Part shown: positions 1 through 64,000 of the stretch, piece after piece
Layout: each line of letters begins with the position of its first letter
How positions within the stretch are numbered: the stretch's first letter is position 1
Assembly (NCBI GenBank): GCA_965227875.1
Contig: OZ245783.1
Span: 4,769,929 to 4,833,928, forward strand
Reading direction: 5' to 3'
DNA length: 64,000 nt
From: Hyphomicrobiales bacterium
Lineage (GTDB): Bacteria > Pseudomonadota > Alphaproteobacteria > Rhizobiales > JAJFHC01
The notes under the pieces: model-generated
Databases searched by the model: none
What the model was told of the DNA's origin: nothing
What the model saw: only the letters and a program-made list of their open reading frames with translations
Position numbers and translations under genes: made by a program

Positions 1-1
1 C

Positions 2-1531
2 GATGCGGACGCCCATTACGGCCTGGGGTTATGCCTGTCGGCGACAAAACGGCACGACGAGGCCATAGAGGAACTCCGGAAGGCCCACCAGCTTTCCCCT
101 CGCGACGCGGAAATTCTCAACGAACTGGGCAACACGATGGTGTCCGCCCGGATGTGCAAGGAAGCCGTCGAGGTCTTTCATACGGCCCTCGGGATCGACC
201 CTGCCTATCACGAAGCGTGGTTCAATCTCGGCGTGGCGCTCGCCGAACTCGACAGCTACGCCCCGGCCGATCGTGCGTTCGCGAAGGCTGAGTCCATCCG
301 ACCCGTGGACGCCAGGCTCCGCTGGAAATGGGCGCAGACCCAGGTGCGCATCGCCGAATACGAAAAGGCCATGGCCAACACCGAGGCCTCGATTGCCGAA
401 CATCCCGAAATACCTCACCCCTATTTCGTGCGCGGCATCATCCACGAACATTTCGGACGTTTCGGCGAAGCCGAGAAGGACTTCCTGAAGGCGCTGGCCA
501 TTCGCGAGGATATCCCGGAAGTCCACGAAAAGCTCACGCAAATGAGAAAGTTCGACGCAATGAACGAAACATTGCTCGAACGGATCCTCGACGACGCCGA
601 TGGCTATGCCCAGTCTTCGCGTGCTTCGGCGGGCTTTGCCCTTTATCATCACTTTCGGAAAGTCGCGGAACATGATCGCGCCTTCGACGCCCTCCGCAAG
701 GCGAACTCGATCAAGCACAGCCAGGACACGTTCGACATCGAGGAGCACACGCGTCTCATCGACGATGTCATCGGGTTCTTTTCGGCCGAATTCTTCGACG
801 AGCATCGAGGCTATGGCCACGAGACCGACAGCCCCATCTTCGTCTTCGGAATGCCACGTTCCGGAACCACACTTACCGAACAGATCCTGTCGGCCGTCCC
901 CGGCGTTTACGCCGGCGGAGAGCAGCTTGTGGTCGGCGACTTCATCAAGACCCTGGAGAAGTACCCGGACAGTCTTGCCGGACAGTCACGCGAATGGATC
1001 CGCGACAAGGCCCAGCAGGTTCTCGACGGATTGAGGCAACATGCAGGTGACGCCCCCTACGTGACCGACAAGACCCCGGGGAACTATCTGTGTCTCGGCC
1101 TGCTCGCCCTGTTGTTCCCGAAGGCGAAATTCGTGCACTGCGTCAGAGACCTGAGAGACGTCGGGTTCTCCTGTTACGAGCAGCACTTCAACGACGGTCT
1201 TACTTTCGTCTACAGTTTCGACGGCATCGCGCATACGGCACATTGCTACCGCAGAATCATGGAACACTGGAAAAGTGTCGTTCCCATAGAGATTTACGAT
1301 TCGGTCTACGAAAATCTTGTCGCAAATCCGGTCGAAGAAGGCAAAAAACTGGTGGAATTTTGCGGCTTTGAGTGGAATGATGCCTATCTGGACACGGCCC
1401 GAGTGGAACGTCCCGTCCAAACTGCGAGCGTGTGGCAGGTCCGGCAACCGATCAATACCTCGGCCGTCGCGAAATGGCGGCTCTACGAAAAGCAACTGGA
1501 ACCCCTTTTGAGCCAATTGGAAGACCTGTGA
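2..1531 (+). CDS. TPR-repeat + sulfotransferase-family protein (5' end outside window)
   Basis: The frame stays open to the window edge. Residues upstream of the first ATG at 137 (DADAHYGLGLCLSATKRHDEAIEELRKAH...) look like TPR helices. The C-terminal half has the sulfotransferase PAPS-binding loop 'FGMPRSGTTL'. Stop is TGA at 1529-1531. Confidence 0.8.
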   Translation, partial: DADAHYGLGLCLSATKRHDEAIEELRKAHQLSPRDAEILNELGNTMVSARMCKEAVEVFHTALGIDPAYHEAWFNLGVALAELDSYAPADRAFAKAESIRPVDARLRWKWAQTQVRIAEYEKAMANTEASIAEHPEIPHPYFVRGIIHEHFGRFGEAEKDFLKALAIREDIPEVHEKLTQMRKFDAMNETLLERILDDADGYAQSSRASAGFALYHHFRKVAEHDRAFDALRKANSIKHSQDTFDIEEHTRLIDDVIGFFSAEFFDEHRGYGHETDSPIFVFGMPRSGTTLTEQILSAVPGVYAGGEQLVVGDFIKTLEKYPDSLAGQSREWIRDKAQQVLDGLRQHAGDAPYVTDKTPGNYLCLGLLALLFPKAKFVHCVRDLRDVGFSCYEQHFNDGLTFVYSFDGIAHTAHCYRRIMEHWKSVVPIEIYDSVYENLVANPVEEGKKLVEFCGFEWNDAYLDTARVERPVQTASVWQVRQPINTSAVAKWRLYEKQLEPLLSQLEDL

Positions 1532-2376
1532 AACGACCGCTCCTGCTTCTTTCGATCTCGCTTGTCCTGTCCGGATGCCTCCAGTCGGAATCGGGACCCC
1601 GAAGTTTCGATATCAGCACCGTCACGGCGACGCCCGCCAGCGCCGCGCCCGAGGTAACTAAGAAACTGCTCACGGATACGAGCAATTCCTACGTCACCAT
1701 GGTCGTGTACGAAGCGTCGCTGCGTGAACTCCAGGCGTCCGACGACAAGGACCCCGAAGCGGTCACATCCGGCAGCGGTTTTGTCATCGACAACCAGGGT
1801 CACATACTCACCGCCGGCCACGTCGGCGTTTCCAAGGGCTGGTACGTGAACGTGACGGGGCCGAACGGGCGTGTCTTCAGAGGCAATGTCATGGCCATAC
1901 GTCCCGAAGCGGACATGGCGCTGATCAAGATCGCGGATCCGTCGGCCAATCTCAAACCGGTCGAGCCTGTGTCTTCCGCCTGCCTTCCGGTCGGCGAAGA
2001 CATTTTCTCGCTCGGCAAGCCGCGCCAGAAGACACACACAGCCCGTTTCGGAACCGTCGCATCGATGAGTTTCGGTCGCCCCGTAAAGTATCGCAGCTTC
2101 GGTTATCCCGACGCGATGGTCCTGCGCCTGCAGACGCGCAAGGGAGAATCCGGCGGCCCCGTCTTCGACAAGACGGGACATCTCGCCGGCATGGTCGTCA
2201 GCACGCTGTCCGACGGCACCGGACGTCATCTGGACCTCGCCCATGCAGTCACGGCGCCGATGCTCGCGGACTTCATCTGCACGACCGTCAACTGTTCACG
2301 TCAATGGCGTGCGCTCCGCGGCAAGTCGACATCGAGTTGTCCCCGCCGAACCGCGTCGGCAAGCACCCAGGGTTGA
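1528..2376 (+). CDS. Trypsin-fold (S1C/DegP-like) serine protease, lipoprotein
   Basis: GTG at 1528 overlaps the upstream stop (GTGA). Lipoprotein signal VKRPLLLLSISLVLSGC with lipobox LSGC. Triad motifs 'LTAGHV', 'DMALIKI' and 'GESGGPVF'. The ATG-1432 alternative would overlap the upstream gene by 100 nt. Confidence 0.8.
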   Translation: MKRPLLLLSISLVLSGCLQSESGPRSFDISTVTATPASAAPEVTKKLLTDTSNSYVTMVVYEASLRELQASDDKDPEAVTSGSGFVIDNQGHILTAGHVGVSKGWYVNVTGPNGRVFRGNVMAIRPEADMALIKIADPSANLKPVEPVSSACLPVGEDIFSLGKPRQKTHTARFGTVASMSFGRPVKYRSFGYPDAMVLRLQTRKGESGGPVFDKTGHLAGMVVSTLSDGTGRHLDLAHAVTAPMLADFICTTVNCSRQWRALRGKSTSSCPRRTASASTQG

Positions 2377-2445
2377 ACAGGCGGGGAAACCCGCGACGCC
2401 CTGCGGCATCTGCAGGTTTCCGATACGCTTTGTCAGTTGGGCCGA

Positions 2446-3423
2446 TCAGGCATCGGGCAGGATGACGCTTGCACCTGTCGTCTTGCGTCCTTCCAGTTCC
2501 TCGTGTGCCCGCCGCACCTCACTGAGCCCGTACTCCTGGTTGATCTCGATCTTCACCTTGCCGCTCGACACCATGTCGAACAGGTCACTGGTCGTGGCCT
2601 GCAGATCCTCGTCCGACGCCACATAGGTCATCAGGGTCGGACGGGTGACGTAGAGCGAGCCCTTCTGGTTGAGAATGCCGAGGTTGAAATTGGTCACGGC
2701 ACCGGACGCATTGCCGAAATTGACCAGCAGACCGCGCGGGCGAAGACTGTCGAGCGAAGCGTCGAGCATGGCCTGCCCCACCCCGTCATAAACGACGGGC
2801 ACGCCCACGCCGTCCGTCAGTTCCCGGACGCGGGCGGCGACATCCTCCTCGCGGTAGAGAATCGTATGGTGACAGCCGTGCGCTTTCGCAAGTTCCGCCT
2901 TTTCCGGACTTCCGACCGTACCGATAACGGTCGCGCCCAGGGCATTCGCCCACTGACACGCGATCAGGCCAACACCACCCGCCGCCGCGTGCAGCAGGAT
3001 CGTGTCGCCCGGCTGGACCTCGTAAGTCGCCCGCAGCAGGTAGCGCACGGTCATGCCCTTGAGCATCATGGCCGCCGCTGTCTTGTCGGAAATGGAGTCC
3101 GGCAGTTTCGAGACCCGGTTCGCCGGCACGTTGCACACCTGGGCATAGGCCCCGAGCGGTCCGGCCCCGTAGGCGATGCGGTCGCCCTCCGACAGACCGG
3201 TAACCCCTTCACCCGTGGCCTCGACGACGCCGGCGGCCTCCAGGCCGATCCCCGAGGGCAGCGGCAGCGGATACAGGCCTGACCTGTGATAGGTATCGAT
3301 GAAATTCAGCCCGATCGCCGTTTGCCGGACCCTTATCTGTCCGGGCCCCGGCTCTCCGGGGTCGGTATCGACCAGCGTGAGCACCTCGGGACCGCCCGGT
3401 TCGTTGAACTGCACTGCTTTCAT
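2446..3423 (-). CDS. qor: NADPH:quinone oxidoreductase (MDR / zeta-crystallin family)
   Basis: 325 aa. N-terminus 'MKAVQFNEPGGPEVL...IGLNFIDTYHRSGLYP' and nucleotide-binding 'HAAAGGVG' are typical of Qor-type medium-chain reductases. Confidence 0.85.
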   Translation of the reverse strand: MKAVQFNEPGGPEVLTLVDTDPGEPGPGQIRVRQTAIGLNFIDTYHRSGLYPLPLPSGIGLEAAGVVEATGEGVTGLSEGDRIAYGAGPLGAYAQVCNVPANRVSKLPDSISDKTAAAMMLKGMTVRYLLRATYEVQPGDTILLHAAAGGVGLIACQWANALGATVIGTVGSPEKAELAKAHGCHHTILYREEDVAARVRELTDGVGVPVVYDGVGQAMLDASLDSLRPRGLLVNFGNASGAVTNFNLGILNQKGSLYVTRPTLMTYVASDEDLQATTSDLFDMVSSGKVKIEINQEYGLSEVRRAHEELEGRKTTGASVILPDA

Positions 3424-3486
3424 GACTGTGCCTGTCTCCTTGGATCGAAAGTTGTCGTCGGATGGAGAATAGGCACAGGGCGCCGA

Positions 3487-3672
3487 TCAGACCAGCCCAA
3501 AGAGATCCGCTTCCGGCAGCCCTTCGAACGGGTGGTGCGGCGGAAGAACAGCGCTCCTGCCCTCGAAACGCGACTCCAGAGTGGAGATGAGTGAAACGGC
3601 CTCGACAATCTCGAAGCTCACGCGTGTCTCCTTCTGTCCCTGTGCGAGGGTCTCGGCTTGATGGCGGGGCAT
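3487..3672 (-). CDS. Hypothetical small protein (61 aa)
   Basis: Strong SD (GAGGAGG, 5-nt spacer) directly upstream of the ATG on the minus strand. Codons are GC3-rich. It lies 63 nt upstream of qor on the same strand. No family recognised. Confidence 0.45.
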   Translation of the reverse strand: MPRHQAETLAQGQKETRVSFEIVEAVSLISTLESRFEGRSAVLPPHHPFEGLPEADLFGLV

Positions 3673-3874
3673 GGCAACCTCCTCTTCTGCGTGGGTCGGC
3701 GTCTCATGCCTGTCGGACGCGGAGAAGACGGCCGCGGTTCAAAAAAACTGCGCCGAAGCGGCAAAAAAAATCTCGTCTGGTGATCTGGATCACATACATT
3801 CGCGGCTAGAATAGCCAGATTAGGCTTGGGCCATGGGATCTGCCCGACCGTGAGGGCTGACCGATGGTGACTGC

Positions 3875-3904
3875 TTGACACCGCAAATCGCGGAAAACGA
3901 TAAT
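3875..3904 (+). promoter_or_regulatory. Sigma70-like promoter candidate for the exported-protein operon
   Basis: TTGACA (3875-3880), 18 nt, GATAAT (3899-3904), about 60 nt upstream of the ATG at 3967. Prediction from sequence only. Confidence 0.4.
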
Positions 3905-3966
3905 TGTTGCGGGACAGCTCGTCCAAGGTAACCGTGCCGGTCATCCGGTGTTTGCGAGGCCATATT

Positions 3967-4503
3967 ATGATAACGAAAACAAAACGATCCGCGCTCACCC
4001 GCGGCATTGCCAACCGGCTCGGCGTCATCGCCGGGGTCGTGGCCATGGCGACCACCATGACTGTCGGATGCGCGTCGATGCCCGCCGATCACACGGTCAA
4101 GGCAACGGTCAGCAAGCCGGCCGCGGCGAAGTCTCGCAAGTCGTCCCGCCGGACCGCGAAAGCCGTTACGAGCAGATCCGCGAGGAGCATCTACGTGCAA
4201 CCGAAGGCACTCACCCTGAATCTGACCTACAAGGCCCGTGTGGCGGTCCCCAAGGGCAGCCGGATCAAGATCGACGTCGCGGACAAGAGCGGCCGGGTCC
4301 TCCGTACCGTGACGTCGCGGACCCTGACCGACGGGCCGCCCTATGCGGTCCGGGTCCCGATCGAAGACGTGTCGTCCTACCCGATCCGGATCAGCACCCG
4401 CCTGTCGTCCCCGGTCGGGCACGAGTTTGCCGGAAGCCTCTCGCTCACGCGTTCCCAGCTGGAAGCCAGCCAGCGGATTGACGTCAACATGGCAATCCAG
4501 TAG
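3967..4503 (+). CDS. Hypothetical lipoprotein (YbaY-like pattern, weak)
   Basis: ATG at 3967. Signal with Cys ('VVAMATTMTVGCASM'). The rest is beta-rich with a loose resemblance to YbaY-type lipoproteins. Confidence 0.6.
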   Translation: MITKTKRSALTRGIANRLGVIAGVVAMATTMTVGCASMPADHTVKATVSKPAAAKSRKSSRRTAKAVTSRSARSIYVQPKALTLNLTYKARVAVPKGSRIKIDVADKSGRVLRTVTSRTLTDGPPYAVRVPIEDVSSYPIRISTRLSSPVGHEFAGSLSLTRSQLEASQRIDVNMAIQ

Positions 4504-4532
4504 CGATGCCGGCACAGGGAGTTTGGAAAGAT

Positions 4533-5090
4533 ATGACAAGAATTACAAAGTTTTCGCTGGCGCTGGCCGTCGCAACCAGTTCGTTCCTGCTCGCTGCCGC
4601 TCCTGCGTCCGCCGGTTGCCTGGACCTCTGGACCATGGGGTACGACGACTGGCAGAAGGACAAGAAGACGAGGACCAAGTTCAGGTTCAACGAGCTTCTC
4701 GTCATATGCGTCAAGGTCAAGCAGGACTATCACATCACCATTTGGGACGCTCCTCCCAAGGGAGACTACGAACGCCTGTTTCCCAACCAGATCACCCATC
4801 CGAACAACCCCCAGGTCAAGGCCGGACAGATCAAGGCCGGAGAGACCAAGTGTTTCGGAACCAAGGACACGTTCCCGCTCTATTTCCCGAAGGAAGAAGG
4901 CAAGGGAGCAGGCAAGCTGTCGGTCGTCGCCACCAAGTCGATGGACGGCCAGGTTCCCGAAAACGACTACGCGATCCCCGGCCAGAGGGTTTCTCAGGAG
5001 AGCATGCGGCAATGGACCCGCAACTTCAGCCTCGGCGACCAGTGCAAGGCCGAAATGACGACCTATCTCGAATATTCCGTGTCGGACTAG
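4533..5090 (+). CDS. Secreted DUF4384-like protein
   Basis: ATG at 4533 follows AGGGAG. Signal peptide 'MTRITKFSLALAVATSSFLLAAAPASA'. The core 'YHITIWDAPPKGDYERLFPNQ' matches the 'LFPN' hallmark of DUF4384 as I remember it. Confidence 0.6.
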   Translation: MTRITKFSLALAVATSSFLLAAAPASAGCLDLWTMGYDDWQKDKKTRTKFRFNELLVICVKVKQDYHITIWDAPPKGDYERLFPNQITHPNNPQVKAGQIKAGETKCFGTKDTFPLYFPKEEGKGAGKLSVVATKSMDGQVPENDYAIPGQRVSQESMRQWTRNFSLGDQCKAEMTTYLEYSVSD

Positions 5091-5097
5091 GAAACAC

Positions 5098-6030
5098 ATG
5101 AACACGAACAGACACCTGGACGATCGCCGCGGAAAACAGAACTGGAGTCACACTGTGTCGGGACCGGAAATCAGAAACAGATTCAAACGCACGATCCGCA
5201 GCGCGGTTCTGGCCGTGATCGGGACGGGCATTCTCGCTCCCGCCCTCGCCGCAGAGGAATTCAGCTGCATCGAACCCAAGCAGCGCCAGGTGACCTACCG
5301 CATCGTCGGCGGACACGGCGCCAAACCCGCCGACTGGCCGTTCATCGTCGGTCTCAAGATCCGCAACAAGGCCAACTCGTTCTGCGGCGGAAGCCTGATC
5401 AACAACCAGTGGGTGTTGACCGCGGCCCACTGCACCAAACCGATCCTCGGCAAGGAATCGGCGATCGTCATTCACCGGGTCGGCCCGAGCGGCAAGTCCG
5501 ATGGACCCTCGGCGCGCATCGCGAAGATCTTCATTCATCCGAACTTCCGCAGCGACGCGAGAGGAAATCTCTTCAACGACATATCGCTCATAAAGCTCAG
5601 CCGGCCGATCCCCTTGCCCAACAGCAAACTCGCCCTGCTGCCCAAGGCATCGGTGGAACAGAAAGTCGCCAGGGACGGCGTTTGCGCCGCGGTCGCGGGC
5701 TGGGGAACCACGTCCGAGAAAGGCAGCCAGCCGACTTTCCTGCAGGAGGTGTTCGTGCCCACGCTGACGCTCGCGCAGTGCCGGTCGGGCTACGGTTCGG
5801 TGATTTCGTCCGCACCGCACCTTTGTGCGGGATACATGCCGGGCGGCAAGGACAGCTGCCAGGGCGACAGCGGCGGCCCGCTGATCGTGCGTGCCGGTCC
5901 GACGGGCTTCCTTCAGATCGGTGTCGTGAGTTATGGTCAGGGATGCGCCAGGGCGAACAAGCCCGGCGTCTACGCACGCGTGTCGACCTATCGGGACTGG
6001 ATTTTCCAGACGGTCGGACAGAACAAATGA
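5098..6030 (+). CDS. Secreted trypsin/chymotrypsin-family (S1A) serine protease
   Basis: Contains 'RIVGGHGAKPADWPF', 'WVLTAAHC', 'NDISLIKL', 'DSCQGDSGGPL' and 'PGVYARVSTYRDWI'. This is the complete canonical S1A motif set. Confidence 0.9.
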   Translation: MNTNRHLDDRRGKQNWSHTVSGPEIRNRFKRTIRSAVLAVIGTGILAPALAAEEFSCIEPKQRQVTYRIVGGHGAKPADWPFIVGLKIRNKANSFCGGSLINNQWVLTAAHCTKPILGKESAIVIHRVGPSGKSDGPSARIAKIFIHPNFRSDARGNLFNDISLIKLSRPIPLPNSKLALLPKASVEQKVARDGVCAAVAGWGTTSEKGSQPTFLQEVFVPTLTLAQCRSGYGSVISSAPHLCAGYMPGGKDSCQGDSGGPLIVRAGPTGFLQIGVVSYGQGCARANKPGVYARVSTYRDWIFQTVGQNK

Positions 6031-6059
6031 AGGCCTGAAACCGCGGAAACCCGGAGAAG

Positions 6060-6857
6060 ATGATCACGAGCAAGATACACGGCCCCGCTTCCGATGACAC
6101 AGGCGTCGCGCCCGTCCGGCGTCGCCTGCTCACCGGAATGTGCGCTGCGGTCTGCTCGTGCACGGCGGCCCGGGTGCCCGGCCTGTCCTCCGGGTTGGCT
6201 CTTGCCGCCCAGCGCCGCTACTGCCTCGACGCATCGTCCGCGCCATCGGCCAGTTCACTCAAGCCGCTGTCGGCGTTCAGCAATCCGGGGCTGGCGTTCT
6301 TCATCAACAAGGAAATCCACGACCTTCTGGGATCGTTCTTCAACCTGAAGTTCGATGTGGCGCTCGACCTCGCCGACCCGGGCGCCTACATGGCCGCGTA
6401 CGAAAAACCACGCGAAGGGCGTTACGGCGCCATCATCCTCGGTGACAGGTTCTTGCGCGAAAAGGGCAACGAGCCCTTCGGATTGCTGAAGACCGCGGGC
6501 ATCCTGTCGCATGAATGCGCCCACGTCTTCCAGGTCCGGTATGGCACGGACCGCCAGTTGCTCGGCAGCAAGGGCCAGGTGCGCATGGTCGAACTCCACG
6601 CGGACTACATGTCCGGCGGGTATATCGCCTGGCGGTCGGAGTTCCTGCGTTCCAAACCCGTGGAAGTCGCCGCGATGTTCTACAGTCTCGGCGACACGTT
6701 CGTGCACAGCAACCAGCACCACGGAACCCATTCCGAGCGTTTCAGGGCGTTCCGGGCTGGATATGAGGCATACTTCGAAATGAGAAAAACAAACCAGGGC
6801 GTAACAGTGGAGATGTTGGCAGAGAAAGGGCTGGATGATGTACTCGCTGCGTTTTAG
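6060..6857 (+). CDS. Hypothetical exported protein with HExxH metalloprotease-type motif
   Basis: Arg-rich, Tat-like N-terminus 'VRRRLLTGMCAAV'. Single 'SHECAHVFQ' (HExxH). No family recognised. Confidence 0.55.
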   Translation: MITSKIHGPASDDTGVAPVRRRLLTGMCAAVCSCTAARVPGLSSGLALAAQRRYCLDASSAPSASSLKPLSAFSNPGLAFFINKEIHDLLGSFFNLKFDVALDLADPGAYMAAYEKPREGRYGAIILGDRFLREKGNEPFGLLKTAGILSHECAHVFQVRYGTDRQLLGSKGQVRMVELHADYMSGGYIAWRSEFLRSKPVEVAAMFYSLGDTFVHSNQHHGTHSERFRAFRAGYEAYFEMRKTNQGVTVEMLAEKGLDDVLAAF

Positions 6858-7515
6858 GCAATTGCAAGGGCTGCGCAACCTGATGGCGGCGGCGGCCCTG
6901 TGCCTGGTCGGTATGGCCGTTTCCGGCGACGCCATGGCCCAGTACCGCATCAACACCGGGTGCCCGTCCATCGACCAGCTCCCCCCGAATGCCACCGCGG
7001 CCGATCTGAAGGGATGTTTTCCGACGTCCGGTCCCGCGACGCTGCATTGCGGCCAGCTCCGCGCCATCGCGCGCATATCCGTCGGCACGCCGGAAGGACA
7101 GGTGGCGCTGAACAACTACCAGCAGCAGTGTCCCAGCACGCCGCAGGGCTCCGGCTCCACGAGCACGGTCAGCACACCGACGCCACCGGTCGTGCCGCAA
7201 GGCATTTCCGTTCCCGACGGCGTCTATCAGGGATGGCGCGGCTACACCCGCCGGAACCATGGTGTGAGCCGACGGATCTGCAAGGACAACTACCAGTTCT
7301 ACGCCAACGTGATCCAGGGCTCGATCACGTTCGAGAGCGGCGGCCATACCTGGCGCGGCGTCGTGGCGGACAACGGGTGGATCCATATCGGGCGCGAGGG
7401 TGTCTGGCCGCGGCCGAAGAACCCGACCGCCATCCAGGGGCCGGCGAACCAGGCCCAGCTGTACAATGGCTACTGCGGCTGGGGTGAGTTCAGGCTTGGT
7501 CAGAAGCTACAATAG
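6835..7515 (+). CDS. Hypothetical secreted Cys-containing protein
   Basis: Signal peptide 'MMYSLRFRQLQGLRNLMAAAALCLVGMAVSGDAMAQ'. Overlaps the upstream gene by about 20 nt. Has a Ser/Thr/Pro linker. No family recognised. Confidence 0.55.
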   Translation: MMYSLRFRQLQGLRNLMAAAALCLVGMAVSGDAMAQYRINTGCPSIDQLPPNATAADLKGCFPTSGPATLHCGQLRAIARISVGTPEGQVALNNYQQQCPSTPQGSGSTSTVSTPTPPVVPQGISVPDGVYQGWRGYTRRNHGVSRRICKDNYQFYANVIQGSITFESGGHTWRGVVADNGWIHIGREGVWPRPKNPTAIQGPANQAQLYNGYCGWGEFRLGQKLQ

Positions 7516-7541
7516 GCCGACGGCGCCCGCGTTGGCCTGCC

Positions 7542-8510
7542 CTATCGCGGACAACGAGGCGCGGACGTGACCCATTTTTCTCTCGTGACCGGCCGGAAGC
7601 CCTGGGATTCGAGCAACAGATTGACCATGGTCATCTGCGTCGACGTCGCGCAGTGCTGGACCTCGATATTGTAGTAGTTGCCGGTCTGCGCGCCCCGTTC
7701 CGCAACGAGATAGTTCGAGAGCGAACAGTCGTTCCGCGCCCGTTTCACCTGTTCGTAGATCACGTTGATGCCCGCATTCGTGAAGTGGTTGACGAGCGCG
7801 GCCGCATTGCCTTCGTTCGCGGCTTCCGTTCCCGCGAGCAGGATCGCATTGTCGCCATCCGCCAGCGATCGCGTGCGAGGATTGGGCGACATGAAGCCGT
7901 GCAGCGCGCCCGCCTTCTTGCGTTCGGCGGAGATATGCCCGCGGCCGTTTCCGTGCCCGTCGTCGTTCGTGTGAAGCGACAGGAAGAGGTTGCCGGTCCC
8001 TGCGAACTCCATGACGGCCTTGGTGTAGGACGGAGACGCCACCCCGCGGCCCGTGCATTTCACTTTCGCCGACCCGAAAGCGCGGTTGGGGTCGACGCCA
8101 TTGGGCAGAATACGTTTTTCGGCATTCTCGACGGCGACAAACCCGCCGCCATAGGCGATCGCGGAATAGACGGCGGTGTCGAAGGCGGAGTCCTCGTTGT
8201 CATGGGGCACGACCCAGACCGGACCGCGCCGCCGCGCGGGGTTGGTGACGAACTGCAGCAGGACATCGGAGCCCTTGATGGTCACCGTCTCCTCGCGGTA
8301 GCACAGCCCGCCGCACCTGAACTTCTCCAGATTGACCCGTACGTCCGGATCAGACACGCGCGCGGGATTTATGCACCCGTCCGGGACGGCAAGCGGTTTG
8401 CAGGATTGTGCGGAAGCGGTGTGCGAACCGGCCAGAGCGGTCAGGACCAGTGCGGCGCACCGGAGCAGAAAACGCGATGTCACGGGCAATCTCCGTTGGG
8501 ATTCGGCCAA
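7542..8510 (-). CDS. Secreted protein, possible M14/AstE-AspA-like zinc hydrolase
   Basis: Signal 'LTALAGSHTASAQ'. Motifs 'VVPHDNEDSA', 'DPNRAFG' and 'LSLHTND' resemble the HxxE / NR / H ligand layout of zinc carboxypeptidase-like deacylases. The assignment is weak. Confidence 0.5.
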   Translation of the reverse strand: MAESQRRLPVTSRFLLRCAALVLTALAGSHTASAQSCKPLAVPDGCINPARVSDPDVRVNLEKFRCGGLCYREETVTIKGSDVLLQFVTNPARRRGPVWVVPHDNEDSAFDTAVYSAIAYGGGFVAVENAEKRILPNGVDPNRAFGSAKVKCTGRGVASPSYTKAVMEFAGTGNLFLSLHTNDDGHGNGRGHISAERKKAGALHGFMSPNPRTRSLADGDNAILLAGTEAANEGNAAALVNHFTNAGINVIYEQVKRARNDCSLSNYLVAERGAQTGNYYNIEVQHCATSTQMTMVNLLLESQGFRPVTREKWVTSAPRCPR

Positions 8511-8669
8511 TCCGCAAAGACTACATCACGAAACGGACCGCTGACAGCACCCTAACGCCGCAGGCCCGACGCTGCCCGCTCCCGCACCGCAGCCTTTTCG
8601 GTGCGGCAATAAAGAAAAATCGCGCAAATGTCCTTGAATCCCGCGCCGCACTCCCTTAGACACGGCGGT

Positions 8670-8760
8670 GGAGAGGTGGCCGAGTGGTCGAAGGCGCTCC
8701 CCTGCTAAGGGAGTAGGCGTCAAAAGCGTCTCGAGGGTTCGAATCCCTTCCTCTCCGCCA
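8670..8760 (+). tRNA. tRNA-Ser (anticodon GCU), CCA encoded
   Basis: GGAGAGG acceptor stem pairs with CCTCTCC. Anticodon stem-loop is CTCCC-CTGCTAA-GGGAG. Long variable arm (TAGGCGTCAAAAGCGTCTC), T-loop TTCGAAT, terminal GCCA. Confidence 0.92.
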
Positions 8761-8763
8761 TTT
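8744..8763 (+). repeat. attL-like direct repeat TCCCTTCCTCTCCGCCATTT
   Basis: Covers the last 17 nt of the tRNA plus 3 nt. Identical to 14425-14444. Confidence 0.85.
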
Positions 8764-8911
8764 CCCCGAAGACGTATTAGTATGAGTGATTTCAGGGTGT
8801 TAAGGATTGTGCCCTGAATGTCGGTGCCCCAAGTTGGTGCCCCAAGATTGCCACTCCCGGTCTGAAAGCCCGAGCCAACGCAGATCGGAAGTTGCCTGAA
8901 AGGCAGACGCA

Positions 8912-9757
8912 ATGGCCGCTGATGATGCAGAACTGGCAAGGCGCAAGAGTTTAACCTTCAAGGAGGCCGAGGGCTTGGTGCCTCTCCCCTCGCAACTAAA
9001 CCTGCGAAAAACGAGCCCAACCCTCAGAGCGCGGCTGTACGGCGTTGTCCATGATCGCCTGTTGAAAGATCGGGACAACTACTCGGCGAACTTGCGCGAA
9101 AAAAGCCTCGCCGTTATGCGCCACTACTGCATCAACAAGCTCGGCATGATGGCGGACGAACTCCCCCGTCATCGAAGCAAATGGCTGGAGTACGCGAAAG
9201 CGAACTATCAGGCAGATGACTACGGGAAGGTGTTTGACTTCACTCAGATCTTCTTGAGGTTAATGCAGGAAGAAGACCTGTCGCGGCAGGTATCCCATAT
9301 ATTGCAGGATGAGCGAGCAGCGTACCGACTGGTCGATGGCGACACCATAATGCCGATGTCCTCGGAGGAAGAGGGAGCGGCTTTGAATTCTGCATTAGGC
9401 GCCCTTGAGGCGGGCGAATTGGTGGGGCCGCGCAAGCACCTCGTTACCGCTGGGGCAAGATTGACTGAGGGAGACTATGCGGACAGCGTTCGGGAAAGTC
9501 TCCATGCCGTCGAGTCGCTGGCACGGTCCAAGACTGGCAAGAGCAAGTTTTCGGACGCACTGCGAGAACTGCACAACCAAATCCCCATGCACGGCTCGTT
9601 CAGAGCAGCCCTAGAGAAGCTCTATGGTTATGCAAGCGATGAGCCCGGGGTAAGGCACTCGAACTCGGAACAAGGAGAAGCCAAGGTAACAGAACGTGAT
9701 GCTCTGTTCGTCCTTGGGGTCTGCGCCTCCTTCATAACGTACCTACTTTCAGCCTAA
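8912..9757 (+). CDS. AbiJ-like protein (AbiJ-NTD4-type N-terminus, HEPN-type C-terminus)
   Basis: N-terminal 'LTFKEAEGLVPLPSQLNLRKTSPTLRARLYGVV' fits the remembered AbiJ_NTD4 pattern (F-x-x-R/A-x-G...Q...LRN-x-LW). C-terminal 'GDYADSVRESLHAVESLAR...LYGYASDEPGVRHS...ERDALFVLGVCASFITYL' fits the AbiJ HEPN-like tail. Confidence 0.55.
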   Translation: MAADDAELARRKSLTFKEAEGLVPLPSQLNLRKTSPTLRARLYGVVHDRLLKDRDNYSANLREKSLAVMRHYCINKLGMMADELPRHRSKWLEYAKANYQADDYGKVFDFTQIFLRLMQEEDLSRQVSHILQDERAAYRLVDGDTIMPMSSEEEGAALNSALGALEAGELVGPRKHLVTAGARLTEGDYADSVRESLHAVESLARSKTGKSKFSDALRELHNQIPMHGSFRAALEKLYGYASDEPGVRHSNSEQGEAKVTERDALFVLGVCASFITYLLSA

Positions 9758-9793
9758 TGGCGTGCTGCCAGAATGGCAGAAAGGCAGATAGAA

Positions 9794-9880
9794 GGTCGCT
9801 GCGCTCGACTGTGTCTAGCTGGTCGGGCTGGTCACCCTCCATTGGCTCGTATGGTTCGCCGTGACTTATAGTGGGTCGCC
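9794..9880 (+). repeat. Repeat module A, copy 1
   Basis: About 80% identical, in the same orientation, to 11027-11113. Shared core is GGTCGGGCTG.TC.CCCTCCATTGGCTCG. Confidence 0.8.
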
Positions 9881-10050
9881 GAGAGGCGCTGTCCGTCGGA
9901 GCGGGCGGGTTATGCTGCCCATCATCACCCCGCCACTGTGCTGGTTTCCCTGAGGCGTCTGGAGGCCATCTGTGTGACGATACTCGGGGCCGTTTTCCGG
10001 TGGCCCGCATAGCGGGTCACAATCGGGCGGACCTGTGTGGCTGCCACCGG
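9881..10050 (+). repeat. Repeat module B, copy 1
   Basis: About 70% identical, in the same orientation, to 10846-11010. Shared blocks are GCCCATCATCACCCCGCC and ATACTCGGGGCCGT..TCCGGTGG.CCGCAT. It ends 4 nt before the PLD-like gene stop. Confidence 0.75.
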
Positions 10051-10054
10051 ACCG

Positions 10055-10774
10055 CTATTGCTTAAAGTCAACGGTGCTGGATGCCCAAAGCCCCTCATAG
10101 GTCTGCTGAACCGCTGCAAATGTATCAGTGATCTCTGTCAGCGTCGTCGGCGCTTTCTTCGCGCCATCCTTGAATGAGGCGCCGGACTGGAAGCAACGGG
10201 CTTTGTCGATGAGGACGAAGCGATCATGGAAGTTCGCGGCCGAACGCACCTCCAATGAATGGCCGTACTGCTGAGCATAGGCTGTCGCTGCCGGGACTAA
10301 TGTGGCCTTCCTTTCTCTACACAGAAGTCGGACTGGAACGCTCTTGTCGATGTGAGGAATGTAGCGCGTCACGAACTCCGCATCCAAATAGGGATCGACG
10401 AACAGGACATCGGCTCGGGCACTCTCAATGACATTCCTAACGCCATCGAAGTAGTCGAACACCATCCCCCCATCGACGGCCAAGCCAGTTGGTCCACCAA
10501 TGTTCCGTTGGAGTCTCCAACGAGCCGCTCGGAGAAGTCGGCGGATTTCTACCTCGCTCGTGTAGCTCGTCAACCGGTCATAAAGGCCCCCTATCGCGGG
10601 ACCGATTGGCTTCGACAGAGGGGTCGGCAAATCCATGAAAGTGGCTTGCACACGGCCCAGCCAATCCAAGGTTGCATCATCATCATTGTCCATCTGGCCC
10701 AAAGCCGGTGATGTACGGATGATGTCTTCAATCTCTACTAACAGCTGCCTTTCGTCCAAGAACGCCTCCTCCAT
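10055..10774 (-). CDS. PLD-like (HKD-variant 'HDR') domain protein
   Basis: C-terminal 'VLFVDPYLD...VRLLCRE...FHDRFVLIDKARCFQSGASFKDGAKK' is a single phospholipase-D/nuclease-like repeat in which HDR replaces HxK. The N-terminal ~110 aa are unknown. Confidence 0.6.
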   Translation of the reverse strand: MEEAFLDERQLLVEIEDIIRTSPALGQMDNDDDATLDWLGRVQATFMDLPTPLSKPIGPAIGGLYDRLTSYTSEVEIRRLLRAARWRLQRNIGGPTGLAVDGGMVFDYFDGVRNVIESARADVLFVDPYLDAEFVTRYIPHIDKSVPVRLLCRERKATLVPAATAYAQQYGHSLEVRSAANFHDRFVLIDKARCFQSGASFKDGAKKAPTTLTEITDTFAAVQQTYEGLWASSTVDFKQ

Positions 10775-10845
10775 CTTCCATACGCTTTGTACCGGTCCAA
10801 CAAAGCTTATAAAGCGACCGCAACGCCTTGGCCAAGTGTCCCGCT

Positions 10846-11010
10846 AAGAGGCGTCGTCCGACAGCGCGGAGTGGCTCGCCCATCATCACCCCGCCTCTGC
10901 GCGGACTTTGCAGAGTCGGCTGAACGCCATCGGTGCGGCAATACTCGGGGCCGTCGTCCGGTGGTCCGCATGGAGGGGCACATTGGGACTGGTCCGATGG
11001 TGCTGCCCGG
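10846..11010 (+). repeat. Repeat module B, copy 2
   Basis: See copy 1. It lies 71 nt upstream of the PLD-like gene start. Confidence 0.75.
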
Positions 11011-11026
11011 CTCGGGTAGCTAGGCC

Positions 11027-11113
11027 GGTCGCTCCGCTCCCGCTGCTCTGATCGGTCGGGCTGATCGCCCTCCATTGGCTCGCTTGGCTCGCCCTGAGTC
11101 ACAGTGAGTCGCT
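11027..11113 (+). repeat. Repeat module A, copy 2
   Basis: See copy 1. Here A follows B, the opposite order to copy 1. Confidence 0.8.
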
Positions 11114-11210
11114 GACGGCAATGTTACAGTTTCAGGTGGGGAGACAATGCGGGCAAGCCTAACGGGCCTGCACAGGCTTCTATGAGGCTCCTGGGGGCCT
11201 TTCCTTGGGG

Positions 11211-11259
11211 CGGGAGATTGGCCCTCGGCTCCTCTTCTCCCCATCCCCTCGGTGGTTAC
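11211..11259 (+). repeat. Direct repeat C, copy 1 (flanks serine recombinase)
   Basis: CGGGAGATTGGCCCTCGGCTCCTCTTCTCCCCATCCCCTCGGTGGTTAC. Matches 12351-12399 at 47 of 49 positions in the same orientation. Weaker similarity extends about 15 nt upstream. Confidence 0.85.
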
Positions 11260-11457
11260 CTAGGACGGCCACACTATGCCGACTTGGCGTTGCCGCCCCG
11301 TGCCCGGCCTGTGCAGATAGACCCTGTTTCCCCGACGCGATGGATCGGCCTTGCGGTCTAGGCTTGGTGGCACGGGCCTGCGGTCAGGGCTTGAAGTCCG
11401 TGCCGTACCTAACCGCCTTCGGCCACTGATTCTATCTCAAGAGCGAGGGGTGCAGCC

Positions 11458-12012
11458 CTAAGTCGCCAATGCGCGATAGACGCTGCGCTCGCTGATGCCA
11501 AGCTGAGTGGCGATGGCTGTGCGGGTCACGCCTTGGTCTGCCAGCGACTTGATGGCGTCCCGTTGGGCCATGGCCTTAGGCTTCCTCCCTGTGTACTTCC
11601 CTTGCGCCTTGGCCTTCTCAATCCCGGCCCTCTGCCTCTCCAGCATCATGGTCCGTTCAAACTCAGCGAAGGCCGCGAACATGGCAAGCTGTAGCTTCCC
11701 TGTGGCCGACTTGGTGTTGATCGTCTCGCCAGCGAAGTCGAGTATGCGTAGCCCAATCCCCCGCTTCTCTAGGTCGTCCACAAGGGCGAGGAGGCTGCGA
11801 AGGTCTCTGGCGAGCCTGTCCATCTTCGTCACCACAAGCGTATCGCCCTCGCGGAGATATCTCAGGGCTTCGTCAAGCTGGTCCCTCTGTGAGGCCCCTG
11901 AGGCGTGTTCCTCAAAGATGCGCTCGCAGCCTGCCGCCATGAGTGCTTCACGTTGGGCGTCCAGTCCCGCTACTTGGTCAACCGTCGAGGTCCGTGCGTA
12001 GCCTGTGAGCAT
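11458..12012 (-). CDS. Small serine recombinase (resolvase/invertase family)
   Basis: 'MLTGYARTSTVDQ' holds the catalytic Ser motif. Also 'LVVTKMDRLARDL' and a C-terminal HTH 'GVTRTAIATQLGISERSVYRAL'. ATG at 12012 has AAGGAAGG 8 nt upstream. The ORF is open to 12039. Confidence 0.9.
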   Translation of the reverse strand: MLTGYARTSTVDQVAGLDAQREALMAAGCERIFEEHASGASQRDQLDEALRYLREGDTLVVTKMDRLARDLRSLLALVDDLEKRGIGLRILDFAGETINTKSATGKLQLAMFAAFAEFERTMMLERQRAGIEKAKAQGKYTGRKPKAMAQRDAIKSLADQGVTRTAIATQLGISERSVYRALAT

Positions 12013-12350
12013 AAGGCAATCCTTCCTTTGGTCTGCCATTAGGTTCTAGACCTTGGTTTGATGACATGACAAAAGGTGGAAGTCAACCCTAATGGCAGAC
12101 TTAATGGCTGCGGACCCTGACAGCATCAAGACCCTGCCAGAACCTTGCCCTATTGGCAGTACGGGGCGGCTTCGAGCGATGACACTGGACGGCACCCCCC
12201 GGTGTTGGAAAACGTTGGGGCGCTGGACAGTGCGAATGGCGCTGCGAAAACGTGCTGGCGGGGCCTATGGGGAAACTCGCCCATTGCTACGTAAAAGACG
12301 ACCACTCGAATGAGCGACCCGTCAGCAGCTACTCGGGGTTTCCTTAGTGT

Positions 12351-12399
12351 CGGGAGATTGGCCCTCGGCTCCTCTTCTCCCCTTCCCCTCGGTGGCTAC
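12351..12399 (+). repeat. Direct repeat C, copy 2
   Basis: See copy 1. The spacing of 1140 bp encloses the recombinase gene. Confidence 0.85.
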
Positions 12400-12508
12400 T
12401 TCGGGCCGATCTGTACGGTGACTTCATGGTCACTTTGATCATTGCGACAAGGCGCGGCATGAAGACGACCGCAACGCTAGGAGGGAGAGGAGAGATGGGT
12501 CTTCCCCT

Positions 12509-12523
12509 CCCACACAGTGTGGG
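12509..12523. promoter_or_regulatory. 15-bp perfect palindrome CCCACACAGTGTGGG
   Basis: Read directly. The arms are too close for a hairpin loop, so it is more likely a dimeric protein-binding site. Confidence 0.35.
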
Positions 12524-12526
12524 GAC

Positions 12527-12612
12527 CTCTATGGCTACTTAGTGTCGCGACTCTATGTATGCTACCAATAGACCGCTCATAGCCCCTTGAAAACACTCAA
12601 AGTCTCAACTCA
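12527..12612 (+). repeat. Repeat D, copy 1
   Basis: About 75% identical to 12669-12752. Each copy contains the sub-motif CTC(T/C)ATG(G/TAT)GCTAC twice, and the block CCCTTGAAA.C.CTCAAAGT. Confidence 0.75.
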
Positions 12613-12668
12613 GTGTTTTCTGCGGCCCTTCCAGCGGTCTTCACCGTGTCGCAGCCTTGAGGGATGGT

Positions 12669-12752
12669 CTCCATGGCTACCTGGGGGACCCTCTATGTAT
12701 GCTACTTATTAACGCCGCGTAGGCCCTTGAAATCGCTCAAAGTGCTAACTCA
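12669..12752 (+). repeat. Repeat D, copy 2
   Basis: See copy 1. It ends on the stop codon of the small ORF at 12750. Confidence 0.75.
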
Positions 12753-12971
12753 AGCCAATCTAGCGGCGGCGTTCCGCTGGTCCTCAATGAGCGCTTCGAG
12801 CCACGGTTTTAAGTCGGCTCCGCGTCGCCAGTCCCTCAGGAAGTCCGCCGTCTCGTAGTCGGGCAGGAAGTCTGGCGCAAAGGCGACGGCTGCGGTCAGT
12901 TCCTTCAGGTCGGCGGGGCCGATCTTGCTCAGGTCAGTGGCCATAAGGTCGCGGTCCTGATCGGTCATCAT
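12750..12971 (-). CDS. Hypothetical 73-aa protein translationally coupled to the integrase
   Basis: Its ATG (12969-12971) overlaps the integrase TGA (12968-12970) as ATGA. Acidic, no family recognised. Confidence 0.45.
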   Translation of the reverse strand: MMTDQDRDLMATDLSKIGPADLKELTAAVAFAPDFLPDYETADFLRDWRRGADLKPWLEALIEDQRNAAARLA

Positions 12972-14389
12972 TGGTCGGTGTCCTTGTGTTGGGCGAGGGA
13001 TTCGGGTGGAAGCTGGACGGCTTCGACGCAAGGACGCATGGCTTCAGGTGGCGTCTTGCCGGGGTAGTGACTCATGGTGAGGTGGAGCATTTGCTTGATG
13101 CCGCCGTCACTATGGCCAACCACATCGGCAATAACCCAAGGTGTGTATCCCGCTTCGGGGTTCGCCATTTCGTCTCGGGCCTTGAGGATGAACCACCTGC
13201 GGAACGAATGGAAATCGACGTTGGACTTCGCCTTGTCGTTTGGCCTTTCATCGACTCCAATGTTGCATCGGTATCTGCTGAAGCGCTTCGAGGCAGGATC
13301 GGAACGGCTGTCCCTTGACAGCGGCACGGGAGGCAGTTCTTCAATAAGGTAGTCCGTGGGCCGCTTACCTTCGATGCGACGATCTACGATGGCCACAAGG
13401 GCGCTGTGTACGGGAATGCGCCGCTTGGCGTTCTCAGTCTTGCCAGCGGGGATGCTGAATATGCCACCCTCGCAATCGGACACCCTAAGTTGGCATATCT
13501 CCTCAATCCTCATGCCGCTCAGCGCTGCAATGCGCATCAGGTCAGCCAGAATGGGCGGTGCGGGGCCATAGATCAGGGTCGCTAGCTCAGCGTCCGTGTA
13601 AGGTCGTTTGCCACCGTCTGGCTCCCCTTCATGGGCGACACGTCGCGGCGGCGATGGGAGGGCCAATCCGCGCCACGGGCTTTCGTGTTCAATGTGCCCC
13701 TGCTCCTCCATCCACTTCCAGTACTCACGGAGGAAGCCCAGGTAGGTGCCCGCCCTGTTCCGCGATAGCTTTCCTGCAAGCTCCTCCCGAATAAACCTTT
13801 TGGCGGCACTGCGGTCCAAGGCCTCAACGGTCGTGTGTAGGCTGTTCCGCTCTAGCCATTTGGCCAGCATGTCTAGGACGCGGGAGAAGTCCTTTGCGCC
13901 CTTGATGGTGTAGCTCTTGTGCGCCTTGAAGGCGTCTGCAAGGTAGTCGATTGGTGTCGCCCGTCCGCTGATCACCTGCCAGATTTCCTTTGCCCTCTCC
14001 TCCCCGTAGTCCTCCTCCACTTCGCGGACCAGATCGGGGATGGCGGCATTGGACACTTGCATGGGCATTGAGTAGTTGAGCCGGATGCGCAGAGCCTCGG
14101 CGTTGATTGGATCGCCCGCGTCAAGGGACTTCTGTGCGGCGCTGAGGATGCCCTTCAGCGTCGCCACCACGGGCCACTTCCGCTCGTTCGCTGCCCGAAG
14201 GTCTGCCGTGCCAAGTGATTGCTTCAGGAAAGTCTTACCAATGATCGGGACAAGCCGCTTGGGCACCCTGACCCGCACTCTCCATTGCTGGCCGTGCCAC
14301 TCTAGGTATTGCCGATTGCTGGTCACGCTTGCCCCGTTTGTGCCCCACCACAGTGCCCCAGCTTGGAGCGTAAACTGCAATAAAGTCAA
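12968..14389 (-). CDS. Tyrosine recombinase / phage-type integrase (DUF6538-like N-terminus)
   Basis: N-terminal 'YLEWHGQQWRVRVRVPKRLVPIIGKTFLKQSLGTAD'. Catalytic region 'LSGMRIEEICQL', 'HSFRRWF', 'VGHSDGG...MSHY'. There is no ATG at the 5' end, so the start is TTG 14389 or GTG 14326 (uncertain). Confidence 0.88.
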   Translation of the reverse strand: MTLLQFTLQAGALWWGTNGASVTSNRQYLEWHGQQWRVRVRVPKRLVPIIGKTFLKQSLGTADLRAANERKWPVVATLKGILSAAQKSLDAGDPINAEALRIRLNYSMPMQVSNAAIPDLVREVEEDYGEERAKEIWQVISGRATPIDYLADAFKAHKSYTIKGAKDFSRVLDMLAKWLERNSLHTTVEALDRSAAKRFIREELAGKLSRNRAGTYLGFLREYWKWMEEQGHIEHESPWRGLALPSPPRRVAHEGEPDGGKRPYTDAELATLIYGPAPPILADLMRIAALSGMRIEEICQLRVSDCEGGIFSIPAGKTENAKRRIPVHSALVAIVDRRIEGKRPTDYLIEELPPVPLSRDSRSDPASKRFSRYRCNIGVDERPNDKAKSNVDFHSFRRWFILKARDEMANPEAGYTPWVIADVVGHSDGGIKQMLHLTMSHYPGKTPPEAMRPCVEAVQLPPESLAQHKDTDQ

Positions 14390-14424
14390 CAGGTTCTAAC
14401 AATGAAGATGCGGGGGAGAGTGCC

Positions 14425-14444
14425 TCCCTTCCTCTCCGCCATTT
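14425..14444 (+). repeat. attR-like direct repeat TCCCTTCCTCTCCGCCATTT
   Basis: Exact copy of 8744-8763. It lies 36 nt from the integrase 5' end. Confidence 0.85.
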
Positions 14445-14640
14445 TCTTTCTATGCATCCAGGCTTCAGCCCTTCTGGCTTAATCGCCGCCGTGATAGTTC
14501 AGATCCGGCGTTCCACGAGCCTTCACGCCTTCAAAAGCGACTGCGCCAGAAGTGAACGCCCGCCGGAGATGGTCTCCGACGGGCGCCCGCCCCCGGCCCG
14601 CATGCACTTGGATCATCCGCTCAACCGGAACGGTACTCGC

Positions 14641-16002
14641 TCAGTAGGGCCGACGGATCGAGAGACGCTCGTAGTGCGTGGACCCCAGCATCCCGTTTTC
14701 CGGATACTCGCTGATGCGCACAGAGTCCGACTGGTTCCCGCCCAGCAACCTGATCTTTCCGTCGCTGGCGCCCGTCCAGAAACCCACATGGCCGCCGATG
14801 ACCGCGCCGCCGCTCGATCCCGAACGCCGCCGGAACACCGCGATGTCGCCTTCGCGGGGGTCCCCGGTGACATCCGTGCCCCAGCCGCTGTCGTGCCAGG
14901 ACATCGCCCACTTGTTGTCCGTCCCGTTGAGGCCGGCCTGCTCGACGCAGTAGTTGACGAATGACGAGCACCACGCGGTTTCGTCGGGATACGCGCCACC
15001 GTTCGTCGTCGCGTGGTACATGACGATTCGCGGGTTGTGCGCGCTGCCCGCGATTTCCCTGACGCCAAGCTTCATTTCCGCGTAGGCCACGTCTATGGGC
15101 CTGTCGTGGGTCGCCTCGATCGGGAAGCCGCCCGCCGACGGACGCAGGAACGCCCCATGCATGAAACCGTCGGCGACGCCGTCGCCCTCGAGGTCGACTT
15201 TCACCCAGTCCCCCGAACGCCCGATGGCCGAAACGATGGCCCCTTCCGGCAGACTCCCGCTGTCGGCATATTCGGTTCCTGGGCCCTTTCGGACCTTGAG
15301 GCCCGACCGCGCGGTGACCTCCATGAGGACGACCGTGGACGACAAGGTCTCCGGCGCCTCCCCGTCGAGGCGGAACTGCCCGAATTCGGCGAAGGCCGGG
15401 CTCACGATATTGCCGTCATAGGTGAACGCCCCGCCCGGCCAGGTCTTGTGAAGGTACTTCTGGAACACCGCCCAGCGGTCGGTCTTCAGCATGTCCCGCG
15501 TGCCCGACCATCCGGTCGCACCGGCGAGCCACGCAAGGTCGACGAGTTCCTTCTTCATCATGACTGTCGCGACCGTGCCCGAACCGTAGATCCCGACCCG
15601 GTAGTCGTTTCCAAGTGCGGCACGGACCTCCTCGAAATAAGGCACGATCCTGTCCAGCTCGCTCTGGCGGAAGTAGTCGTGGTCGACCGCGAAGTAGATG
15701 GCCGAGCCTTCCGGCTGCTCCAGTCCGCGCGCCAGTTGAAGCGCCCTCTTCGCGTCCGCCCTGCCGCTCTGCGCGTCGAGGTCGTCGATGTGTCCACCCG
15801 CCCCGCCGCGCTGCTGGAACACCACCGCGATGGCGAGGTTCGCCGCGGTGAGGGCCGCCGCCTCCTCCGGCTCGAGACGCTTGGTCGGCAAGTTGTTGCT
15901 GTTGCGGTGATTGTAGTAGCGGATGACCGTCTTGACCCCGCGTGCAGCAATGTCGTCCGCGTTGTCGGCTATGTTCATGGGAACGTCGATTGCGTCATAC
16001 AT
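14641..16002 (-). CDS. Multidomain peptidoglycan hydrolase: DUF1906 (GH25-like) + SH3 + TIGR02594/CHAP-like
   Basis: 'GVKTVIRYY...AIYFAVDHDY...YRVGIYGSG' (DUF1906/Rv2525c-like). 'GLKVRKGPGTEYADSGSLPEGAIVSAIGRSGDWVKV' (SH3b). 'DETAWCSSFVNYCV...GDIAVFRR...GHVGFW...LLGGNQSDSV' (TIGR02594 NlpC/P60-CHAP-like). No signal peptide. Confidence 0.85.
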   Translation of the reverse strand: MYDAIDVPMNIADNADDIAARGVKTVIRYYNHRNSNNLPTKRLEPEEAAALTAANLAIAVVFQQRGGAGGHIDDLDAQSGRADAKRALQLARGLEQPEGSAIYFAVDHDYFRQSELDRIVPYFEEVRAALGNDYRVGIYGSGTVATVMMKKELVDLAWLAGATGWSGTRDMLKTDRWAVFQKYLHKTWPGGAFTYDGNIVSPAFAEFGQFRLDGEAPETLSSTVVLMEVTARSGLKVRKGPGTEYADSGSLPEGAIVSAIGRSGDWVKVDLEGDGVADGFMHGAFLRPSAGGFPIEATHDRPIDVAYAEMKLGVREIAGSAHNPRIVMYHATTNGGAYPDETAWCSSFVNYCVEQAGLNGTDNKWAMSWHDSGWGTDVTGDPREGDIAVFRRRSGSSGGAVIGGHVGFWTGASDGKIRLLGGNQSDSVRISEYPENGMLGSTHYERLSIRRPY

Positions 16003-16037
16003 GCTTTAGTCCTCCTGAGTGAGGGACGTCCTCGGGT

Positions 16038-17174
16038 CTACTGGGCGCCGAGATTCCATTTCAGCGACACGTTTCCGAACGTGTCATCCTTTCCGAGCTT
16101 GCCTGTTGTCCGGCCGACCTCTGTTTCCAGCCAGAAGCCCTCCGTCAGGCGGAATTCGGCGCCTCCGGTAAACTGCGGGTAGGAGTCGTCGCGCCCGTCT
16201 TCGCGTTCGGAGTGGAAATAGGCCGCCTCCGCCGAGACGTTCCACAGGGGCGACCCGGCACGGAAGCGCGCCGCAGCGACGCCCGTGTCCTGCTCGATGA
16301 AGGCGCCCGACCGCGTCGTGTCCGCGACGACTTCATCGAGCCGGAAACGCCCGTGCAGGACGAACTGGCTGTCGAAACCGAGGGGCTGGGTGTGCAGGCG
16401 AATGCCGAGCGTGCTCCAGAAAGCGATGCCCGCCCAGTCGAGGTCGTCAAGCGAACCGGACTTGCTGATCGCAGCGGGCGTCACGCCAAGCGTCCACGCC
16501 GACGGGTTGTTGAACGCGGGGGCGAAATCCTCCTTGCAGCGCTTCTTTTTCAGCGCCTGCAGGAGCAGTTTCTCCTCCGCGTCCCGACGCCGGAAAGCCG
16601 GACCATCCCCGAGCGGGTTGAGCACATCTCCGGTGACATGCGGCGGTGGCAACTCGGCGAACGCCTCGGCGAGGCAGCCGAGATAATCCCCGTTGCGGCG
16701 CGGATCGTGTTCTTCGGCGATCCAGGGCGTGACATGCAGACCGAGCGCGATCTGCGTGGACTTGTTCGAGCCCTCCGTCGATTTTGCCGTCGCCAGCGAC
16801 ACCTGCGTGTTGGTCAGCAGCCTCGTCATGTAGCTGCCCTGATAGTCCCCGAGCGAAACGGCATCGCCGTAGAAGACCAGGTAGGGATTGGTATCCAGCG
16901 CGACACCGGTCTGCAGGTCCCCGTTCCTGTCGATGGCGTTGAGAAGCGAAGCGCCGAGTTCGGTCGCCGTCGACGGGTTCGACGCGTTCTGCGGCGAAAG
17001 CCCGAGGATCGTGAACGCCGGAGATTTCGGCACGGAGACATCGACCTCCGGCACGTCGCCCATGTAGTGGTTTCCCAGGTGCACGCTTCCCGACTGCGCC
17101 GCCGCCATCTGCGGGACCGGAGCCAGGCACGCAACCGCGGCGAGGCAGGCCCATGTCCTGTAAATGTCTTTCAT
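16038..17174 (-). CDS. Hypothetical exported protein, possibly outer-membrane beta-barrel
   Basis: Signal peptide 'MKDIYRTWACLAAVACLAPVPQMAAAQ'. The C-terminal third has alternating hydrophobic beta-strand-like segments and ends 'VSLKWNLGAQ'. No family recognised. Confidence 0.6.
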   Translation of the reverse strand: MKDIYRTWACLAAVACLAPVPQMAAAQSGSVHLGNHYMGDVPEVDVSVPKSPAFTILGLSPQNASNPSTATELGASLLNAIDRNGDLQTGVALDTNPYLVFYGDAVSLGDYQGSYMTRLLTNTQVSLATAKSTEGSNKSTQIALGLHVTPWIAEEHDPRRNGDYLGCLAEAFAELPPPHVTGDVLNPLGDGPAFRRRDAEEKLLLQALKKKRCKEDFAPAFNNPSAWTLGVTPAAISKSGSLDDLDWAGIAFWSTLGIRLHTQPLGFDSQFVLHGRFRLDEVVADTTRSGAFIEQDTGVAAARFRAGSPLWNVSAEAAYFHSEREDGRDDSYPQFTGGAEFRLTEGFWLETEVGRTTGKLGKDDTFGNVSLKWNLGAQ

Positions 17175-17185
17175 GGCCGCCTCCC

Positions 17186-17581
17186 TCAGGATGCCGACAG
17201 AACGAAGCCGACATCGAAGGCGGCCACACCGTTCTTCAGCATCATGCGCTTCGTTCTCGGGCTGCCGCCCGCGTCGTCACCGCCCTGCAGGAACGACACG
17301 GTGACGCTTGCGAAGTTCTCCGGTCCCTGCGGGTTGATCAGCGGGGAGATGAAGCGCGCGGAAAGCGTAATGCCGACACCGTCGAGAACGGCGGCCGACC
17401 CACCAAGAACATGTTCCGGATTGTCTCCGCCAATGACGGTTCCCGAGTGCAGCAGGACGGGATCGGGTTCGCCCGGCAGGAACTTGTACAACCAGTAATT
17501 GGCCGCGTTGGCCTGTCCGAACTTCAGGCGGCACACGGGCGCGTCTGCGTTGGTATCGAGTTTGATGCTGTAACCGGCCAT
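17186..17581 (-). CDS. Hypothetical 131-aa protein (first gene of the hydrolase operon)
   Basis: ATG at 17581 follows GGAGGGAG. It ends 11 nt before the next gene. No signal peptide and no family recognised. Confidence 0.55.
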   Translation of the reverse strand: MAGYSIKLDTNADAPVCRLKFGQANAANYWLYKFLPGEPDPVLLHSGTVIGGDNPEHVLGGSAAVLDGVGITLSARFISPLINPQGPENFASVTVSFLQGGDDAGGSPRTKRMMLKNGVAAFDVGFVLSAS

Positions 17582-17805
17582 GTCGGTCTCCCTCCTCTGC
17601 AAAAGCCATAGGGCACGCTTCCGCCAATCTTCACCGGCGCTGGCCATACGTTTTCGCGCAGCGTGCCGTGGTGAAGATCAAGACTAGGAGGGGGGAAATC
17701 CGGCCTGCTGTGAGTAATGTGTGAATTGTGACGTTCGACGACTGTTCCGCGCCAAAACAACGACGAAAGAACACAGCCGGCGAGGACTGCGCATCACGCG
17801 CGATA

Positions 17806-17826
17806 CGCCCTTTTCCCGAAAGGGCG
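17806..17826 (-). terminator. Hairpin downstream of the 66-aa gene
   Basis: CGCCCTTT-tcccg-AAAGGGCG (8-bp stem) lies 18 nt after the stop at 17844. There is no U-tract, so the terminator call is tentative. Confidence 0.3.
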
Positions 17827-17843
17827 AGCGATCCTTCGATCGA

Positions 17844-18044
17844 TTACTGTGACGGAGGCCGCGGCGCGAGGTCCGCCTGGCTGATCCGGTCGGCGAGAAT
17901 GATCAACCAGTGGACAACGGCCTTCTGGTGATCCTCGAGTTCGCTCAGTTGCGAAACCTCGACAGCGGACTCCCTGAATTCCGACCATCTGAGGAAGAAA
18001 TCCATCAGGTCTTTCACGCAGACCTCCCGGTCGACTTGCGCCAT
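17844..18044 (-). CDS. Hypothetical 66-aa protein
   Basis: ATG at 18044 follows GAGGTGG. Sequence 'MAQVDREVCVKDLMDFFLRWSEFRESAVEVSQLSELEDHQKAVVHWLIILADRI'. Divergent from the regulator gene. Confidence 0.45.
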   Translation of the reverse strand: MAQVDREVCVKDLMDFFLRWSEFRESAVEVSQLSELEDHQKAVVHWLIILADRISQADLAPRPPSQ

Positions 18045-18225
18045 TTCCGTACCACCTCGAGCATCATGTACTGACGCCAACCTAAGAGACAGCGGCACCG
18101 TCTACGGCGTGAATAAAGTGTGAGGCAGGTTGGCAGCTCCCGGGGCCGGTGGTATCGATTGAATTGATCATCATTAAATACCTATCGAAAAGTAGTGTAT
18201 TCTATAGTGATTTCGGGGGTGCGCC

Positions 18226-19875
18226 ATGGCAGACAAACAAAACAGGATTTTGTCGGTCAATCTGTTTGGGGCATGCTTCGTTCAATCTGCAACCGGTGAC
18301 AGCTTCAGCATCACGGGAGACAAGCATCGCGCCCTGGTGGCCCTGCTCGTCACCGCTCCGTTCGGCCGCCGGTCCAGAACCTTCCTGCAGGAAACGCTGT
18401 GGGGGTCCGCGAACTACGATACCGGACGCCAGAACCTCCGCCGGGCCCTCTCCGACATCAAGCGCAGGATCGGGCCGGCGTTCGAAGGGCTTTTCCGGTC
18501 GACCAATTCCGACATCACCATAGACCTGACGAAGATCGAGTTTCTCGGACGTCCCGGGTCCGGTATTTTCCTCGACGGCCTCGACATTCCGATGGTCCAG
18601 TTCCAGCGCTGGCGCAACGCGATCAGGGACAACCCCAGCCAGCTCTACGCGTTGTACAGCCTCGAGGCGAAACTGCCCGAAACACAGATCGTGCCGTCGA
18701 TCGCCATCCTTCCCTTCCGCGCCTTGGGCGGATCCGACATGGAAAGCGTGATGGGCGACTGGCTGGCGGAAGAAATCTGCAGGTCGCTGTCACGGTCGAA
18801 CCTGTTGCACGTCATCTCGCATCTTTCCAGCCGCGTGCTCGCGAAGCGCGTCGTCGACATCGGCATGGTGCGCGCTGCATTCAACGTCGACTATTGCGTC
18901 ACGGGCACCCTGCGTCATGTGGACGGCCACTGGGTCCTCGACACCGACTTCGTGGATGTCCGGTCCGGAAAACTGCTCTGGACCCGCCAGTTCAAGCGTG
19001 ACCAGGCGACGTTCTTCAGCACGTCGGCCCAGGGCATCGGCGAACTGATTTCGGCCATCGGACGCTCGATCGCGGACGAAGCCATACGTCATGCGACGCA
19101 GAACCGGATGGACAGTCTCCGCGATCACCAGATGCTGATGGCGAGCGTCAGCCTCATGCACAAGATGACCCTCGCGGAGTTTGCGCGCTCGCGCGAGTTG
19201 CTCGAGGAGCTTCTGCGCCGGGCCCCGCATGCCGCCGAGGCCCACGCCTGGCTGGCCGAATGGTACGTGATGTCCATCTTCAACGGCTGGAGCACGGACC
19301 GGGAGCGCGACCAGTTGCTGGCCTGCGACAGCATTGCAAGAGCCCTCGACATCGAACCTGAAAACGCCTTCTGCATCACGATCGACGGCGTGGTGAACAA
19401 CAACCTGCTGCACCGGCTGGACCTGGCCGAAGACCGGTTCGACCACGCCCTGGAACTAAATCCGAACCAGGCGATGTCGTGGCTGTTCAAGGGCGTCGCG
19501 CACGCCTATCGGGACGATGCGGAAGAGGCGGTGAGCTGCGCGGAGAAGGCGCGGCGCCTGTCGCCGTTGGACCCGCTCGAGTATTTCTTCGACTCGCTCA
19601 GTGCGACCGCTCATCTCGCGGCAGAGAATTACGACAGGGCGCTGGAACTCGCCGACAACGCAATCCGCCTGAACAGCCGCGAGATATCCTCTCTCAGGGT
19701 CAAGATTTCATCGCTCTACCATCTCGGCCGCAAGGCGGAGGCGGTGGCCATCGCAAATCATCTGCTCGAACGCCAGCCGGGATTCCGCCTCGACCGTTAC
19801 GTGGCGGAACACCCGGCCGCGAATTTCAAGGTCGGTCGCAACATGGCCGAGGCACTGAAAGCCTGCGGTCTCTAG
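18226..19875 (+). CDS. SARP/BTAD-type winged-helix transcriptional regulator with TolB-N-like and TPR domains
   Basis: N-terminal 'ILSVNLFGACFV...GDKHRALVALLV...FLQETLWG...RQNLRRALSDIKRRIG' is a SARP-type wHTH. 'IAILPFRALGG...WLAEEI' follows. The C-terminal ~200 aa are TPR-like. Confidence 0.75.
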   Translation: MADKQNRILSVNLFGACFVQSATGDSFSITGDKHRALVALLVTAPFGRRSRTFLQETLWGSANYDTGRQNLRRALSDIKRRIGPAFEGLFRSTNSDITIDLTKIEFLGRPGSGIFLDGLDIPMVQFQRWRNAIRDNPSQLYALYSLEAKLPETQIVPSIAILPFRALGGSDMESVMGDWLAEEICRSLSRSNLLHVISHLSSRVLAKRVVDIGMVRAAFNVDYCVTGTLRHVDGHWVLDTDFVDVRSGKLLWTRQFKRDQATFFSTSAQGIGELISAIGRSIADEAIRHATQNRMDSLRDHQMLMASVSLMHKMTLAEFARSRELLEELLRRAPHAAEAHAWLAEWYVMSIFNGWSTDRERDQLLACDSIARALDIEPENAFCITIDGVVNNNLLHRLDLAEDRFDHALELNPNQAMSWLFKGVAHAYRDDAEEAVSCAEKARRLSPLDPLEYFFDSLSATAHLAAENYDRALELADNAIRLNSREISSLRVKISSLYHLGRKAEAVAIANHLLERQPGFRLDRYVAEHPAANFKVGRNMAEALKACGL

Positions 19876-19893
19876 AATTGGGGAGGAATTTCT

Positions 19894-21003
19894 ATGTCCT
19901 ATTTTGGCGCAATGCACGGGATGCACGGCATGCATGGGATGCACGGCATGCATGGAATGCACGGCATGCACGGGATGCATGGCATGCACGGAATGCAGTC
20001 TTCAGGCGGCGGCTCCGGGTCGCTCCTCGGCCTGCAGTCGAGTGCCCAGGCCATCGTCCAGGTTGCCAAGGACGAATACCTCGCAGACAGCTTTCTCGGG
20101 ATCCACGACTCCGGCGCGGCACCGGTCAGCCGCTGGGAACCGTATGTCCGGCAGATGCTATATCAGGTCGAGTTCCTGAACCGCTACCGGTGCGAAGCCG
20201 GAACCGACGGCGAAAATGGGGTCTCCGGCGTCTCGGTTTCCTGGGCCGGCGAACAATTGCTTTCCCTCGGCAATCCGCCCGAGGCCACATTCATCGCCCA
20301 GCTCGGCAAGACGGCCGCGGAGGCCAGCCAGCGGGTTCAGCGCTACGACGAGATCATCTCGCAGGCAGGCGCGTTTCCCGATTATTTCGGCATGCTTCTT
20401 TCCCTGACCATGCCGCAGTTCACCCACACGTTCGAACTCATCCAGACTGTACACGTCCTGGCCGGCTACGCGTCCATGCCGCCCAAGCACCTGCTCGCGT
20501 GCCGGCGGCCGAGCGAGATCGACGGCCGCCTGATGACCCTGCTGCCCAATCCCGGCCACGGCAGCTTTCCGAGCGGACATGCGACGCAGGCGACGGCGGT
20601 CGCCACCGTACTCGATCACCTGCTCGACGTTGTCGCAGAGCACTACCCCGACACGGAAAACAGAAAGCGGCTGATGAGGAAGCAGGCGCGGAGGATCGCC
20701 ACCAACAGGACGGTCGCCGGAATCCATTTCCCGATCGACCACACGGCCGGCGAACTTCTCGGCAAGCGGGTCGGTATCATGCTGCTGAGGGCATGCGGGG
20801 TGGCTGCGGCGGACACGCCTGTGAAACGAGCGACCTATACCGCGTACAGTGGCGACGCCTACGCCCAGTCGGTGAATGAGCCCATCGAGAAGGCCACCGG
20901 TGTCTCCGAAGACGACGAAGAAATCGCATCCACGGACCGGATCGAGGTGTTCGAGTGGCTGTGGTCGAAGTCGGTCGATGAATTCATCCGCAGAGCGGCA
21001 TGA
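19894..21003 (+). CDS. PAP2 / vanadium-haloperoxidase-like protein with N-terminal (Met-His-Gly)x9 repeat
   Basis: GGGAGGA lies 6 nt upstream. N-terminus is 'MSYFGA(MHG)9MQSSGGGSGS'. PAP2 tripartite motif is 'CRRPSE' ... 'FPSGHAT' ... 'NRTVAGIHFPID'. No TM segments or signal peptide. Confidence 0.75.
   Translation: MSYFGAMHGMHGMHGMHGMHGMHGMHGMHGMHGMQSSGGGSGSLLGLQSSAQAIVQVAKDEYLADSFLGIHDSGAAPVSRWEPYVRQMLYQVEFLNRYRCEAGTDGENGVSGVSVSWAGEQLLSLGNPPEATFIAQLGKTAAEASQRVQRYDEIISQAGAFPDYFGMLLSLTMPQFTHTFELIQTVHVLAGYASMPPKHLLACRRPSEIDGRLMTLLPNPGHGSFPSGHATQATAVATVLDHLLDVVAEHYPDTENRKRLMRKQARRIATNRTVAGIHFPIDHTAGELLGKRVGIMLLRACGVAAADTPVKRATYTAYSGDAYAQSVNEPIEKATGVSEDDEEIASTDRIEVFEWLWSKSVDEFIRRAA
19912..19992 (+). 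repeat. 9-bp in-frame tandem repeat ATGCA(C/T)GG(N) x9
   Basis: Read directly. Units start at 19912, 19921, ... 19984. Variation is only at synonymous third positions. Confidence 0.95.
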
Positions 21004-23348
21004 CGATGGACGACATCGCGCCGATCACCGGGACATCGATCCCTCAGAAGAAACTCGGGCCCTATGAACGCTGGATGGCGGAATTCGGCAAGGACTACGA
21101 CCTGCCGCCCATGTCGCTGCAGCACCCGTCCTACCTCTCCGGGATTGCCCGTTTCTCCCGGGCCCAGCCCACACTCCCCGCTCCAAATGACATGGCGGAC
21201 ACCGCTGTCACCGTGGGAAGCATGGGATCGTGGCGCCCGACACTCTCGCCGGTGATGTGGCGGGGGCCGCAGGGTCGCGAGTTCCATTATTCGTTTCTTC
21301 CCATGCTCATGGAGGCAAGGACAGGGACAGAAGATCCGGCCGGGGTTTTCAATGCGCAGGTTTTCGAGTCGCTTGTCGCCAGTCTCCATGAGGACTACGA
21401 CGCGCACATCATGAGGCAGAAAGAAATTGCGGATTCGTCCGATCCTTTCCCGGAGTTACCGCCGGGCTACGAGGGGTTTCTGGAGGATTTTCTTAACGAG
21501 CCCCCGCCCGATTTCAGTTTCGGCTTCCCTCTCCAGGCCCGGTCGGTGAACGTGTCGCAGTCGCCAGACGCCCCTCGGACCGTCTCGCGGGCCACGAGAT
21601 CCCAGGCGGTCTTCAAAGACGACGCCTACAATCCGGAAAAGCCGCTCGTGATCGTCGCCGTGATCGACGATGCAATTCCGTTCGCGCACAAGGCCTTCAG
21701 ATGCAAGGGCAGCGGAAAGACGCGGATCGACTATTTCTGGAGCCAGTCGGCGGAGGCCGACGGCACGATGCTTTTCGGGCGAGAGTTGTCCGGCCGCGCC
21801 ATCGACGACCTCATCATGCAACAAGACGGCGACGAGGACGTCCTGTATCGGCGGGCCGGCGTCCTCGGCGGAAACGGCGGGCCGGTTTCCGCGCTTGCAG
21901 GCAACTTCTCCCACGGCGCCCATGTCGCCGGGCTTGCGGCCGGGGACTGGCCGGCCGACAGCGATGCCAATGTCCGGATCATCGCGGTCGACCTGCCCGT
22001 ATCGAGCAGTTGGGATACATCGGGCTTCGGCAAGGACATGTTCGTCCTCAGCGCCATGCACTATATTTTCGACCGTGCGGACAGGATCGCGGAAGCCTAC
22101 GGATCCGACACCCCTCCCCTGATCGTCAATCTCAGCTATGGCTATTCCGGCGGGCCGAAAGACGGGACCGGTCTCATCGAACTCGCGATGGGCGAGATGG
22201 TCCATCATCGCCGCAGCGTTGTCCGCGCCCCGACGGCCCTCGTCATGCCGAGCGGCAACATGTTTCTCGACCGGTTGCACGCCGTGGTCACCGAAAAGCA
22301 TATCGCGAAAGGCAAAACGGCGACGTTGCCCTGGCGGATCCTCCCCGATGACCGGACATCCAGCTTTCTCGAAATCTGGCTTCCGGCAGGTGTCGGGGCC
22401 GATGATTTCCGTCTTGTCGTCAATAGCCCGGACGGCACCAGGGTCATCGAGGAGACAGGAACTGTCGAGTTGCCACGGACCGTCGACATGGACGTCGACG
22501 GAAAGCGGGTCGGCCAGTTTTCCATCGACCAGCGCGACACCACGAACGCGGCCGCGCGCGACAGTGGCGTACAGCCACAGACACGCATCATGCTCGCCCT
22601 TGCCCCGACGGAAACCATGTGCCATCTGCCGGCCGCGCCTGCGGGCCTGTGGACGGTGGAAATCTCCTACGCGGATGGAGCCGAGGAAGGGAAACTGCAG
22701 GGCTACACCACGAACATCGTGGGTGAACGCGTCCCTGCGGATATCCGTTGCTGGATCCAGAGAGACGTCTCGTTCGGAACCAACGACATCGGCGCGAAGC
22801 AGAGCATTTTCGACGATCCGCTCAACACGCTCTACGACAGTCATGGACGCCCGCACGACACCGACTCGGTATGGCGGGACGACTTCCTGGTACGGCGCTT
22901 CGGCAGCATCAACGGAATGTCGACCCACCCCACGGTTCTGGTCGTCGGTGGCTACGTCCGCAACGAGTACCGTCCGGCACCCTACAGTTCCGCGGGCTTC
23001 CTGCGAAAGAACGAGGCCTCGGAGTGGGCCTGGCTGGCCGGCGACCAGGTCGACTGCGTGGCCCCGAGCGAGGAGTCATGGATCGACTTCGGGATTCCGT
23101 CCATCGGAACAAGGTCGGGAATGCATGCGCGCATGAATGGCACGAGCGTCGCAGCACCCCAGGTCAGCCGGCGTCTGGCCCTGTATTTTTCCGGGCAGGA
23201 CCAGGCCCGGATGTCGGACGGAGACTGGATCCGGGAGACCGGCAATTATGTCCGCAAGCTCGAGCCCGACCGGAAGAAGTACCAATCCGTTCATGGAACG
23301 ATAAAACAGAAGGACGAGGCCCTGATCGGCCAGGGCCTGATCGACTAG
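21000..23348 (+). CDS. Large intracellular subtilisin-family (S8) serine peptidase
   Basis: ATGA overlap with the upstream stop. Asp 'VAVIDDAIPFAH', His 'NFSHGAHVAGLAAG', Asn 'MPSGN', Ser 'MNGTSVAAPQVS'. No signal peptide. The ~220-aa N-terminal region is unknown. Confidence 0.85.
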   Translation: MTMDDIAPITGTSIPQKKLGPYERWMAEFGKDYDLPPMSLQHPSYLSGIARFSRAQPTLPAPNDMADTAVTVGSMGSWRPTLSPVMWRGPQGREFHYSFLPMLMEARTGTEDPAGVFNAQVFESLVASLHEDYDAHIMRQKEIADSSDPFPELPPGYEGFLEDFLNEPPPDFSFGFPLQARSVNVSQSPDAPRTVSRATRSQAVFKDDAYNPEKPLVIVAVIDDAIPFAHKAFRCKGSGKTRIDYFWSQSAEADGTMLFGRELSGRAIDDLIMQQDGDEDVLYRRAGVLGGNGGPVSALAGNFSHGAHVAGLAAGDWPADSDANVRIIAVDLPVSSSWDTSGFGKDMFVLSAMHYIFDRADRIAEAYGSDTPPLIVNLSYGYSGGPKDGTGLIELAMGEMVHHRRSVVRAPTALVMPSGNMFLDRLHAVVTEKHIAKGKTATLPWRILPDDRTSSFLEIWLPAGVGADDFRLVVNSPDGTRVIEETGTVELPRTVDMDVDGKRVGQFSIDQRDTTNAAARDSGVQPQTRIMLALAPTETMCHLPAAPAGLWTVEISYADGAEEGKLQGYTTNIVGERVPADIRCWIQRDVSFGTNDIGAKQSIFDDPLNTLYDSHGRPHDTDSVWRDDFLVRRFGSINGMSTHPTVLVVGGYVRNEYRPAPYSSAGFLRKNEASEWAWLAGDQVDCVAPSEESWIDFGIPSIGTRSGMHARMNGTSVAAPQVSRRLALYFSGQDQARMSDGDWIRETGNYVRKLEPDRKKYQSVHGTIKQKDEALIGQGLID

Positions 23349-23494
23349 CGGCCGGCCGTGCCGGTCCGGACCGTCTGACGTTTCACCGAACGCGGACCTG
23401 ATTTTCGGCTCTTTCTTGTCGCCTCGCGTCCGGCGAGATCCACGATCCCCATTGCGGCCATCCACGGAGCGTAGACCGTGCCGCTCGGCGAGCG

Positions 23495-23860
23495 TCAGAT
23501 CATCCACAACACGGCGCCGGACACCACCGAGCCAAGGCACATCAGAACGGTTATCACGCTCAGGTGCCTGCGCGAAACCGGTTCCGCCGTGTGCGCATCG
23601 AGCCGCTTGTACATGTTGACCGAGGCCCTGTAGGCCGACACGAACATGATGAGCGAAATGACGACAAAGACGGACGCGGCCGACTTGGCGACCCAGGTCG
23701 GGTCCATCGCACCGAACACGGCCTGCAGACCGATGGCGATCCCGAGCGCGCCCATTCCCGTTCTCATCCAGCCGGCGAACGTCCTCTCGTTCGCGAGGAC
23801 CGTGCGATCCTCTGCCCACTCGGTGCGTTCTCGGGCGAGTTCCTGCCTGTCCGCCGTCAT
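23495..23860 (-). CDS. DUF202 (YidH-like) membrane protein
   Basis: 'ERTEWAEDRTVLANERTFAGWMRTGMG' followed by three hydrophobic helices. ATG at 23860. Confidence 0.75.
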   Translation of the reverse strand: MTADRQELARERTEWAEDRTVLANERTFAGWMRTGMGALGIAIGLQAVFGAMDPTWVAKSAASVFVVISLIMFVSAYRASVNMYKRLDAHTAEPVSRRHLSVITVLMCLGSVVSGAVLWMI

Positions 23861-23898
23861 GCCGTGCCACGCCCCTTTATCTCGCCCCAAGTCGTCAT

Positions 23899-25290
23899 TC
23901 AGTGCGGCATCCGGTTGTAGGCGTCGAGCGCCGCGATCTTGTAGGCTTCGGCGAGCGTCGGGTAGTTGAACGTGTTCTCCACGAAATACTCCAGCGTTCC
24001 CTTCAGGTTGAGCACGGCCTGTCCGATATGGATAAGTTCCGTCGCCCCTTCGCCGACGATGTGACATCCGAGCAATCTCCGGGTCTTCAGTGAAAAGATC
24101 ATCTTCATCATGCCGGTATCGAGCCCCATGATATGGCCCCGGCTCGTCTCACGGAACCGCGCGACCCCGCATTCGTAGGGGATGCCCCGCTCGGCGACCT
24201 CCTGTTCGTTCATGCCGACCGTCGAGATTTCCGGCACGGAATAGATCCCATAGGGGAAGTACTCCGGCGGTGCGTGGCATTCCGCGCCCAGCGCATGACA
24301 GGCGGCGATCCTGCCCTGCTCCATCGAGGTCGACGCCAGGCTGGGAAACCCGATCACGTCGCCGGCGGCATAGATGTGGCTCACGTCCGTCTGGAAGGTC
24401 GCGGGATCGACGCTGATGCGCCCCCGGTGATCGGCCTCGAGTCCGCAGGCCTCGAGGCCCAGACTTTCGACAGCCCCCATCCGGCCCGCCGCGAACAGGA
24501 CGACGTCGGCGCGGACCATGCGGCCATCCTCGAGGTAGACCGTGCTCGGCCCCGCCACGCCACGTTCGATCCGCTGCACCTGGCAGCCCATGCGCAGGAT
24601 CACGCCGCGGTCGCGCAACTGGTGCATGAAGTCTTCGATCAGTTCCCGGTCGATGAAGTCGAGCATGGTCTTGCGCGGCTCCACGACCGTCACCTGGACG
24701 TCGAGCGCACTGAAGATGGTGGCATATTCGATGCCGATCACACCGGCCCCGATTACCGCGACGGACTTGGGAAGATCGCCGAGTTCGAGCACCTCGTCGC
24801 TGTCGATCACCGATCGTCCGTCGAAGGGAACGGAGTCCGGACGGAACGGCCTCGTCCCGACGCTGAGCACGAAACGGTCGCCACGGCAGACCACGTGCTC
24901 GCCATTCTCGCACTCCACCTCCACCGTGTTCGGGTCGCTGAAACGCGCCGAGCCCTTGAGCGTGGCCACGCGGTTCCGCGCAAACTGGTGCTCCAGGACC
25001 TCGACCTCGTGGTCGAGCGTGATATGCAGCCGTTTCCTGAGGTCCTCGGCCGAAATCTCCTGCTTCACGCGATAGGCCCGGCCGTAGAAGCCGCGTTCGC
25101 GCCACCCCGAAAGGTTGAGCACGGTCTCGCGCAACGTCTTGCTGGGAATGGTCCCGGTATGGACCGAAACGCCGCCGACCCGGCGCCCCTTTTCGATCAC
25201 CAGCACGTCACGGTCGAGTTTCGCGGCCTGGATGGCCGCACGCCGCCCGGCCGGCCCGCTGCCGATGACGATCAGATCATATGACTGCAT
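23899..25290 (-). CDS. sthA: Soluble pyridine nucleotide transhydrogenase
   Basis: 463 aa. 'YDLIVIGSGPAGRRAAIQAAK', 'TGTIPSKTLRE' and a C-terminal dimerisation domain 'FNYPTLAEAYK'. Lacks the redox-active CxxxxC, as is typical of SthA/UdhA. Confidence 0.85.
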   Translation of the reverse strand: MQSYDLIVIGSGPAGRRAAIQAAKLDRDVLVIEKGRRVGGVSVHTGTIPSKTLRETVLNLSGWRERGFYGRAYRVKQEISAEDLRKRLHITLDHEVEVLEHQFARNRVATLKGSARFSDPNTVEVECENGEHVVCRGDRFVLSVGTRPFRPDSVPFDGRSVIDSDEVLELGDLPKSVAVIGAGVIGIEYATIFSALDVQVTVVEPRKTMLDFIDRELIEDFMHQLRDRGVILRMGCQVQRIERGVAGPSTVYLEDGRMVRADVVLFAAGRMGAVESLGLEACGLEADHRGRISVDPATFQTDVSHIYAAGDVIGFPSLASTSMEQGRIAACHALGAECHAPPEYFPYGIYSVPEISTVGMNEQEVAERGIPYECGVARFRETSRGHIMGLDTGMMKMIFSLKTRRLLGCHIVGEGATELIHIGQAVLNLKGTLEYFVENTFNYPTLAEAYKIAALDAYNRMPH

Positions 25291-25410
25291 TCCCCAAGCG
25301 CCCCCGGCCGCTATCCCTCCAGGCGATTCTGCCCCACTTTGCGCCGTGTTCTTCGGGCGGATACGGCCGGTGCGGTCAAAAACCGACGCCGGCCATGTTC
25401 CACGTCCCGA

Positions 25411-25857
25411 TCAACGGCATACCCAGCGGAAATTCACGAAGAAGCACCTTGGGCGCCGCAGCGGCCTGACTGGCCTCACGAACAGCGGGCGAATCGACGT
25501 CCCATTTGATGCCGTTCTGCCGTTGCAGTAAACCCGGCGCCCATTTCTGTACCAGCGCGCGTTTCCCGTCGCGTAGCGGCAGACCGCACCGGGGTCCGCC
25601 CGGTGTACCGCGCGGCGCGATCCGAAATTCGTCACGAAGTGGCATCGCAACAGGGGACTGCCCCAGTTGTCCACGCCGATCTGGATGCGATTGAGACTGG
25701 CCCGGGCAAGGCCGAGCCTCGGCTTGATCGCATTGCAGTAACCACGCAGGGACCCTTGCGTGATCTGCGAGGCCGCTTCGGCCCCGGTCGAGCCGGACAC
25801 CGTCAGGACCGACGCCGCGGCAAGTGCCGCGGAGGCGGCAAGTAGCGTTTTCAACAT
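25411..25857 (-). CDS. Hypothetical small secreted Cys-containing protein
   Basis: AAAGGAGAA SD. Signal 'MLKTLLAASAALAAASVLTVSGSTGAEA'. The C-terminal ~35 aa are oddly Arg/Pro-rich, and an alternative frame looks equally plausible there. Confidence 0.5.
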   Translation of the reverse strand: MLKTLLAASAALAAASVLTVSGSTGAEAASQITQGSLRGYCNAIKPRLGLARASLNRIQIGVDNWGSPLLRCHFVTNFGSRRAVHRADPGAVCRYATGNARWYRNGRRVYCNGRTASNGTSIRPLFVRPVRPLRRPRCFFVNFRWVCR

Positions 25858-25993
25858 GGGGTTCTCCTTTCTCTGTCCTTCGTCCCCCGCGAACACCCTC
25901 ATCGGTCTGTCGGGCCGGACCGCAAAAGGGTTCAATCGGCACTGGTCGTGCTAATGTGCGGCCTGTCGGAAGGATCGATGGAGCGTCACGGAC

Positions 25994-26581
25994 ATGAACA
26001 GGTTTTCAGCGGTTTTGGCGGCCGTCGCAGCCAGCCTCTTTCTTGCGGGATGCATGGTCGAGACCGGCACGTTTCTGTCCGATCCCTCCGCCGGGTCCGC
26101 CGACGAACGGCTGATCGGCAACTGGCGGCCGGCCGACCCGGAGAAGGAAGACAACGGCTCCCTCGTCGTTTCGCGCCGGGACGGCGGACCCCGGGGCACG
26201 CTCGACGTCACGCTGGTCTCGCCGGATCCGAATGAAAAACCAGGTCGCATGACGGTCTGGACGACGAAGATCGGGAAACTCAGCTTTCTCAACGTCAAGG
26301 GTGAGGACCCTGACGGCGACGACGACCTGGCCACCGTGGTGGCCTACCGGTTCGCCGGGGCGGACATGCTCGAAATCGGCCTTCTCGACACCAAGGCATT
26401 CGCGGAACTGGTTGAAGCCGGCCGTCTGCAAGGCAAGGTCACGCGGAGTTTCGGTATCACGGGCGTCAAACTGACGGGCTCTCGCGAAGCGCTGATCCGG
26501 ACGCTCCGGAGACCGATCACCGACGGGCTCGTGTCATTTAAAAACACGTCAAACGTGCTCAGGATGCGAAAATCCAACTAG
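25994..26581 (+). CDS. Hypothetical lipoprotein
   Basis: Signal plus lipobox 'MNRFSAVLAAVAASLFLAGC'. No family recognised. Confidence 0.65.
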   Translation: MNRFSAVLAAVAASLFLAGCMVETGTFLSDPSAGSADERLIGNWRPADPEKEDNGSLVVSRRDGGPRGTLDVTLVSPDPNEKPGRMTVWTTKIGKLSFLNVKGEDPDGDDDLATVVAYRFAGADMLEIGLLDTKAFAELVEAGRLQGKVTRSFGITGVKLTGSREALIRTLRRPITDGLVSFKNTSNVLRMRKSN

Positions 26582-26800
26582 ACCGGTTGCAAATTCCGGT
26601 AACCGCACAACCCACGTACATAGAAGCGTGCCAAAAATGTCACGGCACGCTCAAAATCCTTAGTCTCCTGAAAACTTCATGCCTTCAAACTGTTGCAGAT
26701 ATTCGGACAACTTTGCAGACTTCTGGCAGGGGGGTGCCGAGACTTCTTTGAAGTCGGCAACATCGGCTCGAGAATTGGGGGAACATTCGTGCTCGTCGTC

Positions 26801-28744
26801 ATGTCGTGGAAACGTGCCGCGTTTCTGCTCACAGCCGGATTGGGGCTTGGCATCACACCTGCTCTTTCCCAAGAGGTGCTGCTGAACGGTGTTTCCCTGG
26901 GAGGTCCGATTGTCGCCGGTCAGGTCGCGATTCCGGACAATGGGCTTCTCAAGATCGAGAATGGAGCCAGCATCACCAACAACGGCGTCACCGTAATCGA
27001 CGCTGTGGACGGCTCCACGATCAACATCGACAACCTGGGCACGATCAACTCAACGGCCGGTGACGGCGTCAATGTCCTCGGCTCGACCCTCGTCCAGAGC
27101 AACTCCGGTACCGTCACCGCGAGTTCTTCCGGGATTGCCGCGCACTACATTACCAATCTTGTCAACTCGGGCACCATTCTCGGCACGAATTTCAACGGGG
27201 TATACCTACAGCCCGGCGTTGGCGTCATAACAAGCATGACGAACACGGGAACGGTCGCAAGCACATTCGGATGGGGCATCAATGCGCCAACCATTACGAA
27301 CCTGGTAAACGCCGGCGTCGTATCCGGAAGCAGCCGCGGGATCAGTGCAGACCTCATCACCAATCTCGTCAACTCCGGCACGATCACGGGAACAAACGGC
27401 GAGGCTATCAACACCGCTAGCCTCGTGAGCCTCACCAACACAGGAAGGATTACCGGGCAGAACGGCAATGCGGTTTCCGCGACAACAATCACGAGTTTCA
27501 CAAATGCCGGTACCATCATCGGCAGCAGCGGCACGGCTATTCGTGAGTTTGGCGCTGCAGACACGGTCCTGACTCTTCTTCCCGGCTCGAACATACAGGG
27601 TCTGGTCGACCTCGGCGGAGGCGTAAACACAGTTGTCGTTGGAAATGGCCTGAGCACGGCCACGACCTTTGCCGCGGCTCCCGACATTATAAATTCGTCG
27701 GGCCAGCCTTTCGCGCTTGCCGGCACGACGTTACATGTCGTGGACCCGACAGGGTTTTCAATGACCGGCAGTCAGCTTGCCGACACGACTGGAGCAATTT
27801 CGGACGTTCTTGCAGGTCAATTCGGCGGCGGATCCAGTGGTTCGGTTCAGGTTGCGATGGGGGACGGCACTGGGTTTTTGGTGACGCCGGTTTCCGACAA
27901 CGGTTTGACCGCTCGCGCATGGGCCGAGGTTTTCGGCGGTTGGAAAGACAGGGCCGGCGATGGTGCGGACGTCGGCTCCACGAACATTTTCGGCGGCATT
28001 GTCGGCGGTATTGAAATGGCGCGCGCCGACGCAGGCCGCATAGGCGTTTTTGTCGGCGGATCTGCCGGTGAAGTCGAGGTGGACAACAACGCACAAGATA
28101 TCGATACGGAAACTGTGTTCGGTGGCCTTTACGCGAGTCATGACAACGGGGTGATACGCCTTGATGCTGCAGTGACCGTCGGGCTCGCCGATTACGACTC
28201 CGACCGTTTCGTGGCAAACAACACGGCCGGCGGCGGAATACAGGTAGCCCGTGCGGAGTATGACGGTGTTTTCGTGTCTCCGGAGCTTACTGTATCGACA
28301 TCAATGACGATGGGACCTGCCACACTAAGGCCGTCGCTCAGAGTCCGCTATGCGGGCCTCTGGCTGGACAGTTATTCCGAATCCGGCTCCTCGTCCAACC
28401 TCTCTGTCGACGACCGCGAGGTGCATATCCTTGAAGCCCGCGCTCAGGTTTCCCTGCCGATGACAGTTGCGAGCGGCGAAAACGGAACGCTGACAACCGA
28501 AATCAGGACAGGCATTGATGTTCGCACGAAAATCGGTTCCGATCGCGTCGATGCCGTTCTTGTCGGACAACAGCTGTCGTTCGACTCTGGTGGTGACGAC
28601 GAGGTGCTGACGGCGTTCATCTCCGCGGCGTTCGCTATGGCTTTTGCCGACGCACTGACCGTATCGGGAGCGCTCGAAGGTGGCTACGGCACCGACGAAA
28701 CCGCGCACGCAATCGCTCGCTTGAGAGCGACTGTCGATTTCTGA
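26801..28744 (+). CDS. Autotransporter (type Va) with beta-helical passenger and C-terminal beta-barrel
   Basis: Signal 'MSWKRAAFLLTAGLGLGITPALSQE'. Repeated '(I/L)TNLVNSGT(I)xG(T/S)' passenger motifs. The C-terminal ~280 aa have an alternating beta-strand pattern and end 'ARLRATVDF'. Confidence 0.85.
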   Translation: MSWKRAAFLLTAGLGLGITPALSQEVLLNGVSLGGPIVAGQVAIPDNGLLKIENGASITNNGVTVIDAVDGSTINIDNLGTINSTAGDGVNVLGSTLVQSNSGTVTASSSGIAAHYITNLVNSGTILGTNFNGVYLQPGVGVITSMTNTGTVASTFGWGINAPTITNLVNAGVVSGSSRGISADLITNLVNSGTITGTNGEAINTASLVSLTNTGRITGQNGNAVSATTITSFTNAGTIIGSSGTAIREFGAADTVLTLLPGSNIQGLVDLGGGVNTVVVGNGLSTATTFAAAPDIINSSGQPFALAGTTLHVVDPTGFSMTGSQLADTTGAISDVLAGQFGGGSSGSVQVAMGDGTGFLVTPVSDNGLTARAWAEVFGGWKDRAGDGADVGSTNIFGGIVGGIEMARADAGRIGVFVGGSAGEVEVDNNAQDIDTETVFGGLYASHDNGVIRLDAAVTVGLADYDSDRFVANNTAGGGIQVARAEYDGVFVSPELTVSTSMTMGPATLRPSLRVRYAGLWLDSYSESGSSSNLSVDDREVHILEARAQVSLPMTVASGENGTLTTEIRTGIDVRTKIGSDRVDAVLVGQQLSFDSGGDDEVLTAFISAAFAMAFADALTVSGALEGGYGTDETAHAIARLRATVDF

Positions 28745-28784
28745 TCAAAGCCTATCCTCCAGATTATGAGATCGTTTGGGCCTT

Positions 28785-28801
28785 GACCGCATGGTGCGGT
28801 C
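28785..28801 (+). terminator. Weak hairpin after the autotransporter gene
   Basis: GACCGCA-tgg-TGCGGTC followed by TT only. Confidence 0.3.
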
Positions 28802-28853
28802 TTGCCGCCTATCGCATGCTTTGGCGATCAGCATTCCTGTCAGTTGTCGAATC

Positions 28854-28865
28854 TTGTATATACAA
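28854..28865. promoter_or_regulatory. HutC-type operator TTGTATATACAA
   Basis: Perfect 12-bp palindrome about 65 nt upstream of hutC. Identical to 43741-43752. Matches the TGTA-N-TACA core of GntR/HutC operators. Confidence 0.7.
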
Positions 28866-28931
28866 CCTAGCTGCAATGGTTTATAGCTTCTCTCCAGTGG
28901 AGCACGGTCAACCTGCGTGAGGCGTCACGAG

Positions 28932-29699
28932 ATGGACAATTCGCTGCCGAGATACCAGCAGGTTCAGCAGCATATCCGCGACCGCATCGCCGGCGGTGAG
29001 TGGGCCGTCGATCAACGCATTCCGTCCGAACACGAACTCGTCGCCGAACTCGGCGTGAGCCGCATGACCGTCAATCGCGCCGTGCGCGAACTCACCGACC
29101 AGGGAATCCTGCGCCGGGTTCAGGGTCTGGGGACCTTCGTCGCCGATCCCCGCCCCCAGGCCACCCTGCTCGAGATCCGCAACATCGCCGACGAGATCCG
29201 CGCACGCGGCGGCGATTATTCCTGTGAACTCGTTCGCCTCGGCGAGACGCCGGCCAACGACGACCAGGCGGCCCACATGAACCTCGCGCCCGGCGATGTC
29301 ATCTTCCACAGCCTGCTGGTGCATTGCGAGAACGGCGTCCCGATCCAGCTCGAGGACCGCCTCGTCAACCCGGCCGTGGGCCCGGACTATCTCGACGTCG
29401 ATTTTGCCGCCACCACACCCAACGAATACCTGATGAAGGTGGCCCCGCTCGCCAACGTGGAGCACATCGTGGACGCCGTCATGCCGGAAGCCGACACCCG
29501 CGAACTCCTGCGGATGCCCGAAGGCGAGCCCTGCCTGCTTCTGCATCGCCGCACCTGGGCTCTCGGCGCCGTCGCGTCGCTCGCCTGGCTGACGCACCCG
29601 TCCAGCCGGTATCGCCTGCGGGCCAGTTTTTCAGCCGAGGACGCCCGGCCCTACCAGCCCTTCCAGTCTCTCCCCAAAGGAGCTTTTTCCGCATCATGA
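28932..29699 (+). CDS. hutC: Histidine utilisation repressor (GntR/HutC family)
   Basis: '[67 protein letters not shown]' followed by a UTRA-like C-terminus. An alternative ATG is at 28917. Confidence 0.88.
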
Positions 29700-31372
29700 C
29701 GACAGGAACACGCATCGACAACACGCGCCACATCAGTGCGCCGCATGGCCCCGGCCTCACCTGCAAGTCATGGACGACGGAAGCCGCCATGCGCATGCTG
29801 ATGAACAATCTCGACGCCGATGTCGCGGAAAACCCGCAGGAACTTGTCGTCTACGGCGGCATCGGGCGGGCCGCGCGGAACTGGGAAAGCTTCGACCGCA
29901 TCGTGGCGTCGCTGAAGACCCTGGGCGAGGACGAAACCCTTCTCGTCCAGTCCGGCAAGCCGGTCGGCGTGTTCCGCACCCACCCGGACGCCCCGCGCGT
30001 GCTGATCGCCAATTCAAACCTCGTGCCAAACTGGGCGACGTGGGATCACTTCAACAAGCTCGACCGGGTCGGCCTGATGATGTACGGGCAGATGACGGCG
30101 GGCTCGTGGATCTACATCGGCAGCCAGGGCATCGTACAGGGCACCTACGAGACCTTCGTCGAGGTCGGCCGCCGGCACTATGACGGAGACCTCAAGGGAC
30201 GCTGGATCCTGACCGCGGGACTTGGCGGCATGGGCGGCGCCCAGCCTCTGGCCGCGACCATGGCAGGCGCCTCCATGCTCGCCGTGGAATGCCAGCCCAG
30301 CCGCATCGAGATGCGGCTGCGCACCGGTTATCTCGACCGCAAGGCGGACAGCCTCGACGACGCGCTCGCTCTCATGGACGACGCCAGGAAAACGGGCAAG
30401 CCGGTCTCGGTCGGCCTGCTCGGAAATGCCGCGGACATCTTTCCCGAGCTCGTGCGCCGGGGCGTCCATCCCGATGCCGTGACCGACCAGACCAGCGCGC
30501 ACGATCCGCTCAACGGTTACCTGCCCGCCGGCTGGAGCCTCGCGGAATGGGCGGACAGGCGCGAAAGGGACCCTGAAGGAACGACGAAGGCGGCGAAGGA
30601 ATCCATGGCGGTCCACGTCCGCGCCATGCTCGACTTCCATGCCGCCGGCGTCCCCACGCTCGACTACGGCAACAACATCCGGCAGATGGCGCTGGAAATG
30701 GGCGTCGAGAACGCGTTCGATTTCCCCGGTTTCGTCCCGGCCTACATCCGCCCCCTGTTCTGTCGCGGCATCGGACCGTTCCGCTGGGCAGCGCTTTCCG
30801 GGGACCCGGAGGACATCTACAGGACCGACGCGAAGGTCAAGGAACTGATCCCCGACGACCCCCATCTCCACAACTGGCTCGACATGGCCCGCGAGCGCAT
30901 CCATTTCCAGGGACTGCCGTCGCGGATCTGCTGGGTCGGCCTCGGCCAGCGCCATCGTCTGGGCCTCGCCTTCAACGAGATGGTCCGCACCGGCGAGCTT
31001 TCCGCGCCCGTCGTCATCGGACGCGATCATCTCGATTCCGGCTCGGTCGCCAGTCCCAACCGGGAAACCGAAGGCATGAAGGACGGCTCCGACGCGGTAT
31101 CCGACTGGCCCTTGCTCAACGCCCTTCTTAACACCGCGTCCGGCGCCACCTGGGTCTCGCTCCATCACGGCGGCGGCGTCGGCATGGGTTTTTCCCAGCA
31201 TGCCGGCATGGTGATCGTGTGCGACGGGTCGGAAGCCGCCGACCGCCGCCTCGAACGCGTGCTCTGGAACGACCCGGCGACCGGCGTCATGCGGCACGCG
31301 GATGCAGGCTACGAGGATGCGATCGCCTGCGCGCGCGAACACGATCTCAACCTGCCCTCCTGCTCACTCTGA
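29696..31372 (+). CDS. hutU: Urocanate hydratase
   Basis: ATGA overlap with the hutC stop. '[30 protein letters not shown]...[18 protein letters not shown]...' is canonical HutU. Confidence 0.95.
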
Positions 31373-31390
31373 TCGGGGAGACATCGACCC

Positions 31391-32185
31391 ATGCCCGTAA
31401 GCCAGCAGCAGATCGACGACTTCAACCGCGACGGCGCCGTCCTTCTCGAAGGTGTCTTCGCCGACTGGGTCGACGTGCTCGTCGACGGCATTGACTGGAA
31501 CATGGAAAACCCGTCCTGGCGCGAACGCACCTACCGTCCCGACGATGGCAGATCGCCTTTCTTCCAGGACTATTGCACCTGGGACAACAACCCGTTCTAT
31601 CGCCGTTTCGTCCGTGAGTCCCGTGCCGGCGAGATCGCGGCACGGCTCATGGGCTCGAAGACAGCGCGGATCTTCCACGACCATATTCTCGTGAAGGAAC
31701 CCGGCAACAGCGTGGTCACCCCCTGGCACCAGGACCAGCCTTATTATCTCGTGGAGGGTGACCAGAGCGTCAGCTTCTGGCTGCCGCTCGACCCGGTCCC
31801 CCGCGAGCGCACGATCGAATATGTCGCCGGCTCGCACAACTGGAACAAGTCGTTCCGCCCGATGCGTTTCGACGGCACGCCGCTTTTCCCCGACGACGAC
31901 AGCGAAGCGATGCCCGATGTCGACGCCCGACGAGACGACCTGGACATTGTCGGCTGGCCGGTCGAGCCCGGCGACGCCGTCGCCTTCAGTTTCCGCACGA
32001 TCCACGGCGCGCCGGCCAACCATTCCGACACCCGCCGCCGCGTGATCTCGACGCGCTGGGTCGGCGACGACGCCCGGTTCGTGAAGCGGCCGGGCACGAC
32101 GTCACCGGCATTCCCGGACCTCGAATACGAAGACGGCGCACCGTTCGGCGGCGCCGAGTTCCCCGTCATTTACCCCGCTGCCTGA
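31391..32185 (+). CDS. Phytanoyl-CoA dioxygenase (PhyH) family Fe(II)/2OG oxygenase
   Basis: 'QIDDFNRDGAVLLEGVF', 'TPWHQDQPYY', 'AVAFSFRTIHGAPAN' give an HxD...H facial-triad layout. Confidence 0.75.
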   Translation: MPVSQQQIDDFNRDGAVLLEGVFADWVDVLVDGIDWNMENPSWRERTYRPDDGRSPFFQDYCTWDNNPFYRRFVRESRAGEIAARLMGSKTARIFHDHILVKEPGNSVVTPWHQDQPYYLVEGDQSVSFWLPLDPVPRERTIEYVAGSHNWNKSFRPMRFDGTPLFPDDDSEAMPDVDARRDDLDIVGWPVEPGDAVAFSFRTIHGAPANHSDTRRRVISTRWVGDDARFVKRPGTTSPAFPDLEYEDGAPFGGAEFPVIYPAA

Positions 32186-32219
32186 TGCAGCGATCCATTC
32201 AGCAAACAGGGAGATCGAT

Positions 32220-33377
32220 ATGCATAGACGTATATTGCTGAAGACCACACTGGCCGCGCTTGCAGGTGCGGCACTGCTCGGAACCCCCGCACTGGCCGCC
32301 GACACGGTCAAGATCGGCTTCAACGCCCCGTTGACCGGCTTTGCCGCCGCCGATGGCAAGTCGGCCCTCACAGGTGCCGAACTTGCCGTCGAACAGGCCA
32401 ATGCGGCCGGCGGCATCGACGGCAAGATGATCGAACTCGTCGTCTATGACGACCAGGCGAGCCCTAAGGAATCCGTGCCCATCGCCACCAAGCTGATCGA
32501 ACAGGACAACGTCGTCGTCGGCATCTCGGGCAGCTATTCGGGCGCGACCCGTGCGGCGGCCGGCGTCTACCAGGATGCCAAGGTGCCCTATATTTCCGCC
32601 TTCGCCATCCACCCCGACATCACGCGTGCCGGCGACTACGTCTTCCGCACGTCCTTCATGGGCGAGGTTCAGGGCCGCGCCGGCGCCAAGCTGATCGGCG
32701 AGACCCTCGGTAAGAAGAAGGTCGCGGTGATCACTCTGAAGAACGATTTCGGGCAGTCTCTGGCGGCAGGCTTCAAGGAAGCCGCCTCCAAGTACGGCGT
32801 GGAGATCATTTCCGAATACGAATACGGCATCAAGGACCGCCAGTTCGGCCCGATCGTCACCAAGGTGAAATCCGAAAACCCCGACGCCATCTATGCGTCC
32901 GGTTACTTCTTCACCGCCGGCCCGCTCGTCAAGCAGCTGCGTGGCGCGGGCGTCGACGTGCCGGTGATCGGCCAGGAGGGGTATGACAGCCAGAAGTTCA
33001 TCGAGATCGCCGGTGCCGACTCCGAGGGCGTCATCATCACGACGTCCCTCGATCGCGACTCGAGTGATCCGGAAGCCAAGGCCTTCATCGCGGAATTCGA
33101 GAAGAAGGCCGGCTACAAGGCCGATATGGTCGGCGCCTCGGGCCATACGGCCGTCAAGGTCGTCGTTGCCGCTCTGAAGGCCGCCGGTACAACCGATCGT
33201 GCCGCGATCCGCGACGCGATCGCCAAGACCGACCTTGCCGTCTCGACCGGCCACATTTCCTTCAACGCTCTCGGGGAAGTGCGCAAGGACGTCCAGGTCC
33301 AGGTCGTCAAGGACGGCAACTGGCGCCATCATTCGGTGATCAGCGATCCGGAGCTGCTGGCTCCGCCCGCCGAGTAA
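32220..33377 (+). CDS. ABC transporter substrate-binding protein (Liv/branched-chain amino-acid type)
   Basis: Signal peptide 'AALLGTPALAADTVKIGFNAPLTG'. Type I periplasmic-binding fold pattern. Confidence 0.85.
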   Translation: MHRRILLKTTLAALAGAALLGTPALAADTVKIGFNAPLTGFAAADGKSALTGAELAVEQANAAGGIDGKMIELVVYDDQASPKESVPIATKLIEQDNVVVGISGSYSGATRAAAGVYQDAKVPYISAFAIHPDITRAGDYVFRTSFMGEVQGRAGAKLIGETLGKKKVAVITLKNDFGQSLAAGFKEAASKYGVEIISEYEYGIKDRQFGPIVTKVKSENPDAIYASGYFFTAGPLVKQLRGAGVDVPVIGQEGYDSQKFIEIAGADSEGVIITTSLDRDSSDPEAKAFIAEFEKKAGYKADMVGASGHTAVKVVVAALKAAGTTDRAAIRDAIAKTDLAVSTGHISFNALGEVRKDVQVQVVKDGNWRHHSVISDPELLAPPAE

Positions 33378-33446
33378 ACCCGCAACACCGGAGCCGGCCA
33401 CCCGCCGGCTCCGGTTGTCCGGCTCCCTTTCCGGCCCGCAGGAAAC

Positions 33447-34313
33447 ATGCTCTATCTCGAACTCGCCATACAGGGAGTCGTCCAGGGCGCCATATACGCC
33501 CTCGTCGCTCTCGGCCTGACGCTGGTCTACGGCCTGCTCCGCATCCTCCATGTCGCGCACGCCGCGCTGTTCACGCTCGGCGGGTACATCGGCGTGCTGG
33601 TGACAAACGCCACCGGATCTCTGGCTCTGGCCATGCTGGTGGCCGCCCTCGTCGTCGGGCTGGCCGGAATGGCCGTCTACCGCATCGCCTACGAACCGCT
33701 GCTCGACAAACCGCCCTTCATCGCGCTCATCGCCTCGATCGCCCTGTTCATCGCCGCGGAAGAAATCTACCGCATCGTCTTCGGCGCCTACGGCATGTCC
33801 TACGCGAACCCGCCGCTGCAGGGCGCCTGGGCGGTCCCGGGAACCACCATTTTGCTCAAGCACGGCGAAATGCTGGTCATGGCCCTGGCCATCGTGCTGC
33901 TGCTCGCGCTCGCCAGTTTCTCCCAGCGCACGCGCACCGGCATCGCCTGGCGCGCCACCGTCACCGATCCGGTCATGGCGGAATCCTTCGGTGTCGACAT
34001 CCGCAAGATCCGCTATCTGAACTTCTTCGTCGGATCCGCGCTCGCCGCCGTCGCCGGCGTCATGGTCGCCCTGCTCAACAACCTCGTCGAGCCCACCATG
34101 GGCAGCGTGCCGTCCTACAAAGCGCTCGCCATCATCGTGCTTGGCGGTCTCGGCAGCATCCGGGGCACGCTGATCGCGGCGCTCATGCTGGGCGTCATCG
34201 AGGCCTTCGGAACCATCTACGCCGGCAACCTGCTCGACCGCGACGCGATCGCTTTTGCCTTTCTCATCCTTGTTCTCATGATCAGGCCCCAGGGCCTGCT
34301 GGCGAGGAGCTGA
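33447..34313 (+). CDS. ABC transporter permease (LivH-like)
   Basis: 'MLYLELAIQGVVQGAIYALVALGLTLVYG', multi-TM. Confidence 0.85.
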   Translation: MLYLELAIQGVVQGAIYALVALGLTLVYGLLRILHVAHAALFTLGGYIGVLVTNATGSLALAMLVAALVVGLAGMAVYRIAYEPLLDKPPFIALIASIALFIAAEEIYRIVFGAYGMSYANPPLQGAWAVPGTTILLKHGEMLVMALAIVLLLALASFSQRTRTGIAWRATVTDPVMAESFGVDIRKIRYLNFFVGSALAAVAGVMVALLNNLVEPTMGSVPSYKALAIIVLGGLGSIRGTLIAALMLGVIEAFGTIYAGNLLDRDAIAFAFLILVLMIRPQGLLARS

Positions 34314-34317
34314 CCCG

Positions 34318-35163
34318 ATGGCCTACGAGATAAGCCTTGCCACCGCCATGGGCATTTCCGTCCTGTTTGCGCTCAGCCTCAACTTCGTCACCGGGTTCTG
34401 CGGCCAGATCTCGCTGGGCCATGCCGCCTTCTTCGGCATCGGCGCCTACACTTCCGCCCTTCTGATGAAGGCCGGATGGCCGATGATCCTCACCCTGCCC
34501 GTCGCCGCCCTGCCCGCGGCCGCTGTCGGCATCGTCGTCGGGCTGGCGAGCCTGCGGGTCCGTCACGACTTCCTCGCCATAACGACCATGGGGGTCGGCT
34601 TCCTCTTTGTCGGCATCGTCCGCCAGCGCGACGCGCTCGGCGGCGAGCTCGGCATCTCGGGCATTCCGTCCTTCGCTTTCGGCAAACCCGGTTTCCTGGT
34701 CCTCGTTCTCGTCTGCGTCGCTCTTTTCGCCGCGTTCAGCCTGTTCGTTCGCCGGTCGTGGATGGGGCGGGCCTTCGACGCGATCTCCGAGGACGAGGAC
34801 ACGGCACGTACGCTCGGCATCGACGTGCCGAACTACAAGCTGGCCGCCTTCGCCATCGGCACAGGCGTCGCCGGCATGGCCGGCGCGCTCTATGCCCAGA
34901 ATGTCCGTTTCATCGGCCCGGACAGTTTCGGCTTCGTGGAATCCGTCACGGTGCTGGCCATGGTCATCGTCGGCGGTGTCGGGTCGGTGGCCGGCGTCAT
35001 GATCGCCGCCGCGCTGCTGAGCGCCCTGCCGCTCTGGTTCCAGTTCCTCGACGACTACAAGCTCCTGTTCTACAGCGCCCTGCTCTTCGCCATGATGCGC
35101 TATTCGCCCGACGGTCTCGCCGGACTCTACCGTCGCCTGACGGGCAAGGGAGCGCGCGCATGA
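34318..35163 (+). CDS. ABC transporter permease (LivM-like)
   Basis: 'GQISLGHAAFFGIGAYTSALL', multi-TM. Confidence 0.85.
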   Translation: MAYEISLATAMGISVLFALSLNFVTGFCGQISLGHAAFFGIGAYTSALLMKAGWPMILTLPVAALPAAAVGIVVGLASLRVRHDFLAITTMGVGFLFVGIVRQRDALGGELGISGIPSFAFGKPGFLVLVLVCVALFAAFSLFVRRSWMGRAFDAISEDEDTARTLGIDVPNYKLAAFAIGTGVAGMAGALYAQNVRFIGPDSFGFVESVTVLAMVIVGGVGSVAGVMIAAALLSALPLWFQFLDDYKLLFYSALLFAMMRYSPDGLAGLYRRLTGKGARA

Positions 35164-35921
35164 CCGATCTGCTCAGACTGGACGGGATCACCGTCCGCTT
35201 CGGCGGTGTGGTTGCCGTCGACGATGTTTCCCTCGTGGTCGGCGAAGGCGAACTCCTGGGATTCATCGGCCCCAATGGCGCTGGCAAGACGACGCTGCTG
35301 CGCGCCATCACCGGCATTGTCCGGCCCCAGTCGGGCACGGTGACGCTCGCCGGTCGCCGCATCGACCAGCTTTCCGTCTCCCAGCGCGTGCATGCGGGGC
35401 TGGGATTGGCCCAGCAGATCGTCGCCCCCTTCCGCACCATGTCGCTGACCGACAATGTGGCGCTCGCCGCGGCGTCGGCCAAGATCCGCGCACCGCTGAC
35501 CGCCATGTTCCGGCACGACCGGACCGCGGAGCGGGCCACGGCGCGGGAACTCCTGGCGCGTGTGGGGCTTGGCGACGTCGCCGACCAGAGCCCCTCCTCC
35601 ATGCCACTCGGGTTTCTCAAGCGGCTCGAACTCGCCCGCGCGCTGGCGCTCAAGCCACGCCTGCTCCTGCTCGACGAACCCCTCGCCGGTCTCAACCAGG
35701 CGGAGGCCGAAGCCATGGCGGACACCATCCGCGAAATCCATGCCGGCGGGCAATCGACGATCCTGATAGAGCACAACCTTCGCGAGGTCACGCGCATCTG
35801 TCCGCGTCTCTACGTGCAGGACAATGGCCGCAAACTCGCCGACGGGCCAACGGGAGACGTCATGCGCGACCAGGACGTGCTGCGCGCCTATCTCGGGAGC
35901 GAACACCATGCTGTCGCTTGA
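35160..35921 (+). CDS. ABC transporter ATP-binding protein (LivG-like)
   Basis: ATGA overlap with the upstream stop. Walker A 'GPNGAGKTT', 'LLLLDEPLAGL'. Confidence 0.9.
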   Translation: MTDLLRLDGITVRFGGVVAVDDVSLVVGEGELLGFIGPNGAGKTTLLRAITGIVRPQSGTVTLAGRRIDQLSVSQRVHAGLGLAQQIVAPFRTMSLTDNVALAAASAKIRAPLTAMFRHDRTAERATARELLARVGLGDVADQSPSSMPLGFLKRLELARALALKPRLLLLDEPLAGLNQAEAEAMADTIREIHAGGQSTILIEHNLREVTRICPRLYVQDNGRKLADGPTGDVMRDQDVLRAYLGSEHHAVA

Positions 35922-36618
35922 TCACGTCAGCGCCGGCTACGGCGACATCCTCGCGGTGGACGACATCTCCTTCGAGGTGCCCAGAGGCAAGACGTTCGCC
36001 CTGCTCGGCGCCAACGGCGCGGGCAAGACCACGACGATCCGCACGATCGCGGGCCAGGTCATGCCGAAATCGGGCACCGTGACGTTCAAGGGCGAAGATC
36101 TCGCCGGAACGGGCGCATCGAAACGCGCCGCGCTCGGCATTGCCTTGTCGCCGGAAGGCCGGCGCCTGTTTCCCGACCTCACCGTTGCGGAGAATCTCGT
36201 CGTCGGCGGCTATTGCCGTGACAGATCGAGACAGGCCGCCAACGCGGAACGGGTGACCGGCTATTTCCCCCGTCTTGCGGAGCGCTACCGACAGCGGGCC
36301 GGATCGCTTTCGGGCGGCGAACAGCAGATGCTTGCCATAGGACGCGCGTTGATGGCGGAGCCGGAACTGCTTCTCGTCGACGAACTGTCCCTCGGCCTGA
36401 TGCCCAAGGTGATCGACGACTGCTACCGGGTCATCGATGCCCTGAAACGCGACGGACTGACGATCCTGCTCGTGGAACAGAACACGGAACGTGCCCTGTC
36501 CGTCGCCGACCATGTGGCCGTGCTGGAATCGGGCCGCCTCGCGTGGTCGGGCACCGCGGAAGACGCCGTACAAAACCAGGATCTCGTCGCAACACTGCTT
36601 GGCCTGTCCGCGGCCTGA
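35908..36618 (+). CDS. ABC transporter ATP-binding protein (LivF-like)
   Basis: Walker A 'GANGAGKTT', signature 'LSGGEQQML', 'LLLVDELSLGL'. Confidence 0.9.
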   Translation: MLSLDHVSAGYGDILAVDDISFEVPRGKTFALLGANGAGKTTTIRTIAGQVMPKSGTVTFKGEDLAGTGASKRAALGIALSPEGRRLFPDLTVAENLVVGGYCRDRSRQAANAERVTGYFPRLAERYRQRAGSLSGGEQQMLAIGRALMAEPELLLVDELSLGLMPKVIDDCYRVIDALKRDGLTILLVEQNTERALSVADHVAVLESGRLAWSGTAEDAVQNQDLVATLLGLSAA

Positions 36619-36648
36619 ACCGCGGGACAAATCGGGAGGAGCGCACCA

Positions 36649-38187
36649 ATGACCGGACCCCTGAAATTCGAACCGGGACACCTCTCACTCCGCGACGCGA
36701 GACGAATTCTGGAGGGCACGGCCTTCGACCTTGCCGACGGCTGGTCCGCGAATGTCGAACGCGGCCTGAGAACCGTTTCGGACGTGGTGAAATCCGGCAG
36801 GACGGTTTACGGCATAAACACGGGATTCGGCCTTCTGGCCCGCAAATCCATTCCGCTCGACCAGCTTCGCGACCTCCAGGTCCGGCTTGTGCGCAGCCAC
36901 CAGGCCGGCACCGGCGAACCGCTCGATGACGACACCGTCCGGCTCATCCTCGCCCTCAAGGCCAACTCGCTGGCGCGCGGACATTCCGGCGTGCGGCCGC
37001 TCATCGTGGAGCGACTGGTCGAGATGGCGCGCGTCGGTCTTCATCCCGTGATCCCGTCCAAGGGATCCGTCGGAGCGTCCGGCGACCTCGCCCCGCTGGC
37101 GCATCTCTCGGCGACGTTGATCGGGGAAGGACAGATCCGGTGCCGCGGAGAGCTCTTGCCCGCCGCCGACGCCCTCTCCCGCGCCGGTCTCGAACCGGTG
37201 CAGCTCGAAGCCAAGGAAGGGCTCGCACTCCTGAATGGAACGCAGGTGTCGACGGCGCTCGCACTGCGGGGCCTGTTCGGCGCGGAGGACGCCTTCTGCG
37301 GTGCGCTCGTGGCTGGAGCCATGTCGGTCGAAGCGATGAAGGGAAGCGACACGCCGTTCGATCCCCGCATTCACGACATCAGGGGCCACCGGGGCCAGAT
37401 CGACGTCGCCCGGGCGCTGCGCAGTCTCATGGCCGGCAGCAAGATCCGGGAGAGCCATGTTGACTGCGACCGCGTGCAGGACCCCTATTCGTTGCGCTGC
37501 CAGCCCCAGGTGATGGGCGCCTGTCTCGATCAGTTGCGCCAGGCAGCCTCGACGCTTCGCATCGAAGCCAACGCCGTGTCGGACAATCCGCTCGTCTTCC
37601 CCGACGAGGGCGAAATCCTTTCGGGCGGAAACTTCCATGCCGAACCGGTGGCCATGGCGGCGGACCAGATCGCCATCGCCCTGTGCGAGATCGGCGCCCT
37701 GTCTGAGCGGCGCATGGCGCTGCTCGTCGATCCGAACATGAGCGGACTGCCCGCGTTTCTCGTCCCCGAACCCGGCCTGAATTCCGGTTTCATGATCGCC
37801 CAGGTGACGGCGGCAGCCCTCGCCAGCGAGAACAAGACGATGGCCTTTCCCGCAAGCGTCGACAGCCTTCCGACGTCGGCCAACCAGGAAGACCACGTAT
37901 CCATGGCGACCCACGGCGCGCGAAGACTGAAGGTCATGGCCGTGAACACGGTCGGGATCGTCGCGATCGAGATGCTCGGCGCCGCCCAGGGCCTCGATTT
38001 CCACCGCCCGCTTGAAACGTCGGCCCAGCTCATGCCGGCCTGTCGCGCGATCCGTGATGCCGTCCCCGCGGTGGCGGACGACCGTGCGCTGTCGGACGAT
38101 ATCGAAAAGGCGCGCGTAATCATCGCCGGCCGCTCCGGCTTCCACCCCGTGGTCGAGGACCTGTTGCCCTCCGCGACGGAAGGGTGA
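36649..38187 (+). CDS. hutH: Histidine ammonia-lyase
   Basis: MIO-forming '[15 protein letters not shown]', 'YGINTGFG', 'NQEDHVSMA'. Confidence 0.95.
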
Positions 38188-38191
38188 AGCC

Positions 38192-40864
38192 CTAACGATA
38201 CCCGAGCGTCAGCCGATAGGGCGCGACGCTGCGCCCGCCCTTCCCGTCCGTCACGCGCAGGACATAGCGGCCGGGTTCGGCGATATCGACCGCGAGGGTC
38301 CCGTCCCCGCCGGGCGACTTGTCCGGAAGCCAGTTTCCGCCGCTCGCCCGATGCACACCCAGGTTGACGGCCATGCCCTGCGGCTGGCCCGCAATCGCGA
38401 TGGTCCAGCGTCCGGCTCTCGTCAGATTGGCGACGTAGAAGTCGGCATCCCCCTTGGGGAGGATCGTTCCGCTGATCTCGCCGTCAGGCGAAACGGGACT
38501 CGCGGACGCGGCCGAATTGTTCGGTTCGCGACGATCCGGGCTCGGCGTGTAGCGTGCGGCGAAACTGTAGGCGTCCGCGTTCCGGCCCGCCTTCGCGTCG
38601 GTCGCCCGAAGCACATACCGTCCGGGGCCCGGCAGATCGACGACCAGCCGCCCGTCTCCTTTCGGCGAACGGTCCGTGAACCAGTTGCCGCCCGATGCCG
38701 CATGAACGCCGTAGGCCATCTGAATGCCCGCCGGGGCTCTGATCGTTTCGATCGACCACTCGCCGTGGGTCGGCACGTCGATCGCGTAATAGTCCGCGTC
38801 GCCGGACGGCAGGATCGTCGCCGTCACCCTTGCATCCGGCCCGATCGACCGGGCCTGGGCGGCAGAACCATTGGGCTCGAAACCGTCGTCACTCGGCTTC
38901 CACGACAGGCCGACACGGTATTGTCCGGCGGACCGTCCGCCCTTGGTATCCGTGATGCGCAGGACGTATTCACCGGGCTCCGGAATGTCCACGACAAGTT
39001 TGCCGTCGTCCTTCGGAGACCGGTCCGACAGCCAATTGCCCCCCGCGGCGGGATGCACGCCGAAGGCCAGCGACATGCCGGCCGGCTGTGCCTGTCTCTC
39101 GATGGTCCACTCGCCGTGCCGGGGGAAGCGGACCTTGAAGAAGTCGGCGTCACCCGCCGGCAGGATGGCCCCGGTCAAGGTCTCGTCCGGCCCGACACTC
39201 GCGGCAGTGGCGGCCGACTGGTTCGGCTCGTGCATATCGCCGGTTTCGGCATAGGCCAGATCGAGCAGGTAGGGGTCGACGCTCCGCCCTCCGGCCCCGT
39301 CGATCACGCGAAGCACGTACCGGCCGGGTTCGGGCAGATCGACCACGAGCTTTCCATCCCCCTTCGGCGAGCGGTCCGCCAGCCAGTTCCCGCCACCGGA
39401 ATGGTGCACCCCGAACTGCAGCTTCATGCCGTCGGGACGGGCCCTGTCGGCGATCGTCCATTCGCCCTGGCGGGCAACGTCCACCTGATAGAAGTCCGCA
39501 TCCCCGCGAGGCAGGATCGTCCCAACGAGCGACCCGCTTGCCGGAGTCGCGGCGGCAGTCGCCGCAGCGGGGTTGGGTTCGCCGCGATCCGGACTTGGAC
39601 GGAAGACGGTTTCCAGCGAATAGGGCATCGCCGCCGCGGACTTGTCCGTTCGGGTCGCCCGCACGACAAAACGGCCCGGTGCCGGCAGATCGAACACCCA
39701 TTTGCCGTCGCTCCTGGCGGACTCGTCCTTGATCCAGTTCCCGCCCTGCGCCGGGTGCACCCCGACCTGCAGCGACGCACGACCGGGGTTCAGCACCTGC
39801 AGTTCACCATGCCTGCCGACTTCGATGCTGAAGAAATCGACGTCGCCTGTCTTGTCGAACACCGCATCGATCGTGCCCGATGGCGGCACCGGCGTTGCCA
39901 CGGCGGCGCTGTCGTTGGGTTCCTGTTCACCCGTCGAGCCGGCGGAGGGAAGCGCGCCCGTGGTACCTGCCGTGCTGCCCGACGGAAGCAGGGGCGTGGG
40001 GCTGCCCGGCAGTCCGGGTGCAAGAACGGCAGGCCCCGGAAGAACTGGCGCACCCTGGGATCCGGAACCGGCGGTACCCTGCCCGCTCGGAAGTTGACTG
40101 CCGCTGCCGTCGGCGGTTACGGCGGAACGCAGGGGGCATTCGAACTCGAAGCTCCAGCGCGTACCGGAGGTATTGCCGTCACAATTCGGAAACACGGTCA
40201 CCGAAGCGGTTCCGGCGCCCGCGGGGATGTCCAGTTCGAACGTTCCCGTGCCGCTCACACAGCCGGTGGACTTCGTGACCGTACCGACCGTGACGTCCAT
40301 CCGGTCCTTGATCCTGAGCATTCCCCATGAAAACCCGGCCTTGCCGACAAACCCGCCGAGGTCGACCGTCACACCGCCTCCCGCATCTCCTCCCTGCTCC
40401 ACCGCGGAATTGCATTCGGCGGTCCCGGCCTCGTCCTCTTCCGTCTTCACAAACCCGATTTCAAGGTCGAAACGACCGACCTTGATGCTTCTGGGTTCGG
40501 TAACGAACAGAGAGACAATCTCACTTTCGCCGTCGGGCGCCTCATCACGGATGGAGAATTCGAACACGATCTCTTGCGTCGCACCCGGTTCGAGCGAAAA
40601 CCGTCGCGGCTCCAGTGTCGTCATCTCGACATAGTGAAGCGGCAGTACGGGTACGATGTCATAATCCGGTATCGTCAGATTGGTGTCATTCCGTATTGTA
40701 ATCACAATTACGTTTTTACTGGACCCGATCTTGAACTGGTCGGAGTGCTGGCCACTCAGGCCCGGTTCGAAGGACTGCTGACTGAAAGCCGAAAAACAGA
40801 AAAAGAGCAGGAGCAGGATCGCGAACATGATCGTGCGAACCGTGAGGGCAGATGAAGTGTTCAT
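38192..40864 (-). CDS. Large exported protein: N-terminal CARDB/NEW3-like and Cys-rich domains, P/G/S linker, five PPC-type (pre-peptidase C-terminal-like) repeats
   Basis: ATG at 40864 overlaps the upstream stop (ATGA). Signal/TM 'TIMFAILLLLFFCFSAFSQQ'. Five repeats each carry 'EPNxSAAxA...GD(A/V)D(F/Y)(F/Y)...GxW...GGNW...PGRYVLR...Y'. Confidence 0.75.
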   Translation of the reverse strand: MNTSSALTVRTIMFAILLLLFFCFSAFSQQSFEPGLSGQHSDQFKIGSSKNVIVITIRNDTNLTIPDYDIVPVLPLHYVEMTTLEPRRFSLEPGATQEIVFEFSIRDEAPDGESEIVSLFVTEPRSIKVGRFDLEIGFVKTEEDEAGTAECNSAVEQGGDAGGGVTVDLGGFVGKAGFSWGMLRIKDRMDVTVGTVTKSTGCVSGTGTFELDIPAGAGTASVTVFPNCDGNTSGTRWSFEFECPLRSAVTADGSGSQLPSGQGTAGSGSQGAPVLPGPAVLAPGLPGSPTPLLPSGSTAGTTGALPSAGSTGEQEPNDSAAVATPVPPSGTIDAVFDKTGDVDFFSIEVGRHGELQVLNPGRASLQVGVHPAQGGNWIKDESARSDGKWVFDLPAPGRFVVRATRTDKSAAAMPYSLETVFRPSPDRGEPNPAAATAAATPASGSLVGTILPRGDADFYQVDVARQGEWTIADRARPDGMKLQFGVHHSGGGNWLADRSPKGDGKLVVDLPEPGRYVLRVIDGAGGRSVDPYLLDLAYAETGDMHEPNQSAATAASVGPDETLTGAILPAGDADFFKVRFPRHGEWTIERQAQPAGMSLAFGVHPAAGGNWLSDRSPKDDGKLVVDIPEPGEYVLRITDTKGGRSAGQYRVGLSWKPSDDGFEPNGSAAQARSIGPDARVTATILPSGDADYYAIDVPTHGEWSIETIRAPAGIQMAYGVHAASGGNWFTDRSPKGDGRLVVDLPGPGRYVLRATDAKAGRNADAYSFAARYTPSPDRREPNNSAASASPVSPDGEISGTILPKGDADFYVANLTRAGRWTIAIAGQPQGMAVNLGVHRASGGNWLPDKSPGGDGTLAVDIAEPGRYVLRVTDGKGGRSVAPYRLTLGYR
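38195..39922 (-). repeat. Five tandem ~342-351-bp coding repeats (111-117 aa each)
   Basis: Repeat starts are at protein residues 315, 429, 546, 663 and 780, counted from the translated ORF. The repeats have diverged and are not identical at DNA level. Confidence 0.85.
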
Positions 40865-42195
40865 TGTCCCTTGGCCTTCGTGCCGACGGCCGAACTCGTT
40901 TTCGGATCGCACAAGGATGCGCGGCGCCACTCGAAGAAGTTGTCGACGTAGGTCCCCAAGCCGGTTCCGTCGTTCGTCGGCTTGAGTTGGTCGAGCGCGA
41001 AGAATCCGTGCCGCATGAACGTGTTGTCGCGGCCCGTCGCTTTCGCGATGTACCAGACCACATGCTTCTGCAGCACACGTTTGAGAAACACCCTCCAGTT
41101 AAGCTGAACCCCTTTGCATGTTGAGACCTCCGCGAGCCTGTCGCGGTCGAGAATGAGTTCGGCAGGGTCGAGAACATCCCCCTCTCCCTTGTCCGCGGAG
41201 ATAACGATCTGGATGGTCTGGCCGGGTGTGAGATAAGTCGTGCCCCGCAGGGAGGAACTGAAACTGTGCCCGTTCATCGGCTCTACCAGAGGGTCGACAG
41301 GCGGTGCCAGCGCCCCTGACCAGCGCCAGTGCATGTGCACGCAATCAAAGGCATATTCGCGGCAGCCGGGGATGACCATCGTCCGCTGGCCATCATTGTC
41401 GAGCGCGGTATGGAGATTGTCGAAGTCGCCTGTCCGGCCGTCGATCTGGGCGAAAAACGATCTCTCTGATGCAAAGACCGGAGCGAGCCCCGCAGTCAGG
41501 AATGAGTTGACAGTATAGTCATAGTCGGAAGTTCCACCGATACCCACACTGCCATAATCGATCCGATAATAAGCGGTTACCGAGACATCATCGTCGGTGA
41601 CCGTCGGATCATCGGCTTCCCACCAGTAATGAACCAGTGGAATGAAACGATAACAGGTCCGAGCGAAAAACATGCTCGCAGCCATGCGCTGACCACCAGC
41701 GCAACGACTCTCCCCGTCACCGAACCGGTAAAGATAGGTGGCAATAAAAGTGCCACGTACGGAACCCTTCGTGAGCTTCTTTACAAAGCGCCACTCGATG
41801 GTCCGTCCGCCGTCTTTGATGACAGAGTCATGGTTTTGCGCCAGGTCGCTTGCGCAAAACTGGACGACCTCGGAGTCCCATTCGCCACCCGTGCGCTGGG
41901 CGACTACGAAATGCGGTACCCGCACCGCAGGCAGAAACAGCTTTCCTCCTGCCCGGATTTCGGTGAAGACGAGCCCCTTGGTGTTTTGCACTTCGTATCG
42001 TGCACTCCACGGCGCAGCGTTGACCGTACCGCTGCCCAAAACATACGGATCCTCGTCGGCACACGTCCTGGGCACATCGAACTTCGCCCTGATCGTACTG
42101 GCATCAGCCCCCGCGACATCGAGCATCGTCGCGACAATGACCAGGATGCCGCCAAAAGCTGACAAGAGCAAACAACACCTGACCAATGCATTCAT
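40861..42195 (-). CDS. Hypothetical 444-aa exported/membrane-anchored protein (unknown family)
   Basis: GGAGGA lies 7 nt upstream of the ATG at 42195. N-terminal hydrophobic segment 'MNALVRCCLLLSAFGGILVIVATML'. Motifs 'KGLVFTEI', 'GTSDYDYTV' and 'CVHMHWRW'. G+C is visibly lower than in the flanking hut genes. Confidence 0.65.
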   Translation of the reverse strand: MNALVRCCLLLSAFGGILVIVATMLDVAGADASTIRAKFDVPRTCADEDPYVLGSGTVNAAPWSARYEVQNTKGLVFTEIRAGGKLFLPAVRVPHFVVAQRTGGEWDSEVVQFCASDLAQNHDSVIKDGGRTIEWRFVKKLTKGSVRGTFIATYLYRFGDGESRCAGGQRMAASMFFARTCYRFIPLVHYWWEADDPTVTDDDVSVTAYYRIDYGSVGIGGTSDYDYTVNSFLTAGLAPVFASERSFFAQIDGRTGDFDNLHTALDNDGQRTMVIPGCREYAFDCVHMHWRWSGALAPPVDPLVEPMNGHSFSSSLRGTTYLTPGQTIQIVISADKGEGDVLDPAELILDRDRLAEVSTCKGVQLNWRVFLKRVLQKHVVWYIAKATGRDNTFMRHGFFALDQLKPTNDGTGLGTYVDNFFEWRRASLCDPKTSSAVGTKAKGQ

Positions 42196-42336
42196 GCGAC
42201 CGTCCTCCGTCGCCTCCTCAGGCGCCAGCCGCAATCCGGAATGGACAATGGTGTTTGACGATGGCCGGCGCCGACCATGATTGCCACCGTTAAGTATGAC
42301 TCCGTAGAAAAAGCGATTGCAAGCAGGAGAGCGGAA

Positions 42337-43716
42337 TCAGGATTGCAACAGTTTTTCCATCGTTCTCCGGAAACGATCGGCGATGCGGTCCTCATCCGCG
42401 TGCCGGCCGTCCGCGATCACCTGCCGTCCGCCGCAGACCACGTCGCGCACGGGGCTCGCCTGGCTGGCGAAAATCCAGGCATCCGCGAGTTGATCGCCGG
42501 TCCGCGCGGCGAAGGCCGGAAGGTCCGTGTCCACCGCAACGAGGTCGCAGGGCGAACCGATGGCGAGCGCCCCGCCTCCACGCCCCAGGGCCCTTGAACC
42601 GCCTTCGAGCGCGGAACGATAGAGGCTCGCACCTGTGGATTTCCCCTCACCGCCGCCCAGCACGTTGCGCTTGCGGTAAAGCAGCCGCTGACCGTACTCG
42701 TAGGTCCGCAATTCATCCGCGACGCTGACCGCGATATGGCTGTCCGAACCCACGCCCCACGCGCCATTCCGCTCCCGGTAGCGTACGGCCTGGAAGAAGC
42801 CGTCTCCGAGGTTCGCCTCGGTTGTCGGGCAAAGCCCGGCCACCGCGCCGCTGGCCGCGAGCCGGTCGGTTTCCGCGTCGTCCATGTGCGTGGCATGGAT
42901 CAGGCACCATGCATCGTCGACCGCGAAGTGATCGAACAGATAGTCCACGGGCCTGCGGCCGCACCAGGCCATGCAGTCGTCCACTTCCTTCGTCTGTTCC
43001 GCGATATGGATATGCACCCTGCCCTGCGGGTCCATCCCCCGGAACCCGACAAGCACCTCGTCGAGAAGATCTTTTGTCACCGCGCGTAGCGAATGCGGTG
43101 CGATGCCCACCCGCACTTGGGGATCGTCCGCGTGGCGGCTGCGCAAAGTGTCGACGATCGTGAGAAACTGGTCTGCATCATTGAGGAAGCGCCGCTGGCC
43201 TTCGACCGGAGCCTGGCCGCCGAAACCGCCGAACGCGTAGAGGACCGGAAGATGGGTGATCGCGATACCGGTCTGCCTGGCCGCTTCAATGACGCGGTCC
43301 GAGAGTTCCGTGAGGTTTTCGTACGGTTCCCCGTTGGGTCCGTGATGGACATAGTGGAACTCCCCGACGGCCGTGAAACCTGCCTTCAGCATGTCGATAT
43401 AGAGCTGGGCGGCGATTGCCTCCACATGTTCCGGCGTCAACTGTCCCAGAAAGCCGTACATGACCTTGCGCCAGGTCCAGAAACTGTCGTCGCTCGGACC
43501 GGACACTTCCGCCAGCCCCGCCATGGCCCGCTGAAACGCGTGGCTGTGCAGGTTCGGCATGCCGGGAAATACCGCACCGTGAAGACGGACGGCATCCGCG
43601 GGCGGGGTCTCGCCGGTCAGGATCTGCTCTATGCGGCCATCCGCACCGGCGGAGATCAGGACATCGTTCGCCCAGCCGGTTTCAAGCAGAGCCTGCGTGC
43701 AATAAAACGTAGCCAT
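42337..43716 (-). CDS. hutF: Formimidoylglutamate deiminase
   Basis: Amidohydrolase-superfamily 'PGMPNLHSHAFQRAMAG', 'HIHIAEQ', 'LIHATHM', 'GSDSH'. ATG at 43716. Confidence 0.88.
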   Translation of the reverse strand: MATFYCTQALLETGWANDVLISAGADGRIEQILTGETPPADAVRLHGAVFPGMPNLHSHAFQRAMAGLAEVSGPSDDSFWTWRKVMYGFLGQLTPEHVEAIAAQLYIDMLKAGFTAVGEFHYVHHGPNGEPYENLTELSDRVIEAARQTGIAITHLPVLYAFGGFGGQAPVEGQRRFLNDADQFLTIVDTLRSRHADDPQVRVGIAPHSLRAVTKDLLDEVLVGFRGMDPQGRVHIHIAEQTKEVDDCMAWCGRRPVDYLFDHFAVDDAWCLIHATHMDDAETDRLAASGAVAGLCPTTEANLGDGFFQAVRYRERNGAWGVGSDSHIAVSVADELRTYEYGQRLLYRKRNVLGGGEGKSTGASLYRSALEGGSRALGRGGGALAIGSPCDLVAVDTDLPAFAARTGDQLADAWIFASQASPVRDVVCGGRQVIADGRHADEDRIADRFRRTMEKLLQS

Positions 43717-43740
43717 GGAGCACTCCCCGCGATAATCTAA

Positions 43741-43752
43741 TTGTATATACAA
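43741..43752. promoter_or_regulatory. HutC-type operator TTGTATATACAA in the hutF/hutI divergent region
   Basis: Same perfect palindrome as 28854-28865. It is centred in the 58-bp gap between the divergent hutF and hutI starts. Confidence 0.75.
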
Positions 43753-43774
43753 GACGGAATACGGAGCGGTTGCA

Positions 43775-45004
43775 ATGGAATTCGGCGATTGGGACGGATT
43801 GTGGATACATGCGGGCCTCGCCACCATGCAGCCGGGCGAGAAAGCTTATGGCGCCGTCGAAAACGCAGCGATCGCGGTCAAGGACGGCCGCATCGCATGG
43901 CTGGGTGGGATGGACGAATTGCCCGCACCGTCCGGCGAACTCGCCGAGGAGGTCCATGATGTCGGAGGACGCTGGATCACGCCAGGTCTCATAGACTGCC
44001 ACACCCACGTCGTGTTCGGCGGCAACCGTGCGGCCGAGTTCGAAATGCGTCTCGAAGGCGCGACCTACGAGGAGATCTCGCGCGCCGGCGGGGGGATCCG
44101 CTCGACCGTGACGGCAACCCGTTCGGCCAGCGAGTTCGAACTGGTCGCTTCCGCCCTGCCCCGCGTCGACCACCTTCTCGCGGAAGGCGTCACCACGCTC
44201 GAGATCAAGTCCGGCTATGGCCTGGATGTCGAAACCGAATGCCGGATGCTTTCCGCCGCGCGGCAGATCGGTCAGGAACGGAATGTATCCGTCGTTACAA
44301 GTTTTCTCGGCGCCCACGCCCTGCCGCCGGAATACGAAGGCCGCGATGACGACTACATCGACTTCGTATGTGCCGAGGCCCTGCCCGAAGTGGCGAGGCT
44401 CGGCCTCGCGGACGCCGTGGACGGTTTCAGCGAGGGCATCGCCTTCACCCCCGAACAGATGTCACGGGTCTTCGACAAGGCCAGGGAACTCGGCCTGCCC
44501 GTCAAGCTTCACGCCGAGCAGCTCAGCGATCTCAAGGGTGCCGTCATGGCCGCTTCCTATAGTGCTCTCTCCGCCGATCATCTGGAGTATCTTGCCGAAG
44601 ACGGCGTCAGGGCGATGGCCGATGCCGGCACTGTGGCCGTTCTCCTGCCGGGCGCGTTCTATTTCCTTCGCGAAACGCAGTTGCCGCCTCTGGACCTGCT
44701 GCGCGAGCATGGTGTTCCCATCGCACTGGCGACGGACTGCAACCCGGGCAGTTCGCCTGTCACGTCGCTTCTGCTGACGCTCAACATGGCCTGCACCCTC
44801 TTCAGGATGACGCCCGAGGAGACCCTGACCGCCGTGACGCGCAATGCAGCCCGCGCGCTTGGCCTGGACGACAGGGGCGTACTGGCGCCGGGACTTCGTG
44901 CCGACTTCGCGGTCTGGAGCATCGAGCGCCCGGGGGAACTCTCCTACCGTGTCGGCTTCAATCCGCTCTACCAGACCGTCTTCGGCGGAAAGGTGCGGAA
45001 CTGA
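43775..45004 (+). CDS. hutI: Imidazolonepropionase
   Basis: '[19 protein letters not shown]', 'KLHAEQLS', '[10 protein letters not shown]'. Confidence 0.93.
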
Positions 45005-45807
45005 TGGGCGACATCTACGATTTCAAGCAGGGCAGCATTCCCCTGCTCGTCAGTTCGCCCCACTCGGGCACGAAGGTTCCCGACGCGATCATGGACCGTT
45101 TCACCGAGAAGGCGGCAGTGCTTCACGACACCGACTGGCATATTCCGGAACTCTACGATTTCACCGGGGAACTCGGCGCCAGCCGGATCGAGGCCCGTTA
45201 CAGCAGGTACGTGGTCGATCTCAACCGCCCGCCCGACGGGGCGAGCCTCTATCCCGGCCAGGCAACGACGGGCCTGTGCCCGGAAACGCTGTTCGACGGC
45301 GACCCCATTTACCGCGACGGCCAGGCGCCGGACGGTGAGGAGATCGCTTCGCGGGTCGAAACCTACTGGCGGCCCTATCACGACTGCATAGCGCGCGAAC
45401 TGGCCCGCCTGCGCGACAGGTTCGGTTATGCCCTGCTCTATGACTGCCACTCCATTCGCTCGGTCATCCCCCGCCTTTTCGACGGCCGTCTCCCGACACT
45501 CAACCTCGGCACCAACGCCGGGCAGAGCTGCGATGAGCGTATCGAAACGCATATCGCGCGTGTGATGTCGGAATCGCCCTACAGCCAGGTGGTCAACGGA
45601 CGCTTCCGCGGGGGATACATCACCCGGCAGTACGGTCGACCGGACAAGGGCGTACATGCGATCCAGATGGAACTGACCCAGGCCGACTACATGCTCGAGG
45701 AGCCTCCCTACACCTACCTGCCGGACCGTGCGGACGGTCTGAAAACGACTTTGAAACAGGTCGTTACGGAGTTTACCAAGATCGCGAAAACTTTGATCGC
45801 AAAGTAA
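45004..45807 (+). CDS. hutG: N-formylglutamate amidohydrolase
   Basis: 'PLLVSSPHSGTKVPD', 'DTDWHIPELY', 'YALLYDCHSI'. Overlaps the hutI stop by 1 nt. Confidence 0.88.
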   Translation: MGDIYDFKQGSIPLLVSSPHSGTKVPDAIMDRFTEKAAVLHDTDWHIPELYDFTGELGASRIEARYSRYVVDLNRPPDGASLYPGQATTGLCPETLFDGDPIYRDGQAPDGEEIASRVETYWRPYHDCIARELARLRDRFGYALLYDCHSIRSVIPRLFDGRLPTLNLGTNAGQSCDERIETHIARVMSESPYSQVVNGRFRGGYITRQYGRPDKGVHAIQMELTQADYMLEEPPYTYLPDRADGLKTTLKQVVTEFTKIAKTLIAK

Positions 45808-45880
45808 AAACTCCCCCAATTGGCCGGGATAGATGCTATCCCCTACCTGTTGCGTAATCAGAAGTACGGAGCGAGTAGGC

Positions 45881-46915
45881 ATGAAACCGCTTTTGCCCGG
45901 CACCAGGTACGAATGGTCCGTGAGTCCGACAGCGGGAGATACAGCTTCGGCCATCGGCAATGACGGCGTCGATGTCGTCTCGACCCCCGCGACGATCGGC
46001 TTTCTCGAAATGACCTGCCACAACATGCTGTCGGATGCCTTCGACCCCGGCGAGGCAAGCGTCGGCATCGCGGTCGACATCCGGCATCGCGCAGCGGCCT
46101 TTCCCGGCACGGACCTGAACTGCACCGCGGAACTGCTTTCCGTCGATGGCGTCCGATACGCTTTCGCGGTCGAGGCCCGCCAGGACGGTCGGCTCATCAT
46201 GGACGGCCGGCACGAACGTGCCATCGTCCACCTTGAGGATTTCCTGCAGACGAAACCCGGAGACCGGCCGGCCGGCGGGGAACCATCCGCCGGTGGCGAA
46301 CAGGAACCGATCCGGTTCTGGTTCGACATCCAGAGCCCGTGGTCCTATCTCGCCGCCACGCGCATCGATGCGATTGCAAGACGTGCCCGCAGGAAGGTCG
46401 ACTGGATGCCGTTTTCCCTGCCACGGGTCGTCGCCGCCATCAACGGCCGCCGACCGCTGGAGGAAAGCCCGGCCTTTGTCGACTGGTACAACCGGGATCT
46501 GCAGGACTGGGCGGACATGGAAGGCCTCGAAATCGCCTTCCATCCCGAATACCCGTTACGCAATTCCCGCGCGCTGCGCGTCTGCCTCATGGCCAAGGAT
46601 CATGGCTGCGTGCAGGACTTCGCGCTGAAACTGTTCAACGCCTATTGGGGCGAAGCATGCGACATTACCGATCCCGCCCTGCTCGGCAGGCTGGCCGAGG
46701 AATGCGGTCTGGACCCTGAAGCGGCGCAGGCCGCGGCGGTCTGCCCGGAGCACAAGAGCCGCATCGAACGGAACAACGCGTTGGCGATCGAGCGCGGCGT
46801 GTTCGGCGCTCCCACCATGGAGTGCGATGGCCGGCTGTTCTTCGGCAATGACCGCCTCGCCATGCTCGAACGCCATCTCAGCCGGCGCACCCGCACGGCT
46901 GCCACCGACGTCTGA
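45881..46915 (+). CDS. Fusion: hotdog-fold thioesterase-like domain + 2-hydroxychromene-2-carboxylate isomerase/DsbA-like domain
   Basis: N-terminal 'TPATIGFLEMTCHNML...VGIAVDIRHRAAAFPG...' is fluoroacetyl-CoA-thioesterase-like. C-terminal 'IRFWFDIQSPWSYLA...VFGAPTMECDGRLFFGNDRL' is the HCCA-isomerase/DsbA family. Confidence 0.65.
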   Translation: MKPLLPGTRYEWSVSPTAGDTASAIGNDGVDVVSTPATIGFLEMTCHNMLSDAFDPGEASVGIAVDIRHRAAAFPGTDLNCTAELLSVDGVRYAFAVEARQDGRLIMDGRHERAIVHLEDFLQTKPGDRPAGGEPSAGGEQEPIRFWFDIQSPWSYLAATRIDAIARRARRKVDWMPFSLPRVVAAINGRRPLEESPAFVDWYNRDLQDWADMEGLEIAFHPEYPLRNSRALRVCLMAKDHGCVQDFALKLFNAYWGEACDITDPALLGRLAEECGLDPEAAQAAAVCPEHKSRIERNNALAIERGVFGAPTMECDGRLFFGNDRLAMLERHLSRRTRTAATDV

Positions 46916-46936
46916 GCGAGGCTTGCCGTAGGGTCG

Positions 46937-47782
46937 TCAGCCCGCCGTGGCCTTCTCGACATAGAGTTCGCGAAGTCGCCGTGCGATCGGCCCAGGCTGC
47001 CCGCCCCCGATACGCCGGCCGTCGATCTCCACGACGGGCGCCACCAGCGTCGACGCCGATGTCACGAAAGCCTCCTGCGCGGCATAGGCCTCCTCCGGCG
47101 TGAACGCGCGCTCCTCGAGTTCGAGATCCAGCTCCGCGAGCAGGTCCATGATCGCCAGGCGCGTCACACCCGGCAGCACGCTCGTACTGAGTTCTCGCGT
47201 GACCAGCGTGCCGTCTTCGTTGACGATGAACGCCGTCGATGACGTGCCTTCGGTGATCTTGCCGTCCTCGACCATCCAGCCTTCGAACGCGCCCTGCTCT
47301 TTGGCGGCCTGCTTGCCCAGAACCTGCGCCAGCAAGGCGACGCTCTTGATGTCCCGGCGCGCCCAGCGGATTTCGGGAACGGTCACCACCTTGACGCCGG
47401 TCCGCGCCATGTCGGGGTTCCGGAGTTCCTTCTTCTGCGTGAACGCAACTACGGTTGCGTCCACCCCTTCGGGGAACGTGAAATCCCGGTCCGCGGCGCC
47501 ACGCGTGACCTGAAGATAGACCATTCCGTCCTGCAGGGAATTGCGTTCCACAAGCTCCTCGTGGAGCTTTTTCAGCGCCGCACGGTCCATGCCGGACGTG
47601 ATCTGCAGTTCGCCAAGGCATCTCTCCAGCCGGTCGCAATGCCTCTCGAAGTCGACGAGCCTGCCGTCGAGCACCGCGGTCACTTCGTAGATGCCGTCAG
47701 CAAACAGGAAGCCCCGGTCGAATATCGAAATACTGGCCTCGTTTTCCGGTACATACCGGCCATTGACATAAACCGTCCTCAT
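46937..47782 (-). CDS. Class IV aminotransferase (D-amino-acid/branched-chain type)
   Basis: 'MRTVYVNGRYVPENEASISIFDRGFLFADGIYEV', 'RRDIKSVALL', 'LPGVTR'. Confidence 0.85.
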   Translation of the reverse strand: MRTVYVNGRYVPENEASISIFDRGFLFADGIYEVTAVLDGRLVDFERHCDRLERCLGELQITSGMDRAALKKLHEELVERNSLQDGMVYLQVTRGAADRDFTFPEGVDATVVAFTQKKELRNPDMARTGVKVVTVPEIRWARRDIKSVALLAQVLGKQAAKEQGAFEGWMVEDGKITEGTSSTAFIVNEDGTLVTRELSTSVLPGVTRLAIMDLLAELDLELEERAFTPEEAYAAQEAFVTSASTLVAPVVEIDGRRIGGGQPGPIARRLRELYVEKATAG

Positions 47783-47972
47783 GACGACACACCCCTGGAA
47801 AGTCGTAAAATCCGCTAAGTCGCTGCTTGAGCGCCGCAAGCCGGCGTCTTATCCGCCGGCGGCGTGAATTGCAACAATACCGTTCCGCGCCAAATACGCC
47901 GCATTGAAGTCTTGCCGGCTTTACGAAATAGTCCCGAAACGCTTTTCGACCGCCAGGCGACAACAAAGAACA

Positions 47973-48938
47973 ATGAAACTGCCCCGTTCCTTCGATCTGC
48001 GGTCCCTGTCGGTCTTCACCGCCGTCAAGGAAGCCGGCAGCATGACGGCAGCCGCCGACCGGCTGGGCATGACGCAATCCGCGGTATCGCAGGCGATCCA
48101 CGCCATGGAAGACGGCCTCGGCGTGACCCTCGTCGACCGGACGGTCCGGCCGCTGGCCCTGACGCCCTCCGGCCGCATCCTCTATGACCGCGCGTCCAAC
48201 ATTCTCGCGGAAGCCGACAGTGCGGTGGATCTTGTGCGCAATGCCGCCGATACGCTGCCCCCGTTTCTCAGCATCGCCATGATCGACTCGTTCGTGTCCG
48301 TCGTCGGCCCGCATATCTTTCCCGCTTTCGGCCGCATCGCACAGCATTGCCGGGTCTGGTCGGGCCTTTCACCGATGCTGATTGACCATTTCGCATCGCG
48401 CCGCGTCGATATCATCATCACGACCGGCGAAACGCTTCCCGACAGCCTCGCGGCGACCAGCTACGATCTGCTGATCGAACCCTACCTGCTCGCGCTGCCC
48501 AGGCGATATGACGGACCGCTCGACGATCTGGCCGCCCTCGCAAGGGATTTCGACATCATCCGGTTCTCGGAACGGTCCAATATCGGCCGGGACATCGAAC
48601 AGCACCTGAGGCGCCTGCGACTGCAACCTCCGCACCGGATGGAATTCGACTTTTCCGATTCCGTTCTGTCGATGGTCGGCAACGGCGCGGGATGGGCGAT
48701 CGCCACGCCGCTTTGCTGCCTCCAGAGCGCGCCTTACCTTCAGGACGTCCGCCTCGCACCGCTTCCCGGCCCCGGTCTGAACCGACGCGTGACCCTGCAG
48801 GTCCGGGACCCCCAGTTTGCAGAAGCTGCACGCATGATTGCGGAAGAATGCCGCCATGTACTGAATGAAGTGCTGGTCCCCAGATTCCTAGCGGAAGCGC
48901 CGTGGTGCGGCGACATGATCACGGTGGGACCGACCTGA
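47973..48938 (+). CDS. LysR-family transcriptional regulator
   Basis: 'LRSLSVFTAVKEAGSMTAAADRLGMTQSAVSQAIHAMEDGLGVTLVDR' is the wHTH. ATG at 47973; the ORF is open from 47904. Confidence 0.88.
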   Translation: MKLPRSFDLRSLSVFTAVKEAGSMTAAADRLGMTQSAVSQAIHAMEDGLGVTLVDRTVRPLALTPSGRILYDRASNILAEADSAVDLVRNAADTLPPFLSIAMIDSFVSVVGPHIFPAFGRIAQHCRVWSGLSPMLIDHFASRRVDIIITTGETLPDSLAATSYDLLIEPYLLALPRRYDGPLDDLAALARDFDIIRFSERSNIGRDIEQHLRRLRLQPPHRMEFDFSDSVLSMVGNGAGWAIATPLCCLQSAPYLQDVRLAPLPGPGLNRRVTLQVRDPQFAEAARMIAEECRHVLNEVLVPRFLAEAPWCGDMITVGPT

Positions 48939-49074
48939 TCGCGCAAGCCCGCCGCTTGCATCGAATTAGCCGTCCTAATACACATCCGAAAATTGTCTTA
49001 TAGCTCCAAATTCCGCTACATGTCGGCAAGGGGCCACACTATTGTCTGCCGCCAGCAATTCACGGAGGCTTTCC

Positions 49075-50337
49075 ATGCCGATCAGCGGCTATTCCGGTTT
49101 TCAGCTTCTGCGCCATGCCCTGACCGGGCACAGGAACTGGCCGCGCGCGTGGCGTGACCCCGAGCCCCGCGAGCAGTACAAGGTGATCATCGTCGGCGCC
49201 GGCGGACACGGGCTCGCCACCGCGTACTACCTCGCCAAGGAACACGGCATCTCGGACATCGCCGTGCTCGAGAAAGGCTGGCTCGGCGGCGGCAACACCG
49301 GCCGCAACACCACCATCGTGCGATCCAATTACATGATGCCCGGTAACACGCTTTTCTACGAAAAGGCCATGAAGCTGTGGGAGGAACTCAGCCGCGACCT
49401 CAACTACAACGTCATGTTCTCCCAGCGCGGCATCATCAACCTCGCCCACTCCGACGCGCAGATGGACTCCTACGCCCTGCGCGGCAACACGATGCGCCAG
49501 AACGGCATCGACGCCGAACTGCTCACGCGTGAGGACGTCCGGCAACAAATTCCCGAACTCGACTTTTCCGACAATGCCCGCTTTCCGATTCATGGCGGCC
49601 TGTGCCAGCCGCGCGCGGGGACGGCACGCCACGACGCGGTGGCCTGGGGATACGCCCGCGCCGCCGACCGGCTCGGGGTGGACATCATTCAGCAGTGCGA
49701 GGTGACCGGCTTCCTGAGAGACAAGGACCGCATCGTCGGTGTCGAGACGACCAGAGGGCCGATCAAGGCGGGAAAGGTCGGGCTCGCCGTTGCCGGAAGC
49801 ACCGGCCTCCTCGCGGAAAAGGCGGGCCTGCGCCTGCCTATCGAGAGCCATGTTCTCCAGGCGTTCGTGTCCGAACCGCTCAAGCCGCTCGTCGACACGG
49901 TGATCACCTTCGGAGCCGGCCATTTCTACATCAGCCAGTCCGACAAGGGCGGTCTTGTCTTCGGTGGCGACATCGACGGCTATAACTCCTATGCCCAGCG
50001 CGGCAACCTGCCCGTGTTCGAGGATGTCATTAGCAGCGGTATGGCGCTCATGCCGTGTCTCTCCCGGCTGCGCCTGCTGCGGAACTGGGGCGGGATCATG
50101 GACATGTCGATGGACGGGAGCCCCATAATCTGCAAGTCGCCGATCGAAGGCCTCTATCTCAACACCGGCTGGTGCTACGGCGGGTTCAAGGCGACACCCG
50201 GTTCCGGCTGGTGTTTCGCCCACACGATCGCAAACGACCGGCCGCACGACCTCAACGCCCGTTTCACCCTCGACCGGTTCGAGCGCGGCTACCAGATTGA
50301 CGAAAAAGGCGCGGGCCCCGTGCCGAACGCTCACTGA
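49075..50337 (+). CDS. soxB: Sarcosine oxidase subunit beta
   Basis: 'FQLLRHALTGHRNWPRAWRDPEP...YKVIIVGAGGHGLATAYYLAKEHG'. An alternative ATG is at 49042. Confidence 0.92.
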   Translation: MPISGYSGFQLLRHALTGHRNWPRAWRDPEPREQYKVIIVGAGGHGLATAYYLAKEHGISDIAVLEKGWLGGGNTGRNTTIVRSNYMMPGNTLFYEKAMKLWEELSRDLNYNVMFSQRGIINLAHSDAQMDSYALRGNTMRQNGIDAELLTREDVRQQIPELDFSDNARFPIHGGLCQPRAGTARHDAVAWGYARAADRLGVDIIQQCEVTGFLRDKDRIVGVETTRGPIKAGKVGLAVAGSTGLLAEKAGLRLPIESHVLQAFVSEPLKPLVDTVITFGAGHFYISQSDKGGLVFGGDIDGYNSYAQRGNLPVFEDVISSGMALMPCLSRLRLLRNWGGIMDMSMDGSPIICKSPIEGLYLNTGWCYGGFKATPGSGWCFAHTIANDRPHDLNARFTLDRFERGYQIDEKGAGPVPNAH

Positions 50338-50349
50338 GGGATCGCTGCA

Positions 50350-50643
50350 ATGATACTGATCGACTGCCCTCACTGCGGTCTCCGCGACCAGACGGAATTC
50401 ACCTACGGCGGGGACGCGACGCGCTCCTTCCCGGGCCTCGACTGCACCGACATGGACACCTGGAACGAGTATGTGTTCCTGCGCGACAATCCGCGCGGGC
50501 GCCACAGCGAATACTGGCAGCACACGCAGGGTTGCCGCAGGTTCCTCAGGGTGGAAAGGGATACGGCGACGCACGAAATTCATTCGGTGACGGATGCCGC
50601 CGGCGCGCCCTCCGCCCGTGGAAAGGAGCAGCCGGATGACTGA
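50350..50643 (+). CDS. soxD: Sarcosine oxidase subunit delta
   Basis: 'MILIDCPHCGLRDQTEFTYGGDA...' is a Zn-ribbon Cys/His pattern. 97 aa. Confidence 0.9.
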   Translation: MILIDCPHCGLRDQTEFTYGGDATRSFPGLDCTDMDTWNEYVFLRDNPRGRHSEYWQHTQGCRRFLRVERDTATHEIHSVTDAAGAPSARGKEQPDD

Positions 50644-53629
50644 CCAGTCCCATCGTCTCGAACAGGGCGGCCTGATCGATCGCGACCAGCCGCTCCGGTT
50701 CACGTTCGACGGAAAGTCCTATGTCGGCTACCAGGGCGACACCCTCGCCTCGGCCCTTCTCGCCAATGGCGTGAAACTCGTCGGCCGCAGCTTCAAGTAT
50801 CACCGCCCCAGGGGGATCTACACGGCCGGGTCCGAGGAACCCAATGCCCTCGTGACCTTGCGGAGCGGCGCCAGATCCGAGCCCAATACGCGTGCGACAG
50901 TCGTCGAGCTGTATGACGGGCTCGTCGCGAGCAGCCAGAACCGCTGGCCCAGCCTCAACTTCGACCTGCTGTCGATCAACTCGCGGTTTTCCTCCCTACT
51001 GCCCGCGGGATTCTACTACAAGACCTTCATCTGGCCCGGCCAGAAAGGCTGGATGTTCTACGAGAAATTCATACGCCGCGCGGCAGGGCTCGGCGTGGCG
51101 TCGCGCGAACCTGATCCAGACCGTTACGAGAAATGCCACGCTTTCTGCGATGTCCTGGTGGTCGGCGCCGGGCCGGCCGGACTGGCCGCCGCACTGGCCG
51201 CGGGCCGCAGCGGCGCGCGGGTGCTCCTCGTCGACGAGAACCCGATCGTCGGCGGCTCGATGCTGCACGATACCCAGGATATCGACGGCCGCAGTCCGGT
51301 CGAGCTCTCCATAGATATCGGCCAGCAGCTCGCGGAACTGGACAATGTCCGCATCATGACCCGGACGACGGCCTACGGACTATTCGACAGCAACGTCGTG
51401 GGCATGATCGAACACCTGGAGGACGACAAACCCGTCCCCGATGCCCACATGCCCCGCCAGCGGAGCTGGATCGTGCGGGCCAGGCGCATCGTCTTCGCGA
51501 CAGGCGCCATCGAGCGTCCGCTGGTCTTCGGCAACAACGACCTCCCCGGCATCATGCTGGCCCAGGCTGCGCGGCGCTATGTCAACCAGTACGGCGTCCG
51601 GGTAGCGAAACGCGTGGTGTTCTTCACCAACAACGACAGCGTCTACGAGACCGCGATCGACTTTGTCGAGGCCGGCATCGAAGTGGCCGCCATCATCGAC
51701 GCACGCGCCTCATTGCCCTCGCACCTGTCCGATTTCAAGGACCGTTTCGGCGTCAATGTCGTGCGCGGCCACGTCGTGACGAAGGCCCGAGGCGGCAAGG
51801 AACTCCGCTCGGTCGAAATCGCCGCCCTGTCGGCCGACGGCACGGTCTCCTCCCCCAAGAAGGTCAGCTGCGACCTGTTGTGCGTCTCCGGCGGATGGGC
51901 GCCCAACGTTCACCTTCACAGCCATCTCGGCGGCCGCCCGGTGTTCGACGACGCCCTGTTGACCTTCGTCGCGCCCGAGGACGCCAATGGCCGGTTCAGT
52001 GCAGGCGCGGTAGCCGGCCGCTGGGAACTAGGCGAATGCCTGAACATGGGTCTGGACGCGGGCCAAGCGGCGGCGGCGTCTTGCGGTCTCCCGGCCGAGG
52101 AACTGGCGCGCTACGAATCCGACGGCCCCGACACCGGCAATACGCTGGCGCTGTGGGAGGTTCCCGCACGCGGCCGCACCAAGAAGTTCGTGGACATTCA
52201 GGACGATGTCGCGGCAAGCGACGTGGCGCTCGCCAGCAGCGAGGGATACAGGTCCGTCGAGCATCTCAAGCGCTATACGACGCTCGGCATGGGGACCGAC
52301 CAGGGCAAGACGTCGAACATCAACGGCCTCGCGATACTGGCCCAGAAACGCGGCGAGACGATCCCCGCGGTGGGCACGACCACTTTCCGCCCCCCTTACG
52401 TCCCGGTCGCGCTGGGCGCCATCGCCGGCGAGGAAACCGGACGCCACTTCCGTCCGACGAGGCTCTCGCCCATCCACGGGTGGCACGAACGCCATGGCGC
52501 CGTGTGGATCACGGCCGGCGCATGGCTTCGCCCGCGATATTACCCGCGCGGCAGCGAAAGCCTGACCGACGGGTACATCCGCGAAATGAAACACGTTCGC
52601 GAGAAGGTCGGCATGGTGGACGTTTCGACGCTGGGCAAGATCGATATCCAGGGACCGGATGCCGGAGAATTCCTCAACAGGATTTACGTCAACGGATTCG
52701 GGAAACTGCCGGTCGGCAAGGCCCGATACGGGATCATGCTGCGTGAAGACGGCATCGTCAATGACGACGGAACCACCTCGCGGCTGTCCGAAAACCACTA
52801 TTTCATGACCACCACGACGGCCAATGCCGCCGGCGTCATGGCGAAACTCGAATACTACCTCCAGGTCATCTGGCCGGACCTGAAGGTGGACGTCACGTCC
52901 GTGACGGAACAGTGGGCGGGGATGGCGATCTCCGGTCCGAGATCGCGTGACGTGTTGTCCGGCGTTCTCGACGGCAACGCGCTCGATAACGAGAGCCTGC
53001 CCTTCATGGGCGTGGCCCGCGGAAGGCTCGACGGCGCACCGGTCATGATCCTGCGCATCAGTTTCTCGGGCGAACTGGCCTACGAGCTCTATACCCCTTC
53101 CGGTTTCGGGGAAGCCGTATGGGCCCGGATCATGGAAGCGGGCGCCACCCACGAGATCATTCCCTACGGCACGGAGGCGCTTGGCGCCATGCGCATCGAA
53201 AAGGGCCACGTGGCAGGGCCCGAACTCGACGGCCGCACCACGCTCGAGGATCTCGGCCTCGAAAAGATGGCAAGCCGCAGGAAACCGTTCATCGGCAACG
53301 TCCTGCGGATGCGCGAAGGCCTGCAGGCGGCCAACCGGGAACGTCTCGTCGGGCTTCGTCCCCTTTCGAAAAACGAAAAACTCCGTCAGGGCGCGCTCGT
53401 CGTGGAGCAGGACGCCGCGCACATGGACAGCTACAGCATCGGCAAGGTCACATCGACCACCTTCAGCCCCGCCGCCGGTCAGGACGTCGCGCTCGGCCTC
53501 GTCCGCGGAGGCAAGTCGAGGATCGGCGATGTCGTCGACGTGATCTATCCCTTGCGCGACGAACGCGTGGCGGCGGAGATCGTCGATCCGGTGTTTTACG
53601 ACAAAGACGGAGACAGGCTCCATGCTTGA
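50636..53629 (+). CDS. soxA: Sarcosine oxidase subunit alpha
   Basis: AAAGGAG SD. 'FTFDGKSYVGYQGDTLASALLANGV', 'DVLVVGAGPAGLAAAL', and a C-terminal GcvT-like folate-binding domain. Confidence 0.92.
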   Translation: MTDQSHRLEQGGLIDRDQPLRFTFDGKSYVGYQGDTLASALLANGVKLVGRSFKYHRPRGIYTAGSEEPNALVTLRSGARSEPNTRATVVELYDGLVASSQNRWPSLNFDLLSINSRFSSLLPAGFYYKTFIWPGQKGWMFYEKFIRRAAGLGVASREPDPDRYEKCHAFCDVLVVGAGPAGLAAALAAGRSGARVLLVDENPIVGGSMLHDTQDIDGRSPVELSIDIGQQLAELDNVRIMTRTTAYGLFDSNVVGMIEHLEDDKPVPDAHMPRQRSWIVRARRIVFATGAIERPLVFGNNDLPGIMLAQAARRYVNQYGVRVAKRVVFFTNNDSVYETAIDFVEAGIEVAAIIDARASLPSHLSDFKDRFGVNVVRGHVVTKARGGKELRSVEIAALSADGTVSSPKKVSCDLLCVSGGWAPNVHLHSHLGGRPVFDDALLTFVAPEDANGRFSAGAVAGRWELGECLNMGLDAGQAAAASCGLPAEELARYESDGPDTGNTLALWEVPARGRTKKFVDIQDDVAASDVALASSEGYRSVEHLKRYTTLGMGTDQGKTSNINGLAILAQKRGETIPAVGTTTFRPPYVPVALGAIAGEETGRHFRPTRLSPIHGWHERHGAVWITAGAWLRPRYYPRGSESLTDGYIREMKHVREKVGMVDVSTLGKIDIQGPDAGEFLNRIYVNGFGKLPVGKARYGIMLREDGIVNDDGTTSRLSENHYFMTTTTANAAGVMAKLEYYLQVIWPDLKVDVTSVTEQWAGMAISGPRSRDVLSGVLDGNALDNESLPFMGVARGRLDGAPVMILRISFSGELAYELYTPSGFGEAVWARIMEAGATHEIIPYGTEALGAMRIEKGHVAGPELDGRTTLEDLGLEKMASRRKPFIGNVLRMREGLQAANRERLVGLRPLSKNEKLRQGALVVEQDAAHMDSYSIGKVTSTTFSPAAGQDVALGLVRGGKSRIGDVVDVIYPLRDERVAAEIVDPVFYDKDGDRLHA

Positions 53630-54215
53630 GCGCGCCTCTGCCCTCACCAACATCATCAAGCCCGGTCGATACGGGAACCCGGCGCCCGAGGCGACGCCGA
53701 TCCTCATCGCGGAAATGTACGGCCGGCGCATCACGCAGGTCACGGCATGGCCCGACACGCTGCAGGCTGTGCAGGGTGCCATCTCGGACGCTTGCGGCGT
53801 ACCGTGCCCCGCGGAATGCGGCAGGGCGGAGACGCTCGACCGTAAATCGGTCGTTCGGCTGGGCCCTTATCGCTACTGGATCATCGCCGATCGCGAAAGC
53901 CAGCCGGAACTGTCCGGATTGGGCGCGGAAACCGCAGCTGTCGTCGACCTGACGGACAGCAGGACCGTCCTCCGCATACAGGGCAACTGGCCCAGGAAGA
54001 TCCTTGCGAAGGGATTTCCCGTCGATACCCACCCCAGCGTATTCCCGGTCGGATCGATGGCCCAGGGCGCAATCGGCCATGTCGGCGTGCTCGTCCACTA
54101 CGTCTCGGCCGGATCCGGCGACATGTTCGATATCTACGTCGCGTCCGGTTTCGCCCGCTCCTTCTGGGACTGGCTGACGACGGCAAGCCTCGAGTTCGGC
54201 TACGAAATCGCCTGA
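53622..54215 (+). CDS. soxG: Sarcosine oxidase subunit gamma
   Basis: Overlaps the soxA stop. Its size and position complete the soxBDAG order. Confidence 0.85.
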   Translation: MLERASALTNIIKPGRYGNPAPEATPILIAEMYGRRITQVTAWPDTLQAVQGAISDACGVPCPAECGRAETLDRKSVVRLGPYRYWIIADRESQPELSGLGAETAAVVDLTDSRTVLRIQGNWPRKILAKGFPVDTHPSVFPVGSMAQGAIGHVGVLVHYVSAGSGDMFDIYVASGFARSFWDWLTTASLEFGYEIA

Positions 54216-54410
54216 GCGGCACTCCAGGGTTTTCGTTCGTTGCGGACCTGTCCGCCTGCGTGTGCCTGTGGCGACAATGTCCCACAGCCGAACTAATTTG
54301 CCGGAACCGGCCAGTTTTGTATTAACCAACGGCGTTTTTCTGCTAACAATCACACACTAAAGGCATTTTTGGGCGAATCAGTCGCCGGACAGAACAACGG
54401 ATACCGGATT

Positions 54411-54707
54411 ATGAAACTTATCGCGTCAACGGCATTTCTCGCGCTGGGGTTGTCCATGTTCAGCGTTGGCGCATCGGCTCCGGTGTCTGCGGAAGAGTAT
54501 TTCATTCCGATGGGCAAGGCGTATTCGCCAAGCCAGAACCGGTTGCCGAAGTCCTATTCGAGGCAGTCGCGGGTCTACAAGCAGACCGACATTCTCGAAA
54601 CCGAGATCTACCGCCGCAAGCAGGCCGACAAGGCGTTTTTCGAACACTTCCGGACCTTCATCGACCGGGACCTGTTCTATCCCGGCCGGTCCTATTCGGA
54701 CTACTGA
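54411..54707 (+). CDS. Hypothetical small secreted protein
   Basis: Signal 'MKLIASTAFLALGLSMFSVGASAPVSA'. Lower G+C. No family recognised. Confidence 0.5.
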   Translation: MKLIASTAFLALGLSMFSVGASAPVSAEEYFIPMGKAYSPSQNRLPKSYSRQSRVYKQTDILETEIYRRKQADKAFFEHFRTFIDRDLFYPGRSYSDY

Positions 54708-55048
54708 CCCGCGGGCACCGCGCGCACATCGCTTCATCCCGCTCCAAGTAACCGGAAGGACAATCGCTGCGGTGGCGGTTTCTCTTGAAAAATGCATGTA
54801 CGATAACCGGTTGCGGCGTGTTCTGCATGCATTACATGAGCAAGACTGAAACCTGACTTTGGTTTTCAGCTCCATTCCGGATATATTCACTACAGAGCGC
54901 AAGTTGCCCTAATGCATCACCGTGGCGGTGAATTGGGTTCATCGGGCATTCATGCTTGCATGCCTATCCTCGTGACAGGCACCATGTTCGCTAAGTCATA
55001 GGAATTTCGTCCGGATTCGTATGTGGCCGGACCGGAAGGGGCGTTGCG

Positions 55049-56968
55049 TTGAGTAAGTCCGTCGATAGGGCAATTGCGGTCCTCATGACCGTGGTGTCCG
55101 CAGTCTCGCTCTGCGGAATCGGCGGCCTGTCCCGTGCTCATGCCTTCGAGATCTTCGGCATCACGCTTTTCGGCGAGTCGGCTGAGGAAAAGGCTGCGAA
55201 GGCGGCGAAACTCTACTACAAGGTCGAGTTCGACATCCGCCCGGCCAACGACGACATCCGCGAAAAACTCGAGGCCGTTTCCACGTTGCATAACCTGCGC
55301 AACCGGCCGCCCGCCGACGTTCCCGCATTGCGGGCCCGCGCGGAGGCCGACGTCCCGCGCCTGGTTGCCGGCCTCTACACGGAAGGCCGTTACGGTGGAA
55401 CGGTGGACATTTCGATCGCAGGACGGCCGCTTGCCTCGATCCGCCCCTCCACACCGCTTAGCCGCGGCAAGGAACCCCTGCCGATACGGATCGTCGTCGA
55501 AACCGGGCCCGAGTTCGTTTTCGGGTCCGTCCGGATCCGCCAACCGTCGGAGCGCGACGGCGCGCCGTCCGCAGATCCGAGGCTCTATGGCATCGAACCC
55601 GGACAAACGGCCCGATCCGACGCCGTGCTCGATGCGGAAAACAAGATCGTCAGGGCCTGGCGCGAAGCCGGATATCCCCTGGCGGAAGTGACCGACCGCG
55701 ATGTCGTGGCCGACCACAAGACGGCACGTCTCGACGTCGTCCTGAACGTTCGCTCGGATCGCCGAGCGGATTTCGGCGAGGTGACCGTCGACGGCACCGA
55801 ACACATGGATACAGCCTTCACGGCCCGGCATACCGGCATCGTCGCCGGCACCCGCTACTCGCCTGTCGACGTCGAGGAAGCCCGCGAAAGACTGCGTCGC
55901 CTCGATGTCTTCGAGAGCGTGCGCATCACGGAATCGAACGCATTGACGAAGGGCGACCGTCTCCCCTTGGCCGTGACCGTGACCGAACGCAAGCGGCGCA
56001 TCATCGGGGCCAACGTCGGATGGTCGAGCATCGACGGTGGCGAGGTCGAGGCCTACTGGGGGCACCGGAACCTCTTCGGCCGTGCAGAGCGCGTTCGGAT
56101 CGAGGGCACCGTGGCGCAGTTCGGCGCCCGCCCCTTCGATGAGCTCAAGTACCGTATCGCCGTCGCGTTTCTCAAGCCGGGCGTTCTCGACGTCGACACC
56201 GACCTCTTCGCGAATGCCGTCTTGCTGCGCGAACATCCCGAAGCCTACGAGAGCCGGTCGGCGACCGCCGAACTGGGTCTGCGCCACCGCTTCACGAGGC
56301 ACCTCACCGGGAGCATCGCCGGCGAGGTCGAGGTGTCCGAGACCGACGATGCGTTCGGAACGGAGACTTTCACGCTCGTCGGCCTGCCCGCCGCCCTCAC
56401 CTATGACAGCCGCGACAATCTCCTCGACCCGACCAGAGGGTTTCTTGGCACCGCCCGGTTCGAGCCATTCTACGACCTGCTGAACGACAATGTCTTCTTC
56501 GTCTCGCGCGCGGACCTGGCCGCCTATCGTGGCCTGGACGAGGACAACAAGTTCATCGCGGCCGGTCGTATCGGCGTCGGGACGATCGCCGGCGCACATC
56601 TTGACGAGATCCCCGCTGAACGCCGGTTCTTCGCAGGCGGCGGCGGTTCCATCAGAGGTTATGCCTACCGCAATGTCGGACCAAGGAGGAATGGTGAGGT
56701 CGTGGGTGGCCGGAGCGTCGTGGAAGCCAGTGCGGAACTGCGCGCGCGGATAACCGAGACGGTCGGCATTGTGCCGTTCATCGATGCCGGTCTTGTCGCG
56801 AAGGACCCCGTTCCCGGCTCTGACGTGAAGTTCCAGGTAGGTGCGGGTATCGGCCTGAGATATTATACCGCGATCGGCCCGGTAAGGTTCGATCTCGCGG
56901 TCCCGTTCGATCCCGAAGACGACGATCCGGACTTCGCCTTCTATGCCGGGCTCGGACAGGCGTTCTGA
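55049..56968 (+). CDS. tamA: Translocation and assembly module outer-membrane protein (Omp85/BamA family)
   Basis: TTG start. POTRA-like N-terminus. C-terminal barrel 'FFAGGGGSIRGYAY...RFDLAVPF...YAGLGQAF'. Paired with tamB. Confidence 0.85.
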   Translation: MSKSVDRAIAVLMTVVSAVSLCGIGGLSRAHAFEIFGITLFGESAEEKAAKAAKLYYKVEFDIRPANDDIREKLEAVSTLHNLRNRPPADVPALRARAEADVPRLVAGLYTEGRYGGTVDISIAGRPLASIRPSTPLSRGKEPLPIRIVVETGPEFVFGSVRIRQPSERDGAPSADPRLYGIEPGQTARSDAVLDAENKIVRAWREAGYPLAEVTDRDVVADHKTARLDVVLNVRSDRRADFGEVTVDGTEHMDTAFTARHTGIVAGTRYSPVDVEEARERLRRLDVFESVRITESNALTKGDRLPLAVTVTERKRRIIGANVGWSSIDGGEVEAYWGHRNLFGRAERVRIEGTVAQFGARPFDELKYRIAVAFLKPGVLDVDTDLFANAVLLREHPEAYESRSATAELGLRHRFTRHLTGSIAGEVEVSETDDAFGTETFTLVGLPAALTYDSRDNLLDPTRGFLGTARFEPFYDLLNDNVFFVSRADLAAYRGLDEDNKFIAAGRIGVGTIAGAHLDEIPAERRFFAGGGGSIRGYAYRNVGPRRNGEVVGGRSVVEASAELRARITETVGIVPFIDAGLVAKDPVPGSDVKFQVGAGIGLRYYTAIGPVRFDLAVPFDPEDDDPDFAFYAGLGQAF

Positions 56969-59900
56969 TGATTTCGAAACCCAGGAAAAGAAAGTGGCTC
57001 CGCTGGTTGTTGATCGCCGGAGTCCCGCTCCTCGCTGTCATCCTCCTGATTGCCGGACTGCTGTTCACGCTGCCCGGACGAAATCTTCTCGCGGGCGTGG
57101 CGGAAAAACTCGTGAGCAGTCCAGGCCAGGTGGTCGACATCGGCCGGATCGGCGGGGAGTCGCTCTCCTCGCTGGATGTGAATCACGTCACCGTTTCGGA
57201 CAGTGACGGTCCTTGGTTCCAGTTGCGCGACGTGACCCTCGACTGGTCGCCCTGGGACCTGCTCTCGGGCAGGCTGACGGTTGAAAGTTTCAGGGCGAAA
57301 AACGCGGTCATCGCCCACCTGCCCCCCGACCAGGCGCAGGAAGACGACTCCGGGAGCGCAAGCCTCCCCGTCTCCATCGATGTCCGCGAACTTGCCCTTG
57401 AACGCATCGACCTTGGCCAGTCGGTCCTTGGCACGTCCGCCGCGGTCGCGCTCACCGGTTCTGCCCGGATCGACGACCTCGCGAGCGGGATTGACGGGAA
57501 ACTGGCGCTCCGCAGGCTGGACGCGCCAGGCAATGTCGAAGGAGAATTCCTCTACCGGCCTTCCGACGCCCGGCTGACCACCCGCCTGACGGCAAGCGAA
57601 CCGGAAGGCGGCCTGATCGTCCGTAGCCTGGCGATCGAAGGCCTCCCCTCCCTGACGGCATCGATCGACGGTGACGGAACGCTCGACGACTGGCGCACGG
57701 ATCTGAAGGTCGACATCGGCGGCGACCGGCTGCTGGAAGGCGAGGCAGGCATTCGCAAACAGGATCAGGGACACCGCCTGTCCTATTCGCTCAAGGCGCG
57801 CCCGTCGCCACTGCTCGCATCGAACATCCGCAGTCTCTTCGACGGGGAGCTCGTTGTCGACGGCGCCGCGAACCGGTCCGGCGAGGGTCAAATAGAGCTC
57901 GAAACGACACGGATATCGAACCGGCGCCTGACGGCCGACCTTGCCGCACGGATGTCGCCGGACGGCGCCCTGCGCGACGCGAAGATCGTCGCCGATCTTC
58001 ACGCCGAAACGGCACCGCATGAGGTGCCACTGGGCGACGGGGAACGCATCGCGGTCGGGTCAGGACGCCTCGAAGTCACCGCGAGGACCTCGGACGGCAT
58101 CCTGGGGATAATCGGCTCGCTGGGTGCGGCCAACCTCGAGGCGCCCGACGTCGCGTCGGGACGGCTGAACGCCACGTTCGAAGCCGCCGCTGATCCTCGC
58201 ATTCTCTCGGGAACGACTGCCCTCGACCGGTTCGAAATCACCGCGGAAGCACAGGACATAAGCCGACTGCCGGCGGAACTCGCAGAAGTGGTGGGTCGCA
58301 ACGTGACCGTTGAGGCCCGCGGTGCATTCCGCGATGGCACGGTGCAGGTCGCAACGGCCAATATTACGTCCGAACTCGGCGACGTTGCCCTGGAAAACAG
58401 CGTCATCGACCGCGAACGCTTCTCCGGCCGATTCTCGGCACTGTTGCCGGACCTGTCCCGGCTGACGCCACTCGTCAGCCAGGCGATAGCGGGTCGTCTC
58501 GAGATCGGCGGAGACGCGGAGGTTGCGTTTGCCGATGCAGGCGCGCGGCTCGACATTGAAGGCAACACAAAAGGTCTTGTCACCGGCATCGCCCAGGCGG
58601 ACGCCCTTCTGGGAGACGTCGTAAATCTTCGTGGCGGCGTGGCGACTTCCGGCAACGTGGTCTCCTTCGAAAGCCTCCGCATCACGGGCAGGCACCTGAG
58701 CGCCTCCGTCGACGGAACGATTGGCGGCGCGACCGCCAGACTGTCCGCCCAGGGCCAGATCGGCGACCTGTCGGTCGTCTCCCCGGAACTGGCCGGATCG
58801 ATCGGCTTCGATGCGTCCGTGGTCGGCAGCCGCGACAACGCGAAAATGTCCGCCGTCCTCTCCGGGACGGCAATCACGGTGAACGGCAGATCCTTCAGCA
58901 ATCCGTCCATCCGCTTCGACGGCTCCGGCCCCATCGATGCGCCGACAGGAAAACTGGCCATTGCCGGGGAATTCGCCGACCGCAAGCTGGCCGGGAACGG
59001 CGACGTCACGGTAACGCAGGCCGGTGCGGGAAAGGTCGAGAACCTCGTGCTGACATATGGCGAGGCCAAGGCAAGCGGCTCGGTCGCCTATGTCCCGTCG
59101 GAAGGACCGTCGGGTGCGCTCTTGCTGAGTTTGCCGGACCTGAGCGCATTCAACGACTTGACCGGTGTCGCCGTCGCCGGATCCCTGACGGCGGATGCGG
59201 CACTGGCCCGTGAAGACGGCAAGGTGTCGCTCCGGGCCGAGGGCTTCGCGGAGAACCTGGTTTACGAGAACGTGCAAATCCGCCGCATCGACCTGAACGG
59301 ACGGGTTGGCGACATCTTCTCGCGTCCGGTTGCCGAGGGTCGTGCAGACATCCTCGACCTCGTTTCGGATGGCACCCGCTTGCCCAACACCCGGATCACC
59401 GCCATTGCGGGCGAAGACACCACACGACTCACGGTGGCGACACGGGTGATGGATACAGACCTCACGGCCGGCGGCGGTGTGCTGGTCGACGGTCAGCGAA
59501 TTACGGTGTCCCTGCGCGATGCCAGCGCGACCAGGGGTGGACAGACCGTCACCCTTGCCCAACCCACGGATATTCTCGTCGAAGACGGACGTGCGATTTT
59601 GAGGAATGTCCGTCTATTGGCCGGCAACGGCACGGCGACGATCAATGGTACGGCGAGCCAGACACTCGACATCACGACGAGCCTCGTCAGGTTTCCCGTC
59701 GGCCTGGCAAATGCCTTCGTGCCCGATCTGGGCGCGGAAGGTGAGATCTCCGGAACGATTCAGGTGACGGGCCCGGCCTCGGCGCCTGCCGGCCGGTATG
59801 ACCTGACCGCCACCGGGATATCGCTGGCAGCCATGCGTCAGAACGGACTTGCGCCCCTGTCCGGTCGTGCGGACGGTCGGTTGACGGACGGTCGGCTGAC

Positions 59901-61251
59901 CGTCGACGGGCGGATTACCGGCCGGGACGGCATGGCGCTCGACCTTTCCGGAAGCCTGCCGGCAGGGTCCGACACACCACTCGATCTCAAGGCGGCTGGC
60001 AGCGTACCGCTCGCCCTCGCCGACCCGGCGCTGGCCACCCGCGGCGGGTCGATCAGCGGTCTCCTGCGCGCCGATATCACTGTGACCGGCCCACCCGCAG
60101 CGCCGGTCGTCGAAGGTGTCTTCACCACCACGGACGCCCGTCTCCGCGACCCGGAATCCGGAATCGACATTTCCGGCATCTCGGCGCGCGTCCGGATGGA
60201 CACCGAGACCGTCACGATCGAGCAGTTCACCGGCAGCACGGCCCGCGACGGACGCATTTCGGCCGGCGGTCGCATCGGACTCGCCGCCGGCAATCCTGCC
60301 GACGTGAAGATCACTGCCCGGAACTTCAACATCGAGAACGAGCAACTGGTCAAGGGGACGCTCGATGCGGACCTCGCGCTGACCGGCCCGCTCACGGCGG
60401 GACCGTCGCTTGGCGGCAAGATCGACATCTCACGGCTCGACATCACCATTCCCGACGCGCTGCCGCCGTCGGTGCGCAAGCTCGACGTGCGTCACAAGAA
60501 CGCGCGGCCGGCCGTACGCCGGCAGGCGGAAGCCTTGCGCAAGAAGGAAAAGGACGGGCCGTCCCTCCCCGTATCCCTGGACCTGCGCATAAACGCGGCA
60601 AACAGGATCTTCGTTCGCGGACGCGGCATCGATGCGGTGCTCGGAGGCAGTGTCGGTCTTTCCGGCACGACCAACGATCCGGTGATCGACGGCGCCTTCA
60701 GACTGGCGCGCGGGCGACTCGACATTCTCGATCGCCGGCTCGATTTCTCCCGCGGCAATGTGGAATTCACGGGCACCGCGGATCCCCAGCTCGACTTCGC
60801 GGCCGGGACGATCACTTCGGCGGCACAGGTATCCATTCTGGTGAGCGGCCCGGCCAGCGAACCGAAGTTCACGTTCGAATCCGCGCCCGAACTGCCCCAG
60901 GACGAGGTTCTGGCCCAGCTGATCTTTAACCGCTCCGTCTCGGAACTCTCACCGCTTCAGATCGCGCGCCTGAGCAGTGAAATCGCCCGTCTCGGCGGGC
61001 TTGCCGGCGGCACCAGCCTGCTCGGCGAACTGCAGAACGCCCTCGGTATCGACGAACTCGACCTGTCCGGCGGCGGGGCGAGCGCCGGACGTTACGTCAA
61101 CGAGAACGTTTATCTCGGCGTGCAGCAGTCCGGCACGGACTCCGGCAGCGCGGTCATCGACCTCGATATCACCAAAAACCTGAAAGCTCGCGGCGAGTTC
61201 GGCTCGGATGGCAATTCCAAGGTCGGTGTCGGCGTCGAATTCGAGTACTGA
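56968..61251 (+). CDS. tamB: Translocation and assembly module inner-membrane protein (DUF490)
   Basis: 1427 aa. N-terminal TM 'WLRWLLIAGVPLLAVILLIAGLLF'. C-terminal DUF490-like 'VSILVSGPASEPKFTFESAPELPQDEVLAQLIF'. ATGA-type overlap with tamA. Confidence 0.88.
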   Translation: MISKPRKRKWLRWLLIAGVPLLAVILLIAGLLFTLPGRNLLAGVAEKLVSSPGQVVDIGRIGGESLSSLDVNHVTVSDSDGPWFQLRDVTLDWSPWDLLSGRLTVESFRAKNAVIAHLPPDQAQEDDSGSASLPVSIDVRELALERIDLGQSVLGTSAAVALTGSARIDDLASGIDGKLALRRLDAPGNVEGEFLYRPSDARLTTRLTASEPEGGLIVRSLAIEGLPSLTASIDGDGTLDDWRTDLKVDIGGDRLLEGEAGIRKQDQGHRLSYSLKARPSPLLASNIRSLFDGELVVDGAANRSGEGQIELETTRISNRRLTADLAARMSPDGALRDAKIVADLHAETAPHEVPLGDGERIAVGSGRLEVTARTSDGILGIIGSLGAANLEAPDVASGRLNATFEAAADPRILSGTTALDRFEITAEAQDISRLPAELAEVVGRNVTVEARGAFRDGTVQVATANITSELGDVALENSVIDRERFSGRFSALLPDLSRLTPLVSQAIAGRLEIGGDAEVAFADAGARLDIEGNTKGLVTGIAQADALLGDVVNLRGGVATSGNVVSFESLRITGRHLSASVDGTIGGATARLSAQGQIGDLSVVSPELAGSIGFDASVVGSRDNAKMSAVLSGTAITVNGRSFSNPSIRFDGSGPIDAPTGKLAIAGEFADRKLAGNGDVTVTQAGAGKVENLVLTYGEAKASGSVAYVPSEGPSGALLLSLPDLSAFNDLTGVAVAGSLTADAALAREDGKVSLRAEGFAENLVYENVQIRRIDLNGRVGDIFSRPVAEGRADILDLVSDGTRLPNTRITAIAGEDTTRLTVATRVMDTDLTAGGGVLVDGQRITVSLRDASATRGGQTVTLAQPTDILVEDGRAILRNVRLLAGNGTATINGTASQTLDITTSLVRFPVGLANAFVPDLGAEGEISGTIQVTGPASAPAGRYDLTATGISLAAMRQNGLAPLSGRADGRLTDGRLTVDGRITGRDGMALDLSGSLPAGSDTPLDLKAAGSVPLALADPALATRGGSISGLLRADITVTGPPAAPVVEGVFTTTDARLRDPESGIDISGISARVRMDTETVTIEQFTGSTARDGRISAGGRIGLAAGNPADVKITARNFNIENEQLVKGTLDADLALTGPLTAGPSLGGKIDISRLDITIPDALPPSVRKLDVRHKNARPAVRRQAEALRKKEKDGPSLPVSLDLRINAANRIFVRGRGIDAVLGGSVGLSGTTNDPVIDGAFRLARGRLDILDRRLDFSRGNVEFTGTADPQLDFAAGTITSAAQVSILVSGPASEPKFTFESAPELPQDEVLAQLIFNRSVSELSPLQIARLSSEIARLGGLAGGTSLLGELQNALGIDELDLSGGGASAGRYVNENVYLGVQQSGTDSGSAVIDLDITKNLKARGEFGSDGNSKVGVGVEFEY

Positions 61252-61260
61252 AACCGTCGT

Positions 61261-61530
61261 TCAGTGCGTCTGCAGCCATTCCCGGGCGCGGCGCTGCGCT
61301 TCGGCGATCTCGTCCGAGCTCATTTCACTGGCGATCTCCGCGCGGTAATCACGTGCAGCATCATTCCCCTTGAGTGCTGCGAGATTGAACCACTTGTGCG
61401 CGGACACCAGATCCTGCTCCACGTCCATGCCTGCCGAATACAGCAGCCCCAGACCGAACAGCGAGTCGGCGGTCGCCGCCGGCACCGAAATTTCGTCTTT
61501 GTCGATTTCCGAAAATGCAATACGAGCCAT
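61261..61530 (-). CDS. Sel1-repeat (TPR-like) small protein
   Basis: 'LGLLYSAGMDVEQDLVSAHKWFNLAALKGNDAAR' is the Sel1 consensus. Confidence 0.75.
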   Translation of the reverse strand: MARIAFSEIDKDEISVPAATADSLFGLGLLYSAGMDVEQDLVSAHKWFNLAALKGNDAARDYRAEIASEMSSDEIAEAQRRAREWLQTH

Positions 61531-61838
61531 GAGTCTTCTCCCTCGTTCCCTTCATCCCAGTTGCAACCTGTGGCTGCAGATCAAGATTTAAGCTCCTGTA
61601 GGCTTCCTGCCTGTTTACGAGCATGATCGTGGGATGACCGCGTACAAAATCGGGTTAAACAGCACGCTTAACGAGTATTGAATCTCGCCGTAGGCAATTC
61701 TTAGGTTTATCTTTCGTTGACCCTGTTATCCGCAATTTTCAGCCACTTTTAGGACAATTTGCCGGATTTGGACGCAATGGCCGGTAACCTTTCGCTAAGC
61801 ACGTCAGTGTTTTCGCCGTTCATCGGCTGAAATTTTCC

Positions 61839-61896
61839 GACCGCCGAAGCCCCTGTCCGGGACCTCCCGAAACCCGGTATCTCGGGGTCGGCGGTC
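61839..61896 (+). other. Nested GC-rich hairpin 28 nt upstream of the DMT transporter start
   Basis: Outer stem GACCGCCGA(AG)CCCC / GGGGTCGGCGGTC. Inner stem CCGGG / CCCGG. Read directly. Confidence 0.5.
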
Positions 61897-61924
61897 TGCA
61901 CGTCAAACGCCGTGGGAAACGAAG

Positions 61925-62845
61925 ATGACAAACGACCGCCACTCCCTGCTGCCTTCGGTGATCGTGCTCGGCACGGGCGTATTCTGGGGCTTTTACTGGA
62001 TCCCGGTCCGGTCCCTGATCGAACACGGGCTGACGGGAGCCTGGGGCACGGTCGCCATCACTGTTTCCGCTGTATTCCTTCTGCTTCCCGCCGCGCTGCT
62101 TCGCCTGCCCCTGATCCTCCGCGCCGGCCCCGTGGCGCTGTCGTCCGTTGCCCTCGGCGGAGCCGCCTTTGCACTCTACTCCATCGGCTTCGGATACGGT
62201 CGCGTCGCGATCATCATCCTGCTCTATTTCCTGACGCCGGTGTGGAGCACGCTGATCGCCCGCTATGTCATGGGCTGGCATACACCGCGCATGCGGATCG
62301 TCGCCATCGCGATCGGGCTGGCCGGGCTGGCCGTCATGCTCAGCGCGAACGGCGAGTTGCCCCTGCCCCGCAGCATCGGAGAGTGGCTGTCGCTTTTTGC
62401 CGGGATATCCTGGTCCGTGGCCACCACCGGCATCCGGGCCAGACCGAACATCGGCCCGTTCGAAGCCACGTTCGTCTTCGCCTGTGGCGCGGCCGCCATC
62501 TCGCTTCTGCTGGCACCCGTGCTCGGCCTGCCCGCGAGCGGGCACCCCGGGACCGACGTCGACTACGGGTACATCGCCATGGTGTCGATCGGAACCGGCG
62601 GTGTCTGGTGGGCACTCTCCATCGGCGGCCTCATGTGGGCCACGCCCAGGCTGGAACCCGCGCGGGTCGGCATATTGCTCATGATCGAGGTCCTCGTCGG
62701 CGCGGTGTCCGCGGCAGTGCTCGCGGACGAATACCTGACGATCCTCGAAATCACGGGCGGCGCGCTGGTGCTCCTGGCCGGAATCCTCGAGCTCTGGCCT
62801 GTCCGGAAGGAAACCCGGCGACCGAAGAGCGGAGCGGACGATTGA
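61925..62845 (+). CDS. DMT-superfamily (EamA-like) transporter
   Basis: About 10 TM helices and two EamA-like halves. Confidence 0.8.
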   Translation: MTNDRHSLLPSVIVLGTGVFWGFYWIPVRSLIEHGLTGAWGTVAITVSAVFLLLPAALLRLPLILRAGPVALSSVALGGAAFALYSIGFGYGRVAIIILLYFLTPVWSTLIARYVMGWHTPRMRIVAIAIGLAGLAVMLSANGELPLPRSIGEWLSLFAGISWSVATTGIRARPNIGPFEATFVFACGAAAISLLLAPVLGLPASGHPGTDVDYGYIAMVSIGTGGVWWALSIGGLMWATPRLEPARVGILLMIEVLVGAVSAAVLADEYLTILEITGGALVLLAGILELWPVRKETRRPKSGADD

Positions 62846-62871
62846 TCGTCGCGTTGCCCCGGCAATGCAGC

Positions 62872-63136
62872 AGAGCGTATCTCGCTTACATGGAAGCGCT
62901 TTGACCGCGTTTTTGCGTCTGCCGGCAAGGCGTGCGACCCGCCGTGGTCTGGTTGACCATAAGGGGAGCACAACGCAGTCCGGCGGGCGCAAAAACACGG
63001 CCTTCGGTGGGCCAAATCCGTCCGTCGGCCACGTTGCGGCGCTTGCGAGATATCCCGCATCGCGCTGCGCACCGCGCCTTGCCGAACGAACGGATTTGGA
63101 ACCATCAAACGATTCCATGTAAGCGAGATACGCTCT
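62872..63136. repeat. 265-bp element with 24-bp perfect terminal inverted repeats (MITE-like or long structured intergenic element)
   Basis: AGAGCGTATCTCGCTTACATGGAA (62872-62895) is the exact reverse complement of 63113-63136. There is an internal imperfect inverted pair, CCAAATCCGTCCGTCGGC / GCCGAACGAACGGATTTGG. Confidence 0.7.
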
Positions 63137-63183
63137 AGGATCGCGTTGTCTCTGGAACGCACGCCTTTGAGGAGATCCCCGAA

Positions 63184-64000
63184 ATGCTGAGCGCATCGCA
63201 GATTTCGTCCTACAGGGAAAACGGTTACCTTCTGGTCGAAGACGCCGTTTCAGCAGACCAACTCGATCGCCTGAGGGAGATCACCTACGACCTGATCGAG
63301 CGCTCCCGCAATGTCACGGAAAGCGACGGTGTCTACGATCTCGACGAAGGACATTGCCCGGAACAGCCGCGACTCACCCGCATAAAGCTTCCGCATCGAC
63401 AGCACCCGTATTACTGGGACGTGCTCCGGAACTCCGCGATGACGGAGGTCCTGACCTCGCTTCTCGGTCCCGACACGATGATCCAGACCAGCAAGCTCAA
63501 CACCAAGGCGCCCGGAGGCGGCGCTGCGGTCGAGTGGCACCAGGACTGGGCCTTCTACCCGCACACCAATGACGACATGCTGGCCTTCGGCCTGATGCTC
63601 GAAGATGTGGACGAGGCCAACGGTCCGCTCCAGGTCATCCCCGGTTCCCACCAGGGTCCGGTTCTGTCGCACATGAATGCGGACGGGGTCTTCTGCGGCG
63701 CGGTCGATCCGGCCGATCCGGATTTCCACGCCGACCGGGCCGTCACCCTCACCGGCAAGGCCGGGTGCATGACGGTACATCACGTCCGCATGCTGCATGG
63801 TTCCGCTCCGAACATGTCGGATCGCAACCGCCTCGTCCTGTTCTACGAATGCCGTGCAGCCGACGCCTGGCCTCTGCTCGGTTCGGGTTCCTATGTCGGG
63901 TCGGCAGCGACACAGCAGGCGCTGTGGGACACCATGCAGGAAAGCGTGATCACCGGCCATTTCGCCGGTGTGCCCCGCATCGAGAAGGTACCGGTCCGTC
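63184..64000 (+). CDS. Phytanoyl-CoA dioxygenase (PhyH) family protein (3' end outside window)
   Basis: 'MLSASQISSYRENGYLLVEDAVS', 'VEWHQDWAFYPHTN', 'MTVHHVRMLHGSAPN'. The frame is open to the window edge. Confidence 0.8.
   Translation, partial: MLSASQISSYRENGYLLVEDAVSADQLDRLREITYDLIERSRNVTESDGVYDLDEGHCPEQPRLTRIKLPHRQHPYYWDVLRNSAMTEVLTSLLGPDTMIQTSKLNTKAPGGGAAVEWHQDWAFYPHTNDDMLAFGLMLEDVDEANGPLQVIPGSHQGPVLSHMNADGVFCGAVDPADPDFHADRAVTLTGKAGCMTVHHVRMLHGSAPNMSDRNRLVLFYECRAADAWPLLGSGSYVGSAATQQALWDTMQESVITGHFAGVPRIEKVPVR

Follow-up and report, generated by a model that had tools for sequence, protein, structure and literature searches.

A probable small integrative island with candidate anti-phage cargo at the 3' end of a tRNA-Ser(GCU) gene in a Hyphomicrobiales bacterium

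A 5.7-kb interval of the window, the whole 64-kb stretch of DNA that was analysed, is well supported as a genuine mobile island inserted at the end of a tRNA-Ser gene. Positions 8764-14424 very probably constitute a small integrative genomic island, placed at the 3' end of tRNA-Ser(GCU) by its own tyrosine integrase. The exact flanking repeats, two intact recombinase genes, a deviant composition, an architecture shared across the family and matches to defence families were all observed directly. The strongest independent support is comparative, in that relatives of the integrase lie in an equivalent configuration.

Target tRNA, flanking repeats and composition

The limits of the island are set by the target gene and by two copies of a direct repeat:

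8670-8760 (+): tRNA-Ser(GCU), the integration target, intact (ARAGORN and Rfam)
8744-8763 (+): attL copy of the 20-nt direct repeat, exact match
14425-14444 (+): attR copy of the 20-nt direct repeat, exact match, with a T-run after it, as is usual downstream of a native tRNA

ARAGORN detects this tRNA, with anticodon GCT at 8670-8760 (+), as the only one in the 64-kb window, and the Rfam tRNA model confirms it at 59 bits. The repeat, TCCCTTCCTCTCCGCCATTT, comprises the 17 terminal nucleotides of the tRNA, among them the encoded CCA, followed by TTT. As the first-pass annotation had proposed, it occurs in two exact copies and restores the 3' end of tRNA-Ser; these are the only exact copies in 64 kb, and no further copy is present in the window at up to 3 mismatches. 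The proposed enrichment in A+T was also borne out when windowed G+C and k-mer usage were computed. The G+C content of the island is 58.8%, compared with 63.4% in the rest of the window, and lies below that of every non-overlapping 5.66-kb window; its tetranucleotide usage is by far the most deviant, with a distance of 0.384 against 0.132 ± 0.022 (maximum 0.183) in the other windows. Within the island, the cargo genes have a G+C of 0.553-0.558 versus 0.597-0.627 for the backbone genes.

A chance match, or a degenerate second tRNA in otherwise ordinary chromosome, could in principle produce such a repeat, but this explanation has found no support and is already refuted. Two matches arose in 0 of 100 shuffles, and around 14.4 kb ARAGORN and Rfam give no other tRNA and nothing resembling one, even at E <= 1, which rules out the degenerate-tRNA origin that the first-pass annotation had raised against its own reading. 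Furthermore, the integrase lies 98 nt from the attR repeat, the composition is strongly deviant, and an equivalent signature is found in a dozen related loci.

Recombination genes, candidate binding sites and cargo

The integrated element carries a two-recombinase backbone and two cargo genes, accompanied by several short motifs:

8824-8844 (+): a pair of GTGCCCCA motifs spaced 13 nt apart near attL, candidates for arm-type binding by the integrase
8893-8907 (+): TGCCTGAAAGGCAGA motif just 5' of the AbiJ-like gene
8912-9757 (+): cargo gene 1, a 281-aa AbiJ-N-domain protein, PADLOC candidate PDC-S32
9766-9788 (+): TGCCWGAAWGGCAGA motif in two overlapping copies, just 3' of the AbiJ-like gene
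10055-10774 (-): cargo gene 2, 239 aa, C-terminal half matching PADLOC candidate PDC-S05
11458-12012 (-): 184-aa small serine recombinase in an ORF that reaches 12039, Pfam Resolvase (E 3e-40) and HTH_7
12033-12159 (no strand): CCTAWTGGCAG half-sites in a res-like array that lies upstream of the recombinase start region and extends into it
12750-12971 (-): 73-aa ORF, its start overlapping the integrase stop codon (ATGA)
12968-14326 (-): tyrosine integrase, about 452 aa, with an N-terminal DUF6538, beside attR and facing inward
14340-14360 (+): a second pair of GTGCCCCA motifs with the 13-nt spacing, near attR and 14-34 nt upstream of where the integrase starts, likewise candidate arm-type sites

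The three principal gene predictions of the first-pass annotation, namely a tyrosine integrase adjoining attR at the tRNA-distal end, a second recombinase of the serine type and two defence-like genes, all hold. The integrase gene is intact, with Pfam matches to DUF6538 (E 6e-11) and Phage_integrase (E 2e-8), and its six catalytic residues (R272, K295, H372, R375, H404 and Y420) are invariant in 37 homologues. A total of 428 homologues were retrieved at E <= 1e-20, the top non-self match being 55% identical. The 73-aa ORF is translationally coupled to the integrase and is a candidate accessory or directionality factor; its homologues follow the integrase in L026, L028, L029, L034, L038, L043, L063 and L110 (L numbers denote loci of related integrases). 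It belongs to a small family of 25 representative clusters, finds no match in Pfam, PADLOC or NCBIfam and none of significance among PHROGs (E 0.2-0.4), and is modelled by AF2 as four helices (pLDDT 66). Domain and family searches of the island found no relaxase, replication gene or packaging gene, and no excisionase of a known family. The integrase, the serine recombinase and the 73-aa ORF are singletons in a 15-billion-protein collection.

The paired GTGCCCCA motifs at the two ends are probably arm-type sites that the integrase would bind. The same paired geometry, with GGTCCCCCA, GCTCCCCCA or GGTGCCCCA, is found at both ends of sister islands L026, L107, L110 and L111, and the motif covaries with the integrase, being GTGCCCCA in this island and in L111, GGTCCCCCA in L026 and L107, and GCTCCCCCA in L110.

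The serine recombinase possesses a complete Resolvase domain and a helix-turn-helix, together with YARTSTVDQ and DRLAR motifs, identified by reading its sequence, that contain the catalytic Ser and the DRLxR signature. Its nearest solved structures are Gin invertase (1e-32) and gamma-delta resolvase (8e-26), and it is 81-86% identical to the recombinases of sister islands. Three CCTAWTGGCAG half-sites, at 12033 (-), 12088 (+) and 12149 (+), form the array to which it may bind. DNA homology to eight recombinase loci runs through this array as far as 12159-12166, and the clustered layout recurs in L026, L107 and L110.

The cargo is predicted to comprise two single-gene anti-phage candidates, in keeping with their matches to PADLOC candidate families. 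The first matches PDC-S32 over its full length (E 1.6e-52) and Pfam AbiJ_NTD4 (E 6e-9), with a G+C of 0.558. The second matches PDC-S05 (E 4.8e-17; G+C 0.553) and, below cutoff, VPA1262_N_dom (E 6.5e-8); its translation contains an HxRx4Dx6SGxS motif that resembles the PLD/Nuc HKD motif. The motif family of TGCCTGAAAGGCAGA and TGCCWGAAWGGCAGA occurs in 64 kb only at 8893-8907 and 9766-9788, bracketing the AbiJ-like gene.

Related islands and internal repeats

The comparison set was composed of integrases 29-59% identical to this one, from other genomes and metagenomes. Twelve loci, in which a tRNA lies on the opposite strand downstream of the related integrase, could be examined for att repeats, and 10 of them contain an exact 17-22-nt repeat of the tRNA 3' end. 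In these 10, the repeat is located about 120-150 nt upstream of the integrase, the islands span 4.4-9.2 kb with the integrase at the far end, and the targets are tRNA-Ser(GGA), tRNA-Gln and tRNA-Ala, with the repeat sequence varying according to the target. L110 and L111 represent two more tRNA-Ser islands with their own repeats, on contigs cut within the tRNA. The order in L026, from Mesorhizobium kowhaii, is that of the window: tRNA, cargo, recombinase, small ORF, integrase and attR. Of the 45 loci with at least 5 kb of sequence, 15 have a small serine recombinase downstream of the integrase. Homologues of the gene flanking the island downstream lie beside a tRNA in 0 of 24 relatives.

Non-coding DNA makes up 1,966 nt, or 35% of the island by the gene boundaries used here; it is repeat-rich, as previously annotated, and its size is given as about 2 kb rather than more than 2 kb because of this total. 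Diverged direct repeats of four families (62-173 nt, about 75-88% identity), confined within the window to the island, flank the cargo and the recombinase, and are listed here with one hairpin that lies among them:

9816-9882 (+): repeat A, copy 1, 82% identical to 11054-11115
9881-10053 (+): repeat B, copy 1 (nhmmer E 1e-45)
10846-11018 (+): repeat B, copy 2 (nhmmer E 6e-44), the backbone copy, collinear with L026 and L107
11049-11115 (+): repeat A, copy 2
11187-11264 (+): repeat C, copy 1, hairpin-like (GGGAGA...TCTCCC), 3' of the recombinase gene
12300-12319 (-): terminator-like hairpin followed by a T-run, from a consensus scan whose class is not above chance
12328-12404 (+): repeat C, copy 2, with 84-88% identity between copies
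12551-12752 (+): repeat D, two copies (12551-12612 and 12691-12752) with 77% identity, directly 3' of the 73-aa ORF

The core of repeat A, GGTCGGGCTGGTCGCCCTCC, is kept in L026 and L107. Copy 1 of repeat B is homologous to L026 14186-14046 and L107 9499-9359, and window positions 10841-11075, around copy 2, align with L107 9504-9265. L026 also has an analogous repeat pair (family D1) around its recombinase gene. By eye, two repeats similar to repeat D are visible at the equivalent place in L026. Several other readings of the non-coding DNA failed: as coding or pseudogene remains, it gives tblastx matches in all frames on both strands and no Pfam matches; Rfam and structured-RNA readings were unsuccessful; as att relics, it has no demonstrable internal att-like site; and the MOBQ oriT consensus finds no match in it.

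The best guess is that the diverged repeats record a mosaic that arose when related islands recombined, or when they accreted in tandem and fused. Composite elements with internal repeats are known to form through tandem accretion where an att site is shared. The order of A and B in the extra copy counts against this picture, as a simple fusion of two islands does not explain it.

The same features could instead mark the decayed stump of a larger prophage, satellite or ICE, stripped of most genes and no longer functioning as a unit. Genes for transfer, replication and packaging are absent, the 35% of non-coding DNA includes internal duplications, IMG/VR contigs called viral also carry related integrases at their ends, and the recombinase module is also found in larger PrimPol/AlpA-type elements; L107 exemplifies how an IS insertion can truncate such an island. 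Decay of this kind is nevertheless unlikely here: the two att repeats match exactly, each recombinase is full length and retains its catalytic residues, the non-coding DNA carries no pseudogene signal by tblastx or Pfam, and islands of the same compact layout (4.4-9.2 kb, ends intact) are present at several tRNAs in at least 12 independent loci.

It is quite improbable that the small serine recombinase shapes the island alongside the integrase by operating an integron-like system, in which cassettes would be acquired, lost or exchanged at the diverged repeats or short motifs. Each cargo gene and the recombinase module do lie between direct repeats (A and B around the 239-aa gene, C around the recombinase), the C pair is kept in L026, and a 330-nt duplication in L110 surrounds an inserted 192-aa gene. 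Moreover, TGCCWGAAWGGCAGA, found in 64 kb only on either side of the AbiJ-like gene, shares 9-mers with the array upstream of the recombinase, and the WTGGCAG half-site is 5-10 times denser inside islands than outside. However, the similarity between the bracketing motifs and the res-like region is marginal (p 0.015-0.08), TGCCWGAAWGGCAGA is missing from all 120 other loci, and at 13-15 bp the palindrome is too short to match hix and res site I, the canonical crossover sites of serine recombinases, which measure 26-28 bp. Repeats of 62-173 nt with about 75-88% identity fit homologous or illegitimate recombination of related islands better, and one backbone with different cassettes was not found, L111-L114 being identical in sequence.

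Proposed mechanism and relation to known elements

For an integrative island, the integrase would have recombined the island attP with the 3' end of tRNA-Ser(GCU) as attB. The attP would have carried a copy of the last 17 tRNA nucleotides plus TTT, and integration would therefore leave the tRNA whole at attL, with a partial copy of it at attR. From attR inward, the backbone consists of the paired GTGCCCCA motifs, the integrase, the coupled 73-aa ORF, a non-coding stretch, and the serine recombinase with its res-like array. With the array over its own promoter region, the serine recombinase most likely resolves element dimers or tandem arrays, and most likely represses its own gene. None of the island genes is for transfer, replication or packaging; movement between cells must therefore depend on a helper, which may be a conjugative element, transduction or a gene transfer agent. 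The island may still be an active element.

Like classical tRNA islands, P4-like and others, the island enters the 3' part of a tRNA gene, restores the tRNA through an exact direct repeat, and combines atypical composition with accessory cargo. Unlike them, it has an integrase with an N-terminal DUF6538 that is tRNA-distal and inward-facing rather than beside the tRNA, lacks a recognisable excisionase of the Xis/AlpA type, is very small at 5.7 kb and has a serine recombinase in addition to the integrase. IMEs and cis-mobilizable elements are small and integrated, with their own integration module and without conjugation machinery. The island resembles them in all these respects but lacks a relaxase gene, a MOBQ oriT consensus match and a demonstrable internal att-like site. 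Its 184-aa recombinase, with a C-terminal HTH and catalytic Ser and Arg motifs, is comparable to those of Tn3/gamma-delta and Gin/Hin modules, and the half-site array of about 125 bp covers the recombinase's own 5' region as gamma-delta res does. In contrast to a three-subsite res or a 26-bp hix/gix pair, the array has three or four CCTAWTGGCAG copies, with one inverted pair about 45 bp apart, and the island contains neither a transposase nor any invertible segment that was identified.

Tycheposons lie between a full and a partial tRNA, with a site-specific tyrosine recombinase at one end that faces inward; they include a small serine recombinase among their hallmark gene labels, and carry defence or adaptation cargo, with repeated integration at one site leading to arrays (Hackl et al., bioRxiv 10.1101/2020.12.28.424599). 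The group is delimited by an integrase lineage of its own, together with replication and mobility genes that its members share, and occurs in marine cyanobacteria as well as in other marine bacteria. By description, the island resembles cargo-carrying tycheposons in its tRNA flanks, inward integrase, serine recombinase and defence cargo; it differs in having no primase, helicase or capsid genes and in its host, a Hyphomicrobiales-type alphaproteobacterium to judge by the relatives of its genes.

Sister islands carry Mrr type IV restriction, HEPN_AbiU2, Schlafen AlbA_2, HEPN_Swt1 with DUF5343, and a SieB-like gene; the cargo of the related islands is mostly defence-like. The island belongs to a recurring, unnamed family of small islands in soil and marine alphaproteobacteria.

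The integration site at tRNA-Ser(GCU)

The island (8764-14424) follows tRNA-Ser(GCT), which lies at 8670-8760 on the plus strand and is the sole tRNA detected by ARAGORN in the 64-kb window, a result with which Rfam agrees. The 3'-terminal 17 nt of this tRNA, in which CCA is encoded, form together with TTT the 20-mer TCCCTTCCTCTCCGCCATTT, which occurs exactly at 8744-8763 (attL) and 14425-14444 (attR) and leaves the tRNA intact. No other copy is present in the window at up to 3 mismatches, and two copies were obtained in 0 of 100 dinucleotide-preserving shuffles. The first-pass annotation had read these exact 20-bp repeats as the product of site-specific integration, and this is confirmed, the islands of relatives repeating the signature. 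Its own alternative, that the copy at 14.4 kb belongs to a second, degenerate tRNA, is set aside in favour of an att site, since neither ARAGORN nor Rfam (E <= 1) finds tRNA-like sequence near 14425-14444; the DNA directly before that copy is the upstream region of the integrase gene.

The composition of the island deviates from its surroundings, as had been suspected by eye. Its G+C content, 58.8% where the remainder of the window has 63.4%, is below that of every non-overlapping window of the same size, and its tetranucleotide distance to the rest is 0.384, compared with 0.132 +/- 0.022 (maximum 0.183) for other windows. The most A+T-rich parts are the two cargo genes (G+C 0.553-0.558), while the backbone genes reach 0.597-0.627. 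Another lower-G+C stretch of the window lies at 26000-28500 (0.557-0.59), with a 683-aa ORF at 26693-28744.

Genes and terminal motifs of the island
8824, 8837: paired GTGCCCCA motifs, 13 nt apart, 60-80 nt inside attL
8912-9757, plus strand: AbiJ_NTD4 protein, 281 aa; PADLOC candidate match PDC-S32, E 1.6e-52, residues 12-280 of 281
10055-10774, minus strand: 239-aa protein; PADLOC candidate match PDC-S05, E 4.8e-17
11458-12012, minus strand: small serine recombinase, 184 aa; Resolvase 3-145/145, E 3e-40; HTH_7, E 2e-6
12750-12971, minus strand: small ORF, 73 aa; start codon overlapping the integrase stop (ATGA)
12968-14326, minus strand: tyrosine integrase with N-terminal DUF6538, about 452 aa; Phage_integrase above the Pfam cutoff
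14340, 14353: paired GTGCCCCA motifs, 13 nt apart, 65-85 nt inside attR, just before the integrase start

Beyond attR, the downstream neighbour (14641-16002, minus strand) is peptidoglycan-hydrolase-like, with an Rv2525c-like GH domain, SH3_3 and CHAP. It has homologues at 24 loci (46-70% identity) in Hoeflea, Mesorhizobium, Rhizobium, Rhodocyclaceae and others, none of which has a tRNA within 10 kb, so the tRNA flank on that side is without conserved synteny.

The island is a classical tRNA-integrating island in its mechanism. After excision, the attP junction would read ...GGGGGAGAGTGCC-TCCCTTCCTCTCCGCCATTT-CCCCGAAGACG..., the repaired attB would join the tRNA end to TCTTTCTATGC, and an empty site would show the tRNA directly before TTTTCTTTCTATGC. 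Searches with Pfam, PHROGs and NCBIfam, extended to extra ORFs, revealed no relaxase, replication or packaging gene in the island, and cell-to-cell transfer must therefore rely on a helper.

The integrase family and its islands

The tyrosine integrase beside attR, at the tRNA-distal end, is as first described, with its Pfam match. The catalytic set R272, K295, H372, R375, H404 and Y420 is invariant in an alignment of 37 sequences. A search at E <= 1e-20 gave 428 homologues of the integrase, found in Mesorhizobium, Hoeflea, Nitratireductor, Aminobacter and their relatives, the top non-self match being just 55% identical; the identical protein occurs once in the protein collection, where the integrase, the recombinase and the small ORF of the island are all singletons. 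In the database the integrase appears as P0001 (432 aa), which begins at V42 of the ORF (12968-14389) and drops the conserved DUF6538 N-terminus QYLEWHGQQWRV. Because this N-terminus is cut off, the annotated start is probably too late, and the GTG at 14326 agrees with the family consensus.

The paired motifs near both ends have counterparts of the same geometry in sister islands, namely GGTCCCCCA in L026 and L107, GCTCCCCCA in L110 and GGTGCCCCA in L111. Since the motif varies with the integrase and is present in both arms, the GTGCCCCA pairs look like candidate arm-type sites to which the integrase may bind. The 73-aa ORF, a candidate directionality factor, matched itself alone in an ordinary homology search, and an exhaustive search of 1.84 billion proteins returned 25 small unannotated representative clusters. 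This family, which includes P0242, P0250 and P0260, has in common a core of about 45 aa, AAIxFALDxLxPxExxxFLxDWRxGxDLxPWL, of which a few members carry two to five copies; the AlphaFold model of the ORF (pLDDT 66) is too weak for a fold search.

A survey covered 80 metagenomic loci retrieved with the integrase alignment. Among 12 loci with an opposite-strand tRNA downstream of the integrase, there are 10 in which the tRNA 3' end recurs exactly, over 17-22 nt, about 120-150 nt before the integrase start; this repeat delimits islands of 4.4-9.2 kb at tRNA-Ser(GGA), tRNA-Gln(CTG) or tRNA-Ala. Across the family the repeat sequence varies with the target tRNA. These results provide strong independent evidence for site-specific integration, and the far-end, inward-facing integrase of the relatives makes that position a family trait. 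In L061, L071, L073, L094 and L103, more distant members whose integrases are 33-37% identical, the integrase comes directly after a tRNA (Gln or Ser) encoded on its own strand; the wider family thus has both layouts, with the integrase either tRNA-adjacent or at the far end.

The gene order of the window recurs in L026 (Mesorhizobium kowhaii), a 4.4-kb island that runs from tRNA-Ser(GGA) through a SieB-like cargo gene, the serine recombinase (81% identical), the small ORF and the integrase (55% identical) to an exact 17-nt copy of the tRNA 3' end. The pattern is the same in L110 and L111, metagenomic contigs that end within tRNA-Ser, each with a repeat of its own (ATCCCTCTCTCACCGCCAC and TCCCGCTCTCTCCGCCAT). 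An island remnant in Mesorhizobium sp. PAMC28654 (L107, 6316-9706) occupies the same chromosomal site as L026, at tRNA-Ser(GGA), and is interrupted just past the res-like site by an IS3-type element; past the cut lie AbiEi/AbiEii, nSTAND3 and UvrD_C genes. An apparent cassette swap between L111/L114 and L112/L113 was rejected, the contigs being identical and the gene calls alone differing. Against a plasmid collection, the internal 3 kb of the window's island gave only short matches, all within recombinase genes.

The serine recombinase, its candidate sites and the repeats

The presence of a second, serine recombinase is also confirmed by its Resolvase and HTH_7 domains. The catalytic motifs YARTST and DRLAR can be read from its sequence, the HTH is C-terminal, and among solved structures those of Gin invertase (1e-32) and gamma-delta resolvase (8e-26) are nearest. 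Of the 45 loci that extend at least 5 kb beyond the integrase, 15 carry a small serine recombinase downstream of it, and the closest relatives of the enzyme (79-86% identical) are from Mesorhizobium.

Candidate half-sites and direct repeats of the island
12033 (minus), 12088 (plus), 12149 (plus): CCTAWTGGCAG half-sites, upstream of the recombinase gene
9816-9882 and 11049-11115: repeat A, 82% identity
9881-10053 and 10846-11018: repeat B, about 75% identity
11187-11264 and 12328-12404: repeat C, 84-88% identity
12551-12612 and 12691-12752: repeat D, 77% identity

Three or four conserved half-sites extend over about 125 bp upstream of the recombinase gene in eight loci, whose DNA homology to the island covers the site-array region and ends at 12159-12166; clustered half-sites are likewise found in L026, L107 and L110. 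The array looks like a res-like site covering the recombinase's own promoter region, with the enzyme as its putative binding partner, although its spacing fits neither a canonical res of three dimer-binding subsites nor an inverted hix/gix pair. In two larger Mesorhizobium elements with Prim-Pol/DUF3987 or AAA_25 genes and HTH_17 genes (L108 6855-8555; L109 6730-8558), the recombinase and its upstream sites (79-81% aa identity) follow another, shorter Phage_integrase at a distance of 144 nt. As the module stands there behind another integrase, the gene and its array appear to be portable across element types.

The first-pass annotation had described more than 2 kb of repeat-rich non-coding DNA. 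The repeats hold, in four families, while the size does not, the non-coding DNA amounting to 1,966 nt (35% of the island) with the gene boundaries given above. All four families are direct repeats and, within the window, are found inside the island only. Repeats A and B are homologous to one B-then-A block situated after the attL arm motifs of L026 and L107; the copies B2-A2 are collinear with that block, and A1-B1 is an additional copy in swapped order. Copies of B flank the 239-aa gene, and copies of C flank the recombinase module, with an analogous pair in L026. In L110, a 330-nt non-coding duplication (6361-6693 and 7406-7646, 74-82% identical) flanks an inserted 192-aa gene of no assigned function between the small ORF and the recombinase array, an arrangement that resembles the repeats around the cargo of the window.

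Several identities were considered for this DNA. A known RNA family is rejected, as Rfam at E <= 1 returns the tRNA alone, and a stable or covarying RNA structure is unsupported by folding z-scores, which on the two strands are -2.4 and -2.5 for 12290-12750 and +0.2 and -0.8 for 10775-11457, and by RNAalifold, whose covariation term for four B copies is just -1.19 on either strand. Pseudogenes or small proteins are rejected because tblastx matches appear in every frame on both strands; Pfam found no match in ten ORFs from the non-coding regions. Repeat C as a decayed att site left by tandem accretion is likewise unsupported: its local alignment to attR was no better than shuffles in the window and in L026 (p 0.30-0.59), and in L110 reached only p 0.02-0.03. 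Within repeat A, GTCGCCCTCC resembles the nic region of RSF1010. A MOBQ-type oriT in repeat A is nonetheless rejected, since the published MOBQ consensus, NWACCNNTAAGTGCGCCCTY (PMC3832669), which concerns that type only, has no match in the island at up to 3 mismatches. Given that the copies have diverged and are placed around cargo, our guess is that the repeats are a mosaic from recombination between related islands, which leaves the A-B order unexplained. Such a mosaic could arise where one tRNA was targeted repeatedly and deletion ensued; for tycheposons, successive integration events at one and the same site have been described (10.1101/2020.12.28.424599).

The most economical account of the enzyme and its array, for which no partner site was identified, would be that the enzyme resolves dimers or tandem arrays and regulates its own gene. 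A bolder reading is a two-recombinase cargo platform, in which the tyrosine integrase would move the element in and out of tRNAs while the serine recombinase would capture, delete or exchange single defence genes via A/B, C and TGCCWGAAWGGCAGA. The last of these motifs occurs in the window at 8893-8907 and 9766-9788 only, bracketing the AbiJ-like gene, and is absent from 120 fetched loci. It has the 9-mers CTGCCAGAA and AATGGCAGA in common with the site array, a similarity that is marginal (p 0.015-0.08). This bracketing and the common 9-mers keep cassette handling alive, yet we consider it very improbable; if true, it would be an integron-like cassette system built on a serine recombinase.

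Cargo, affinities and significance

Two defence-like genes had been proposed at first reading, and the PADLOC candidate matches bear this out. The PDC-S05 match spans only residues 103-218 of the 239-aa protein, a stretch equivalent to the C-terminal part of the model, and HDRFVLIDKARCFQSGAS in this protein may, on our own reading, be a variant form of the HKD motif of PLD/Nuc. PDB sequence searches with both cargo proteins gave no match, and the AlphaFold model of the 239-aa protein (pLDDT 46) is too weak for a fold search. Genes of the PDC-S32 and PDC-S05 types are candidate defence genes with predicted anti-phage activity. Sister islands carry an Mrr type IV restriction enzyme (L076), HEPN_AbiU2 (L085), a Schlafen AlbA_2 protein and a trypsin-like protease (L068), DUF5343 with HEPN_Swt1 (L111) and the SieB-like protein (L026). 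On account of this cargo and the two genes found here, the family is best described as small islands carrying putative defence genes.

The invariant catalytic set, the tRNA 3'-end repeats and the deviant composition all agree with a tRNA-integrating island of the tyrosine-integrase type. Tycheposons are bordered by a full and a partial tRNA, and one of their ends bears a tyrosine recombinase that faces inward; their hallmark genes include a small serine recombinase, their cargo serves defence or adaptation, and they have their own tyrosine recombinase lineage and shared mobility and replication genes, the replication module being optional (10.1101/2020.12.28.424599). The island has this end layout and a small serine recombinase, a gene type among the hallmark labels; Pfam, PHROGs and NCBIfam searches gave no primase, helicase or capsid gene. 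Cargo-carrying tycheposons are closest in layout, a likeness by description from which membership is not claimed. Unlike an IME, the island has no relaxase domain in any ORF and no match to the MOBQ oriT consensus, and unlike a prophage or phage satellite (P4-like, PICI), it has no capsid, terminase, primase or AlpA-type gene by the same three collections. It also differs from an integron: the model for integron integrases gives 10.8 bits where the cutoff is 265, a search for attC-like repeats was negative, and the repeats inside the island are direct ones of 62-173 nt.

Both the initial observation and its integration reading were right, and they now have family-wide backing. The island does not overturn the current understanding of genomic islands; it offers a minimal, cleanly delimited defence-carrying island whose ends, target and candidate integrase-binding motifs are all defined. 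In the literature searched, no paper was found that mentions DUF6538. Integrases of this type mark recurrent 4-9-kb islands at tRNA-Ser, tRNA-Gln and tRNA-Ala in Mesorhizobium, Hoeflea and related bacteria, often paired with a small serine recombinase. Such islands are useful as a source of new anti-phage genes, and the integrase with its attP could be tried for tRNA-targeted integration in rhizobia.

Follow-up and report, generated by a model that had tools for sequence, protein, structure and literature searches.

Do two adjacent genes on a small mobile island make up one anti-phage system, or do they share a cargo slot and little else? The question is raised by genes A and B, which are convergent and 297 bp apart, and which the first-pass annotation of the window (the whole 64-kb stretch of DNA that was analysed) had put forward as a two-gene defence module. 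We favour a different reading, to which we give a probability of roughly 60%, namely that A and B are two independent single-protein anti-phage candidates of the abortive-infection type, co-located as island cargo.

The setting is a mobile island of 5.7 kb that adjoins a serine tRNA gene, and both of its ends are exact 20-nt repeats of the 3' end of tRNA-Ser(GCT). The features of the locus are as follows, with positions counted in the window.

8670..8760, + strand: tRNA-Ser(GCT) (ARAGORN; Rfam tRNA, 59.4 bits), its 3' end being the island integration site
8744..8763, + strand: attL, exact 20-nt direct repeat TCCCTTCCTCTCCGCCATTT (tRNA 3' end; repeat search, 100% identity)
8893..8906, + strand: short hairpin motif TGCCTGAAAGGCAG, 5 nt ahead of the A start codon
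8912..9757, + strand: gene A, 281 aa, AbiJ_NTD4 (residues 19-162) and HEPN-like helical domain (residues ~170-281) (Pfam, PADLOC, AF2)
9821..10045, + strand: left repeat modules D3 (9821-9882) and D1 (9917-10045), in the A-B intergenic region, ending 9 nt from the B stop
10055..10774, - strand: gene B, 239 aa, helical N-domain (residues 8-91) and single PLD-fold domain (residues 108-238) (alignment, AF2, Foldseek)
10878..11115, + strand: right repeat modules D1' (10878-11007) and D3' (11054-11115), their order swapped relative to the left copy
11187..11259, + strand: repeat D2, 74 nt, 88% identical to 12328-12399
11458..12039, - strand: small serine recombinase of the resolvase/DNA-invertase type with HTH_7, 193 aa (Pfam Resolvase, E 3.4e-40; PHROG DNA invertase, E 1.2e-61)
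12328..12399, + strand: second copy of repeat D2
12750..13031, - strand: 93-aa ORF overlapping the integrase start, a possible excision factor
12968..14389, - strand: tyrosine integrase, 473 aa, DUF6538 and Phage_integrase (Pfam; PHROG integrase, E 3.3e-30)
14425..14444, + strand: attR, second TCCCTTCCTCTCCGCCATTT copy (repeat search)

The locus adjoins a tRNA gene, lies between direct copies of the 3' end of that gene and encodes an integrase, as is usual for a tRNA-integrating genomic island, and its G+C content is 56-61%, compared to 62-66% outside, in agreement with the small tRNA island described at first pass. The pair had also been described as bracketed by repeats, and this applies twice over: to the island, which lies between the att repeats, and to gene B itself, which is flanked by direct repeats of 130 nt (76% identity) and 62 nt (82%). 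Other small tRNA-integrating genomic (defence) islands are alike in the duplicated tRNA 3' end, the tyrosine integrase at the far end, the lower G+C and the defence-type cargo beside attL; the present one is unusually small, also has a serine recombinase of the invertase type, and contains several internal repeat modules by which single genes are framed. The 93-aa ORF was without family match in Pfam and PHROG.

The two D2 copies sit on either side of the serine recombinase gene. D1, D2 and D3 matched no Rfam family, had no copies elsewhere in the window, in plasmids, in any fetched locus or in IMG/VR, and as RNA folded no better than shuffles (z > -1.7). An inversion mediated by the invertase was considered for the swapped order of D3 and D1, and was rejected because both modules are still in direct orientation. 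Copies related to the hairpin motif are located at 9766-9787, directly past the A stop codon, and the window contains 3 matches to the motif where 0.07 would be expected. A scan for promoters and terminators found nothing useful.

Gene A has the coordinates, length and strand first reported, and contains the peptide then quoted, YGYASDEPGVRHS. With 68 word-indexed homologues, and 3,079 representatives for the C-terminal domain alone, it is by its homologue numbers a real gene and not a chance ORF. The likeness of its N-terminus to AbiJ-NTD4 was confirmed by a Pfam score above the cut-off (AbiJ_NTD4, PF18863; 36.9 bits vs 34, E 6.1e-9), and the same domain was matched in 27 of 27 aligned relatives. 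Moreover, A aligned over its full length (residues 12-280 with profile positions 5-279 of 285) to the PADLOC single-gene candidate PDC-S32 (PDLC04997; E 1.6e-52, 177 bits), and its AF2 model has a pLDDT of 87.4.

The C-terminus had been likened to the AbiJ HEPN tail. Foldseek matched the domain to the HEPN crystal structures 1ufb, 2hsb and 1o3u with probabilities of 0.85-0.99 but E values of 0.36-1.6. Pfam gave no Abi_C match in A itself and Ymh at a sub-threshold E of 0.17; relatives reached E 0.097 and 0.0067 for Abi_C and 0.0016 for Ymh, all under the cut-off. A does not contain R-Φ-x3-5-H, the canonical motif of HEPN RNases, which reads RNxxxxxH in SadR and Abi_C. When A is aligned to a canonical Abi_C protein (RNKIGDAH), R248-H249 falls on R-N, without the distal His, and a second conserved pair, in R194-E-S-x-H198, has a shorter spacing and lies in a different helix; together with Y238 and G246, these residues are invariant in the domain. 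Comparison of the A family with a single Abi_C protein by hhalign was not significant, a PDB sequence search with the family profile and a Foldseek search against viral structures returned nothing for A, and PHROGs contained no match for A or B. A HEPN-like C-terminus is thus weakly supported.

An AbiJ-NTD4 plus AbiJ-HEPN architecture is known from earlier work, in which a sensor/toxin logic was proposed for it (PMC3710099), and Abi_C proteins such as SadR are RNases that defend against phage (PMC13590631). In length and in its layout of two domains, A agrees with the PDC-S32 or AbiJ_NTD4 proteins (prototype CBY_0614; AbiJ family, Anantharaman et al. 2013), and it is likewise a single-gene unit with unconserved neighbours, while its C-domain can only just be recognised as an Abi_C or Ymh HEPN domain. 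By analogy with lactococcal AbiJ and staphylococcal SadR (Abi_C HEPN RNases), A may couple an N-terminal domain to a C-terminal HEPN-type toxin; these are single-gene abortive-infection-type defences on mobile elements, as A would be. A differs from them in its N-domain, in a C-domain relationship below sequence significance and in the missing canonical catalytic His: instead of the catalytic RNxxxxxH of SadR, it has G-[IV]-R-H and R-E-S-x-H.

The relatives of A are typical mobile cargo. At 10 of 90 loci they lie 50-540 bp downstream of a same-strand tRNA gene, and the tRNA-proximal cargo slot that A occupies here is typical of its family. In Rhizobium prophages with a T7-type terminase and tail genes, they stand alone between the regions of the integrase and the terminase, and they are also present in IMG/VR proviruses. 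Among the neighbours of 67 A loci no family recurs, near-identical loci excepted, so that A, like PDC-S32 as a single-gene candidate, has no conserved partner. A literature search for the name PDC-S32 found no validation.

Gene B was likewise found with the length, strand and coordinates first given, including the peptides FHDRFVLID and GASFKDG. The protein probably has 234 aa and starts at the TTG at 10759 and not at the ATG at 10774, since the database gene call has 234 aa and this start fits the family alignment. It belongs to a large unnamed family of ~234-aa proteins with more than 1,700 clusters at 90% identity, next to a sister subfamily, B2, with more than 700; judging from 1,714 homologues, with conservation along the whole protein, B is a real gene and not a chance ORF. 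The PLD-like character that had been suggested for B is borne out for its C-terminal half, in which the AF2 model (pLDDT 89.8) adopts a PLD fold: Foldseek against the PDB gave E values of 1e-7 to 1e-4 for Nuc, NucT, Zucchini, BfiI, FAM83, MITD1 and TrmB (FAM83 2e-6, NucT 2.5e-5, Nuc 1byr 3.3e-5, Zucchini 8e-5, BfiI 7e-4). Pfam PLDc_2 was not matched above the gathering score in B; relatives reached 25.4 bits vs 27 (P0027) and 19.1 bits (B2 of locus L123). A few precomputed PF13091 matches are also on record.

The exchange of HxK for HDR, noticed at first pass, proved invariant in the family alignment. The invariant residues are H183-D-R185, D190 and S197-GASFKDG-204; His183, Arg185 and Asp190 are kept in 26 diverse B sequences, and B2 keeps the H-D-R-x4-D core. 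B does not match the PLD catalytic motif HxK(x)4D(x)6G(S/T)xN, as its K is replaced by the invariant R185, and the distal motif reads SGASFKDG in B and T/GQS[FL][KN] in B2. From these alignments, the HDR motif is a variant of the HKD motif, with putative catalytic competence. Single-HKD nucleases (Nuc, NucT, Zucchini/PLD6, BfiI) also have one PLD-fold domain per chain, B keeps the His and Asp of their HxKxxxxD, and dimerisation would be expected to complete the active site. B departs from them in having Arg for Lys, S-G-A-S-F-K-D-G for G-S-x-N (S-[FL]-K/N in B2) and an extra N-terminal helical domain, and sequence similarity is insignificant, a PDB sequence search with the B family profile giving only Nuc (1byr) at E 0.42. 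The N-terminal part, previously described as uncharacterised, is a helical domain of ~95 aa without Pfam match that carries a conserved ExED...WLGR motif.

The C-terminal part of B also matched PADLOC PDC-S05 (E 4.8e-17), a RhuM-family candidate. The positions matched, in B and 10 relatives, are ~140-297 of 306, and the match is therefore not full-length. In B and B2, the PLD-fold domain shares homology with ~115-150 positions at the C-terminal end of the profile (E 1e-9 to 1e-22), the homology being confined to the C-terminal domain of RhuM/PDC-S05 proteins; B has no match to Pfam Virulence_RhuM, and tblastn on plasmids matched genes annotated 'RhuM family protein'. As B has its own helical domain in place of the RhuM N-terminal region (profile 1 to ~140), it is a domain-swapped relative of PDC-S05 and not a member. 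One PDC-S05 representative lowered T7 and T5 plating about 1,000-fold (preprint). The neighbours of B are unconserved; B2 genes are found in defence-type islands next to reverse-transcriptase, SIR2 and DUF3800 genes. Some B2 members are named cardiolipin-synthase-family proteins by NCBI.

Do A and B travel together? As a conserved system, the proposed two-gene module finds no support. A B-type gene occurs in 3 of 71 A contexts, while no A relative lies near B in 48 B contexts or 8 B2 contexts (fetched flanks of up to 10 kb), nor at any of 80 B-type loci (fetched flanks of up to 10 kb per side). On plasmids both genes are rare and no record has both, and the closest relatives of A and of B are solo. 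Both proteins match PADLOC single-gene candidates, A being PDC-S32 and B, through its C-terminal part, PDC-S05. The condition named at first pass for refutation, that the two genes never co-occur in other genomes, is thus borne out in spirit. The refutation is incomplete, because three independent metagenomic loci (L123, L106 and L125) have a B-type gene directly adjacent to A.

At L123 the genes are convergent with an 8-bp gap, a pair cleanly inserted between housekeeping genes. L106, which lies at tRNA-Ser(GCT), has A then B and L125 has B then A, in both cases co-directional and abutting or overlapping. No order, orientation or operon is thus conserved, the window and L123 being convergent. 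Sequence identity among the A proteins of the paired loci is only 35-46%, their partners come from both B subfamilies, and for each paired A there are closer relatives without B. All three B-type matches near A are at the adjacent position, with none among about 430 non-adjacent ORFs. We conclude that the association is weak but not random, since the three cases are all adjacent and involve different A lineages with differing order and orientation; adjacency is far more frequent than random placement would give for families so rare. Two other candidates were rejected: an Abi_C gene in the vicinity of the nearest B relative (L175) is not a split A gene, as it is a canonical Abi_C without similarity to A, and B2 of the L123 type is not a dedicated partner of A, which is found in 0 of 8 B2 contexts.

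Could this adjacency reflect a facultative two-gene defence unit that is transferred together? The NTD4/HEPN protein would, for example, sense infection, act itself and license or synergise with the PLD-type nuclease, and joint action may be physical or a sequential attack on RNA and DNA. Such a pair, if true, would explain how two rare families come to be direct neighbours in four or more unrelated lineages, with both B subfamilies involved, and would be a new defence-gene partnership of two proteins also able to work alone. It is in keeping with the precise A+B insert at L123, convergent as in the window, with the similar case at tRNA-Ser(GCT) in L106, with the abutting or overlapping genes of L106 and L125, and with other proteins in which AbiJ-NTD1 and NTD2 are fused directly to HKD nucleases (PMC3710099). 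We nevertheless consider it unlikely. The partner is absent in 68 of 71 A contexts and in every B and B2 context, the paired A proteins have closer B-less relatives, and order and orientation differ case by case; two of the four A-B pairs are convergent, which makes co-transcription impossible for those. Moreover, each protein already joins a sensor-like to an effector-like domain, and B in the window is framed by its own repeats.

On the reading that we favour, A and B are independent cargo, and the region is the end of the 5.7-kb integrative island in tRNA-Ser(GCT) at which cargo is carried. A and B are separate transcription units, and the direct repeats of B suggest that it was acquired separately from A. 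Each gene has the look of an anti-phage protein complete in itself, 'sensor plus nuclease' in one chain. The analysis shows the anatomy of the island, the domains and folds, the sizes of the families and the absence of a conserved linkage, whereas the role in defence, the enzymatic activities and the mode of activation are inferred. The N-terminal domain of A would sense a phage component and restrain the C-terminal domain, a HEPN-like four-helix domain that would act as an RNase-type toxin upon release. B, if it behaves like Nuc, NucT, Zucchini and BfiI, would dimerise and thereby build a single phosphodiesterase centre from two half-sites; the substrate cleaved by the dimer would be nucleic acid, or perhaps phospholipid.

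This enzymatic reading has a limit: A is without the canonical HEPN RΦx3-5H, and the best structural matches of B include the non-catalytic TrmBL2, MITD1 and FAM83, so either protein could be non-enzymatic. One or both might not be anti-phage effectors at all. B could be a PLD-like pseudo-enzyme or regulator that binds a ligand or a membrane, as TrmB, MITD1 and FAM83 exemplify, or an enzyme that modifies phospholipids, and A could be a toxin by which the island secures addiction or its own stabilisation. The top Foldseek matches of B are indeed non-catalytic PLD-like proteins, MITD1 shares its layout of helical bundle plus PLD-like domain, the canonical K and GSxN part of its HKD motif is altered, and the cardiolipin-synthase-family names of some B2 members point the same way, as does the missing distal catalytic His of Abi_C in A. 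Such roles are quite unlikely, given the invariance of His183, Arg185 and Asp190 and the core kept in B2, contexts that are mobile or defence-type and not metabolic, and the homology of B to PDC-S05 with its reported protective phenotype. The large non-coding stretches and scrambled repeats, and the many spurious ORFs of high-GC DNA, might suggest that the island is degraded and that A and B are passengers in decay, either pseudogenes or chance ORFs. This reading is effectively refuted by the family alignments, in which both ORFs are full length and keep every invariant residue, and both have confident structure models.

For defence-system discovery, A and B are cheap single-gene targets. A belongs to the PADLOC candidate PDC-S32, and the canonical catalytic His is gone from its HEPN-like domain, which keeps an invariant 'RH' pair. 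B represents a very large unnamed family that combines a new helical domain with a RhuM-type PLD-like domain and the HDR variant, and its study would bear on the role of the conserved C-terminal domain in RhuM/PDC-S05 proteins. The locus also carries a caution for genome scans, in that domain-plausible pairs on small islands do not amount to systems without neighbourhood statistics. Finally, the low-frequency, non-random adjacency of A and B offers a small testable case for asking if defence genes at one locus work together or simply occupy the same cargo slots.

The last 17 bases of a tRNA-Ser(GCT) gene, together with 3 more, form a 20-mer (TCCCTTCCTCTCCGCCATTT) that recurs as an exact copy at 14425-14444. 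Five ORFs lie between the two copies, where G+C is 56–61% compared with 62–66% beyond the repeats. This 5.7-kb region is an integrative island, whose cargo is gene A (an AbiJ_NTD4 protein) and gene B (a PLD-fold protein with an HDR motif):

8670-8760, tRNA-Ser(GCT), Rfam tRNA match
8912-9757, + strand, gene A, 281 aa
10055-10774, - strand, gene B, 239 aa
11458-12039, - strand, serine recombinase of the resolvase/invertase type, 193 aa
12750-13031, - strand, ORF with no assigned function, 93 aa
12968-14389, - strand, tyrosine integrase, 473 aa

The coordinates, lengths, orientation and peptides that the first-pass annotation had reported for A and B were all correct. The two genes are convergent and separated by 297 bp, indicating that they are separate transcription units. 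A tandem motif, GGTGCCCCAAG...GGTGCCCCAA, lies between the tRNA and gene A (8820-8850) and recurs upstream of the gene for the closest homologue of A (L172, 90-120), which likewise adjoins a tRNA-Ser 3' end; the motif may serve as a promoter element or as an arm site for the integrase.

The proposal that A and B form a two-gene defence module was not supported as a conserved system when gene neighbourhoods were compared. On the A side, we sampled 80 metagenomic and 10 IMG/VR loci, with usable flanks in 67. Apart from near-identical loci, the neighbours of A are not conserved, and its closest relatives are all solo: one (L172, 51% identity to A) stands alone adjoining a tRNA-Ser 3' end, another (L173/L174, 49%) lies between two serine recombinases on an island beside a truncated Mg-chelatase-family (ComM-like) gene, and a third type (L186/L187, 44–47%) occurs singly in Rhizobium prophages whose terminase and tail genes are of T7 type. 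Moreover, in 10 of the 90 loci (tRNA-Ser(GCT) in 3 of the 10) an A-type gene follows a same-strand tRNA gene at a distance of 50–540 bp, so that A occupies a position typical of its family. In the Rhizobium prophages, the A-family genes (L186, 5001-7395; L187, 5001-5855; L161) are on the opposite strand, with the integrase/GP88 region on one side and the terminase gene on the other; the L186 prophage carries two distinct AbiJ_NTD4 genes separated by 0.5 kb, and Rhizobium phage RHEph01 has an annotated A homologue.

Starting from B, we scanned 185,579 species-representative genomes and obtained 80 loci; full-length B-type proteins are encoded in 46 of them. No A relative was detected by either tblastn or a family HMM in these 80 loci, whose flanks extend to at most 10 kb either way, and the neighbours of B have no family in common. 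The two closest B relatives checked were L175 (53% identity) and L184 (59%). In L175, a canonical Abi_C gene unrelated to A lies 1.5 kb from the B relative, past a large serine recombinase; A is absent from L184. It is also absent from 8 further contexts of B2, a sister subfamily with more than 742 members. In Bradyrhizobium/Burkholderia, a conserved 203–204-aa protein is encoded 22–57 bp upstream of the B2 gene on the same strand (L176, 3368-3979; L178, 3330-3944); the two proteins are 79% identical, combine hydrophobic segments at the N-terminus with a charged, coiled-coil-like region, and may be a partner of this B2 clade. Truncated ComM-like genes adjoin relatives of A, B and B2 (L173, 2828-7406; L175, 4982-9971; L181/L183, 3168-6093). 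The relatives in L173 and L175 also lie beside large and small serine recombinases, and those in Pseudomonas L181 and L183 have a reverse-transcriptase gene as neighbour, with DUF3800 (L181) or SIR2 (L183) further on.

Overall, the partner was found in 3 of 71 A contexts, 0 of 48 B contexts and 0 of 8 B2 contexts; A and B are clearly not an obligate or conserved system. In the three exceptions, the B-type gene directly adjoins A. L123 is a clean two-gene insert between SDR and molybdopterin oxidoreductase genes, with A and B convergent and 8 bp apart; the metagenomic locus L106 (2498-7807) carries tRNA-Ser(GCT), a 180-aa ORF, A and B2, the last two co-directional and overlapping; and L125 has B then A, co-directional. 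The B-type genes of L123 and L106 belong to B2. Further ORFs of L106 resemble defence-island genes by eye (a TcmP-like/DUF5131-like pair and a TIR-like protein). Pairwise identity is only 35–46% among the four A proteins that have a B-type gene next to them, and each of these proteins has closer relatives (50–69%) without B. None of the ~430 non-adjacent ORFs of the A loci is B-type.

Three independent direct adjacencies of such rare families are too many for random placement, which would fit a facultative functional partnership. We consider such a partnership unlikely, as the partner is missing from 68 of 71 A contexts and from every B and B2 context, and order and orientation differ every time. 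Most likely, the adjacency arose because both families tend to occupy the same small cargo slots, or because they are now and then transferred together. We favour, with a probability of roughly 0.6, the reading that A and B are independent of each other, each a single-protein defence candidate that a small tRNA-Ser island carries as cargo.

The AbiJ-NTD4 assignment of the A N-terminus was borne out: residues 19–162 match the Pfam family above the curated cut-off, as do all 27 aligned relatives. The PADLOC single-gene candidate profile PDC-S32 matches A end to end (E 1.6e-52). In the confident AlphaFold model (pLDDT 87.4), an N-domain of alpha+beta type precedes a helical bundle. The HEPN reading of this C-terminal domain is only weakly supported. 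Its similarity to the HEPN crystal structures 1ufb, 2hsb and 1o3u is suggestive (Foldseek probability 0.85–0.99, but E >0.3), and matches of A and its relatives to Ymh and Abi_C, the two Pfam families of HEPN type, all stay below threshold. Searched by itself, the domain yields 3,079 representatives (E ≤1e-3), and most of the best 150 of them have the same ~285-aa architecture as A. H176, Y238, G246, R248 and H249 are invariant in the family alignment, and R194-E-S-x-H198 is invariant or nearly so. R248-H249 aligns on the R-N of a canonical Abi_C protein (RNKIGDAH), with no distal histidine after it; the canonical form of the HEPN motif demonstrated to be catalytic in SadR (PMC13590631) is therefore absent from A. 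Unlike SadR and Abi_C, A lacks an RNxxxxxH-type motif and is a member of candidate family PDC-S32 with a non-canonical HEPN-like motif. An AbiJ-NTD4 + AbiJ-HEPN architecture has been described, with the NTD proposed to detect phage and keep the toxin inactive (Anantharaman et al. 2013, PMC3710099), and the N-terminal domain of A may act likewise.

B has 1,714 homologues, nearly all of 234–237 aa and alignable over their full length. The public database annotates it as a 234-aa protein, corresponding to a TTG start at 10759, and the family alignment begins at the position matching residue 6; translation thus probably starts at this TTG and not at the ATG at 10774. The model (pLDDT 89.8) shows a helical domain (8–91), a disordered linker (95–105) and an alpha/beta domain (108–238). 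The last adopts a PLD fold (Foldseek E 5e-7 to 1e-3), confirming the PLD-like C-terminal part with an HDR variant noted in the first pass. Matches include the non-catalytic proteins TrmBL2, MITD1 and FAM83 and, among nucleases, NucT, Nuc, Zucchini, PLD3 and BfiI. Proteins with one HKD-type domain normally act as dimers, as established for Nuc, Zucchini and BfiI, and B would dimerise in the same way. In an alignment of 26 sequences, invariant residues are L12, E14, E16, D17, R20, P23, W38, G40 and R41 in the N-domain, and H183-D-R185, D190, S197-G-A-S-F-K-D-G204 and P209-T-T in the C-domain. HDR and S-F-K-D may together form a catalytic centre. Pfam does not recognise B itself, and PLDc_2 is just sub-threshold in relatives. 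The PADLOC candidate profiles PDC-S05 match B and ten of its relatives only through their C-terminal ~115–150 positions, and plasmid tblastn with B matches genes annotated 'RhuM family protein' over that part. B shares the PLD-like domain with RhuM/PDC-S05 but differs in its N-domain; it is a domain-swapped relative of them, in a large unnamed family whose variant HKD motif reads HDR. One PDC-S05 representative is reported in a preprint to give ~1,000-fold protection against T7 and T5.

The island contains direct repeats, some of which bracket individual genes:

9917-10045 and 10878-11007, D1, direct repeats around gene B, 76% identical
9821-9882 and 11054-11115, D3, direct repeats around gene B, 82% identical
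11187-11259 and 12328-12399, D2, around the serine recombinase gene, 84–88% identical
12551-12612 and 12691-12752, D4, 62 nt, spacing 140 nt

The D2 copies have a long identical base run in common, and the order of D1 and D3 is swapped between the two sides of gene B, both remaining direct. The repeats have no further copies in the window, plasmids, fetched loci or IMG/VR, match no Rfam family and fold as RNA no better than shuffles. They point to an island put together in modules, one gene at a time, and may be recombination sites or cassette boundaries. A hairpin motif (TGCCWGAAWGGCAG) occurs at 8893-8906, 5 nt upstream of the A start codon, and again as two overlapping copies directly past the A stop (9766-9787), i.e., 3 matches versus 0.07 expected; it is not conserved in L172. 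The 9-mer GAAAGGCAG has 4 copies in the window versus 0.52 expected, 3 of them in the A-B region (one at 10745-10753), each in the sense orientation of the gene beside it.

Taken together, the AbiJ_NTD4 domain of A and the PLD fold of B are supported, and by analogy both proteins would act in defence through the enzymatic mechanisms that we infer. The weak A-B association is cheap to test. Interest lies mainly in the B family, which is large and whose role in defence is presumed from its relatives.

Follow-up and report, generated by a model that had tools for sequence, protein, structure and literature searches.

The window, a stretch of 64,000 nucleotides of DNA from a Hyphomicrobiales bacterium, contains a 5.7-kb island (8764–14444) integrated at tRNA-Ser, and within this island lie two repeated sequence modules, A and B (Table 1). 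The label 'AbiJ-like', which the initial annotation gave to the gene closest to the tRNA, holds up in profile searches (PF18863, E = 6e-9; PADLOC PDC-S32, E = 2e-52). The 'PLD-like' label is upheld in part: support is indirect, through a C-terminal match to PADLOC PDC-S05 (E = 5e-17), and the protein itself has no Pfam match; some of its homologues have a PF13091 match or are named PLD-like in UniRef. Because the PLD-like protein is 234 aa long in its database version, its true start is probably near 10759; likewise the integrase, since its database version has 432 aa, probably starts near 14266. The integrase is the only tyrosine recombinase of the island, a DUF6538 plus Phage_integrase protein with a tRNA-Ser att site, and its NCBIfam Xer-like matches are weak and sub-threshold. 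Exact-protein look-ups of the PLD-like, AbiJ-like, integrase and flanking host proteins of the window returned no record, a literature search on DUF6538 returned no papers, and PDC-S05 and PDC-S32 appear in survey papers only.

Table 1 Genes, boundaries and repeats of the tRNA-Ser island (positions in the window)
Feature	Coordinates	Strand	Remarks
attL	8744–8763	+	20-bp direct repeat at tRNA-Ser 3' end (tRNA gene 8670–8760); left island boundary
AbiJ-like candidate defence gene	8912–9757	+	PF18863, PDC-S32; convergent with PLD-like gene
b0, B-3'-tail-like	9757–9769	+	starts at last base of AbiJ-like stop codon; weak alone
A1, module A copy 1	9794–9882	+	repeat alignment
B1, module B copy 1	9885–10050	+	abuts A1 on left, PLD-like stop codon on right
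PLD-like candidate defence gene	10055–10774	-	PDC-S05-like
B2, module B copy 2	10849–11015	+	repeat alignment
A2, module A copy 2	11027–11115	+	contiguous with B2
Module C copy 1	11187–11259	+	downstream of resolvase gene
Small serine recombinase	11458–12039	-	resolvase/invertase type, C-terminal HTH_7
Module C copy 2	12328–12399	+	upstream of resolvase gene; 88% identical to copy 1, 32-nt perfect core
Modules D1, D2	12551–12612, 12691–12752	+	tandem direct repeat, period 140 nt, ~77% identity
Tyrosine integrase	12968–14389	-	DUF6538 N-terminal domain
attR	14425–14444	+	second copy of the 20-bp repeat; right island boundary

Pairwise alignment and blastn within the window confirm that A and B each occur twice in the same orientation, in the order A1–B1–[PLD-like ORF]–B2–A2 as first described; all four copies are direct and none is inverted. 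The blastn core of the A pair (9821–9882 versus 11054–11115) is 82% identical over 62 nt (E = 1.4e-11) and that of the B pair (9917–10045 versus 10878–11007) is 76% identical over 130 nt (E = 2.8e-20). Extended to the limits given in Table 1, which are approximate for B, identity is 74% over 89 nt for A and ~70% for B, with one 4-nt indel. The longest identical run is 18 nt in B and 15 nt in A. Mismatches are randomly spread in A (P = 0.16–0.40) and in B (P = 0.05–0.19), and this mismatch-placement test reveals no conserved core beyond chance in either module. Searches with nhmmer profiles of A and B found no third copy of either in the 64-kb window, and in a self-comparison of the whole window the only non-genic repeats at E < 1e-6 are A, B and C, all located in the island.

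The junctions between modules are tight. B runs contiguously into A (B2–A2, and tail–A1), as does A into B (A1|B1), with a formal period of ~272 nt, and the homology boundaries at the right end of A2 and the left end of B2 fall at the same point in copy 1 to within ~13 nt, a coincidence that a fusion junction gives by construction. The similarity of B2 to copy 1 perhaps reaches ~13 nt further left, to ~10833, where 7 of 12 extra positions match (not significant); from its sequence, this extension is possibly what is left of an A tail. The idea that part of a third A copy survives beside the PLD-like gene was also considered and rejected, as local alignments were no better than shuffles. Overall, the order is best read as pieces of a head-to-tail B–A series with genes between the fragments, in agreement with the B-A-B-A tandem ancestry proposed initially. 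A fragment resembling the 3' tail of B had also been reported after the AbiJ-like stop codon. It is present (b0), matching the B2 tail (~10997–11007) at 12 of 13 positions with one gap, but it lies at 9757–9769 and not at 9761–9775. Its distance from A is similar to that of the B2 tail; judged by its bases, b0 is a weak candidate for a B-tail copy, and it overlaps a different motif, CCTAATGGC, a resolvase-type half-site that recurs upstream of the resolvase gene.

The island contains two further repeat families, C and D (Table 1), and all four families are direct. Direct repeats enclose every cargo gene, a different one each time: AbiJ lies between copies of a 15-nt motif, PLD between those of B and the resolvase between those of C. 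Such regularity could be a sign of something more specific than decay at random. The motif GTCTGCCATTAGG forms an inverted pair around the conserved GGGTTGAC promoter of the resolvase gene, lineage-specific equivalents are found upstream of orthologous resolvase genes, and extra copies flank the AbiJ-like gene on either side (8893–8908 and 9753–9789), beside A1; the sites near the resolvase promoter span 12031–12161. The motif behaves as the resolvase's own putative half-site.

No copy of A or B was found in viral, metagenome, plasmid or phage collections. The metagenome pattern ATACTCGGGGCCGTNNTCCGGTGG gave 0 matches, and the two viral patterns gave four chance matches and none, respectively; plasmid blastn with the whole island, and then with each non-coding segment, returned resolvase coding matches or nothing, and phage blastn with 9758–11457 returned no module match. 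For reference genomes the comparison is based on the single 18-mer GCCCATCATCACCCCGCC, for which at least 119 loci were listed; similarity at the listed reference and viral loci (n = 123) never extends beyond 23–27 nt, identifying these as chance matches. The contig of the nearest PLD homologue and 75 loci encoding related integrases contain no A/B copy. The syntenic Mesorhizobium island, with which the backbone is common (amino acid identity of 52% for the integrase, 52% for the resolvase and 61% for PLD, and the tRNA-Ser site), contains neither A/B copies nor internal repeats. Conservation is compared here only at large distance, as no island gene has a relative found at >68% amino acid identity. 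A and B resemble the BIME/REP and RIME mosaics in being short non-coding modules in variable order. However, those elements are palindromic and genome-wide, whereas neither A nor B is palindromic, and within 64 kb both occur in a single 5.7-kb island only, with two copies per module; a search for inverted repeats revealed no MITE- or REP-like arms in the B2–A2 unit or at its ends.

On balance, we lean towards reading A and B as scars of past duplication or accretion, followed by deletion, in the tRNA-Ser islet, rather than as a working site, an RNA or a gene. From the repeats, their shared orientation, their island context and the lack of coding, structural and conservation signals, we infer the following history. 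B and A, in this order, would be the halves of a single intergenic, non-coding unit of ~270 bp; B2–A2, upstream of the PLD-like gene, would be its intact copy and b0–A1–B1 pieces of further copies. Copies may have entered head to tail, either through the tandem accretion, at one att, of related islands that had already diverged or through local tandem duplication; later deletions would have stripped redundant genes and fused the remnants, making A1|B1 and B1|PLD deletion junctions. The same kind of process may have produced the C copies on either side of the resolvase gene and the tandem D repeat. As far as their sequences tell, A and B are today under no detectable constraint and serve no function themselves.

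Several observations support such scars. All copies are direct and lie within an integrase-bounded island. In related islands, tandem second islands or integrase fragments are found: two loci (L165 and L160) carry direct-orientation duplicates of integrase gene fragments, and of the four long Mesorhizobium contigs shown, three (L202–L204) have a second integrase-bearing island at the same tRNA-Ser att, right beside the PLD gene. Across 46 related loci, internal repeat pairs are direct in 23 of 23 cases, and all but one are on the island side of the integrase. The modules have diverged by 12–30% in the apparent absence of constraint, a level that the joining of diverged lineages would explain more easily than in-place drift in a still-mobile 5.7-kb element. 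Comparison with known accretion and decay of islands at tRNA sites points the same way in that an integrase island occupies the 3' end of a tRNA gene, every repeat is direct, diverged duplicates lie beside intact genes, and relatives carry tandem fragments or islands. It differs in that the duplicated pieces here are purely intergenic and permuted, and that internal att cores, arm sites and backbone pseudogenes are lacking: no third att copy was found inside the island, the arm-site 8-mers occur at the two island ends only and not internally, and no significant integrase, resolvase or PLD pseudogene relic was found within it, which counts against proof of accretion. A further weakness is that three B-tail copies and tidy junctions need several events.

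If A and B are such relics, the island would be a small, clean example of how a tRNA-linked defence islet is assembled and trimmed: the integrase–resolvase–PLD backbone would be common with Mesorhizobium, the resolvase–PLD cargo slot would have been emptied down to duplicated intergenic debris, and the AbiJ-like gene would have been added at the tRNA-proximal end. This reading is useful for islet annotation and unsurprising; the modules would have bigger import only as substrates of the resolvase, which our tests fail to support.

That the serine recombinase or the integrase recognizes the B–A unit, or the B/A boundary within it, with defence-gene cassettes inserted, excised or swapped between direct sites, is unlikely. 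The resolvase gene is 350 nt away, a direct repeat brackets each cargo gene, the putative half-site GTCTGCCATTAGG stands at both AbiJ-like gene ends beside A1, C has its 32-nt perfect core, and in one distant relative (L152), too, a module stands on either side of the resolvase gene. However, the inferred half-site CCTAATGGCAGAC is matched at seven places in the island with ≤3 mismatches, none of them in A or B, and the modules contain no internal dyad or inverted repeat, no conserved core beyond chance and no single-stranded DNA hairpin (fold z-scores −0.72 to +1.69). Their order is permuted, not one site per cassette. Of 13 related loci, only 2 have direct repeats on both sides of the resolvase gene, which rules them out as a family trait, and in the syntenic Mesorhizobium island five additional cargo genes are present but no such repeats. 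Identical runs of 18 nt (B) and 15 nt (A) are, moreover, too short for efficient RecA-dependent exchange. With neither core, half-site, dyad nor attC-like hairpin, and with no copy in the Mesorhizobium island or at the 75 related-integrase loci, the suggestion that the modules are cassette-boundary or recombination sites is not supported.

Integron attC arrays also place short non-coding elements at the borders of small, promoter-poor, defence-type genes next to a site-specific recombinase, but here there is no IntI-type integrase and no imperfect-palindrome hairpin; A and B are permuted direct repeats of 90–170 nt instead of one attC per gene 3' end, and the flanked AbiJ-like and PLD-like genes are convergent, in opposite orientations. 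The res sites of Tn3-family elements and plasmids are of the same size class (~100–170 bp) and, as here, involve direct repeats near a small serine recombinase gene. Here, however, the clusters of the putative half-site are at the resolvase promoter and close to the AbiJ-like gene, outside A and B, and the modules are without subsite dyad architecture.

A regulatory role, in which A and B are duplicated promoter or operator DNA or untranslated RNA, ranks next and is also improbable. In one version, the AbiJ 3' region (A1–B1, plus sense) would pair with a read-through RNA complementary to B2–A2, coupling AbiJ and PLD expression. The layout is suggestive: A1–B1 takes up the 297 nt that separate the convergent AbiJ-like and PLD-like genes, a stretch in which no intrinsic terminator is predicted, B2–A2 lies directly upstream of the PLD-like gene, and a hairpin with a 6-bp stem, CTGCCAGAATGGCAG, follows the AbiJ stop codon. 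Against this, a scan of the island found no sigma-70-like promoter, the modules are not kept beside PLD homologues at 59–68% amino acid identity, and the mismatches between copies are randomly spread. Fold energies are no different from those of shuffled controls on both strands of both copies (z-scores −0.29, +1.56, +0.67 and +0.65), Rfam returned nothing for A or B in gathering mode or E-value mode, and RNAalifold consensus structures contain just one or two double-sided changes each, from two sequences only. With z-scores between −0.7 and +1.7 and no Rfam match, the proposal of a structured RNA is not supported. ToxIN-like type III toxin–antitoxin and Abi RNA antitoxin loci also have direct repeats beside abortive-infection-type genes, but ToxIN units are ~36 nt long, near-identical, tandem, upstream of the toxin gene and folding, whereas A and B are two long copies, 70–80% identical, with no fold signal.

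We give still less credence to a broader scheme in which the ~270-bp B–A unit, C, D and the AbiJ motif together form a lineage-specific cassette-junction system in a miniature tRNA-Ser defence island, and in which direct junctions let the island's small serine recombinase, or homology-assisted exchange between related islands, remove, acquire or replace defence genes one at a time. Such a system would put integron-like logic on a resolvase in place of IntI and attC.

Finally, it is highly improbable that A and B are fragments of a decayed, possibly internally repetitive, protein gene of which the peptide GEPxEPMEGDQPD is a remnant: the mismatches have no codon phase (14/15/15 by codon position in B and 10/9/6 in A, with third positions not in excess in any frame), and the searches yielded no real protein homologue. 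The idea of a duplicated, decayed gene is not supported, and the modules' description as non-coding stands. The 124-aa ORF across A2–B2, searched against 1.84 billion representative proteins, gave two matches only, both to highly repetitive proteins and both artefacts; the better covers residues 78–109, outside A/B, and the other, over residues 25–61, is weak and summed over 12 repeats. Module ORFs have no Pfam match. Among tblastn searches against the island's non-coding DNA, 316 family proteins and the Mesorhizobium-island cargo proteins gave chance-level matches only, among them a TFSQRH hexapeptide that resembles AbiJ N termini (12206–12253, minus strand). The shared peptide itself is found, as reported initially, in both of the minus-strand ORFs that span the modules (92 and 124 aa), and B has one minus-strand frame that is open in each copy. 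However, open frames are expected by chance in DNA of 63–65% GC, and the module ORFs combine high GC2 with low GC3, unlike real genes of the island or the host.

The A and B repeats are genuine and statistically well supported, and within the window they lie only in the tRNA-Ser island, a 5.7-kb element (8764–14444) delimited by the exact recurrence of the last 20 tRNA-Ser bases at 14425–14444. At its right end lies a tyrosine integrase whose N-terminal domain is DUF6538. The island also encodes a resolvase/invertase-type serine recombinase of 193 aa, an AbiJ-like protein (PF18863; PADLOC candidate PDC-S32, E 2e-52) and a PLD-like protein, which matches PDC-S05 in its C-terminal part (E 5e-17), has no Pfam match, and has homologues that are named PLD-like or carry PF13091. 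Non-coding DNA makes up about 36% of the island. No close relatives of the integrase, AbiJ or PLD protein were found when these three were queried (best identities 55%, 51% and 59–68%, respectively). A 73-aa minus-strand ORF (12750–12971), starting with an ATG that overlaps the stop codon of the integrase gene (ATGATGA), has gene-like codon-position GC (0.66/0.45/0.77) and no match in Pfam or PADLOC; it could encode an excisionase-like or accessory protein. Near each island end, GGTGCCCCA occurs twice, 13 nt apart (8820–8845, 14337–14362). It is kept at the same places in Mesorhizobium (L201, 85–110 and 10713–10738) and in a metagenome relative (L130, 192–214). The copies are probably arm-type integrase binding sites.

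Repeats, att sites and putative resolvase half-site matches of the tRNA-Ser island
Feature	Positions	Orientation	Identity or remarks
tRNA-Ser gene	8670–8760		
att repeats	8744–8763 and 14425–14444	direct	20 bp, exact, tRNA-Ser 3' end
A1 vs A2, core	9821–9882 vs 11054–11115	direct	82% over 62 nt, E 1.4e-11 (blastn)
A1 vs A2, extended	9794–9882 / 11027–11115	direct	~89 nt, 74% (MAFFT)
B1 vs B2, core	9917–10045 vs 10878–11007	direct	76% over 130 nt, E 2.8e-20 (blastn)
B1 vs B2, extended	9885–10050 / 10849–11015	direct	~166 nt, ~70%, one 4-nt indel (MAFFT)
Module C	11187–11259 / 12328–12399	direct	88%; either side of resolvase gene
Module D	12551–12612 / 12691–12752	tandem direct	~77%, period 140 nt; just downstream of integrase operon
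Half-site matches, resolvase promoter	12031, 12088, 12149		
Half-site matches, both ends of AbiJ-like gene	8896, 9753, 9769		
Half-site match inside AbiJ-like gene	9145		

Direct reading, a repeat search of the region, blastn of 9700–11200 against the entire window and MAFFT showed the initial annotation's description of the two modules to be accurate to within a few bases. The order it had proposed, A1–B1–[PLD gene]–B2–A2, is borne out by blastn and the alignments, with the intervening ORF (10055–10774) on the minus strand and every copy in direct orientation; the peptide said to be common to both minus-strand ORFs is likewise present. The short B-tail-like fragment reported after the AbiJ-like stop (b0) is present, but at 9757–9769; aligned to the tail of B2 with one gap, it agrees at 12 of 13 positions. 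It overlaps one putative resolvase half-site match. A profile search of the window gave no third copy of A or B.

No copy of A or B was found in any collection searched beyond the window. Among the matches listed by an 18-mer scan of reference genomes all were chance matches, a stricter pattern had no match in metagenomes, and the modules were absent from viral scans and from plasmids and phages (blastn). Among 75 metagenome loci encoding related integrases (677 kb), profiles of A to D (C and D being the island's further direct-repeat pairs) had no match, and the contig carrying the PLD homologue of 59% identity shows similarity in coding sequence only.

Every testable functional reading of A and B failed. 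We lean, with modest confidence, towards A and B deriving from a single intergenic unit, of which several diverged copies would be partly preserved. Accretion or duplication would have placed the copies head-to-tail, and cargo turnover in this small defence islet would then have trimmed them by deletion, which is the most economical account of the repeats. B-then-A would be the primary arrangement, because B2 and A2 adjoin without a break and the b0 tail lies 5' of A1 at similar spacing; B1 immediately follows A1. On copy 1, the point where homology to A2 ends on the right and the point where homology to B2 ends on the left coincide within ~13 nt, an automatic outcome of a fusion (deletion) junction joining two units. 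The formal period is 272 nt (offset difference 1233 − 961). A remnant of a third A copy beside the PLD gene could not be shown.

The nearest PLD cluster is that of Mesorhizobium, where the gene lies in an island of the same backbone and orientation (L201–L204, 1–10900): integrase, DRT6-like reverse transcriptase, resolvase, five uncharacterised genes, PLD and the adjoining tRNA-Ser. Amino-acid identity with the window is 52% for the integrase, 52% for the resolvase and 61% for PLD. The Mesorhizobium island has no homologues of A to D and no internal repeats of at least 30 nt except one weak 31-nt pair. Comparison with the window thus marks the resolvase–PLD stretch as a cargo slot, filled here by B2–A2–C1 plus ~200 nt of other non-coding DNA, and the AbiJ-like gene with b0–A1–B1 as having been added between the PLD 3' end and the tRNA-proximal arm. 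When 46 related loci of at least 6 kb were each compared with themselves, 23 repeat pairs emerged, all direct and 22 of them on the island side of the integrase; some repeats in L165 and L160 are duplicated integrase gene fragments. In three of the four long Mesorhizobium contigs compared, the PLD gene is immediately followed by another island, which carries a P4-type integrase and is inserted at the tRNA-Ser att used by the first. Given these fragments and second islands, relatives directly show tandem accretion and the subsequent loss of redundant parts. The Mesorhizobium contigs part ways 14 nt into the tRNA 3' end, and in L202–L204 the tandem second island at this att carries AlpA alongside its P4-type integrase.

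That A and B are recombination sites, an option raised by the initial annotation, now seems unlikely. Upstream of the resolvase gene (12031–12161), a promoter-like GGGTTGAC element lies between two exact inverted copies of GTCTGCCATTAGG. Thirteen orthologous resolvase genes have a GGGTTGAC-type promoter upstream, flanked by a short inverted-repeat motif that varies by lineage (GTCTGCCATTAGG in the window, GTCTCACAT in Mesorhizobium), from which we infer a putative resolvase binding half-site. Allowing up to three mismatches, the half-site has 16 matches in the window, 7 within the island and none in A or B; this placement gives no support to A and B as resolvase sites, and no copy of the modules was found in the 75 related integrase loci. 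The motif layout suggests resolvase autoregulation and perhaps a link of the resolvase to AbiJ capture or control. Directly oriented, degenerate half-site copies lie on either side of the AbiJ-like gene (8893–8908, 9753–9789). Of 13 loci, only the window and L152 have direct repeats flanking the resolvase gene; such repeats are thus sporadic rather than a designed feature.

A regulatory or antisense role is slightly less probable still. On both strands, the folds of the B2–A2 unit and of b0–A1–B1 are no better than those of dinucleotide shuffles (z = −0.29, +1.56, +0.67, +0.65), and single modules with DNA parameters give z from −0.72 to +1.69. RNAalifold found one or two double-sided changes per structure, from two copies only. 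Rfam matched the tRNA alone at gathering thresholds, and in E-value mode it had no match within the modules. A structured RNA or DNA thus has no support from these tests. No promoter-like sites were predicted in the island, and none of three predicted terminator-like sites lies within A or B. Nor is a conserved core supported: the longest identical runs (B, 18 and 14 nt; A, 15 and 10 nt) are no longer than random mismatch placement gives (P = 0.05–0.19 and 0.16–0.40, respectively).

A decayed gene, the duplicated-gene remnant once proposed, is very improbable, since mismatches are not codon-phased (B 14/15/15, A 10/9/6) and protein searches gave no genuine homologue. The modules instead read as non-coding, as first described: in all ORFs crossing A, B or C, GC2 is 0.56–0.71 and GC3 0.55–0.68, against 0.38–0.51 and 0.63–0.83 in genuine island and host genes, and the two minus-strand ORFs have no Pfam match. 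HMMER with the 124-aa ORF against 1.84 billion representative proteins gave two matches only, both very repetitive, with scores that sum many weak repeats; the better one covers a query part outside A/B. Searching the non-coding DNA of the island with 316 family proteins (tblastn) gave chance-level matches only. What probability remains beyond the named rivals lies with other explanations.

At 12206–12253 (minus strand), the translation TFSQRHSHCPAPQRFP recalls the N-terminal TFSQRHG.EP.P of several AbiJ-family proteins, a likeness no greater than chance would give with that many queries; it could nonetheless be a relic of a former AbiJ-type cargo gene upstream of the resolvase. TGCCWGAAWGGCAGA brackets the AbiJ-like gene, with three matches, all at gene ends (0 of 100 shuffles reached three). 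Module C, with a 32-nt perfect run (P = 0.007), is the only module to stand out. L152, a distant relative, has a module unrelated to C in four copies (5205, 6118, 6384, 6978), which lie around its resolvase gene and beyond it. Like module D in the window, diverged tandem repeats occur shortly after the integrase gene in L167, L168, L128, L150 and L154. By self-comparison at E<1e-6, the non-genic repeats of the entire window are A, B and C only. Diverged internal direct repeats at 38211–39523 (offsets ~351 nt and 702–1053 nt, 66–75% identity) fall inside a 912-aa minus-strand ORF (38192–40930) that probably encodes a repetitive protein.
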